Shown here: positions 1-47,728 of the stretch, piece by piece | Layout of the letters: each line of letters opens with the position of its first letter | Position numbering within the stretch: the stretch's first letter is position 1 | From: Escherichia coli | GTDB lineage: Bacteria > Pseudomonadota > Gammaproteobacteria > Enterobacterales > Enterobacteriaceae | NCBI RefSeq assembly: GCF_003334765.1 | Contig: NZ_QOWT01000031.1 | Strand: one strand, 5' to 3' | Length of the DNA: 47,728 nucleotides | Notes under the pieces: model-generated | Seen by the model: only the letters and a program-made list of their open reading frames with translations | Told to the model about the DNA's origin: nothing | Databases searched by the model: none | Position numbers and translations under genes: made by a program

Positions 1-7787: not shown

Positions 7788-8092
7788 TGACCACATTTAC
7801 CAATAAAGAACTGATTAAAGAAATCAAAGAACGAATCAGCAGCCTAGAGGTTCGAGACGATATTGAGCGCCGTGCTTATGAAATCGCACTCGTATCTCTG
7901 GAAGTAGAGCCAGATGAACGCGAAGCCTATGAATTATTCATGGAAAAGCGTTTCGGTGACTTAGTAGATCGTCGGAGAGTAAAAAACGGCGATAACGAAT
8001 ACATGGCATGGGATATGACTCTCGGTTGGATCGTCTGGCAGCAACGAGCTGGTATCCATTTTTCAACAATGACACAGCAAGAGGTGAAATAA
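7787..8092 (+). CDS. yfdT: YfdT-like prophage protein (101 aa)
   Basis: ORF; its stop overlaps the xis ATG (TAATG). Confidence 0.5.
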   Translation: MTTFTNKELIKEIKERISSLEVRDDIERRAYEIALVSLEVEPDEREAYELFMEKRFGDLVDRRRVKNGDNEYMAWDMTLGWIVWQQRAGIHFSTMTQQEVK

Positions 8093-8463
8093 TGGAGCCA
8101 TACAGCCTCACACTCGATGAGGCCTGTCAGTTTCTTAAGATATCCAGACCAACCGCCACCAACTGGATACGAACAGGCCGCCTACAGGCAACACGTAAAG
8201 ATCCAACCAAGCCAAAATCTCCTTACCTCACAACACGGCAAGCTTGCATTGCGGCGCTTCAGTCTCCGCTGCATACTGTCCAGGTGAGCGCGGGTGATGG
8301 CATAACAGAGGAAAGAAAATGTCACTCTTCCGCAGAAATGAAATATGGTATGCCTCGTATTCGCTCCCGGGCGGGAAACGAATTAAGGAATCTCTTGGCA
8401 CAAAGGACAAGCGGCAAGCTCAGGAGTTGCACGACAAGCGAAAAGCAGAACTCTGGCGAGTAG
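8092..8463 (+). CDS. Excisionase (Xis)-like DNA-binding protein; reading frame runs 145 nt into the integrase gene, possibly C-terminally altered
   Basis: N-terminal about 75 aa resemble excisionase HTH ([26 protein letters not shown]); the rest overlaps int in another frame. Confidence 0.5.
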
Positions 8464-9482
8464 AAAAGCTAGGGGATTTACCTGATGTCACTTTTGAAGA
8501 GGCCTGCCTAAGATGGCTTGAGGAAAAAGCTGATAAAAAATCTCTCGATTCAGATAAAAGCCGGATTGAGTTCTGGCTTGAACATTTTGAGGGTATAAGG
8601 CTTAAAGATATCTCGGAGGCAAAGATTTACTCTGCTGTAAGCAGAATGCATAACAGAAAGACGAAAGAAATATGGAAACAGAAAGTTCAGGCCGCCATCA
8701 GGAAAGGTAAAGAACCGCCTGTTTATGAACCAAAGCCAGTATCAACTCAGACAAAGGCAAAGCATCTTGCCATGATAAAGGCCATTCTCCGTGCTGCAGA
8801 ACGCGACTGGAAGTGGCTGGAAAAAGCGCCTGTCATCAAGATACCAGCGGTCAGAAACAAGCGAGTCAGATGGCTGGAAAAGGAGGAAGCAAAACGCCTT
8901 ATTGATGAGTGCCCCGAACCACTGAAATCTGTCGTCAAGTTTGCGCTGGCAACTGGTCTGAGAAAGTCGAACATCATAAATCTGGAATGGCAACAAATCG
9001 ACATGCAGCGACGAGTTGCCTGGGTGAATCCAGAAGAGAGCAAATCAAACCGCGCCATTGGTGTGGCGCTGAACGATACCGCCTGTAAAGTGTTGCGTGA
9101 TCAAATAGGCAAGCATCACAAATGGGTGTTTGTACATACCAAGGCGGCTAAGCGAGCAGATGGAACATCAACGCCTGCGGTCAGGAAGATGCGCATCGAC
9201 AGCAAGACATCATGGCTATCAGCTTGTCGTCGTGCAGGAATTGAAGATTTCCGTTTCCATGACCTCAGACACACCTGGGCAAGCTGGCTGATCCAGTCAG
9301 GCGTCCCATTATCTGTGCTTCAGGAAATGGGCGGATGGGAGTCCATAGAAATGGTTCGTAGGTATGCTCACCTTGCGCCTAATCATTTGACAGAGCATGC
9401 AAGGAAAATAGACGACATTTTTGGTGATAATGTCCCAAATATGTCCCACTGTGGAATTATGGAGGATATAAAGAAGGCGTAA
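8319..9482 (+). CDS. intD: Phage tyrosine integrase (DLP12 IntD-like, 387 aa)
   Basis: C-terminal catalytic motifs of tyrosine recombinases ([14 protein letters not shown]); ends 16 bp from the tRNA-Arg 3' end. Confidence 0.9.
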
Positions 9483-9497
9483 CTGATTGAATTGTAA

Positions 9498-9574
9498 TGG
9501 CGCGCCCTGCAGGATTCGAACCTGCGGCCCACGACTTAGAAGGTCGTTGCTCTATCCAACTGAGCTAAGGGCGC
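9498..9574 (-). tRNA. argU: tRNA-Arg (anticodon UCU)
   Basis: 77-nt reverse-complement match to a cloverleaf with anticodon loop CU-UCU-AA, T-arm GGTTCGAATCC and 3' CCA; prophage attachment site. Confidence 0.9.
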
Positions 9575-9816
9575 GTTGATACCGCAATGCGGTGTAATCG
9601 CGTGAATTATACGGTCAACCCTTGCTGAGTCAATGGCTTTTGATCTGGTTGCTGAACAAGTGAACGACCGCGTCTGATTTTCTGATTTATTTCGCTATAG
9701 CGGCAAACAAACGCACACCGCTGCGCGTCTGAATCAAGAAAACCCGTATTTTCATGTATCAAAGTACAATTTCCCGACCTAACGGAAAATTGTCCGCTCC
9801 TATGAGACTGGTAACT

Positions 9817-10449
9817 ATGAAACCAACGTCGGTGATCATTATGGATACTCATCCTATCATCAGAATGTCTATTGAAGTTCTGTTGCAAAAAAACAGTGAA
9901 TTGCAGATTGTCCTGAAAACGGATGATTATCGCATAACCATCGATTATCTCCGAACCCGTCCTGTTGATTTAATCATTATGGATATAGACTTGCCCGGAA
10001 CAGACGGTTTTACCTTCCTGAAAAGGATCAAACAAATCCAGAGCACAGTGAAAGTGTTATTTTTATCATCGAAATCAGAATGCTTTTATGCTGGCAGAGC
10101 GATACAAGCTGGTGCTAACGGTTTTGTCAGTAAATGCAATGATCAGAATGATATTTTTCATGCCGTTCAGATGATCCTCTCCGGATACACGTTTTTTCCC
10201 AGCGAAACGCTTAACTATATAAAAAGCAATAAATGTAGTACGAATAGTTCAACGATCACTGTGCTATCTAATCGTGAAGTGACCATATTACGTTATCTGG
10301 TTAGCGGATTATCTAATAAAGAAATTGCCGATAAGTTATTACTTAGCAATAAAACAGTTAGTGCGCATAAATCTAATATTTATGGCAAGCTAGGTTTGCA
10401 TTCAATTGTAGAGCTTATCGACTACGCCAAATTATACGAATTAATATAA
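9817..10449 (+). CDS. fimZ: FimZ response regulator (receiver domain plus LuxR-type HTH)
   Basis: 210-aa product from internal ATG at 9817; receiver Asp motif (IIMDIDLPGTDG) and LuxR HTH (NKEIADKLLLSNKTVSAHKSNIYGKLG). Confidence 0.9.
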   Translation: MKPTSVIIMDTHPIIRMSIEVLLQKNSELQIVLKTDDYRITIDYLRTRPVDLIIMDIDLPGTDGFTFLKRIKQIQSTVKVLFLSSKSECFYAGRAIQAGANGFVSKCNDQNDIFHAVQMILSGYTFFPSETLNYIKSNKCSTNSSTITVLSNREVTILRYLVSGLSNKEIADKLLLSNKTVSAHKSNIYGKLGLHSIVELIDYAKLYELI

Positions 10450-10451
10450 TA

Positions 10452-10967
10452 TTAATTATAATTGATCATAAATATCGCATCCGCTTTCGCCACACCTGGC
10501 CGAACACCGCTGGCTAACGCTCGATAATTGGCAAAAAAGTTTAGTGTGACATTGCCATTTGCATCTACTTCCTCAGTCGGGCTCGCCTCCCCCAGTGCGA
10601 GCCGGGAGCGATCGCTATTACGTAATTCGATGGCGACGGTTTGTGCCATTGCGGGATCATCCAGAGCCAGCAGGTTGGTATCGGATGCCGGCGTTCCCGT
10701 AAATAAAATCGCAACTGAACCCGGAGGACATCCCTCCAGCCGCAGGCTAAAAGGGACGAGTGCCGTGGTATCGCCAGCGTTCAGTAGTTGTGTCGTAGGC
10801 CATCTGCCTAAATCTACCGTCTTATCAATATCCGCTGTGTTTACGGTACAGGAGAAATCAACAACGTTACCGTGCAAATTGATATTAATCGTTCCTAAAG
10901 GGTCAACTGCCCATCCACTGGAACTCCACAGTAGCCCGCAGAAACAGCTAAAGAGTACTCTTCTCAT
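10452..10967 (-). CDS. sfmF: Fimbrial minor subunit SfmF
   Basis: 171-aa product from internal ATG; signal peptide and fimbrial-subunit C-terminus; position in the sfm operon. Confidence 0.8.
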   Translation of the reverse strand: MRRVLFSCFCGLLWSSSGWAVDPLGTININLHGNVVDFSCTVNTADIDKTVDLGRWPTTQLLNAGDTTALVPFSLRLEGCPPGSVAILFTGTPASDTNLLALDDPAMAQTVAIELRNSDRSRLALGEASPTEEVDANGNVTLNFFANYRALASGVRPGVAKADAIFMINYN

Positions 10968-10977
10968 TCTCCGTACC

Positions 10978-11985
10978 TCATTGATAATCGACGCGTAAAT
11001 ACCCCAGCGCGCTAAACGGCCCTTCGGTCGGTTTTTGACCGGTAATACTGATAGGCCAGGCGCGAAGTGTGACATTGGCTGCCGCAGCTGCATCCAGACG
11101 GAAAGGAATAACGCTATTGAGATCGTTAGGCGTGATCGGCGTATCGTTCTGATCGGCGACAATAAAACCTAAATCCTGATTGTCCGACACCATCGCCTGA
11201 CCAGAAACGGCACTGGCTTCCAGACGCATTGTTAAATAAGCCTGCGCAGCAACATTCGTACATTTGACCGCAATGCTCTTGGTTTGCGGCATGACACCAG
11301 CAGGTCGATTACCCGGCCCTGCCGCACTAAATAACGATGCGCCGATATCACCAAAATCAAATTCAACAATCTGCCCGGCATTTAATTCGCAGTTTTGCGG
11401 TACTTCAACCCGGCCACCAAAACTAATGGTATAAACAGGTGTAACCAACGGATCGTAAGGCGTTGATGTCACATACACGGTAAACATCACCTGTCTGGGG
11501 ATCTCCACCATGTTAATAAAGGGACGAATAACCTTTAAACGAAATATTAAACGAGAATCCATCACCCCGAATGGAAGGTTTTGCGAAACGTTAGGATCTG
11601 TTCCCATCCGAATATAATTTTGCGGGGGGAACTGAATATCCATAACACTATCAACCAGACTCATCGCACCTAATAGATAATCATTTAATTGCATATATTT
11701 ATAATTATCGATAGTTTCCTGAACAATAAAGTTGGTGACATAACTACGGTATGTATAATTCACCAGCGTGCCGGGTGGACAAATTGCTGAGACACCTACC
11801 CAGCCGGATTTTTCCGGTAAAACAACAATCTGCCCTGGCTGGTTATTGGTGCTATTAAAGATATTTGAGAGATCATAGTGTTCATCTTCTGCTACGCCAG
11901 TACTATTTGCACAAACAGTAGCCCAGGATATGTTTGCCAGACACAAACATGCCATCGCCAATAATAATCTGCAGATTATCTTCAT
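10978..11985 (-). CDS. sfmH: Fimbrial adhesin-like subunit SfmH
   Basis: ORF with signal peptide; order within the sfm chaperone-usher operon; exact start uncertain by a few codons. Confidence 0.8.
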   Translation of the reverse strand: MKIICRLLLAMACLCLANISWATVCANSTGVAEDEHYDLSNIFNSTNNQPGQIVVLPEKSGWVGVSAICPPGTLVNYTYRSYVTNFIVQETIDNYKYMQLNDYLLGAMSLVDSVMDIQFPPQNYIRMGTDPNVSQNLPFGVMDSRLIFRLKVIRPFINMVEIPRQVMFTVYVTSTPYDPLVTPVYTISFGGRVEVPQNCELNAGQIVEFDFGDIGASLFSAAGPGNRPAGVMPQTKSIAVKCTNVAAQAYLTMRLEASAVSGQAMVSDNQDLGFIVADQNDTPITPNDLNSVIPFRLDAAAAANVTLRAWPISITGQKPTEGPFSALGYLRVDYQ

Positions 11986-11997
11986 TGATAATTTCCT

Positions 11998-14607
11998 TTA
12001 TGAGCCAGGATGTGTGCAAACTGCCGAAATAACAGTGACGGCTTGCTGTAAGCTTTGCTTCGGCAATACATAGTGCGCAATGCAGCGTGAGTTCGCGCCG
12101 TCTCCCCACTGAACCAGTAATTCACCAGACAATGGCGCACCACTTAAATAAACTTGCCCGTCATCACCCACCATACTGGTTATTCCGGTACTGTTTTCCC
12201 GTACCAGTGATCCAAACGGCACCGGTTTTCCGCCCTGGGTAACGGTAATGAGCGCCCGCACGCCTATGCGGGTATCAAAATTGGCACGAACCAACGCGCC
12301 TTGCGTCGGCACAACGCTGCTAATATTTTTTTCAACATCGATGGAATTCCCCATCGTATTGGTATCAAGCGCGATACGGTTATACCGATAAACCGTGGCA
12401 TACGGCATCACCGCATAGCCGCGCCAGTCGGTTAAAATGCCAGTTTGATTTTCAATGCGTACACCGCCTGCGCCAGGCGCTTTAATCAAAACATTGGTAT
12501 CCCCTAAAGGCTGGCTCAGCGTTATGCCATTTTCATGCCCGACCACACCGCCAGACAGCTGCCAGTTAACGTCATGTTGATCGCGGTCGTAGTTATACCC
12601 GACCCCCAGCGTACCGTAAGCGGCCTGCCAGTTTGCCGTGGCGCTGCCCGTATACCCATTATTCGAGGTATCACCCTGGCTTACGTGATAACTCAGGTTG
12701 TGGCCTTCCAGTAAGGTCCCACCTACACCTGCCAGCCAGCTATTTTGCCCGTTGCTGTTACGGTTGGCGTTAAAGGAGGCATAAGCGCGGTCGAGCGCAT
12801 TTTCCCGGGTGTAGCGACGTTTGGTCAGAACATTGAAAGGCACTGAAACATTAAGTCCGACAATACGTTCGTTATCGGGGATCCCTACAGATTCATTCCA
12901 CGAAAATGAGAGCGAATAACTGATGCCAACCCAGCTGCTGGTATACCCCACCTGATACCACGTATCTGAATCCGATGTATTCCAGTATTTTTGATGGGTA
13001 CCAGAGATATAAAGCGAGCCAAAGTCATTAAGTGATTGTGAAATATTTAACTGCAAACGGTCTTTACGGCTAAAGCGTAAATTGTGGTAATTCACGATTA
13101 TCGGTTCATCGCGATGCTCACCGTCGTAATCGTAATCATATTCGTACCCCTCCATTCGACGATACGCAACATCATCAAGGGTATAAAAACCTTGTGTCGA
13201 ATAGCGGTAACCCATTAACTGAAAATTGGTGCCGAAGGTGTTCATCGATTTCGCATAGAGGAAGCGAATAGAATCCCCCTCATGACGACTATCGTCGGCT
13301 AACTGACTGCGCGCATGGGTCACATCCAGCGACACTGCGCCCCAGTTCCCGAGGTTGCGCCCCAGCCCTAATAAAAAGGCGGTGTAATTGGCAGATAATT
13401 GCGTCCCGCCGTAGGCAGTAAATTCCTGTGGTAAACCGCCGAGTACCGTGCCCTGAAAAAAGAAAGGCGATGATTGCTGACTATTACCGCTACGAAAATC
13501 GCCCGCCGTCAGGTCAAATTTGAAACGCCCTTCGCGTTGTAAAATTGGCACTGTTGAATACGGAATAGTGTAATTCTGCTGATTGCCATCGCGCTCGTCG
13601 ATGGTGACGTCCAGATCGCCATTTGAAGATGTCGGGTGCAAATCTGTAATTTCAAAAGCGCCGGGGGAAACATAGCTTTGATAGATAATAAAACCATTTT
13701 GCCGAATCGTTAGCTGGGCCGCCGTACGGGCAATCCCACGTACTGTTGGGGCAAACCCTTGCTGGCTATCAGGATACATATTATCGGAAGAGTAAAGCCG
13801 TACACCACGAAATCCAACACCATCGAAAATATCACTTCCTGTATTGCCGTCTCCCATTACCAGTTCACTTTTCAGCGGAATAATGGCGCGCTGTACCCAG
13901 GTGCCAATATTATTCCACTGTTCTGAATGATACCCATTTCCGCGAAAATAGTTCCAGGAACCATTGTTGCGTAAACGCCACGGGCCAATATTAATCCCGC
14001 TGAGCTCACTAAAAAAATAGCTATCGTTACCATTACCTCTGTTACCAGTGAAATTATAATTCAGGAGTAAAGCAGGAATACCTTCATCCCACTCTTCAGG
14101 CGGAATGTAACCGTGAGCGCTACTCAACAACGCTATCTGAGGAATAGTGATGTTCAGGCGCATCGCTGCAAAATCAAAGTTAATTGTGGCATCAGGTACA
14201 GCTTTCAGTAAATTGATGCATTTATTATTTTGCTGCTGGGCTAACTCGGGAAATGCACTGCTATTAAGGCCAATTCGTTCAAGGAGTACCTGGTTAAAAC
14301 AGGGCATTAACCCACCTGATTTATCACCTGTATTTTCTGTTGTCGATTCAAATACGATATCCTGTGAACCAATGAACTCATCATTACGCCAGAGATCCAC
14401 CCGATACACGCCCGCAGGTTGATGATTACCTCTCTCAAAGCGCGATAAATCAGCAACGGATGTGCCATTCTCTAATAAAAATGCCGGGTTGAAATAACTT
14501 TCCGCATAGCTTAAAAAGGAGGGTAAAATGGCAAGAGATGAATAACAAATTCCGGCCAGACACCAGGTATACCTCTGCGGAATATCCGTAGTAGTGGGTA
14601 TTTTCAT
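11998..14607 (-). CDS. sfmD: Fimbrial outer-membrane usher SfmD
   Basis: 869-aa ORF with usher-family features. Confidence 0.9.
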
Positions 14608-14637
14608 AATTAGCTCTGATATTGTCAGATGATTCGG

Positions 14638-15330
14638 TTAGTTTAAGTTCACTTCTCTGACCGGGGTTACTGAACCATAATCATTAACGGTCTGAAATTT
14701 CAGCTTTCCCTGCACTCCTGAGGGTAAGGGAATTTGTGAATTAACTCTGGGTGCAGCCATAGCATTCCCCAACTTTTGGCTGCCCACTTGTAAGTTAACC
14801 AGGGTGACATAAAAAGGTGATGGATTATGAACATTGATATAGTTACCGGATCGCGAAAACTTGAGTGTGTCCGGCGCTTCTGCGGGTAATTCTTGTAATT
14901 GAATTGGACGGAGAAATAACTTCATGCGCGATAAAATCGCCAGTTGCAAAACATTCCTGCCGTTCAATGCATTTTTATCTACCGAAGGGATCGTCTTAAC
15001 ATTCATCCAGAACAGAGACTCACGATCTGCCGCCAGCGGTGGACCGGTGTAAATAATACGCAAAGTATTTTCGCTTTTGGGTTCACTAACAAATAGTGGC
15101 GGTGTAATGATGAATGACTTTTCTTTTACACCGCTGCTGTTTTCAATCCACGAATTGACCAGAAAACGCTCATTGGTATGGCTATTTCTAATCCATACCG
15201 CAGTCTGTTTAGCATCAGCGGGATAAATAATACGCGTGGCACCTAATGCGATCCCTCCGGCAGCATGGGCGCTGGCCGAAATGATTAAATAAAATATAAT
15301 GAGCATCAATAACTTTATTTTAGTCATCAT
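14638..15330 (-). CDS. sfmC: Periplasmic fimbrial chaperone SfmC
   Basis: 230-aa ORF with signal peptide and PapD-like chaperone sequence. Confidence 0.9.
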
Positions 15331-15549
15331 AGTTAATACGCCTTGTGTATTCCTGACGGCAAAAATAAGAAATATAAAGAAATGATTGCTTTGGTTTCTT
15401 ACAACACATCATTCCCTTTTCATTTAATAAAGCGGCATGATACAAAGTGAACATGATTTCGATTTACATTGCCACCATACCGCTTCAGACAACCGGTACA
15501 TTACTTTGTTATAAGACGTGATATATAATTCAAAACAACGTGGTTTTGA

Positions 15550-16092
15550 TTATTCGTATCTCATAATAAAAGTCGCGTCAGCATTTGCTTGCCCTGCTGA
15601 TGCACTTGTACCGGTGCCTTTATAACGTGCAGAAAAATGAAGAACGTTGGTCCCGGGGATCAAGTTCTGGTTGGTTGAGAAGCTATTCCCATCAGGTTTG
15701 AGAATTGCGGATGTATTATCAAGTATTTCAATACCGACACCCGTTGCTGTTGTTGTATTGGTACTGGATGCAATGGCCAATAAATTATCATTGATTGCAT
15801 CAGCCTGACCAGAAAATGCAACGGCAGCATTAGCGGCAACAACAGGATCGCAGTCGTTCAACTGAATGGTGAATGGAATTAATGCAGAGGTATTACCAAC
15901 AGCATTGAAAATATCGGTACGATATTGACCGAGTGTGACAACTTGGTCTGCCGAGTCAGTATTCACTGAACAGGCAGCATTCACCAGTTCGCCTTCAAAG
16001 TGAATTGTACCGCCATCTACAACGGCAGCATAACTACCCGTAGCGGCGAATAGTGCGGCAGCCAGCGCAGACGAAATAAATCTTAATTTCAT
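15550..16092 (-). CDS. sfmA: Type 1-like major fimbrial subunit SfmA
   Basis: 180-aa product from internal ATG (MKLRFISS...); signal peptide; fimbrial-subunit C-terminus. Confidence 0.85.
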
Positions 16093-16571
16093 ATATATTC
16101 CTTCAATCTCATTTATCGACTCCACATCCGTATATAACCGATTACTTTATTTAAGACACTGATAGTAGTAAATTCCTTTTTATCCTCTAAGAATGTCTTA
16201 ATTGAAAATATGCACTCTATTCTAAAAAATAGAGAGCCCCGTTAGATGAATACTTCCGCGCAAAATATATTCAACACAAATATAGACCTGAAGCGGTAAA
16301 TTACCAGGCTGAAAATTCTTTTTATATTGTCAGGTATTTCTTAAATTATCTTAATCCTTAGACAAGGAAATAAGTCAGTTCCAGATTTACAACGCCATCA
16401 TGGACGAAAAATGAAGCTTTCAATCTCAGCGACCTCAGCGACGGTGCGCCTAACCTTCGCAAGAGGTCGCTTCACGTGATAAATCTGAAACGAAACCTGA
16501 CAGCGCGCCCCGCTTCTGACAAAATAGGCGCATCCCCTTCGACCTACGTAACAGATGGAATCCTCTCTCTG

Positions 16572-17438
16572 ATGGCAGCAAAGATTATTGACGGTAAAAC
16601 GATTGCGCAGCAGGTGCGCTCTGAAGTTGCTCAAAAAGTTCAGGCGCGTATTGCAGCCGGACTGCGGGCACCAGGACTGGCCGTTGTGCTGGTGGGTAGT
16701 AACCCTGCATCGCAAATTTATGTCGCAAGCAAACGCAAGGCTTGTGAAGAAGTCGGGTTCGTCTCCCGCTCTTATGACCTCCCGGAAACCACCAGCGAAG
16801 CGGAGCTGCTGGAGCTTATCGATGCGCTGAATGCCGACAACACCATTGATGGCATTCTGGTTCAACTGCCGTTACCGGCGGGTATTGATAACGTCAAAGT
16901 ACTGGAACGTATTCACCCGGACAAAGACGTAGACGGTTTCCATCCTTATAACGTCGGTCGCCTGTGCCAGCGCGCGCCGCGTCTGCGTCCCTGCACCCCG
17001 CGCGGCATCGTCACGCTGCTTGAGCGTTACAACATTGATACCTTCGGCCTCAACGCCGTGGTGATTGGCGCATCGAATATCGTTGGCCGCCCGATGAGCA
17101 TGGAACTGCTGCTAGCAGGTTGCACCACTACCGTGACTCACCGCTTCACTAAAAATCTGCGTCATCACGTAGAAAATGCCGATCTGTTGATCGTTGCCGT
17201 CGGCAAGCCGGGCTTTATTCCTGGTGACTGGATCAAAGAAGGCGCAATTGTGATTGATGTCGGCATCAACCGTCTGGAAAATGGCAAAGTTGTGGGCGAC
17301 GTGGTGTTTGAAGACGCGGCTAAACGCGCCTCATACATTACGCCTGTTCCCGGCGGCGTTGGCCCGATGACGGTTGCCACGCTGATTGAAAACACGCTAC
17401 AGGCGTGCGTTGAATATCATGATCCACAGGGTGAGTAA
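16572..17438 (+). CDS. folD: Bifunctional methylene-THF dehydrogenase / methenyl-THF cyclohydrolase FolD
   Basis: 288-aa product from internal ATG ([16 protein letters not shown]...). Confidence 0.95.
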
Positions 17439-17439
17439 C

Positions 17440-17652
17440 ATGGCGACATTTTCTTTAGGTAAACATCCGCACGTTGAGCTGTGCGACTTGCTGAAACTGG
17501 AAGGCTGGAGCGAAAGCGGCGCGCAGGCGAAAATCGCGATTGCCGAAGGCCAGGTGAAAGTCGATGGCGCGGTTGAAACGCGCAAACGCTGCAAAATCGT
17601 CGCCGGTCAGACAGTGAGTTTTGCAGGTCACAGCGTACAGGTTGTTGCCTGA
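17440..17652 (+). CDS. ybcJ: YbcJ, S4-like RNA-binding protein (70 aa)
   Basis: ATG 2 nt after the folD stop; 70-aa product. Confidence 0.8.
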   Translation: MATFSLGKHPHVELCDLLKLEGWSESGAQAKIAIAEGQVKVDGAVETRKRCKIVAGQTVSFAGHSVQVVA

Positions 17653-17660
17653 TCCCTTTC

Positions 17661-17695
17661 CCGGCCTGTATCAACAGGCCGGTTCTCTTTTCAGA
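17661..17695 (+). terminator. Intrinsic terminator after ybcJ
   Basis: 8-bp stem CCGGCCTG/CAGGCCGG with 6-nt loop followed by a T-rich run. Confidence 0.55.
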
Positions 17696-17759
17696 CTTTT
17701 GCCCTCTACGCCCCGTTCATCCATGCTGATAGCATCGACATTTTGCCGAAGCGACCATC

Positions 17760-18281
17760 ATGCCAACCGTTATTACGCACGCCGCCGTTCCCCTATGCAT
17801 TGGTTTAGGGTTGGGTTCGAAAGTCATCCCTCCGCGTCTGTTATTTGCCGGAATCATCCTGGCGATGCTGCCCGACGCCGACGTATTGTCGTTTAAATTT
17901 GGCATTGCTTACGGCAATGTTTTTGGTCATCGCGGGTTTACCCATTCGCTGGTGTTTGCGTTTGTTGTCCCGCTGTTATGTGTGCTGATTGGACGCCGAT
18001 GGTTCAGGGCTGGGCTGATTCGCTGCTGGCTGTTTTTAACCGTCTCGTTGCTATCGCACAGCTTGCTGGATTCGGTAACCACTGGCGGTAAAGGGGTTGG
18101 CTGGCTGTGGCCGTGGTCAGATGAACGCTTTTTCGCTCCCTGGCAGGTGATTAAAGTCGCGCCGTTTGCATTGTCTCGTTACACCACGCCGTACGGGCAT
18201 CAGGTGATTATTTCTGAATTGATGTGGGTGTGGTTGCCGGGGATTCTACTGATGGGAATGTTGTGGTGGCACAGACGATAA
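17760..18281 (+). CDS. ybcI: YbcI inner-membrane protein (DUF457 family)
   Basis: 173-aa hydrophobic ORF. Confidence 0.8.
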   Translation: MPTVITHAAVPLCIGLGLGSKVIPPRLLFAGIILAMLPDADVLSFKFGIAYGNVFGHRGFTHSLVFAFVVPLLCVLIGRRWFRAGLIRCWLFLTVSLLSHSLLDSVTTGGKGVGWLWPWSDERFFAPWQVIKVAPFALSRYTTPYGHQVIISELMWVWLPGILLMGMLWWHRR

Positions 18282-18305
18282 CCGGATGCGAAAACTCGCA
18301 TCCGG
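18282..18305. repeat. REP-like hairpin between the convergent ybcI and cysS genes
   Basis: 9-bp perfect inverted repeat CCGGATGCG/CGCATCCGG with 6-nt loop. Confidence 0.4.
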
Positions 18306-18316
18306 CAATAGCGCAA

Positions 18317-19702
18317 TTACTTACGACGCCAGGTGGTCCCTTGCGGGCCATCTTCCAGCACGATCCCCATCTCGTTAAGACGGTCACGCGCCGCATCTGC
18401 CGCCGCCCAGTCTTTCGCTTTACGGGCATCCAGACGCTGTTGAATTAACGCTTCAATCTCAGCCACTTCGCTGCCGTCTGCCTGCGCGCCGCTTTGCAGG
18501 AACGCTTCCGGTTCTTGCTCCAGCAGGCCCAATACAGCGGAAAGTTTACGCAGGTGAGATGCCATTGCATTCGCCGCTGCCATATCTTCTGCTTTCAGAC
18601 GGTTCACTTCACGCGCCATATCAAACAGCACGGAATAGGCTTCCGGGGTGTTGAAATCGTCGTCCATCGCTTCAATAAAGCGCGCTTCAAACGCTTCGCC
18701 ACCGGCAGGCGCAACGGTTTTATCGGTGCCGCGCAGCGCAGTGTAGAGACGCTCCAGCGCCGCACGCGCCTGCTTCAGGTTCTCTTCGCTGTAGTTCAGC
18801 TGGCTGCGATAGTGGCCCGACATCAGGAAGTAACGCACGGTTTCAGCATCGTAGTATTTCAGCACATCGCGCACGGTAAAGAAGTTACCCAGCGATTTGG
18901 ACATCTTCTCGCGGTCAACCATCACCATTCCGGAGTGCATCCAGTAGTTAACATACTGACCATCATGGGCACAGGTGGACTGCGCGATTTCGTTCTCGTG
19001 GTGCGGGAACATCAGGTCTGAACCGCCGCCGTGGATATCAAAGTGGTTACCCAGCTGCTTGCAGTTCATTGCCGAACATTCAATGTGCCAGCCTGGACGG
19101 CCCGCGCCCCACGGAGACGGCCAGCTCGGTTCGCCCTCTTTCGACATCTTCCACAGAACGAAGTCCATCGGGTTGCGTTTGTCGTCGACCACGTCAACGC
19201 GCGCGCCTGCCTGCAGCTGGTCGAGATCCTGACGCGACAGCACGCCATATGTCGGATCGGTCGGGACGTCGAACATCACGTCGCCGTTGTCCGCCACATA
19301 AGCGTGACCTTTGGCGATCAGTTGTTCAGTGAGTTCAATAATTTCTGCGATATGGTGCGTCGCGCGCGGCTCCATATCCGGGCGCAGAATGTTCAACGCA
19401 TCAAAATCTTTGTGCATTTCGGCGATCATGCGATCCACCAGCGCTACAAAGCTTTCGCCATTTTCATTGGCGCGTTTGATGATTTTGTCGTCGATATCGG
19501 TAATGTTGCGCACATACTTCAGCTTATAGCCGAGGAAACGCAGATAGCGCGCAACCACGTCAAAAGCAACAAAGGTACGCCCGTGACCGATATGACAGAG
19601 ATCGTAAACGGTGATTCCACACACGTACATGCCGACTTCCCCGGCGTGAATAGGCTTAAATTCCTCTTTTTGGCGTGTCAGAGTATTGAAGATTTTTAGC
19701 AT
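18317..19702 (-). CDS. cysS: Cysteinyl-tRNA synthetase
   Basis: 461-aa ORF with class I HIGH (CHIGHGRT) and KMSKS motifs. Confidence 0.95.
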
Positions 19703-19875
19703 CGAAGATTCCGTTTAGACATGTGTGGGTAATTGAGTTGCGTATAATACCCATATTTCCCGCGCGAATCAGCATACATTGCGTGATGATCCGATCGTGC
19801 GGTTATGCTATAACACCACCCTATATATGACCCGAACCGGGTTGAAGCACCAATCAAACGGAACAGGATGCAAAA

Positions 19876-20370
19876 ATGGTTACTTTCCACACCAATCACG
19901 GCGATATTGTCATCAAAACTTTTGACGATAAAGCACCTGAAACAGTTAAAAACTTCCTGGACTACTGCCGCGAAGGTTTTTACAACAACACCATTTTCCA
20001 CCGTGTTATCAACGGCTTTATGATTCAGGGCGGCGGTTTTGAACCGGGCATGAAACAAAAAGCCACCAAAGAACCGATCAAAAACGAAGCCAACAACGGT
20101 CTGAAAAATACCCGTGGTACGCTGGCAATGGCCCGTACTCAGGCTCCGCACTCTGCAACTGCACAGTTCTTCATCAACGTGGTTGATAACGACTTCCTGA
20201 ACTTCTCTGGCGAAAGCTTGCAAGGTTGGGGCTACTGCGTGTTTGCTGAAGTGGTTGAAGGCATGGACGTGGTAGACAAAATCAAAGGTGTTGCAACCGG
20301 TCGTAGCGGTATGCACCAGGACGTGCCAAAAGAAGACGTTATCATTGAAAGCGTGACCGTTAGCGAGTAA
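19876..20370 (+). CDS. ppiB: Peptidyl-prolyl cis-trans isomerase B (cyclophilin)
   Basis: 164-aa ORF with cyclophilin signature. Confidence 0.95.
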
Positions 20371-20372
20371 TC

Positions 20373-21095
20373 GTGGCGACACTCTTTATTGCAGATCTTC
20401 ATCTCTGCGTGGAAGAACCGGCGATCACCGCCGGTTTTCTGCGTTTTTTAGCGGGGGAAGCTCGCAAGGCCGACGCGCTGTATATTCTTGGCGATCTGTT
20501 TGAAGCGTGGATTGGCGACGACGATCCCAACCCACTCCATCGCCAGATGGCGGCAGCGATCAAAGCGGTGTCCGATTCCGGCGTTCCCTGTTATTTCATT
20601 CATGGCAACCGTGATTTTCTGCTCGGCAAACGCTTTGCCCGTGAAAGCGGCATGACGTTATTGCCGGAAGAAAAGGTGCTCGAACTTTATGGTCGTCGGG
20701 TGTTGATTATGCATGGCGACACGCTGTGCACCGATGACGCGGGTTATCAGGCTTTTCGCGCCAAAGTCCACAAACCCTGGCTGCAGACGCTATTCCTCGC
20801 TCTGCCATTGTTTGTGCGCAAACGCATTGCCGCGCGAATGCGCGCGAACAGCAAAGAAGCCAACAGCAGTAAATCGCTGGCGATCATGGACGTTAACCAA
20901 AACGCGGTGGTCAGTGCGATGGAAAAACATCAGGTGCAATGGCTGATTCACGGGCATACCCATCGCCCGGCGGTACATGAACTTATCGCCAACCAGCAAC
21001 CTGCTTTTCGCGTGGTACTGGGTGCCTGGCATACGGAAGGTTCGATGGTGAAAGTCACGGCGGATGACGTTGAGCTGATTCATTTTCCGTTTTAA
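20373..21095 (+). CDS. lpxH: UDP-2,3-diacylglucosamine hydrolase LpxH
   Basis: 240-aa ORF with calcineurin-like phosphoesterase motifs (DLHL, GDLFE, GNRD); 2 bp after ppiB. Confidence 0.9.
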
Positions 21096-21212
21096 AAAAC
21101 CCGCAACTTTGCTGATTTCACAGCCACGCAACCGTTTTCCTTACTCTCTTTCCGTGCTATTCTCTGTGCCCTCTAAAGCCGAGAGTTGTGCACCACAGGA
21201 GTTTTAAGACGC

Positions 21213-21722
21213 ATGTCTTCCCGCAATAATCCGGCGCGTGTCGCCATCGTGATGGGGTCCAAAAGCGACTGGGCTACCATGCAGTTCGCCGCCGAAATCT
21301 TCGAAATCCTGAATGTCCCGCACCACGTTGAAGTGGTTTCTGCTCACCGCACCCCCGATAAACTGTTCAGCTTCGCCGAAAGCGCCGAAGAGAACGGTTA
21401 TCAGGTGATTATTGCGGGCGCAGGCGGCGCAGCGCACCTGCCAGGCATGATTGCCGCCAAAACGCTGGTGCCGGTGCTGGGCGTACCAGTACAGAGCGCC
21501 GCACTGAGCGGTGTCGATAGCCTCTACTCAATCGTACAAATGCCGCGCGGCATTCCGGTGGGTACGCTGGCGATTGGTAAAGCTGGCGCGGCAAACGCGG
21601 CATTACTGGCAGCACAAATTCTTGCGACTCATGATAAAGAACTGCACCAACGTCTGAATGACTGGCGCAAAGCACAAACTGATGAAGTGCTGGAAAACCC
21701 GGACCCGCGAGGTGCGGCATGA
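21213..21722 (+). CDS. purE: N5-carboxyaminoimidazole ribonucleotide mutase PurE
   Basis: 169-aa product from internal ATG ([20 protein letters not shown]...). Confidence 0.95.
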
Positions 21723-22786
21723 AACAGGTTTGCGTCCTCGGTAACGGGCAGTTAGGCCGTATGCTGCGTCAGGCAGGCGAACCGTTAGGCATTGCTGTCT
21801 GGCCGGTCGGGCTGGACGCTGAACCGGCGGCGGTGCCTTTTCAACAAAGCGTGATTACCGCTGAGATCGAACGTTGGCCGGAAACCGCATTAACCCGCGA
21901 GCTGGCACGCCATCCGGCCTTTGTGAACCGCGATGTGTTCCCGATTATTGCCGACCGTCTGACTCAGAAGCAGCTTTTCGATAAGCTCCACCTGCCGACC
22001 GCGCCGTGGCAGTTACTTGCCGATCGCAGCGAGTGGCCTGCGGTGTTTGATCGTTTAGGTGAACTGGCGATTGTTAAGCGTCGCACTGGTGGCTATGACG
22101 GACGCGGTCAATGGCGTTTACGCGCCGATGAAACCGAACAGTTACCGGCTGAATGCTACGGCGAATGTATTGTCGAGCAGGGCATAAACTTCTCTGGTGA
22201 AGTGTCGCTGGTTGGCGCGCGCGGCTTTGATGGCAGCACCGTGTTTTATCCGCTGACGCATAACCTGCATCAGGACGGTATTTTGCGCACCAGCGTCGCT
22301 TTTCCGCAGGCCAACGCACAGCAGCAGGCGCAAGCCGAAGAGATGCTGTCGGCGATTATGCAGGAGCTGGGCTATGTGGGCGTGATGGCGATGGAGTGTT
22401 TTGTCACCCCGCAAGGTCTGCTGATCAACGAACTGGCTCCGCGTGTGCATAACAGTGGTCACTGGACGCAAAACGGTGCCAGCATCAGCCAGTTTGAGCT
22501 GCATCTGCGGGCGATTACCGATCTGCCGTTACCGCAACCAGTAGTGAATAATCCGTCGGTGATGATCAATCTGATTGGTAGCGATGTGAATTATGACTGG
22601 CTGAAATTGCCGCTGGTGCATCTGCACTGGTACGACAAAGAAGTCCGTCCGGGGCGTAAAGTGGGGCATCTGAATTTGACCGACAGCGACACATCGCGTC
22701 TGACTGCGACGCTGGAAGCCTTAATCCCGCTGCTGCCGCCGGAATATGCCAGCGGCGTGATTTGGGCGCAGAGTAAGTTCGGTTAA
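21719..22786 (+). CDS. purK: N5-carboxyaminoimidazole ribonucleotide synthase PurK (ATP-grasp)
   Basis: 355-aa ORF overlapping the purE stop by 4 nt. Confidence 0.95.
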
Positions 22787-22800
22787 CTGGTGCTCTATTC

Positions 22801-22960
<160 letters not shown>

Positions 22961-22980
22961 CAAATGTCTAATGCCTACGA

Positions 22981-23874
22981 CTACAGCGAAATACAGGTCC
23001 CCGCTTCGCCCGCCAGCGTCTCTTCAATTCGCGATAACGCCCCAATCCACGCGGGTTTACCACGGCTTCTGACATAACCACTCACCGCCGTTACCTTCGG
23101 CCCCATCGAACCATCGGCTTTGGCAAATGGCGCTAACTCATCCGGTGTGGCATGGCGAATGGCGCGTTGCTGCGGCGTTCCCCAGTTTTCATATACCGCA
23201 TCAGCATCAGTGAGGATCACCAGCCCATCGGCGTTAATCTGCTCAGCGAGCAACGCAGCAGCGAGATCTTTATCAATCACCGCTTCACTCCCTGCCCCAT
23301 CTTCCGTCACAGGCACACCGCCGCCGCCACTGCAAATCACCACATGCCCCTCTTTGAGCAACAACTCGATGGCTTCGCTGTCGAGAATTTTACGCGGTTG
23401 CGGAGACGCCACCACCCGGCGCAAATATTTACCATCACGTTTCATCTGCCAGCCGTAAGCCGCTTCCAGTGCCTCTTGTTCTTCTGGCTGATAAACCGGA
23501 CCAATAAATTTCTCTGGCTGCAAAAACGCCGGATCATCAGGCGAAACCTCAATGCGCGTCAGCACCGTCGTCACGGGCGGCATCTGCGGCTGTGCGCTCA
23601 AACTCTGTGCCAGCATATAGCCAATCATCCCCTGGCTTTCCGCCACCAGCACATCCAGCGGATACGGTTCTACCTCTTTCCACGCCAGATTCTGCAATGC
23701 CAGCAGCCCCACCTGCGGCCCGTTGCCGTGAACAATCGCCAGCCGATAAGAACGGGCCAGGCGCGCCAGCGCGGGTACAGCACTGGCGATATTGCGATAT
23801 TGATTTTCTGCCGTCAGCGCCTCGCCGCGCTGGAGTAAGGCGTTGCCCCCAAGAGCTACAACCAGTGTTTTCAT
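22981..23874 (-). CDS. ybcF: Carbamate kinase-like protein
   Basis: 297-aa ORF with carbamate-kinase N-terminus ([18 protein letters not shown]). Confidence 0.85.
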
Positions 23875-24686
23875 GGTGTTCCTTGTAATAATTGTTGACC
23901 AAGCCAGAACCCCAGCAGCGTATCTGCCCCTGACGTGTGCCCCAGCGCCAGCAGCGAATCAATCGCAACAGCGGTACGTTTCGGGCAACTCAGAGCATGA
24001 ACAAAGTGCAGGAGTGGCGAGGCGAAATATCCTTGCGCGGCGTAGCGTAAATAACTGACGCTCACCGCTGTGGTAACGAGTTGAAGATTGTCGGAACAGG
24101 CAAAAAACTGGCGACCAGAGCGCGCATCTAAAGCGCCATAATACCAGGCCGCCAGCAGCATTCCGCTCAGCGTATCATCATGACTTGGCGTTAATCCGGG
24201 TCCTTTACCCAGCCAGTGCCGCCAGTCGGTCTTAACGCCATTGAGCGCGGCCTGAAAACAGTGACGAAACTGGCGTAATTCAGCGGGCAGCGGATCGCTT
24301 GCCGCCATCGCCAGTGGCCCGAAAAGCCCGGTTTCCTCCGCGCGTTGCATCCATGCAGCTGCAAGCGGTTGAGGATGCGCAGGCGGCGTAATACGCAGCA
24401 AACAATAACGCTGTGGCTGTTTAACCGTGAAACGCCCGAGGCGAATCCCTTGAGCCACAACCTGCGGTCGTTCATTGCCGCATAATCCACCGCATAACGC
24501 ATCGAATTGCGCGCGGCGAAGCACCCATCCTCCGGGGCCGAAACCACTACCCTTACGATGCAGCGTTAACAGTTCGCCGCTTTCCGTCATCAGGTTAATC
24601 GCCCGTCGCCACACTCCCGCTAACCGCCAGGACTGGCGATAATTCGGTGCGCTACTACTGGCAAGCAGAGGATGGATGATCGTCAT
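23871..24686 (-). CDS. ylbF: YlbF (DUF2877 family)
   Basis: 271-aa product from internal ATG; overlaps ybcF start by 4 nt. Confidence 0.75.
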
Positions 24687-24696
24687 TGTGCGTTCC

Positions 24697-25956
24697 TCAA
24701 CCAATCCCCATGCTTTCAGCCAGTGCTTCCAGCGCCTGTTCAAAACACGCCAGCGGTGCCCGCACGGTGCCTGCGCCAATCTGCCCGATCCCCGCCTCTT
24801 TATGGGCGATACCGGTATTGATGAGTGGCGTAATACCGGTTTCTACCACGCGACGAATGTCCAGTCCCAGGCAGGCGCCCTGAAAATCCCAGCTTGGGAT
24901 CTGCAACTGCATATTGCGTTCAAGGTAAATTTCCGCCATCTCTTCAGATACCGCCCTGGCCGCTTCCATGCCACCCGCACCGACAAAGCGCGTTACGCCA
25001 GGCGCTGCGATCATTGCCGCACCTCCGATACCAAAGGTTTCGGTAATCGCGCTATCGCCCATATCCGGGTTCGCCTGCTCCTGCGAGAAGCCGGTGAAAA
25101 ACAGACCTTGCGGAGTGTTTACAGGCGCAGTAAACCAGCGTTCACCCAGCCCGCTTACCCGAATCCCGAACATATTGCCGTTGCGGGTCATAGCCGTAAC
25201 GATGCTGCCTGCGCGGATCATCGCGCCAGCATCCATCGCCGCCTTGCAGTAGGCCATCGCGAGGTTGAGGAAGAACTGATCGGTCACGCTGAGGAAATCC
25301 ATCACTTCCGCAATGTGCTGTTTATCATGATCGAGGCGAGCAATTTGTGGGGCCAGCGTACGCATTAACAGTGCTGAGGAAGCAATATTGCGTTGATGGA
25401 ACTCATCGCCCATGGTAATGCCCTGCGCCATCATCGCCGTGAGATCGATACCGTGCTCCATGCGCCCCAGCGCCGCGCTTAATACTGGCATTAACACATC
25501 GCGCATCCAGCGATGGCGAGTCAGGACATCTTCGCCATAAGCGCCAAAACGCATCACTTTGCCGATACCTTCGTTGAGGTTGCAGTACGCCCGGTTGCCG
25601 TCGGTCACGTTCTCGACCACCAGCATCGGCATACTGGCAGAAGTAATACCGCCCATTGGCCCGACGGCATTCACATGGTGACAAGGAATGAAGTTCACTT
25701 CCCCCTGCTCCAGTATTGCCAGCGCCTGCGCTTCATCTTTCGCCCAACCTTCGAACAGACATGCGCCCACGCACGCCCCTTTCATAGGTCCGGTCATCTC
25801 CTGCCAGCGCATTGGCGGCCCGGCGTGAAGCAGTGTTTTGCCCTGGTTTAGTTCGCTGATAAGTGAAGAAGCCGGTTGCACATCCAGCCAGTGTGGACGA
25901 GCGCGACGAATTTGTTCGATAACCGCAGCATTGGCTTGCGCCACTGATGTAAACAT
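24697..25956 (-). CDS. ylbE: YlbE (DUF1116 family), uninterrupted 419-aa form
   Basis: Single intact ORF. Confidence 0.8.
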
Positions 25957-25965
25957 GGGAACCCC

Positions 25966-27633
25966 TTATTGCAAACGTTCTAATAAACGAGCCAGTTTTT
26001 TATTGCCGCCGGCGACTGGCGACCATTGGTAATGCACAACCGGTTTGCTGGCGCTTTGTAGCTCCAGCGCAAAGCTGCGTAATCCGATGTTAATCACGGC
26101 GACGTTTTCCAGTAATGACGGTGTGTGTTGCTGAGTGGCAGGCGAAAGCGGACGAATCAGTGCCGCCGCCAGCAAGGTGGCTTCCGGCAGCGAACTCACT
26201 ACCGCGATCCCCGCATCTTCCAGCGTGGCGATTTGCTGCGAGCGGCATTGCGGGTCACGTTCAGTGCCTGTCACCGTGGCAATGGCATACAGTGGTTGAT
26301 TGTCTGAACGCGCAGCACAGGCTTTTTGCCAGGCGCTTACCAGCGAGGCGGCAGGATCGGCGGTCGCACCGAAGCCAATCACGACATCAAGCAGCAATAC
26401 GCGCACTTGCGGTTTAGCGCCGAGATCGGCAATTAACTGATTGCGTAAGGCTGGGTCGATCATCGGATGGGGACGCCCGACGGTGTAGAAATCATCGCCG
26501 AGGTCAATAATCTGGTGACCATCGGCGTCGAGCATCATGCCGTGATGATGGGTATCGTCGGCTTCCACGCCAAGGTGTCCAGCAAGTAATCCCGCCGCTT
26601 CGGCAGCCAGGGTACCGCCGGTATACAAACCGCAAATAAATCCGCTGCTGGCAGGCGTTATCGCGTTACGTCGCGCCGTAACGCGTGAAAGCAGGCAAGC
26701 CAGGCGTGCGGCCTCATCCAGCGAGGAGGCAAACCAGACATTCTCGTCGCGGGCCACCGCCGGGGTATAACCTAAAAACAGCGCCACCGTCGGTTTGCCG
26801 GTTGCTTTCATGGCATTAACAATTTTCAGACGCACAGCTTCGGCAGGCGGTTTTGAAACAAATGCCAGCACTTCGCTTTTCTCGTCTGCACTGAGCATTT
26901 CCAGCGCCGTCAGCGCACTGATGCCGCCCACTTCACGGCTGAGGTCGCGCCCGCCAAGGCCAATCGCGTGAGTAATTCCCTCCCCTGCCAGCGCAATCTG
27001 CGAACACAGTTCCTGAATCCCGGTACCGGAAGCGCCAATGACGCCAATATTGCCTTCCGGCATCACGTTAGCAAAAGCCAGCGGCGTGCCGGCAATCATC
27101 GACGTACCGCAGTCCGGCCCCATCACCAGCAAGCCTTTTTCCCGCGCGCGGCTTTTAAGTTGGATTTCATCTTCCAGCGTGACGTTATCGGAGAACATCA
27201 TCACGTTGAGGTTGCGATCCAGCGCCTGGTTCGCCAGCTCCGCCGCATACTCGCCAGCCACTGAAATCAGCGCCAGACTGGCGTCGGGTAATTTCTGACA
27301 GGCACTGTCCCAGCGACGCACCTGCGTCAACGCCTGGCTGCTGCCTGACCCCTGCGCCAGTTGTTTTAGCGCCTCTTCAAGCTGCTGCATAATCGCCTGC
27401 GCGATCCCCGCATCCGCCGCTTCGCTACGAATTGCCACGCAAATATCGTTCGGCGTGGCGTTATTAAAATCGTCATGCCAGAAACCTGTGGTATCTAATA
27501 ACGCTTTATTGGCGGGCGTACCCATCATTACGGAAACATCATCAACATTTTCTGATTCGCTGAGTTTTCGTGAAATAATCATTAAACTGACCGAATCCTG
27601 AAAACACCCTTTTTTAATAAAGGCGTGGATCAT
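25966..27633 (-). CDS. fdrA: FdrA, acyl-CoA synthetase (NDP-forming)-like protein
   Basis: 555-aa ORF with CoA-binding / succinyl-CoA-synthetase-like sequence. Confidence 0.85.
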   Translation of the reverse strand: MIHAFIKKGCFQDSVSLMIISRKLSESENVDDVSVMMGTPANKALLDTTGFWHDDFNNATPNDICVAIRSEAADAGIAQAIMQQLEEALKQLAQGSGSSQALTQVRRWDSACQKLPDASLALISVAGEYAAELANQALDRNLNVMMFSDNVTLEDEIQLKSRAREKGLLVMGPDCGTSMIAGTPLAFANVMPEGNIGVIGASGTGIQELCSQIALAGEGITHAIGLGGRDLSREVGGISALTALEMLSADEKSEVLAFVSKPPAEAVRLKIVNAMKATGKPTVALFLGYTPAVARDENVWFASSLDEAARLACLLSRVTARRNAITPASSGFICGLYTGGTLAAEAAGLLAGHLGVEADDTHHHGMMLDADGHQIIDLGDDFYTVGRPHPMIDPALRNQLIADLGAKPQVRVLLLDVVIGFGATADPAASLVSAWQKACAARSDNQPLYAIATVTGTERDPQCRSQQIATLEDAGIAVVSSLPEATLLAAALIRPLSPATQQHTPSLLENVAVINIGLRSFALELQSASKPVVHYQWSPVAGGNKKLARLLERLQ

Positions 27634-27949
27634 AACAACTCCTTAAAAATTGCACCCATGGCAATTGCACGAGCAGTGTTAATGTGGCGATTACGGTATC
27701 GATGACAACGAGTAAATAAGGTGATGAATATCACACAGGAATTATTAACAAAAGAATTCAAATAACCGCCAGGCTATTACTCATTATTTTTTAATAAGCG
27801 TGGTTGTTTTAAAAATCAGGTTAAAAGTGAGCGGATTATCAAATAAATTCTAACTATATTTTCTTGCCTGTCTGGATCACATAATCCAGATATTTTCCCT
27901 GTATGTTAATTGCAGTCATGCTTCACACCGTCGTTAAAAAGGAAGACAG
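27634..27949. promoter_or_regulatory. AT-rich divergent control region between fdrA and allD
   Basis: 316-bp non-coding AT-rich region between divergent operons; exact promoter and operator sites not identified here. Confidence 0.35.
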
Positions 27950-28999
27950 ATGAAAATCAGTCGGGAAACACTCCACCAGCTAATTGAGAATAAACTCTGC
28001 CAGGCTGGGTTAAAACGTGAGCACGCTGCAACCGTGGCTGAAGTATTGGTTTACGCCGATGCCAGAGGGATCCACTCTCATGGCGCGGTGCGCGTGGAAT
28101 ACTACGCGGAACGCATTTCAAAAGGCGGCACCAACCGCGAACCGGAGTTTCGTCTTGAGGAAACCGGGCCGTGCTCGGCAATTTTACATGCCGACAATGC
28201 CGCCGGACAGGTCGCGGCGAAAATGGGTATGGAACATGCCATCAAAACCGCCCAGCAAAATGGCGTTGCGGTGGTCGGTATCAGCCGGATGGGTCACAGC
28301 GGCGCAATCTCTTATTTTGTGCAGCAGGCAGCCCGCGCCGGATTCATTGGCATTTCGATGTGCCAGTCCGATCCAATGGTGGTGCCGTTTGGCGGCGCGG
28401 AAATTTACTACGGTACTAACCCCCTGGCCTTTGCCGCGCCGGGAGAAGGCGACGAGATCCTTACCTTTGATATGGCGACTACCGTACAGGCATGGGGAAA
28501 AGTGCTCGACGCCCGCTCGCGTAATATGTCTATCCCGGATACCTGGGCGGTCGATAAAAACGGTGTACCAACAACCGATCCGTTCGCGGTACATGCTCTG
28601 CTCCCCGCCGCCGGGCCAAAAGGGTATGGCCTGATGATGATGATTGACGTCCTCTCAGGCGTCTTACTCGGCTTACCGTTCGGGCGACAGGTTAGTTCGA
28701 TGTATGACGATTTACACGCAGGGCGTAATTTGGGGCAATTACATATAGTTATTAATCCGAACTTTTTCTCCTCCAGCGAATTATTCCGTCAACATCTTAG
28801 CCAGACCATGCGCGAATTAAATGCCATTACCCCCGCGCCCGGTTTTAATCAGGTTTATTATCCCGGACAGGATCAGGATATTAAACAACGCAAAGCCGCC
28901 GTCGAAGGCATCGAAATTGTTGATGATATTTACCAGTATTTAATTTCCGACGCGCTTTATAACACGTCATACGAAACGAAAAATCCCTTTGCGCAATAA
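27950..28999 (+). CDS. allD: Ureidoglycolate dehydrogenase
   Basis: 349-aa ORF. Confidence 0.9.
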   Translation: MKISRETLHQLIENKLCQAGLKREHAATVAEVLVYADARGIHSHGAVRVEYYAERISKGGTNREPEFRLEETGPCSAILHADNAAGQVAAKMGMEHAIKTAQQNGVAVVGISRMGHSGAISYFVQQAARAGFIGISMCQSDPMVVPFGGAEIYYGTNPLAFAAPGEGDEILTFDMATTVQAWGKVLDARSRNMSIPDTWAVDKNGVPTTDPFAVHALLPAAGPKGYGLMMMIDVLSGVLLGLPFGRQVSSMYDDLHAGRNLGQLHIVINPNFFSSSELFRQHLSQTMRELNAITPAPGFNQVYYPGQDQDIKQRKAAVEGIEIVDDIYQYLISDALYNTSYETKNPFAQ

Positions 29000-29020
29000 T
29001 TATTGAGACAGGACTTTCTT

Positions 29021-30256
29021 ATGATTACACATTTCCGTCAAGCTATAGAAGAAACGCTGCCCTGGCTTTCCTCTTTTGGCGCTGACCCAGCGGGTGGGAT
29101 GACCCGTTTACTTTATTCGCCGGAATGGCTGGAAACCCAGCAGCAATTTAAAAAAAGAATGGCAGCAAGCGGGCTGGAAACACGTTTCGATGAAGTGGGG
29201 AATTTATACGGTCGCCTGAATGGCACCGAATATCCACAGGAAGTGGTTCTGAGCGGTTCGCATATCGATACCGTGGTTAACGGCGGTAACCTTGACGGGC
29301 AATTCGGCGCGCTGGCGGCGTGGCTGGCAATTGACTGGCTGAAAACGCAATACGGCGCGCCGCTACGTACGGTCGAAGTGGTGGCGATGGCAGAAGAAGA
29401 AGGCAGCCGCTTCCCGTATGTCTTCTGGGGCAGTAAAAATATTTTTGGGCTGGCGAATCCTGACGACGTGCGGAATATCTGTGATGCCAAAGGAAATAGT
29501 TTTGTCGATGCGATGAAGGCTTGCGGATTTACTCTTCCGAACGCCCCACTAACTCCGCGTCAGGATATTAAAGCCTTTGTTGAACTGCATATTGAACAGG
29601 GCTGTGTGCTGGAAAGTAATGGGCAATCAATTGGCGTGGTGAATGCAATTGTCGGGCAGCGTCGTTATACGGTAACGCTGAACGGCGAATCAAACCATGC
29701 AGGCACCACGCCGATGGGTTATCGTCGTGATACAGTTTACGCTTTCAGTCGCATTTGCCATCAGTCGGTCGAAAAAGCGAAAAGGATGGGCGATCCGCTG
29801 GTTCTGACCTTTGGCAAAGTAGAGCCGCGCCCGAATACGGTAAATGTGGTGCCGGGTAAAACCACGTTCACCATTGATTGTCGTCATACCGACGCTGCCG
29901 TGCTGCGCGATTTCACCCAACAGTTAGAAAACGACATGCGGGCGATTTGCGATGAAATGGACATTGGTATTGATATCGATTTATGGATGGACGAAGAACC
30001 CGTGCCGATGAATAAGGAGCTGGTCGCCACCCTGACAGAATTGTGTGAAAGAGAAAAACTGAATTACCGGGTGATGCACAGTGGTGCCGGGCACGACGCG
30101 CAAATTTTCGCGCCTCGCGTACCAACCTGCATGATTTTTATCCCCAGCATCAACGGGATCAGCCATAACCCGGCGGAACGCACCAATATTACCGACCTTG
30201 CCGAAGGGGTCAAAACGTTGGCACTCATGCTTTATCAACTTGCCTGGCAGAAATAA
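29021..30256 (+). CDS. allC: Allantoate amidohydrolase (M20 peptidase family)
   Basis: 411-aa product from internal ATG (MITHFRQAIEE...). Confidence 0.9.
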   Translation: MITHFRQAIEETLPWLSSFGADPAGGMTRLLYSPEWLETQQQFKKRMAASGLETRFDEVGNLYGRLNGTEYPQEVVLSGSHIDTVVNGGNLDGQFGALAAWLAIDWLKTQYGAPLRTVEVVAMAEEEGSRFPYVFWGSKNIFGLANPDDVRNICDAKGNSFVDAMKACGFTLPNAPLTPRQDIKAFVELHIEQGCVLESNGQSIGVVNAIVGQRRYTVTLNGESNHAGTTPMGYRRDTVYAFSRICHQSVEKAKRMGDPLVLTFGKVEPRPNTVNVVPGKTTFTIDCRHTDAAVLRDFTQQLENDMRAICDEMDIGIDIDLWMDEEPVPMNKELVATLTELCEREKLNYRVMHSGAGHDAQIFAPRVPTCMIFIPSINGISHNPAERTNITDLAEGVKTLALMLYQLAWQK

Positions 30257-30266
30257 GGAGTCATAA

Positions 30267-31052
30267 ATGGGATATTTAAATAACGTCACCGGTTACCGCG
30301 AAGATTTACTGGCTAACCGTGCGATTGTTAAACACGGTAATTTCGCACTGTTAACCCCGGATGGTCTGGTAAAAAATATTATTCCGGGCTTTGAAAATTG
30401 TGACGCGACAATCCTCTCCACGCCAAAGCTGGGTGCCTCTTTTGTTGATTATCTGGTCACACTGCATCAAAACGGTGGCAACCAACAGGGCTTCGGTGGC
30501 GAAGGCATTGAAACGTTCCTGTATGTGATCTCTGGAAATATCACTGCCAAAGCCGAAGGCAAAACATTTGCCTTAAGCGAAGGTGGCTATCTTTATTGCC
30601 CGCCAGGCTCCTTAATGACGTTTGTTAACGCCCAGGCCGAAGACAGCCAAATCTTTTTATATAAGCGCCGCTATGTTCCGGTAGAAGGCTATGCACCGTG
30701 GCTGGTTTCTGGCAATGCCAGCGAACTGGAACGCATTCATTATGAAGGCATGGACGATGTTATTCTGCTGGATTTTCTGCCCAAAGAGTTAGGTTTTGAT
30801 ATGAACATGCATATCCTCTCTTTTGCACCAGGTGCCAGCCACGGTTATATCGAAACACACGTTCAGGAACACGGTGCCTATATTCTTTCCGGTCAGGGGG
30901 TTTATAACCTCGACAATAACTGGATCCCGGTGAAAAAAGGCGATTACATCTTTATGGGCGCTTATTCTTTACAGGCTGGTTATGGTGTAGGGCGTGGTGA
31001 AGCGTTCAGCTATATTTACTCGAAAGATTGTAACCGCGACGTAGAGATTTAA
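30267..31052 (+). CDS. allE: (S)-ureidoglycine aminohydrolase (cupin)
   Basis: 261-aa ORF, 10 bp after allC. Confidence 0.85.
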   Translation: MGYLNNVTGYREDLLANRAIVKHGNFALLTPDGLVKNIIPGFENCDATILSTPKLGASFVDYLVTLHQNGGNQQGFGGEGIETFLYVISGNITAKAEGKTFALSEGGYLYCPPGSLMTFVNAQAEDSQIFLYKRRYVPVEGYAPWLVSGNASELERIHYEGMDDVILLDFLPKELGFDMNMHILSFAPGASHGYIETHVQEHGAYILSGQGVYNLDNNWIPVKKGDYIFMGAYSLQAGYGVGRGEAFSYIYSKDCNRDVEI

Positions 31053-31094
31053 GTCATACCACTCGCCTGATTATTTTTAGCTATGTTGGATTTT

Positions 31095-31121
31095 GCCACG
31101 GTTTATACCGTGGCTTTTTTT
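31095..31121 (+). terminator. Intrinsic terminator after allE
   Basis: GCCACGG/CCGTGGC stem with 6-nt loop followed by T7. Confidence 0.7.
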
Positions 31122-31130
31122 GTAACATTG

Positions 31131-31240
31131 CCTGATGCGCTTCGCTTATCAGGCCTACATGATCTCTGCAATATATAGAATTTGCGCGATTTTCAGGAAG
31201 GATATGGTACTCATGCCGCATCCGGCATGAGTACTGCACT
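31131..31240. repeat. REP-like palindromic units
   Basis: GCCTGATGCGCTTCGCTTATCAGGCCTAC and GTACTCATGCCGCATCCGGCATGAGTAC palindromes. Confidence 0.5.
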
Positions 31241-31279
31241 CTTATGCGATATAAATCGCATCCGCTTTAAAGGTAAGGG

Positions 31280-32425
31280 TTAGTTTTTAATTCCCTGACC
31301 TATTTTAATGGCGCAGGCAATATTTCGCGCGCTGTTGAAGAGATTGGTTTCACCGCTGGCGAGCACTTCGGCTAAAGGTGCCAGACGAGGCAAAATGCTG
31401 AATACCGCGTCAATGCCGTACTGGTGCACCACTTCCACGCCATCACCCAATACGCCAGCAATCCCAATCACCGGTACATTAAACTGCTTCGCCACCGACG
31501 CCACACCCAGCGGCGCTTTACCGCCTGCCGTTTGCGAGTCGATGCGCCCTTCCCCGGTAATCACCAGTGCTGCGCCCTGCACTGCCTGCGCAAGATTGAC
31601 CGCATTCAACACAATTTCAATGCCCGGTTTAATATCCGCATTGAGAAATACCGCCGCCGCAATACCCATACCGCCCGCAGCGCCGCCGCCCGCCATCTGG
31701 CAGACATTAATTTCAGTTTGCTGTTGTAAAACACGGGCGTAATTTTGCAGCCCCTGTTCAAGTTCTTCGACCATCTCCGGCGTTGCCCCTTTTTGCGGGC
31801 CAAACACCGCCGCCGCGCCGCGTGCCCCTACCAGCGGGTTATCAACGTCACATGCTACTTCAATATGGCAATTCGCCAGACGCGGATCGCATTCATCCAT
31901 CTCAATGCTTGCCACGCGCGCTAAATTACCACCGTTTGCCGCCAGCGCCTGACCGTCGGCATCAAGGAAACGCACACCGAGCGCCTGCGCCATGCCCATA
32001 CCGCCGTCGACCGTCGCACTGCCGCCAATGCCGAGAATAATATGGCGAATGTCGTTATCCAGCGCATGACGAATTAACTCCCCCGTACCAAAACTGGAGG
32101 CCAGCAACGGATTACGCTTTTCAGGCGCGACCAGCATCAGGCCACTTGCTGCCGCCATCTCAATCACCGCCGTTTTCCCGTCGCCGGTAAGGCCATAAAA
32201 AGCATTCACTTTTTCGCCCATCGGCCCGCAGACTTCAAGCGTCACGATGTTGCCGCCCGTCGCGGCGACCATCGCATCCACCGTCCCTTCGCCGCCATCC
32301 GCTATCGGCAAACAGATATAGTTCGCATCGGGAAAGAGGGTCGAAAACCCGGCTTTAATTGCCTGACAACATTTTTCTGCACTTAAGCTCTCTTTAAAAG
32401 AGTCTGGCGCAATGACAATCTTCAT
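31280..32425 (-). CDS. glxK: Glycerate kinase
   Basis: 381-aa product ([14 protein letters not shown]...). Confidence 0.9.
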
Positions 32426-32446
32426 TATCAATCCTTTTTCAACAAA

Positions 32447-33748
32447 TTATTCGATGCGTTCCCACGGAATAAGGTTATCCATAAGAACAGCCAGTAAAAT
32501 CCCGACCAATAAGCCGTTACTGAGCAGAGGACGAAGCGTTAATGGAAGGTCTTGCAGATACACAGGCGGTAATGCCATTAAAAATATGCCGACAAATAAC
32601 GGCAATGCGAGTCGATAAATATTGCGAGCGGTAAACGTTATTTGCTGGCTAAACACCAGCGCGGAAAAGAGTAAAGGCAGATAAGAAACCAGCATGACCG
32701 CACTACTCACGGGTAAAGGGATACTGCAAAACAGTCGCGTGAGTGCAGGAACCAGCGCCACCAGCAGGCAAATAACACTGCCATAAATAAACGAACGCCG
32801 CGTGTAATCGCCAGTCTGGGTTAATAAACCAATGGATGAAACAAACGGTGAAAATGGAATTACCGCCAGCGGTACGGTTATCAGCGTCATAAATCCGGTC
32901 GCCACAAAGCTACGACGATAACGCGTATTCCCTGCGCCCTGCTGCGGATAAAAAACATCCGTGCCCCGAATCGCACCGTAGGTATTGCTGATATTTACCA
33001 GACCTGTAATCACCGCCGTCAGAATAATTCCCGGCGACAAAGCACCGCCACTGCCGAGCGGGAACCACTGCCAGTGCAACTCACCGGAGAGCGAGTGCGA
33101 AGAAGGAAAGCAAAAGTACCACAACAACCAGCCGGTTATGGTGCCGACCAGCAGGCCATAACGGGCAAAACGTTGCGGCAGGAAGATAATCATCGCCAGT
33201 ACCAGGCACATCACCGCCACCGAGAGCGCGAACGGCGGTAACTGAATTTTAAAATTCGGGTCGGCTATGCCAAACGGCAGCCCGAGCATACCTTTGAAAA
33301 AGATAGTGGTCAGCTGCGCGCCCAGCATCAACATAAACAAGACCATCACCGACGGCGTAAATAACCGTGCCAGGCGATGGCCTAATCCGCTAAAACCAAT
33401 CAACATCGTCAGCACGCCGGAGAGTGCAATCCCCACTGCCAGGCTGGTGGCGATATCGTTGATCGGTGTCCCGCGCGATGCTTCACCAAGGGTGATAGTA
33501 AGGATGGTTCCCCACCACAGGCCACCTGGCCCTTCCATAATAGCGCGACGATGACCGCAAAACGCCTGAGCGAAGCAGGCCAGTGCGGTAGCAAGAAAAG
33601 CATATTGCGTGAGCGTAAGCAGGCTACTTTGCGGCAACTGAAAAGCAGAAAGTAGCGTAGGAGGAACCACAACCGTGTTGCAAAAAATAAAGAAAAACCA
33701 CTGAAATCCTGATAACAGGCTTTCGCGGCTGACTGCAAAATTGAACAT
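32447..33748 (-). CDS. ybbY: Putative purine/nucleobase permease YbbY (NCS2 family)
   Basis: 433-aa polytopic membrane ORF. Confidence 0.85.
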   Translation of the reverse strand: MFNFAVSRESLLSGFQWFFFIFCNTVVVPPTLLSAFQLPQSSLLTLTQYAFLATALACFAQAFCGHRRAIMEGPGGLWWGTILTITLGEASRGTPINDIATSLAVGIALSGVLTMLIGFSGLGHRLARLFTPSVMVLFMLMLGAQLTTIFFKGMLGLPFGIADPNFKIQLPPFALSVAVMCLVLAMIIFLPQRFARYGLLVGTITGWLLWYFCFPSSHSLSGELHWQWFPLGSGGALSPGIILTAVITGLVNISNTYGAIRGTDVFYPQQGAGNTRYRRSFVATGFMTLITVPLAVIPFSPFVSSIGLLTQTGDYTRRSFIYGSVICLLVALVPALTRLFCSIPLPVSSAVMLVSYLPLLFSALVFSQQITFTARNIYRLALPLFVGIFLMALPPVYLQDLPLTLRPLLSNGLLVGILLAVLMDNLIPWERIE

Positions 33749-33804
33749 AAACACACCTTAACCGGAGAATGCCCGCCGCAAGGACGGGCATTGCAGGGGC
33801 CAGA

Positions 33805-35166
33805 TTACTGCTGATGTTTAAGGATAAATTGACCTTTCGGCGCAACAGGGAAGCCCTGTTCAATGTCGTAAATCACATCACCACGTAAGATGGTTTTCGT
33901 GATACGCGCGCCAATGGTACGGCCAACATACGGGCTGACTTTGTGGCGATATTCCAGATCGTCATTGGTAAGAACATAGCTGCTATTCGGCTGAATGAAG
34001 ACGAAGTCGGCATCTTTTCCTGGGGCGATACGGCCTTTTTGCTGCAGACCGAAAATATCTGCTGCGTTAGTCGCCATTAATTTGCCGAACATTGGCAGAG
34101 ACATACCGCGTTTCTGTACCGCTTCATCGAACATCACGTCCATGCAGCTTTGCAGACCGGCGATACCGCCCCATGCTTTCATGATGTTACCGGCTTTCAT
34201 TTCCGGCGGGCATGGAGAGTGGTCGGAAACCAGGCAGTCGATTTCACCGTTAAACAGTTTTTCCCACATGCCTTTCTGGTTTTCCAGATCGCGGATCGGC
34301 GGTGAACACTTCGCCAGAGTACCGATTTCTTCGAACTGATCGGTATCCAGTACAAAGTAATGCGGGCAGGATTCACAAGTAACGTCCTGACCTTCCTGAC
34401 GTGCACGAGTCACTTCCTCAACACCTTCCGGGCTGCTGACGTGGCAAACGTGCAGACGGCAACCAGCAACTTTCGCCAGATACAGTACGCGGCGAATTGC
34501 TTCCACTTCGGTAAATACCGGACGCGAAGCCACATAGTCATGAGCGGTTACGCGACCTTCACGCTTCGCTTCTTCGCCCAGTTCGTCACAAATCAGCGCG
34601 TTTTCGCAGTGCACCAGCACCGGCTGACCCAGTTCGCCCAGCTTCTGCGCACCTTTGAAGAACTGCCAGTCGTTTACATCACGGAAGTCGTTGTCGATAC
34701 CGCGATCGCCACAGGTCGCAACGAAGCATTTGAAGCCGACAACGCCCACTTCATCCAGCTCATGCAGACGGTCGATGTTGTAAGACACCAGGCCACCGAG
34801 TTGTGCCGCATCAATAGTCAGCTTGCCTTTAGCGGCATCGAACTTCAGTTCAATTGAAGCGCGGTCAACCGTTGCAGGCAGCTGGTTGAGCGGCATTTCG
34901 ATCATGGTGGTGATACCACCTTTTGCCGCTGCGCGAGTACCGGTTTCATAACCTTCCCAGTGGCTACGACCCGGTTCAGAAATATGGGTGTGCGCATCAA
35001 CCATGCCCGGCGAAACCACCAGACCAGACGCATCCATAACTTCTTTTGCATCGCCCAGATCCTGACCGATAGCAGCAATTTTTCCGCCTTTAACGGCGAT
35101 ATCTACAACGCGAGCTTCGTTTTCTAAAATAACGGTGCCGTTTTTAATGATTAAATCAAAAGACAT
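33805..35166 (-). CDS. allB: Allantoinase
   Basis: 453-aa ORF with cyclic-amidohydrolase metal-binding motifs (DAHTH near N-terminus). Confidence 0.9.
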
Positions 35167-35225
35167 AACAAACTCCTTGTAAAATACAGATTGGTTTTTA
35201 ACTCAATGTTCAATATCGGGATTAA

Positions 35226-36680
35226 TTAACCTATGGTTTTTTGCTCTCCTGTTTTTTCTGCTGTTGTACGTTTCTTTAATAAGGCGTAGGCCGCAAAGGC
35301 GACGATGACGCCGACAAACCATGAAACACGCGATAACGGTTCCATAAAGTGAATAAACTTACCGCCAAGAGATAAAATAACGGCCACCAGAGTTACTGAA
35401 AACGCAGTGAGGTTAAAACCGTTATCGTAATATTTATAATCGCCAGGTGCGGTATACAGTTCATCAAGATTAATTTGTCCGCGCATCACCACAAAATAAT
35501 GCGCCATCATGACACCAATTACCGGACCAAGCATTCCGCCGATAATATCGAGGAAAAGATAAATGCTGTCCTGATTTTCCATTAATTTCCACGGGCAGAT
35601 CAGCAAGCTGATAATACTGGCAATCAGTACGCCGTTTTTATAGGTCAGTTTTGTCGGTGCAATGGCGGCAATCTGATAACCGGCTGGAATAATATTACCG
35701 GTCGCGTTAGTGGAGATAGTTGTCATCAGAATAACCAGTACCGCAAAGAACGAGGCGAACAGGCTGTCCCAACGCTGAACAATATCCAGCACGTTCCAGG
35801 TATCAGCGCCGTAGTGAATACTGGCTCCGGCAATAATACATACCCCGGCGACCGCAAACAGAATATAGGCCACAACTAAACCCAGCGTTTGCCCCAGCGC
35901 CTGCTCACGAAACGAGTGGGCGTTTTGCGTAAAGTCGGATGCGCTCACCGCCGGTGCCGCCCAGACCGCAACTACCGCGTTAATCACCACCAGGAACAGG
36001 AAGCCACCGTTTTCTGCTTTCTGAATACCGCTCGGAATGTAGTCAAAGATTGGACCGATCCCGACCAGTGAAATCGCCCAAATCGCCATACCGCCGAAAA
36101 CGATATAGATGCACGGGTTAAGAATGGCAGTGAATTTATTTAAAACTTTGCCACCGCCAAAACCTATACCAACGTTGACCAGCCAGAAGATTAAGAAAGT
36201 AATTAAGCCCGGTAGAGAAAGGCCTAACAGAGTGAAATCACCACCGAGAGTTAAAAATCCCGGCCAGATTTTGCCAATCAGAATCAAGCAGGCCAGTGAC
36301 CCCGCGTAACATTGCAAACCAAACCACATGATGGCGGCAATTCCGCCCCTTAATAATCCGGGAAACAGTGCACCACGTACACCGTAAGAAGCACGCAGGA
36401 TCATGGCAAAAGGCACACCGTATTTACTGCCCGCAGCACCGTTTAATACCATTACCGCGGCAATGAAAAAGGCGCTGAGGATAATTGCCAGCATAATACT
36501 AAAGGTAGACAAGCCGAGAATAAAAAAGCCGCCGACCATCACATAATTGGGAACGTTATGAACCGAACCCATCCATAAGGTAAAATAGTTAAATGTTTTC
36601 CAGGTCCGCTGGCTTTGCGTTTTCGGCAATAGATCTTCGCTATAGCCGCGTTGCTGGAATAGTTTTCTCTGATGTTCCAT
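35226..36680 (-). CDS. ybbW: Allantoin permease (NCS1 family)
   Basis: 484-aa polytopic membrane ORF. Confidence 0.9.
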   Translation of the reverse strand: MEHQRKLFQQRGYSEDLLPKTQSQRTWKTFNYFTLWMGSVHNVPNYVMVGGFFILGLSTFSIMLAIILSAFFIAAVMVLNGAAGSKYGVPFAMILRASYGVRGALFPGLLRGGIAAIMWFGLQCYAGSLACLILIGKIWPGFLTLGGDFTLLGLSLPGLITFLIFWLVNVGIGFGGGKVLNKFTAILNPCIYIVFGGMAIWAISLVGIGPIFDYIPSGIQKAENGGFLFLVVINAVVAVWAAPAVSASDFTQNAHSFREQALGQTLGLVVAYILFAVAGVCIIAGASIHYGADTWNVLDIVQRWDSLFASFFAVLVILMTTISTNATGNIIPAGYQIAAIAPTKLTYKNGVLIASIISLLICPWKLMENQDSIYLFLDIIGGMLGPVIGVMMAHYFVVMRGQINLDELYTAPGDYKYYDNGFNLTAFSVTLVAVILSLGGKFIHFMEPLSRVSWFVGVIVAFAAYALLKKRTTAEKTGEQKTIG

Positions 36681-36848
36681 AAATCCCTCTTAATTTCACG
36701 TATCGAATAACGTTGTTTTAATCTAGCTATGAGGAACAAATAAAATAAAAATATTATTTTTAATACTGAAGCAACATCTTTGGCTGCTTTCTTTTTTAAT
36801 ATTGCTGGCCGATTCATTTTCTGATATCGGCCATTTTTATTGCGGGTA

Positions 36849-37727
36849 TCAGGCCAGTTTATGGTTAGCCATTAATTCCAGCGCCTGCACTAACGCAGAG
36901 TGATCCAACTGGCTGCCACCGTTTGCCGCACAGGTATTAAATAACTCCTGGCAGGTCGCAGTGTTTGGCAGGTTCAGCGCAAGTGCTTTCGCACTTTGCA
37001 GTGCCAGGTTGAGATCTTTCTGGTGCAGAGCGATTTTGAAGCCCGGATTAAAGGTGCGTTTAATCATACGCTCGCCATGAACTTCCAGAATACGTGAGGA
37101 AGCAAAGCCGCCCATCAGCGCCTGGCGCACACGTACCGGGTCCGCACCGGCTTTTGAAGCAAATAGCAGGGCTTCAGAAACCGCTTCAATATTGAGCGCC
37201 ACGATAATCTGATTTGCCACTTTGCAGGTTTGACCATCGCCGTTACCGCCCACGAGGGTGATATTTTTACCGAGCAGTTCAAACAGCGGTTTAACACGTT
37301 CAAATACCGCTTCATCACCGCCAACCATAATCGACAACGTCCCTTCACGCGCACCGATTTCACCGCCGGAGACTGGCGCATCGAGATAATCGCCGCCCAG
37401 TTCATTCACCTGACGAGCGAAACGCTTAGTTTCAATCGGGGAAATGGAGCTCATATCAACAATGGTTTTGCCCTTCAGCGAGGCTTTGGTACAACCATTT
37501 TCACCGAACAGAACTTCTTCAACCTGAGGTGTGTCCGGCACCATAATAAAAATGATGTCCGATGCTTCCGTTACCTGGCGAGCAGTTTCAACACTGACGG
37601 CACCCAGTGACAGTAATTCATCAGCAACCGGTCCAATGGTCGTGACATGTAATTGATGACCGGCACGCGCCAGATTAATGGCCATCGGTGTACCCATAAT
37701 GCCTAAGCCAATAAATCCCAGTTTCAT
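36849..37727 (-). CDS. glxR: Tartronate semialdehyde reductase
   Basis: 292-aa ORF with N-terminal NAD-binding motif (GFIGLGIMG). Confidence 0.9.
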   Translation of the reverse strand: MKLGFIGLGIMGTPMAINLARAGHQLHVTTIGPVADELLSLGAVSVETARQVTEASDIIFIMVPDTPQVEEVLFGENGCTKASLKGKTIVDMSSISPIETKRFARQVNELGGDYLDAPVSGGEIGAREGTLSIMVGGDEAVFERVKPLFELLGKNITLVGGNGDGQTCKVANQIIVALNIEAVSEALLFASKAGADPVRVRQALMGGFASSRILEVHGERMIKRTFNPGFKIALHQKDLNLALQSAKALALNLPNTATCQELFNTCAANGGSQLDHSALVQALELMANHKLA

Positions 37728-37826
37728 AATTAACCTCTTTTAAATTTCGCTTTTCCTGAATTCAGACAACACGATCCCCTGCCAACTTAGCGGCCTAAAA
37801 AAGCATTGTCTGAATAGCGTTACGTT

Positions 37827-38603
37827 TTAACGGTACGGATCCATCCAGCGTAAACCGGCTTCCGTGGTGGTTTGGGGTTTATATTCACACCCAACCCAAC
37901 CGTTGTAGTCAGAATTTTCGATTACCTTAAAGAGATAATCATAATTAATTTCTCCGGTTCCCGGTTCGCCGCGATGCGGATTATCGGCAATTTGCAGGTG
38001 ACCAATTTTATCAGCCCACTGAGTCATGGTGTTGGTTAATTCACCTTCCATCCGCTGCATATGATAAATGTCATACTGAATTTTCAAATTGCAGCAACCA
38101 ACATCATCAATCAATTTCAGCGCCTGCCGAGTTCCGGTGAGATGGAAACCAGGAATATCAAAATGGTTAATAGGTTCAATCAGTAATAAAATATCTTCTT
38201 TCATCAGCATATTCGCGGCATAACGCAGGTTTTCTACAAGCGTTGCGTGAATCTGTTCACTGCTGAAACCAGCCGGCGTTTTACCGACCAGACAGTTAAT
38301 TTTTTTATTACCCAGCGCACGGGCATAACGAATCGCTGCTGCTACGCCATCCCGAAACTCTTCTTCACGGCCAGGAATACAGGCAATACCGCGCTCCCCC
38401 GCCGCCCAGTCACCCGCCGGTAAATTGTGCAGCGTATGTTCGAGTTTATTACTCGCCAGCACATGTTTTAATTCTTCAATGTCGTAGTCATAAGGAAACA
38501 TAAATTCAACGCCGCGAAAACCACACTGCGCAGCTTTCTCAAAACGGGCGAGAAAATCATATTCTCCAAATAACATCGATAAATTAGCAGAGAAACGTAA
38601 CAT
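37827..38603 (-). CDS. hyi: Hydroxypyruvate isomerase
   Basis: 258-aa ORF. Confidence 0.9.
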   Translation of the reverse strand: MLRFSANLSMLFGEYDFLARFEKAAQCGFRGVEFMFPYDYDIEELKHVLASNKLEHTLHNLPAGDWAAGERGIACIPGREEEFRDGVAAAIRYARALGNKKINCLVGKTPAGFSSEQIHATLVENLRYAANMLMKEDILLLIEPINHFDIPGFHLTGTRQALKLIDDVGCCNLKIQYDIYHMQRMEGELTNTMTQWADKIGHLQIADNPHRGEPGTGEINYDYLFKVIENSDYNGWVGCEYKPQTTTEAGLRWMDPYR

Positions 38604-38615
38604 TATTTATCTCCC

Positions 38616-40397
38616 TTATTCATAGTGCATGAAGCAGGTTTCAGTCGGTGCGTCCGCTGCGTTATCGGCGATATCTTCAAATTCCATGACGTTATCCAGT
38701 TCGCTGCCCATCGAAATATTGGTCACACGCTCGAGAATAACTTCCACGACTACCGGTACCCGATATTGCGCCATTAAGGCTTTCGCCTGTTCAAAGGCTG
38801 GCGCAATATCTTCCGGTTTGAAGACCCGAATAGCTTTACAACCTAAACCTTCCGCTACTTTTACGTGGTCAACACCGTAGCCATTCACTTCACTGGAGTT
38901 GATATTCTCGAAAGCGAGTTGCACGCAGTAGTCCATGTCAAAAGCGCGTTGTGACTGACGAATCAGCCCCAGATAAGCGTTGTTGACCAGCACATGGATG
39001 TACGGAATGTTGAACTGCGCGCCAACAGCTAACTCTTCAATCAGGAACTGGAAGTCAAAGTCGCCAGAAATCGCCACCACATTGCGTTTCGGATCAGCGG
39101 CACAAACCCCTAGCGCAGCCGGAATCGTCCAGCCTAACGGACCAGCCTGACCACAGTTGATCCAGTGGCGGTCTTTAAAGACATGCAGCATTTGTGCCGC
39201 AGCGATTTGTGACAGACCAATGGTGGTGACATAACAAACATCGCGACCAAAGGCTTTGTTCATCTCTTCATACACGCGCTGCGGTTTCACCGGCACGTTG
39301 TCGAAGTGGGTTTTGCGCAGCAAAGTGCGTTTACGCTGCTGGCAGTCGGCGACCCATTCTTTACGACACGGCAGACGACCCGCTTTTTGCATCTCCTGCG
39401 CCACTTCAACCAGCAGTGTCAGCGCCGCTTTAGCATCAGAGACAATACCGAGATCCGGACACAGCACGCGACCAATTTGCGTCGGCTCAATATCAATATG
39501 AACGATTTTGCGCCCTTCGGTGTATTTCTCTACCGAGCCGGTATGACGGTTAGCAAAACGGTTACCGATACCAAACACCATGTCAGACGCCAGCAGCGTT
39601 GCGTTACCGTAACGATGCGCGGTTTGCAGACCCACCATCCCGGCCATCAGTTCATGATCGTCCGGGATACAGCCCCAGCCCATTAGCGTTGGGATCACCG
39701 GAACGCTGGTCAGTTCAGCAAACTGTTGTAACAGTGCAGCTGCGTCAGCATTAATTACCCCGCCCCCGGCAACAATCACCGGACGTTCGGCCTGGATTAA
39801 CATTTCTACAGCTTTTTCGATCTGCATACGGCTGGCAGCAGGTTTGTAGACCGGCAGCGGTTCGTACATGTCAGGATCAAACTCGATTTCCGCAACCTGA
39901 ACGTCGAACGGTAAATCCACCAGTACCGGACCCGGACGACCAGAACGCATCAGGTGAAATGCCTGTTGCAGCACGCGAGGCACCAGCGCCGCTTCACGAA
40001 CTGTAACCGCCATTTTGCTGACCGGTTTAGCAATTGCTTCAATATCTACGGCCTGAAAATCTTCTTTATGCAGACGGGCGCGCGGTGCCTGGCCGGTAAT
40101 GCACAGAATAGGAATGGAATCAGCAGAAGCGGAATAGAGCGCGGTGATCATGTCCGTGCCCGCAGGACCGGAAGTCCCCAGACATACGCCGATATTCCCT
40201 GCCGTTGCGCGGGTATAACCTTCCGCCATGTGCGAAGCACCTTCCACATGACGCGCCAGAATGTGACGAATACCGCCGTGCTTACGCATCGCTGAGTAGA
40301 ACGGATTGATTGCAGCTCCCGGAACACCGAAGGCGGTAGTGATACCTTCTTTCTCCAGCACATACATTGCCGCGTCAACGGCTCTCATTTTTGCCAT
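38616..40397 (-). CDS. gcl: Glyoxylate carboligase (thiamine-diphosphate enzyme)
   Basis: 593-aa product from internal ATG ([18 protein letters not shown]...). Confidence 0.95.
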
Positions 40398-40486
40398 TTT
40401 ATTCCTACCTCTATTTATTGGAAAATTTTTCCAACTTTCAAATTTTGTCAAAAAAACCCGCTCCGCAGAGCGGGATGCGACAGACA

Positions 40487-41302
40487 TTATGGATGTGCTT
40501 TCAGTCCCAACGCCGTGCTGATATCGCGGGCGGTGTCTCTGACCAGCTCACCCTGACTGACAAAACGATCTTCTGTCAGTCTTGATGAAGGCCCGGAGAT
40601 GGAGATAGCGGCAACAACACTACCGACATCATCGTAAATTGCTGAAGCTATGCAATTCAGACCTACAACATGCTCTTCTTTATCTACGGTATAGCCCAGT
40701 TCACGCGCTTGTTCCAGGTCCTTCAGCAAGGTGGGCATATCCACAAGCGTAGTTGGCGTAAACTGCTGCAAACCGGTTTGCAGAATGATGCTCATCAACT
40801 CCTCTTCCGCCAGCGGATAAAGCAGCGCTTTGCCCGCACCGGAAGCATGCAGTGGCAGACGACTGCCCAGTGGCGCACACATCCTGACCATCGATTTACA
40901 CTCTAACTGACCAATTAATACCGCTTCATTGCCGTTACGGATCGCGACATTGACCGTTTCGCCGGAAAGTAACATCAGGCGGCGCATAAACGGCCCGGCG
41001 ACGGAGAGGACATCGCGGTTATGGATGTACGCCGCACCGACGTTAAAGACACCTAATCCTATATGCCACCAGCCTAATTGACTGTCCTGATAGACAAAAT
41101 CCGCTGCCTGTAAAACCTTCAGCAAGCGAAAGGTCGTGGAGAGCGGCAAATCCAGATTGAGAGAAATATCGCTAACCGACGAACTTCCCCCACTTTTTTC
41201 CAAATATTGCAGAATCGCAATTCCCCGCTCTAACGCCTGTGCGCCCTTCTGTGCCACAGGCTCCGCCTGTCCTGGCCTGCCGCGCCGTCTAACTTCCGTC
41301 AT
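40487..41302 (-). CDS. allR: AllR, IclR-family repressor of the allantoin regulon
   Basis: 271-aa ORF with IclR-type HTH and effector domain. Confidence 0.9.
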
Positions 41303-41379
41303 ACCTACGTTAACTCCGACCTACAAGTGAGCATAAACAATGAACAATTAGTTTATCTTATGCAAGTCGGTTGCAGGCG

Positions 41380-41862
41380 TCACGCAAAACAGAGTTCCTG
41401 TTCAGGAATACTTTCAACATCACAGTTGTCACTGCCGCCGCGATCGATGGTCAGAAAATCGGTGACGCGCTGCCAGGCGAAAAGTGGGTGATGCCAGACG
41501 TTACGATGGTAATTCACTCCCTGTTCGCCGTTGGTGATAAACGCCCGCAGCGTTGACAGGTCTGGTTTGTCGTCACCTAACGCCACGACCACCACAAACA
41601 CCTCACCTTTCATCGGGATAAAGGCCTGAGTACCCAGCGGATGACGTTCGAGTTCGTGAATGGTCAGCGGCAGATTCGCCGGTTGCGCGCGGTTAATGCT
41701 GATAAGCGTACGGTCTTGCTCAAGAATCTCAACCAGCGCCAAATCGTGGTAACGCTCCACCAGGCCATTGTTAATATGGAAAAAATCCCGTTGCTGCGTT
41801 TCGATTACGTCGCCATAAGCACTAAAGGCTTCCTGACTTAACGGTAATACCTGAAGTTTCAT
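41380..41862 (-). CDS. allA: Ureidoglycolate lyase
   Basis: 160-aa ORF. Confidence 0.9.
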
Positions 41863-42091
41863 CTTTTTGTCCTTGTAACATAATTCCGTTCAACCACCGC
41901 CGACCGGTCAGCTTGGTTTCAATAACAGGCAATCTAAAACCTTAAGAGAACAACATCAATACAAAAGTTGGAATATTTTTCCAAAACTAGATTTAGTCCA
42001 CAAATTGAACAGGGTTATCATGTAAAAATACTGATAAATCAGAGGATAAGAAAATCACGCAACTTGCGGATTTAAAAGGGGATACCTGAAG
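41863..42091. promoter_or_regulatory. allA-allS divergent promoter region (expected AllR operator location)
   Basis: 229-bp AT-rich intergenic region between divergent genes; specific operator not resolved by eye. Confidence 0.4.
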
Positions 42092-43018
42092 ATGTTCGAT
42101 CCAGAAACCTTGCGGACTTTCATTGCGGTTGCTGAAACAGGAAGTTTTTCAAAAGCGGCAGAACGATTATGTAAAACCACGGCGACGATCAGTTATCGCA
42201 TTAAACTTCTGGAAGAGAATACCGGAGTAGCGCTGTTTTTCCGTACGACTCGCAGCGTGACGTTGACAGCGGCTGGCGAGCATCTACTTTCCCAGGCCAG
42301 AGACTGGCTGAGCTGGCTGGAAAGTATGCCAAGCGAGCTGCAACAGGTGAATGATGGCGTGGAACGCCAGGTGAATATTGTCATCAACAACCTGCTCTAC
42401 AACCCCCAGGCCGTCGCCCAGTTGCTGGCGTGGCTGAATGAGCGTTACCCCTTTACCCAGTTTCACATCTCCCGACAAATCTATATGGGCGTCTGGGACT
42501 CGCTATTGTACGAAGGTTTTTCGCTGGCTATCGGCGTCACGGGAACTGAGGCGCTGGCAAATACCTTTAGTCTTGATCCCTTAGGATCGGTGCAATGGCG
42601 CTTTGTCATGGCGGCGGATCATCCGCTGGCGAACGTTGAAGAGCCGCTAACAGAAGCGCAGTTGCGGCGCTTTCCGGCGGTCAATATTGAAGACAGCGCC
42701 CGCACCTTAACCAAACGCGTCGCCTGGCGATTGCCAGGGCAAAAAGAGATTATTGTTCCCGATATGGAAACGAAAATCGCCGCCCATCTGGCGGGCGTTG
42801 GCATTGGTTTTTTGCCAAAATCGCTTTGCCAGTCAATGATCGATAATCAACAACTGGTCAGCCGGGTAATCCCAACGATGCGCCCTCCTTCGCCATTGAG
42901 TCTGGCATGGCGCAAATTTGGCAGCGGCAAAGCGGTAGAAGATATTGTGACCTTGTTTACCCAGCGCAGGCCGGAAATCAGCGGATTTTTAGAAATTTTC
43001 GGCAACCCACGCAGTTAA
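42092..43018 (+). CDS. allS: AllS, LysR-family activator
   Basis: 308-aa ORF with N-terminal LysR HTH. Confidence 0.9.

Positions 43019-47728: not shown

Follow-up and report, generated by a model that had tools for sequence, protein, structure and literature searches.

The excisionase gene (xis) of the prophage in the 47,728-nt stretch of Escherichia coli DNA analysed here (hereafter the window) continues in its own reading frame well into the integrase gene (int) that follows it, which raises the question of whether this xis has decayed or whether both genes genuinely overlap. An initial annotation had put forward either alternative, i.e. a frameshift or lost stop codon with decay of excision capacity, or a genuine overlapping arrangement. 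The overlap it had measured was borne out, as xis indeed runs for 145 nt (8319-8463) into int in another frame. The Xis-like ORF it had described as 124 aa long likewise proved real, but its product counts 123 residues, the figure of 124 including the stop codon: xis comprises 372 nt, from the ATG at 8092 to the TAG at 8461-8463. The evidence presented below indicates that the window xis is very probably an intact P22-type excisionase gene in the normal arrangement of its family.

Table 1. Features of the xis-int module and its surroundings in the window.
Feature	Coordinates	Strand	Remarks
Upstream yfdT-like gene	7787..8092	+	Its TAA (8090-8092) shares 1 base with the xis ATG (TAATG)
Shine-Dalgarno-like GAGGTG of xis	8081..8086	+	5 nt before the xis ATG; read from sequence
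xis, P22-type excisionase (recombination directionality factor)	8092..8463	+	123 aa + TAG; ORF and homology
N-terminal winged-helix DNA-binding domain of Xis (residues 1-60)	8092..8271	+	AF2, Foldseek; no overlap with int
Shine-Dalgarno GAGGA of int	8308..8312	+	Inside xis codons 73-74; 6 nt before the int ATG
int, P22/DLP12-type tyrosine integrase (IntD), intact	8319..9482	+	387 aa; ORF and PHROG profiles
Dual-coding segment, 145 nt	8319..8463	+	Xis residues 76-123; Int residues 1-48 plus one base
P22-class xis stop site	8439..8442	+	Window CGAA (Int Arg41-Lys42, Xis Glu117); P22 CTGA (Int Leu41, Xis TGA)
xis stop TAG	8461..8463	+	Int Val48 (GTA) contributes its positions 2-3, Int Glu49 its position 1
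tRNA-Arg(TCT) (argU), integration target	9498..9574	-	3' end 15 nt past the int stop; marks the prophage end

Because the conserved sequence, the annotation of P22 and the GAGGTG Shine-Dalgarno-like motif all agree on position 8092, this was taken as the real start of xis. An in-frame ATG further upstream (8008, opening an ORF at 8008-8463 of 151 aa) was rejected as a start, since the extension is not conserved and xis of P22 begins at the equivalent of 8092; an upstream start codon is chosen in some records (SfV, APSE-7). The gene preceding xis carries the PGAP name yfdT in a genome of identical sequence.

The Xis protein matched PHROG 2907 ("excisionase") from end to end (E = 1.1e-45, with residues 1-116 aligning to positions 2-117 of the 117-position profile), so that this family is itself about 116 aa long. 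Homologues in the protein database were mostly 115/116 or 122/123 aa long, giving a family range of 115-123 aa, and P22 Xis aligned collinearly with the window Xis over residues 1-122, tail included, at 75% identity. A tblastn search of phage records with the window Xis returned 162 records, including P22 (75%), SfV, SfI, ST64T, ES18, APSE and HK446, and in 161 of them the match covered at least 80% of the query. The earlier remark that this protein is longer than typical excisionases thus holds in comparison with other Xis proteins, such as the 58-aa chain of mycobacteriophage Pukovnik, but not within its own family. Xis of phage lambda has 72 aa.

At the domain level, Pfam assigned an HTH_17 domain to residues 6-36 of Xis (E = 6.8e-8), and TIGR01764 ("excise") scored 27.7 bits, just short of its cut-off of 28.8. 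The same Pfam scan gave no match to the lambda-type excisionase profile, its other matches being weak generic HTH families. In the AF2 model, residues 1-60 reached block-mean pLDDT values of 78-91 with the topology E-H-H-E-E-H, and Foldseek retrieved Pukovnik Xis (4j2n) as the best match to this N-terminal domain (target TM 0.72-0.74 over 53-55 residues). Pukovnik Xis, which is devoid of a C-terminal extension, was also the best PDB sequence match, covering residues 1-55 of the window protein at about 25% identity. Codon-position diversity in this non-overlapping part of xis amounted to 0.32/0.20/0.58, as is typical of a single coding frame. By its profile, its predicted winged helix and its position overlapping int, the window protein is a member of the P22-type Xis family. 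The remainder of Xis was modelled as a disordered linker (residues 63-87), a helix of moderate confidence (residues 89-103) and a disordered basic end, with pLDDT values of 42-63 for the tail.

The first alternative raised for this locus, that a frameshift or lost stop codon in the window prophage ran xis into int as a sign of lost excision capacity, could draw on the 7 residues by which the window Xis exceeds P22 Xis (NP_059585.1), the latter being annotated in RefSeq as 116 aa (351 nt) and overlapping int by 124 instead of 145 nt. However, the full-length alignment of both proteins is collinear and free of frameshifts, the int gene is intact, and both modules share the winged helix followed by a long tail, the 227-nt offset between the xis and int starts, the frame relationship and an Int of 387 aa. 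Moreover, homologues were found to carry a long overlapping xis consistently, not only in P22, SfV, HK446 and APSE-7, but in all 29 intact xis-int pairs that were compared. These consisted of the window, P22 and 27 loci out of the 38 recovered in a scan of one genome per species, and represent diverse Enterobacterales down to about 41% Xis identity. The 123-aa form in particular is common to relatives of the window, as it recurred in 12 species-level loci, in APSE-7 and in 79 of 80 near-identical IMG/VR loci (126 aa in the remaining one). The viral-contig scan yielded 98-100% identical loci only, and served as a population check that is useless for divergence tests.

A decayed xis might also seem to be indicated by PGAP, which marks the identical sequence in E. 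coli strain AMSCJX02 as a 66-nt pseudogene ("incomplete, missing C-terminus"; locus 1806-1871). The best explanation for this call is that the long overlap misled the annotation. Many phage records likewise had no xis CDS under the tblastn match, and the authors of the phage L record added xis by hand; because of the long overlap with int, gene callers systematically miss xis. A prophage like that of the window could as a result be wrongly scored as devoid of an excisionase, or as "grounded". A further argument against decay comes from a sequenced phage, Escherichia phage PhiR49_1, in which the same module is found unchanged: over positions 2698-9496 the window matches the complete genome record of this phage at 100% identity, and the record ends at 9496. 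A literature search on the origin of PhiR49_1 (e.g. by induction) returned nothing specific. Taken together, we consider decay of the window xis highly improbable, and the genuine overlap proposed as the second alternative by the initial annotation is the one that stood.

Another argument for decay might be sought in the related DLP12 prophage of E. coli K-12, which does carry a truncated xis. DLP12 has the same integrase as the window (99.6% DNA identity over 8224-8700) at the same location between argU and fimZ, but its similarity begins only at window position 8224, the first approximately 44 xis codons being deleted. The xis remnant of K-12 thus represents real decay of the same module, in contrast to the complete copy in the window. 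In K-12, pseudogene fragments of exonuclease, P and ren, together with an IS3, take the place of the missing 5′ part of xis.

The length of the overlap was not continuous among the 29 intact pairs, but fell into two classes. It measured exactly 124 nt in 17 of them (Xis of 115/116 aa) and 145 nt in the other 12 (Xis of 122/123 aa), with int starting 224-227 nt past the xis ATG in P22-type modules. The int frame is +2 relative to that of xis, so that position 3 of an int codon is position 2 of a xis codon. The window belongs to the 145-nt class, which is spread over Citrobacter, Pseudocitrobacter, Siccibacter, Erwinia, Pantoea, Serratia and APSE phage. Annotated relatives with the same family and overlapping layout include Xis of SfV, SfI and SfX (Shigella), HK446 (coliphage) and APSE-7 (Hamiltonella), at 40-78% identity to the window protein; SfV and HK446 are annotated with a 124-nt overlap, whereas APSE-7, at 47% identity, has 145 nt like the window.

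Both classes could be traced to codon 41 of int. In the 124-nt class this codon (8439-8441 in the window) specifies Leu (CTG, CTA, TTA or TTG) and ends in a purine in 17 of 17 loci, creating a TGA or TAA in the xis frame together with the A of codon 42, so that xis stops at int codon 41. In the 145-nt class it specifies Arg, which leaves the xis frame open for 7 more codons until a TAG or TAA is formed by Int codon 48 and the next base. In the window, an Arg codon (CGA) takes the place of the P22 Leu codon (CTG) at Int residue 41, and xis is 7 codons longer than in P22 as a result. The idea of a lost stop codon was correct only in this narrow sense, i.e. the TGA at xis codon 117 of P22 is absent, but does not describe a lesion, as the same holds for the whole class. 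Int codon 48 (8460-8462 in the window) reads GTA or the rare ATA throughout the 145-nt class (12 of 12 loci), whereas it wobbles freely in the 124-nt class (GTC, GTG, GTT, ACA or GTA), and Int Arg47 of the 145-nt class is encoded by CGA or AGA in 12 of 12 loci. Synonymous choice in int, as seen at codons 41, 47 and 48, thus preserves both the xis stop and the Glu with which Xis ends. The extra length of the window Xis is a character shared by its class and not a private lesion.

The int gene, named intD by PGAP, was examined for a later start codon that would make the overlap smaller. This was rejected, since the PHROG integrase families match Int from residue 1 (PHROG 10426 over residues 1-192 and PHROG 1 over residues 5-378), the predicted fold begins at residue 2, and every aligned Int homologue starts with Met-Ser. 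Matches of Int to Xer/integrase NCBIfam models fell short of the respective cut-offs, which is to be expected of a phage Int. When Xis was modelled by AF2 as a fusion to Int residues 1-75, Int residues 2-51 formed three strands followed by a helix, which we interpret as the putative arm-binding domain. A GAGGA, AGGAG or AAGGA motif occurred at the equivalent site upstream of int in 29 of 29 loci, and because this Shine-Dalgarno is embedded in xis codons 73-74, Glu73 of Xis is near-invariant. A simple sigma-70 consensus scan detected no plus-strand promoter within xis, and hence no site like pI of lambda.

Conservation of Int might in itself keep the xis frame open, so that the winged helix (approximately 60-75 aa) would be functional alone and the last 48 codons would be a tolerated by-product of read-through. 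In agreement with such a by-product, nucleotide diversity in the overlap follows the int frame (0.26/0.23/0.42 at int positions 1/2/3), and the most variable position, at 0.40-0.42, is int position 3, so that Int dominates. Since this is at the same time xis position 2, the Xis tail is only weakly constrained. Several invariant tail residues are moreover set by Int, such as Cys77 by Met1-Ser2, Gly86 by Trp10, and the Leu-Leu-Ala-Gln-Arg-Thr stretch of Xis by Ser-Leu-Gly-Thr-x-Asp of Int. The tail is also predicted to be mostly disordered, and about 55-72 aa suffice for the function of other Xis proteins.

However, the degree to which the frame is open argues against mere tolerance. Elsewhere in int, stops in the xis frame are spaced some 12-30 codons apart (13-29 stops per gene). 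When Int codons 1-41 were recoded synonymously, the frame remained open in only 18-56% of cases per lineage, a proportion that still leaves some room for read-through given the Int protein, while in all 29 diverse loci, down to about 41% Xis identity, it ended precisely at int codon 41 or 48. Premature xis stops arose in 33-71% of the null recoding trials but in 0 of the 29 loci. By this comparison of reading frames, the openness of the xis frame across int exceeds what would be expected by chance.

Synonymous variation in int pointed in the same direction. Among identical Int residues, synonymous differences amounted to 0.36-0.47 in codons 2-41 versus 0.55-0.58 downstream, and the overlap was the 40-codon stretch of int with the lowest value (0.39 versus 0.57; MWU p = 7.5e-7 for all 29 loci), none of 295 40-codon int windows being as low. 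In a thinned set of 8 loci, the per-column synonymous test still gave p = 8.9e-5. A synonymous dip at the 5′ end of a gene can also stem from translation-initiation constraints, but here it spans approximately 40 codons. Moreover, the effect was class-specific: Int codons 42-48 showed a synonymous variation of 0.46 in the class that is overlapped there versus 0.62 in the class that is not, and the next 12 codons showed no class difference in that direction (0.57 versus 0.53). Finally, as a null for the identity of the Xis tail, synonymous drift of int was simulated for every clade pair at the background rate of that pair; in 15 of 15 pairs the observed identity lay above the mean of the null (individual p values of 0.002-0.45). 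With the stop confined to just two positions and kept there by the codon choice of Int, we regard the tail as a mere by-product as unlikely. The weak constraint on its residues is as expected for a flexible segment, of which the frame and end point are nonetheless maintained.

The predicted helix of the tail (approximately residues 89-103) and its basic end might provide a functional contact for Int or for neighbouring Xis protomers, encoded within the DNA for Int residues 1-41 or 1-48. We put this forward tentatively, as a possibility that falls well short of being probable. In a crude AF2 model of Xis fused through a linker to Int residues 1-75, the tail helix gained no confidence (pLDDT of 50-59, versus 57-63 for Xis alone, with a pTM of 0.27), and docking onto the N-terminal domain of Int was thus not supported, although contacts are not part of the output of the tool. 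Such a contact would mean that excisionase and integrase are physically co-inherited and forced to co-evolve, and that a single Int residue, Leu41 or Arg41, switches Xis between 116 and 123 aa. The comparative data offer a clean, small example of dual-frame selection and could guide tests of the P22-type Xis tail. The xis-int overlap itself is already known, as P22 has for decades been annotated in this way, and the window copy is an ordinary, intact member; the signature of dual-frame selection and the Leu41/Arg41 length toggle are the only mildly new points. Our literature search returned no specific statement on the xis/int overlap.

As to function, binding and bending of att DNA are reported for purified P22 Xis (Mattis et al. 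2008, as cited in PMC7498355), and at high concentration the protein is proposed there to block re-integration. The anatomy of the window module, its homology, the conserved overlap and selection on both frames are shown by the comparisons above. In the window, xis and int have separate Shine-Dalgarno sites and the int start lies within the reading path of xis, so that ribosomes translating xis cross it in the other frame; Xis translation ends 124 or 145 nt inside int in modules of this type. Following the P22 and lambda paradigms, induction would give rise to a single early leftward transcript, from which xis and int would each be translated by means of their own Shine-Dalgarno. By analogy, the winged helix of Xis would bind repeated att-arm sites and bend the DNA, and Xis would make Int favour excision over re-integration.

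Comparison with lambda suggests the same role for the window Xis as a winged-helix directionality factor, encoded upstream of and overlapping int. The two proteins show no detectable sequence-family match, however, so that the resemblance is one of function and not of membership. The lambda xis gene overlaps int by only about 20 nt, and the tail of lambda Xis contacts Int. This Int-contacting role belongs to lambda Xis and is not established for the P22-type tail.

The right end of the element lies at the tRNA-Arg gene, beyond which fimZ is found, and thus corresponds to the argU/DLP12 integration site of E. coli. P22 has a different integration site, namely thrW. Upstream of the tRNA-Arg gene, a near-consensus sigma-70 promoter was observed on the minus strand at 9606-9633 (TTGACT, a 16-nt spacer and TATAAT; 11 of 12 matches), which is presumably the argU promoter. 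At the other side, the window is no longer identical to PhiR49_1 to the left of position 2698 (1-2697, as opposed to 2698-9496), and this boundary points to a mosaic junction within the prophage's early region.

In strain AMSCJX02, of which the xis region is identical to that of the window, the intD gene (locus 2033-3196) was flagged by PGAP with an "internal stop". The window int is intact, and it is thus in some of its hosts that this prophage has a decayed integrase. Enterobacterial xis-int modules were furthermore encountered on contigs labelled as a Collinsella sp. MAG (98% identity), Chryseobacterium sp. 18061 (86%) and a Segatella copri MAG (41%), which probably reflects assembly contamination or mis-binning.

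Follow-up and report, generated by a model that had tools for sequence, protein, structure and literature searches.

Gene organization and protein families of the locus

The window, a 47,728 nt stretch of an Escherichia coli genome (contig NZ_QOWT01000031.1), contains at 22981–27633 four intact minus-strand ORFs, fdrA, ylbE, ylbF and ybcF (allF, allG, allH and allK, respectively), divergent from the allDCE operon (Table 1). The initial annotation had recognized here a four-gene operon beside the allantoin genes, and this description was borne out. Intergenic distances were short (9 nt between fdrA and ylbE, 10 nt between ylbE and ylbF), the ylbF stop and the ybcF start overlapped by 4 nt, and each of the four genes was preceded by its own Shine–Dalgarno sequence. 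In the window itself the proposed co-transcription rests on this spacing; in MG1655, fdrA-ylbE-ylbF-ybcF was shown by RT-PCR to form one transcript (PMC9843812). The ATG at 24686 was taken as the true start of ylbF, being favoured by a GAGGAA RBS and by an alignment of 22 homologues over a longer, mechanically called ORF that reached 24779 from a TTG. The divergent gene is named allD in the identical strains and in MG1655 alike.

Table 1. Positions of genes and other features of the allFGHK region in the window
Feature	Position	Strand	Remarks
fdrA (allF), oxamic transcarbamylase large subunit	25966..27633	-	Intact ORF, 555 aa
ylbE (allG), oxamic transcarbamylase subunit	24697..25956	-	Uninterrupted ORF, 419 aa
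ylbF (allH), oxamic transcarbamylase subunit	23871..24686	-	271 aa
ybcF (allK), catabolic carbamate kinase	22981..23874	-	297 aa
G5 run, ylbE nt 252-256, site of the historical K-12 'frameshift'	25701..25705	-	Sequence read
allD-allF divergent intergenic region with allF promoter	27634..27949	.	316 nt
ybcF-purK spacer with 3 REP (BIME-type) palindromic repeats, 3' end of operon	22787..22980	.	Identical to MG1655
allD, ureidoglycolate dehydrogenase, first gene of divergent allDCE operon	27950..28999	+	349-aa ORF

FdrA matched NCBIfam NF004760 along its whole length (residues 1–555 of 555; 1043.6 bits, cutoff 433) as well as PDB entry 3DMY, 'Protein fdrA' (E 5.6e-302). YbcF matched the carbamate kinase equivalog NF006926 with 621.1 bits (cutoff 416). 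YlbE and YlbF had no match in NCBIfam release 20.0 and were assigned by Pfam to PF06545 AllG (E 1.9e-97) and PF11392 AllH (E 2.1e-29), respectively; YlbE also matched a solved homologue, PDB 3CLQ (E 2.9e-111). The gene content given earlier, a carbamate kinase, FdrA and two DUF proteins, was thus correct, but the accompanying statement that no role could be assigned to YlbE and YlbF does not hold: oxamic transcarbamylase (OXTCase; PMC11326118) contains the two proteins as its subunits AllG and AllH, and the Pfam families DUF1116 and DUF2877 are now named AllG and AllH.

The alignment of 22 AllH sequences contained 28 invariant columns, all of them present in the window protein by construction, since it is a member of the alignment. 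Invariant motifs included G160-x-G-x-G-L-T-P-x-x-D170-D171 and G249-H-T-S-G-A-D255. A fold search with the predicted AllH model recovered no solved structural relative. A likeness of 'DDxLxG' and 'GADxLxG' in AllH to the anion-hole motif of ribokinase/YjeF_C, noticed by eye, was unsupported in the fold search and was dropped.

Conservation of the operon and the history of ylbE

A 5.7 kb stretch spanning the operon was covered to at least 80 % in 5,406 of 5,426 complete E. coli genomes. Owing to the REP repeats in the ybcF-purK spacer, the median number of places matched in a genome was 24. Among the natural strains listed, at least 20 of human, pig, poultry and cattle origin carried the stretch with 100 % identity, promoter included. 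The 26 kb surrounding the locus was collinear with MG1655 (178 mismatches, no gaps). A prophage remnant lies at argU, approximately 13 kb from the operon, which it leaves untouched.

The MG1655 allFGHK genes (b0518, b4572, b0520 and b0521) were identical to those of the window in gene order, lengths and spacing, in the divergent allD and in the REP-filled 3' spacer, the differences being point polymorphisms only. There were 99 nucleotide differences across the four genes and three in the promoter region. At the protein level, differences amounted to 10 of 555 residues in FdrA, three of 419 in YlbE, four of 271 in YlbF and two of 297 in YbcF, and no stops or frameshifts relative to MG1655 were found in the four genes. 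Outside E. coli, Rahnella has the same layout (glxK-allE-allC-allD/allF-allG-allH-kinase), and an Anaerolineae MAG carries AllF, AllG and AllH in one gene cluster, with an AllH that is 30 % identical. The linkage of allF, allG and allH is maintained across phyla.

ylbE had been described as uninterrupted in the window, which the reading of the G5 run confirmed, and as split by a frameshift in MG1655, which proved incorrect. In the current MG1655 reference (NC_000913.3) ylbE is an intact CDS of the same length (419 aa; YP_009029994.1) that likewise carries G5 at nt 252–256, positions 548,608–548,612 of that record, and the window gene differs from it by 21 nt and three aa. The frameshift of the literature is the absence of one G at ylbE nt 253 from the old MG1655 sequence U00096.2 (547,831 +G; PMC4404585, PMC5460176, PMC5210515). 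In older papers ylbE is listed among the pseudogenes of MG1655, with +G as the repair (PMC5460176, PMC3045373). The pseudogene allele of U00096.2 and of W3110 (NC_007779.1) lies at the same position of the same gene, its flanking 74 nt being identical to the window, but it has a G4 run, which would end the reading frame at codon 87, whereas G5 leaves the frame open in the window. In silico removal of one G likewise brought the ylbE frame to a stop at codon 87.

A search of 5,418 complete E. coli genomes with 75-mers representing the two alleles placed G5 in the band of at least 99 % identity in 3,783 records. Exact matches to G4, among the matches listed, came from four records, namely W3110 and three K-12-derived assemblies. 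NZ_CP032667.1, a separate assembly of MG1655, showed one difference from the G4 query (98.7 %), as expected for G5.

It is very unlikely, then, that an intact ylbE is peculiar to the strain of the window and that the operon is crippled in K-12 by a frameshifted pseudogene. Such a reading has on its side the older papers and the W3110 RefSeq record, in which ylbE is still flagged 'frameshifted'. It is, however, refuted for the current reference by the intact gene in NC_000913.3, and neither the independent MG1655 assembly nor the restriction of the listed exact G4 matches to K-12-derived records agrees with it; moreover, U00096.2 matched no real isolate (PMC5210515). Wild-type MG1655 also forms oxamate from allantoin and deletion of ylbE (allG) abolishes this (PMC11326118), so the K-12 gene works. 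The supposed K-12 frameshift is the G4-versus-G5 run of the superseded U00096.2, surviving in the W3110 record and in three K-12-derived assemblies. That ylbE is intact in the window reflects its state in virtually every E. coli, and the current MG1655 reference is no exception. A 'ylbE frameshift in K-12' is consequently unfit as a strain marker, as it belongs to the superseded U00096.2 and to the W3110 records.

Predicted role in anaerobic allantoin catabolism and regulation

The region is almost certainly the core-genome allFGHK operon of E. coli, encoding what would be the 'oxamate branch' of allantoin degradation under anaerobic conditions, to which it contributes the final two steps. The locus is known and ordinary, its function having been worked out experimentally between 2022 and 2025: Kim & Kim (2022, 2024, 2025) identified the products of MG1655 allFGHK as an oxamic transcarbamylase and a catabolic carbamate kinase. 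Purified AllF-AllG-AllH had OXTCase activity, which was assayed in reverse, with carbamoyl phosphate and oxamate, oxalurate not being sold commercially (PMC11326118). Single and triple deletions of allF, allG and allH abolished oxamate formation, and complementation of the allG single-deletion mutant failed (PMC11326118). YbcF of K-12 is a carbamate kinase (PMC9843812). The test on allantoin that had been suggested for this locus, growth of deletion mutants, has already been published for K-12 (PMC11326118).

These experiments concern K-12. In the strain of the window, the operon is likely to be functional, as had been proposed, and the same pathway steps may be expected from the 98–99 % identity of its proteins to those of K-12, the intact frames and the identical gene organization. 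AllD would convert ureidoglycolate to oxalurate; AllF-AllG-AllH would then catalyse the reversible reaction of oxalurate and Pi to carbamoyl phosphate and oxamate, and AllK would transfer the phosphate of carbamoyl phosphate to ADP, giving ATP, NH3 and CO2. Transcription would proceed from the allD-allF spacer and would require both AllS, conveying the allantoin signal, and ArcA-P, conveying anaerobiosis.

In K-12, both AllS and ArcA are activators that bind at the allF promoter, and EMSA located AllS binding to a fragment at −203/−144 and ArcA-P binding to a fragment at −142/−83 (PMC12535856); these correspond to positions 27777–27836 and 27716–27775 of the window, respectively. The spacer has the same length as in MG1655 and differs from it by SNPs at −230, −169 and −135. 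Two of these fall inside the EMSA fragments, −169 A>C in that bound by AllS and −135 T>C in that bound by ArcA-P. A scan of the promoter region for consensus sigma-70 sites gave three, compared with 3.3 expected by chance, and downstream of ybcF the scan detected no consensus terminator, the promoter and terminator scan performing no better than on shuffled sequence.

The position of the SNPs at −169 and −135, and the fact that FdrA has the most substitutions of the four proteins, could be taken to mean that the operon is silently impaired in this lineage through promoter changes or missense changes such as the 10 in FdrA. There is very little likelihood of this. In FdrA a phenotype is known for one residue, D296, which is wild type here, the four genes are free of stops and frameshifts, and the complete identity of the 5.7 kb stretch among the listed strains is in keeping with ordinary polymorphism at a conserved locus. 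A functional allFGHK operon, as in K-12, remains the preferred reading. The locus thus represents conserved and characterized nitrogen metabolism of E. coli, by which the last allantoin nitrogen would be released anaerobically as NH3 together with one ATP. The result carries little weight as a discovery, and its main use lies in correcting the history of ylbE and the labels attached to these genes; 'DUF1116', 'DUF2877' and the PGAP name 'acyl-CoA synthetase FdrA', which is still in use, are outdated designations of the AllG, AllH and AllF subunits.

Comparison with succinyl-CoA synthetase and classical transcarbamylases

Residues 118–290 of FdrA aligned to residues 66–238 of SucD (E 4e-11), covering nucleotide- and CoA-binding Rossmann-type domains. 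The alignment ended eight residues short of the SucD phospho-histidine, FdrA continuing as PAVARDENVW, and the GHAGA phospho-histidine motif was not found in FdrA. Against succinyl-CoA ligase alpha models FdrA scored 52.4 bits, far below the cutoff of 336. FdrA differs from SucD further in having an extra domain at the N-terminus and Ligase_CoA a second time, and in depending on AllG and AllH instead of a beta subunit of the SucC type. When YlbE and YlbF were compared by BLASTP with SucC and SucD of E. coli, only chance-level matches (E > 1) were returned, so a SucC-like role of AllG has no sequence support.

That FdrA acts on its own as an acyl-CoA synthetase or oxamate:CoA ligase, with YlbE and YlbF as unrelated proteins that have no assigned function, is very improbable: its Pfam domains (CoA_binding and Ligase_CoA), the SucD alignment and the PGAP name point that way, but the low ligase score, the missing phospho-histidine motif and the linkage of the three genes across phyla do not, and FdrA by itself had no OXTCase activity, all three genes being needed (PMC11326118). 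By sequence comparison, AllF is succinyl-CoA-synthetase-alpha-like and resembles SucD and the NDP-forming acyl-CoA synthetase superfamily, with an alignment to SucD that ends before the phospho-histidine loop. By analogy, its chemistry may plausibly resemble that of SucD, an activated acyl or carbamoyl bond being split by phosphorolysis.

With the classical transcarbamylases (the ATCase PyrB, the OTCases ArgI/ArgF, and YgeW) AllFGH has the type of reaction in common, in which a carbamoyl group passes reversibly between phosphate and the nitrogen of an amine or amide. The carbamoyl-phosphate-binding and Asp/Orn-binding domains of the OTCase/ATCase families were absent from the NCBIfam and Pfam matches of all four proteins. 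The classical enzymes are homotrimers and share no sequence kinship with AllFGH, which is built of three different subunits (PMC11326118).

Organization and conservation of the operon

Four uninterrupted ORFs were found exactly where the initial annotation had placed fdrA, ylbE, ylbF and ybcF as intact genes (now allF, allG, allH and allK). The mechanical ORF list extended ylbF to a TTG at 24779, but the ATG at 24686 is taken as the true start, since a GAGGAA ribosome-binding site precedes it and the N-termini of 21 homologues fall at the same point. The genes are separated by 9 and 10 nt and then overlap by 4 nt, and each is preceded by its own Shine–Dalgarno sequence. The divergent neighbour allD begins at 27950 and is followed by allC and then allE. 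On the 3′ side, three REP/BIME palindromic repeats fill the 194 nt ybcF–purK spacer (22787–22980), which is identical in MG1655; these repeats probably account for the large number of secondary BLAST places in each genome (median 24). A consensus intrinsic terminator was not found 3′ of ybcF.

Features of the operon and of other parts of the window
Feature	Position	Strand	Remarks
fdrA (allF)	25966–27633	minus	uninterrupted ORF, 555 aa
ylbE (allG)	24697–25956	minus	uninterrupted ORF, 419 aa
ylbF (allH)	23871–24686	minus	uninterrupted ORF, 271 aa
ybcF (allK)	22981–23874	minus	uninterrupted ORF, 297 aa
STnc480 and ES036/CssrF matches	31059–31193	minus	Rfam sRNA families, gathering-level; 87.6 bits and 38.1 bits (the latter barely over threshold)
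argU	9498–9574	minus	tRNA-Arg, anticodon tct; integration site of lambdoid remnant
Prophage integrase	8319–9482		
cI-like repressor	3643–4317		
cII-like protein	2751–3320		
Prophage tail and tail-fibre fragments	422–1126, 1414–2754		directly adjoin immunity genes

The expected family models were matched by FdrA (1043.6 bits against model NF004760, cutoff 433) and YbcF (621 bits against the carbamate kinase equivalog NF006926, cutoff 416), and YlbE and YlbF matched Pfam AllG (PF06545, E 1.9e-97) and AllH (PF11392, E 2.1e-29), respectively. The window comes from the E. coli chromosome; the 5.7 kb stretch round the operon was 100 % identical to many strains, e.g. ML35, PK6 and UMNF18, and at least 80 % of it was covered in 5,406 of the 5,426 complete E. 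coli genomes.

Strain PK6 was 99.98 % identical over 9496–47728 and had no match to the remaining stretch (1–9495), a rearranged lambdoid prophage remnant at argU; at this locus in PK6, it is nfrBA-ybcH-envY that lies upstream of the tRNA. The direct junction of tail and tail-fibre fragments with immunity genes suggests large internal deletions in this remnant. By collinearity with the PK6 annotation, the Rfam matches should lie in the allE–glxK spacer, and approximately 44300–47728 is predicted to hold a truncated copy of ylbG, fragments of RHS repeats, ybbC and a frameshifted rhsD represented by its 3′ end.

The G run in ylbE

The initial annotation had set the intact ylbE, correctly described as a single 419 aa frame, against a frameshift in K-12 MG1655. 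In the current reference (NC_000913.3), ylbE is likewise intact (b4572, YP_009029994.1), a normal 1,260 nt CDS of equal length that differs from the window gene by 21 nt and 3 aa; fdrA, ylbF and ybcF are also equal in length, and window 18313–44313 aligned with MG1655 530000–556000 with 178 mismatches and no gaps. The one claim of distinctiveness rests on a superseded reference sequence.

The frameshift is real history. In the old MG1655 reference, the G run at ylbE nt 252–256 was one base too short, a difference listed as ‘547,831 +G’ and accompanied by 547,694 A>G. Resequencing studies noted the additional G repeatedly, either as something that set real stocks apart from the reference or as the restoration of ‘an intact ancestral gene’ (PMC4404585, PMC3045373, PMC5460176). 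U00096.2 corresponded to no specific isolate and was therefore replaced in GenBank by U00096.3 in 2013 (PMC5210515). The window carries five Gs (25701–25705); removal of one in silico stopped the frame at codon 87. Among the matches listed across 5,418 genomes, the four-G 74-mer was matched exactly in only four, W3110 (NC_007779.1), whose record marks ylbE as ‘frameshifted’, and the K-12-derived CIT, LIM and CAR, whereas 3,783 records fell in the ≥99 % identity band for the five-G 75-mer, the rest showing mostly SNP differences. Intact ylbE is therefore the rule in E. coli and sets no boundary between this strain and others.

Function and regulation

Published work settles the function of the operon, including the roles of YlbE and YlbF, which the initial annotation had considered unassignable from sequence: fdrA, ylbE and ylbF jointly encode oxamic transcarbamylase, YlbE and YlbF being AllG and AllH (PMC11326118), and ybcF encodes the catabolic carbamate kinase (PMC9843812). 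Oxamate formation from allantoin was lost or nearly lost in every single deletion of allF, allG or allH (1.2 mM remaining for allH) and in the triple deletion, and returned fully only with allFGH together; activity was assayed in the reverse direction because oxalurate was unavailable (PMC11326118). When MG1655 was grown on allantoin under anaerobic conditions, RT-PCR revealed a single transcript spanning fdrA-ylbE-ylbF-ybcF (PMC9843812). Allantoin with anaerobiosis induced the operon >38-fold, which required AllS and ArcA, bound upstream of allF at −203/−144 and −142/−83, respectively (PMC12535856). These steps were shown in K-12; because the window operon shares its sequence identity and organization and has intact frames, we infer that they apply here too.

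The allD–allF spacer (27634–27949) is equal in length to that of MG1655, with three SNPs at −230, −169 and −135 from the allF ATG, of which −169 lies inside the AllS EMSA fragment and −135 inside the ArcA-P fragment. We read these as probably ordinary polymorphism, since the 5.7 kb stretch that includes them was 100 % identical in at least 20 natural isolates among the matches listed. The operon is ordinary, conserved and by now experimentally characterized.

Relationship to known proteins and gene clusters

AllF (PDB 3DMY) aligned over residues 118–290 with residues 66–238 of E. coli SucD (E 4e-11), but its scores against succinyl-CoA ligase models were far below the cutoffs. The alignment breaks off eight residues ahead of the SucD phospho-histidine (GHAGA), and no comparable motif was found where AllF continues as PAVARD296ENVW. 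The segment replacing this loop region (FdrA residues 288–300) contains the site of D296Y, which increased oxamate production in an evolved strain (PMC8550087); codon 296 in the window (26746–26748) encodes the wild-type D. An uncharacterized AllG homologue has a solved structure (PDB 3CLQ), and no relative of AllH was found in the PDB by sequence.

In Rahnella, glxK-allE-allC-allD is divergent from allF-allG-allH-kinase, as in the window. More distantly, an Anaerolineae MAG contig (SCUK01000082.1, 654–8852) carries AllF-AllG and, further along the same cluster, AllH (30 % identical), with neighbouring amidase, cyclase, molybdopterin-dehydrogenase-type, amidohydrolase and xanthine/uracil permease genes; carbamate kinase was absent from the 16.8 kb shown. 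There, the three proteins may act in another N-heterocycle or ureide pathway. The grouping of AllF, AllG and AllH in both Rahnella and the Anaerolineae MAG fits an obligate three-subunit enzyme.

Follow-up and report, generated by a model that had tools for sequence, protein, structure and literature searches.

A conserved stem-loop just past glxR probably marks the 3' end of the gcl-hyi-glxR message in Escherichia coli

The short hairpin in the spacer downstream of glxR in Escherichia coli is probably an ordinary RNA stem-loop of the minus strand, one that marks, and may well stabilise, the end of the gcl-hyi-glxR mRNA. The observations behind this reading are the hairpin itself, its conserved position, and a published transcription-unit boundary that lies 4 nt past the stem. 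From these we infer how the RNA end might be created, that the hairpin would protect the upstream message, and that it could affect the ratio of upstream to downstream expression. The preliminary description of this DNA had listed a structural element among several options for a hairpin oriented on the plus strand. That option survives, given the conserved place past the glxR stop codon and the nearby boundary, except that the strand concerned is the minus strand, which carries the genes.

The window, that is, the whole stretch of 47,728 nt that was analysed, contains the E. coli allantoin/glyoxylate cluster, in which glxR and allW (ybbW) both lie on the minus strand; here the earlier account of the flanking genes and the gene coordinates agree. 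Positions 8224-47728 match K-12 MG1655 at 99.3% identity in reverse orientation, and near the hairpin the MG1655 (NC_000913.3) coordinate equals 574313 minus the window coordinate. Positions 1-8223 gave no alignment to the adjoining MG1655 region (the DLP12 prophage side) and have a different gene content, and the strain is therefore not K-12. The spacer between glxR and allW is 168 nt long, contains the hairpin, and is devoid of RefSeq annotation. A former 92-codon open reading frame, ybbV (b0510; 36539-36817, minus), has been dropped from the current annotation, and a literature search on ybbV, on glxR-ybbW and on antisense RNA at the locus yielded nothing specific. The features of the region, in window coordinates and in the order in which the minus strand is read, are:

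36849-37727, minus: glxR
36849-36851, minus: glxR stop codon (TGA)
36834-36848, minus: A-rich spacer of 15 nt from the glxR stop to the stem, sense sequence UACCCGCAAUAAAAA
36806-36833, minus: the stem-loop, from the ViennaRNA fold (0 of 40 shuffles equally stable)
36802, minus (MG1655 537511 +): published transcription-unit 3' boundary, 4 nt past the last paired base
36760-36804, minus: relic of the last ~45 nt of an MFS-transporter gene (Lys-Lys-Lys...Ala-Ser-Ala-stop), from local alignments
36769-36789, minus: weak second hairpin (AAGCAGC CAAAGAU GUUGCUU), inside the MFS relic
36681-36739, minus: conserved block of the allW leader (TTGTTCCTCATAGCTAGATT...CGTTATTCGATACGTGAAATTAAGAGGGATTT), immediately preceding the allW ATG; context rather than part of the hairpin
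35226-36680, minus: allW/ybbW

The plus strand at 36806-36841 reads T GGCCGAT TCA TTTTC TGA T ATCGGCC A TTTTTATT, and the minus-strand (sense) RNA of the stem-loop is 5'-UGGCCGAU A UCA GAAAA UGA AUCGGCCA-3'. The two 7-bp arms, GGCCGAT (36807-36813) and ATCGGCC (36826-36832), and the plus-strand tail ATTTTTATT (36833-36841) are just as they had been described. The stem had been paired with a loop of 12 nt, and in this respect the structure needs revision: in the ViennaRNA fold a T-A pair (36806/36833) closes the stem, and TCA pairs with TGA in an inner helix. The outer helix has 8 bp (36806-36813 with 36826-36833) and the inner one 3 bp, a single base is bulged (A on the sense strand) and, because of the inner helix, the loop has 5 nt rather than 12. 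Folded as plus-strand RNA, the sequence has an MFE of -14.5 kcal/mol (z -3.3), a value that 1 of 200 shuffles attained; folded as minus-strand RNA it has -15.4 kcal/mol (z -4.5), which none of 200 shuffles attained. Within 60 nt past the glxR stop codon the best hairpin reaches -14.6 kcal/mol, compared with -3.2 +/- 2.7 for dinucleotide shuffles, an energy so far beyond the shuffles that chance, another of the options originally listed, is rejected.

The T-rich tail is a different matter. A loose scan of the 47.7-kb window for hairpins with dG <= -10 and at least 6 T of 9 finds 22 matches on the plus strand and 29 on the minus strand (51 in total), and the T-richness of the plus strand extends for ~120 nt to either side of the stem (AT skew -0.30 to -0.54). 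The hairpin itself exceeds chance, but the T-tail alone does not. The hairpin looks like a plus-strand terminator because the T-tract TTTTTATTG is simply the complement of the A-rich spacer at 36834-36848. An Rfam 15 scan at E <= 10 gave chance-level matches only, none of which reached its gathering score; the best overlapping ones were the pan motif (20 bits against a threshold of 36.2, E = 3.9) and RalA (14.6 against 170).

Regions downstream of glxR were compared in 17 Enterobacterales loci. A hairpin is found just past the glxR stop codon in 16 of them, with energies of -9.7 to -20.9 kcal/mol and a start that lies a few to 26 nt past the stop (48 nt in one locus); Izhakiella, which has no hairpin downstream of glxR, is the sole exception. 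Forty of 40 shuffles are beaten by 12 of the 16 hairpins, and at least 38 of 40 by three more. The stems differ by genus (for example TGGCCGAT, CCCGCCG, CCGTCGCC, TCGCCACATCA, GCACTGCGC, GGGATGGC and GTATCGCTGCA), and the hairpin is kept whichever gene comes next, be it allW, an MFS transporter (Salmonella, Citrobacter, Enterobacter, Kluyvera) or another gene (Serratia). Since it is kept whatever gene follows, and the MFS-adjacent genera lack an antisense T-tail, the common denominator is the glxR 3' end, and the comparison points to a hairpin that is tied to that end. Place and pairing are conserved while the sequence is not, which suggests a structural role at the glxR 3' end and speaks for selection that acts on structure and not on a DNA-binding site. 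The comparison between genera offers a small, clean case of a hairpin held in place during sequence turnover, even across the deletion of a gene.

Within E. coli, the stem is invariant in 8 sampled genomes, where the sole change in the hairpin is one loop base in an O157:H7 strain, and an 89-nt region is at least 95% identical in ~5,300 genomes. Two further Escherichia-type contigs brought no new stem sequences. In a more distant contig assigned to Escherichia sp. (L094), the inner stem is altered and the sequence still folds; the same contig carries an extra ~33 nt (positions 2865-2897, TAAATGAGCATCATGGCTGATGAAGCTACGATG) after the glxR stop and ahead of the A-rich spacer and hairpin. Of the 9 hairpin-bearing loci that have allW after glxR, 8 contain an A-rich spacer (6-8 A of 9-10). 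The arms of the RIT691 hairpin share 7 of 11 positions with those of E. coli and all four differences are compensated, so that a common ancestry is possible and the two hairpins may descend from one ancestor. Asymmetry between G-U and A-C changes does not assign a strand, as the main stem is fully Watson-Crick and the orthologs have no consistent bias.

Where do transcripts end relative to the hairpin? PMC10667835, a re-analysis of SEnd-seq data (Ju et al. 2019) mapped to NC_000913.3, lists in row 67 of its Supplementary Table 7 an operon at 532388-537511 (+) with allA, allR, gcl, hyi and glxR and with TTS = 2, flagged as a 'complex operon' with skewed abundance. The boundary at 537511 (+), which comes from one line of this secondary analysis, puts the RNA end at window position 36802 (minus), with the sequence ...AUCGGCCAGCAA-3'. 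A stable stem lies directly upstream of it and the tail is U-poor, the arrangement of a protective 3' stem-loop. The published transcription-unit tables compared hold no unit that contains allW.

Other 3'-end collections are blank at this place. The exonuclease-stop table of PMC10667835 has only 533860 (+) in the operon and then 553874 (-), with none at 5375xx, a gap that could be due to low expression of the operon. Adams et al. 2021 (PMC7815308) give Term-seq lists that likewise pass from 533861 (+) to 553873 (-), with no 3' end at the hairpin on either strand under the growth conditions of that study; the operon is AllR-repressed in the media used and the lists are threshold-limited, so that this negative carries little weight. 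Tables from TERMITe, TRS and SMRT-Cappable-seq, searched by gene name and coordinate, show no 3' end at the hairpin. Mapping of 3' ends on both strands, which had been proposed as the check, thus returns a divided answer, namely a sense-strand boundary in the SEnd-seq re-analysis and, in the Term-seq lists, none on either strand. The two canonical terminators found by the loose scan both coincide with Term-seq 3' ends and serve as positive controls:

40457-40474, minus: allR/allZ terminator (CCCGCTCTGCGGAGCGGG + T7), with a Term-seq 3' end at MG1655 533861/2 (+)
20408-20443, plus: lpxH-internal terminator-like hairpin (GGAAGAACCGGCGATCACCGCCGGTTTTCTGCG + T6) upstream of purE, with an abundant Term-seq end at MG1655 553873 (-), classed as 'internal'

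The AllR operator TTGGAAAAATTTTCCAA comes after the allR/allZ terminator, in front of gcl; terminator and operator together lie within 40410-40474 (minus).

A pronounced asymmetry between the strands emerges when the hairpin is judged by the classical rule for terminators. The d'Aubenton-Carafa score (d), as computed here, is +8.7 for the E. coli hairpin on the plus strand and about -62 on the minus strand; the allR/allZ terminator, as a positive control, scores +44. The plus-strand stem, at -13.7 to -14.5 kcal/mol, runs directly into the tail TTTTTATT. The sense-strand tail GCAAUAUUA has 3 U of 9, and because the sense tail GCAAUAUUAAAA is almost without U, the rule does not call a terminator on the minus strand. 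All 16 hairpins in fact score below zero on the sense strand (-8 to -62). The antisense score, positive in E. coli, is also positive in Superficieibacter, Scandinavium, Lelliottia and RIT691 (+12 to +20), near zero in Buttiauxella and Atlantibacter, and negative in the Escherichia sp. contig mentioned above, in Budvicia and in all MFS-adjacent genera. Judged by these scores, the look of a 'wrong-way terminator' is real and recurs in part of the allW-adjacent clade.

How, then, could a stem-loop with a U-poor tail come to stand at the end of a message? We propose that the hairpin would act as minus-strand RNA, forming the 3'-terminal stem-loop of that section of the gcl operon which holds gcl, hyi and glxR, and that transcripts reaching the glxR-allW spacer would end with the hairpin at their 3' end. 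Such ends might arise in either of two ways. Transcription might terminate, inefficiently and in a non-canonical manner, at the hairpin itself, or the RNA might first be terminated or cleaved at a point further downstream and then be trimmed by 3'-to-5' exonucleases as far as the stem. By either route the hairpin would set the 3' end and shield the upstream enzyme genes against decay, and read-through transcripts would proceed into allW-allB-ybbY-glxK. In favour of a role on the sense strand, the E. coli sense fold is slightly better than the antisense fold. Against it stand the U-poor tail with its strongly negative score, the Term-seq blank, the absence of 537511 from the exonuclease-stop table, an upstream A-rich stretch that is atypical of the Rho-dependent class of PMC6061677, and the literature, which treats gcl to glxK as one AllR-controlled operon. 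If the proposal is correct, the textbook gcl-hyi-glxR-allW-allB-ybbY-glxK operon would in practice be split at the hairpin, with the glyoxylate-branch enzymes on a stable upstream transcript and the transporter and allantoinase genes relying on read-through or on signals of their own. Such a split would be useful to know for annotation and engineering of the allantoin pathway, though conceptually it is not new.

Elements of this kind are already known, and the glxR hairpin is an ordinary example. E. coli transcripts that lack intrinsic terminators have precise 3' ends just past stable stem-loops without a U-tract, and these ends are made by exonuclease trimming (Dar & Sorek 2018, PMC6061677). 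The glxR hairpin resembles this class in its stable GC-rich stem-loop, in a 3' end that falls a few nucleotides beyond a stem with a U-poor tail, and in its place at the end of a coding region within a multi-gene cluster with unequal transcript abundance. It differs from the Rho-dependent class in that study in having an A-rich tract before the stem; moreover, trimming is demonstrated for the class, whereas at the glxR hairpin both Rho dependence and trimming are hypothetical. A related kind is formed by the intercistronic stabiliser hairpins of 'selective RNA processing and stabilisation' (PMC10667835).

Comparison with the canonical allR/allZ terminator (40457-40474, minus; CCCGCUCUGCGGAGCGGG + U7) is also instructive. 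The two stems are similar in energy (-14 kcal/mol) and size, and the plus strand of the glxR hairpin has a proper T-tract. Unlike that terminator, however, the glxR hairpin has no U-tract on the strand known to be transcribed (d about -62 vs +44), and its T-tract strand has no known transcript or 3' end. The group that produced the SEnd-seq data reportedly described bidirectional intrinsic terminators, built of an A-tract, a hairpin and a U-tract, between convergent genes. The glxR hairpin is like these in folding symmetrically on both strands and in having an A-tract on one side, and unlike them in that glxR and allW are co-directional rather than convergent and that only one of the two tracts is present.

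The history of the spacer explains part of its A-richness. In Salmonella, Citrobacter, Enterobacter and Kluyvera an intact MFS-transporter gene lies between glxR and allW. From window position 36804 downward, the E. coli sense sequence CAATATTAAAAAAGAAAGCAGCCAAAGATGTTGCTTCAGTATTAA... aligns with the 3' end of this gene (positions 4149-4223 of locus L082 and 4657-4728 of L003, and also L004 and L084), and the homology runs on past the end of the gene into its downstream spacer. The E. coli spacer is therefore the scar of a deletion by which Escherichia lost the MFS gene. Judged from these alignments, the second hairpin and the A-rich, U-poor sense tail of the main hairpin are relics of Lys-rich C-terminal codons. 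The second hairpin (-6.6 kcal/mol on the minus strand, z -2.1; -5.6 on the plus strand, z -1.5), after which the plus strand reads TCTTTTTTAAT, is homologous to coding sequence and is probably not a functional element. For the ~43 nt with the main hairpin, no homolog could be detected in Salmonella, Citrobacter or Enterobacter, which carry GTATCGCTGCA...TGCAGCGATAC at its place, and a junction search for homology to the hairpin inside the MFS gene of Salmonella and Citrobacter gave only chance-level local matches (scores 18-25).

A possible origin at a deletion junction raises the question of whether the hairpin does anything at all. It might be an accidental palindrome at the junction of the MFS deletion, without function in E. 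coli and resembling a terminator by virtue of AT-rich composition, and both the unmatched ~43 nt and the frequency of loose terminator-like matches (~1 per 2 kb per strand) fit with this. We nevertheless consider such an accident unlikely: the hairpin is ~4 sd more stable than shuffles, its stem and surroundings are nearly constant across E. coli (8 genomes and ~5,300, as given above), an equivalent hairpin occupies the same place in 15 other loci, and a transcript boundary lies 4 nt away. Still less probable is an element that works as DNA, either a palindromic protein-binding site or a REP/BIME-like repeat. The near-perfect inverted repeat TGGCCGAT...ATCGGCCA would suit a binding site, but the arm sequences vary between genera while the ability to pair persists, and the hairpin belongs to no Rfam family. 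A repeated extragenic palindrome of the REP/BIME kind, which occurs in many copies, is ruled out by single copy per genome: in a test on 5,426 E. coli genomes, the hairpin had a median of 1 place per genome in 5,324. An AllR operator was likewise considered and rejected, as the real operator TTGGAAAAATTTTCCAA upstream of gcl in the same window bears no resemblance to it.

A stronger rival, possible though in our view doubtful, takes the plus-strand look at face value. The hairpin could be an intrinsic terminator that stops antisense or divergent transcripts before they enter glxR-hyi-gcl; such transcripts would start in the AT-rich allW leader or in the early allW coding region, and this function could coexist with a role on the sense strand. 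Much of the sequence fits the antisense stop that had been suggested at the outset: a GC-rich stem is followed directly by the T-tract, d is positive on the plus strand and strongly negative on the minus strand, and the same asymmetry is built from different stems in Superficieibacter, Scandinavium, Lelliottia and RIT691, where the hairpins are flagged as terminator-like on the antisense strand. The transcripts themselves are harder to find. No plus-strand Term-seq 3' end falls here, yet both canonical terminators from the same scan were detected by that method. The T-richness is not confined to the tail but extends over the ~120 nt on each side of the stem, and on the side near allW it is a relic of Lys codons, that is, in part of the deleted gene. 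The asymmetry is also missing from the L094 contig, from Budvicia and from all MFS-adjacent genera, although the hairpin is kept there. As for a promoter, no promoter-like site was detected on the E. coli plus strand within 1.2 kb upstream, and a rough PWM yields matches of only 5-8 bits, on both strands of the AT-rich spacer. Superficieibacter, Scandinavium, Lelliottia and RIT691 do have a sigma-70-like site, flagged on the antisense strand where it spans the start codon of allW. Its -35 is TTGGTA or TTTATA and its -10 CATAAT, with 18 nt between the two; where these genera have that -10, E. coli has CATAAA, without the key final T. The site lies at the following positions of their loci:

L002 3484-3513, antisense: sigma-70-like site across the allW start
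L088 2976-3005, antisense: sigma-70-like site across the allW start
L090 2984-3013, antisense: sigma-70-like site across the allW start
L006 3506-3535, antisense: sigma-70-like site across the allW start

These promoter-like matches sit in conserved coding sequence, so that their recurrence is not independent evidence. That they are found in the same four genera that hold the best antisense terminator scores is suggestive, with the qualification that these taxa may be closely related. A bolder version of the idea, which we regard as a long shot, is that the hairpin terminates a ~90-nt cis-antisense RNA in a subset of the Enterobacteriaceae and perhaps, residually, in E. coli. Such an RNA would start from a promoter lying across the allW start codon (CATAAT reads ATTATG on the opposite strand), span the conserved allW leader and its ribosome-binding site, and stop beside the glxR stop codon. 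It would add a layer of antisense control over expression of the allantoin transporter and would account for two features at once, the unusual conservation of the allW leader and the 'wrong-way' terminator.

The allW leader deserves comment in its own right. Its ~60 nt are strongly conserved in all 9 allW-adjacent loci compared, and the block also lies upstream of allW in Salmonella, Citrobacter and Enterobacter, beyond which the sequence is unrelated. The consensus fold is weak, with GUUCC pairing with GGAAC at the start codon (-4 kcal/mol) and one covarying pair. The block has no resemblance to the AllR operator, and among boxes of the PurR, FNR, CRP and NAC types, judged by eye, none was convincing. 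The block could be an unrecognised promoter or operator, or a leader RNA of allW.

This region is altered in some E. coli genomes. In two of them (NZ_AP022245.1 and NZ_CP103758.1) the match is not intact: in one, an IS1 near glxR/allW splits the match in two, and the other keeps only 8% of the 701-nt query, on the glxR side. The glxR of an ST131 genome carries an internal stop and is annotated as a pseudogene. The allantoin/glyoxylate cluster is undergoing erosion in some E. coli lineages.
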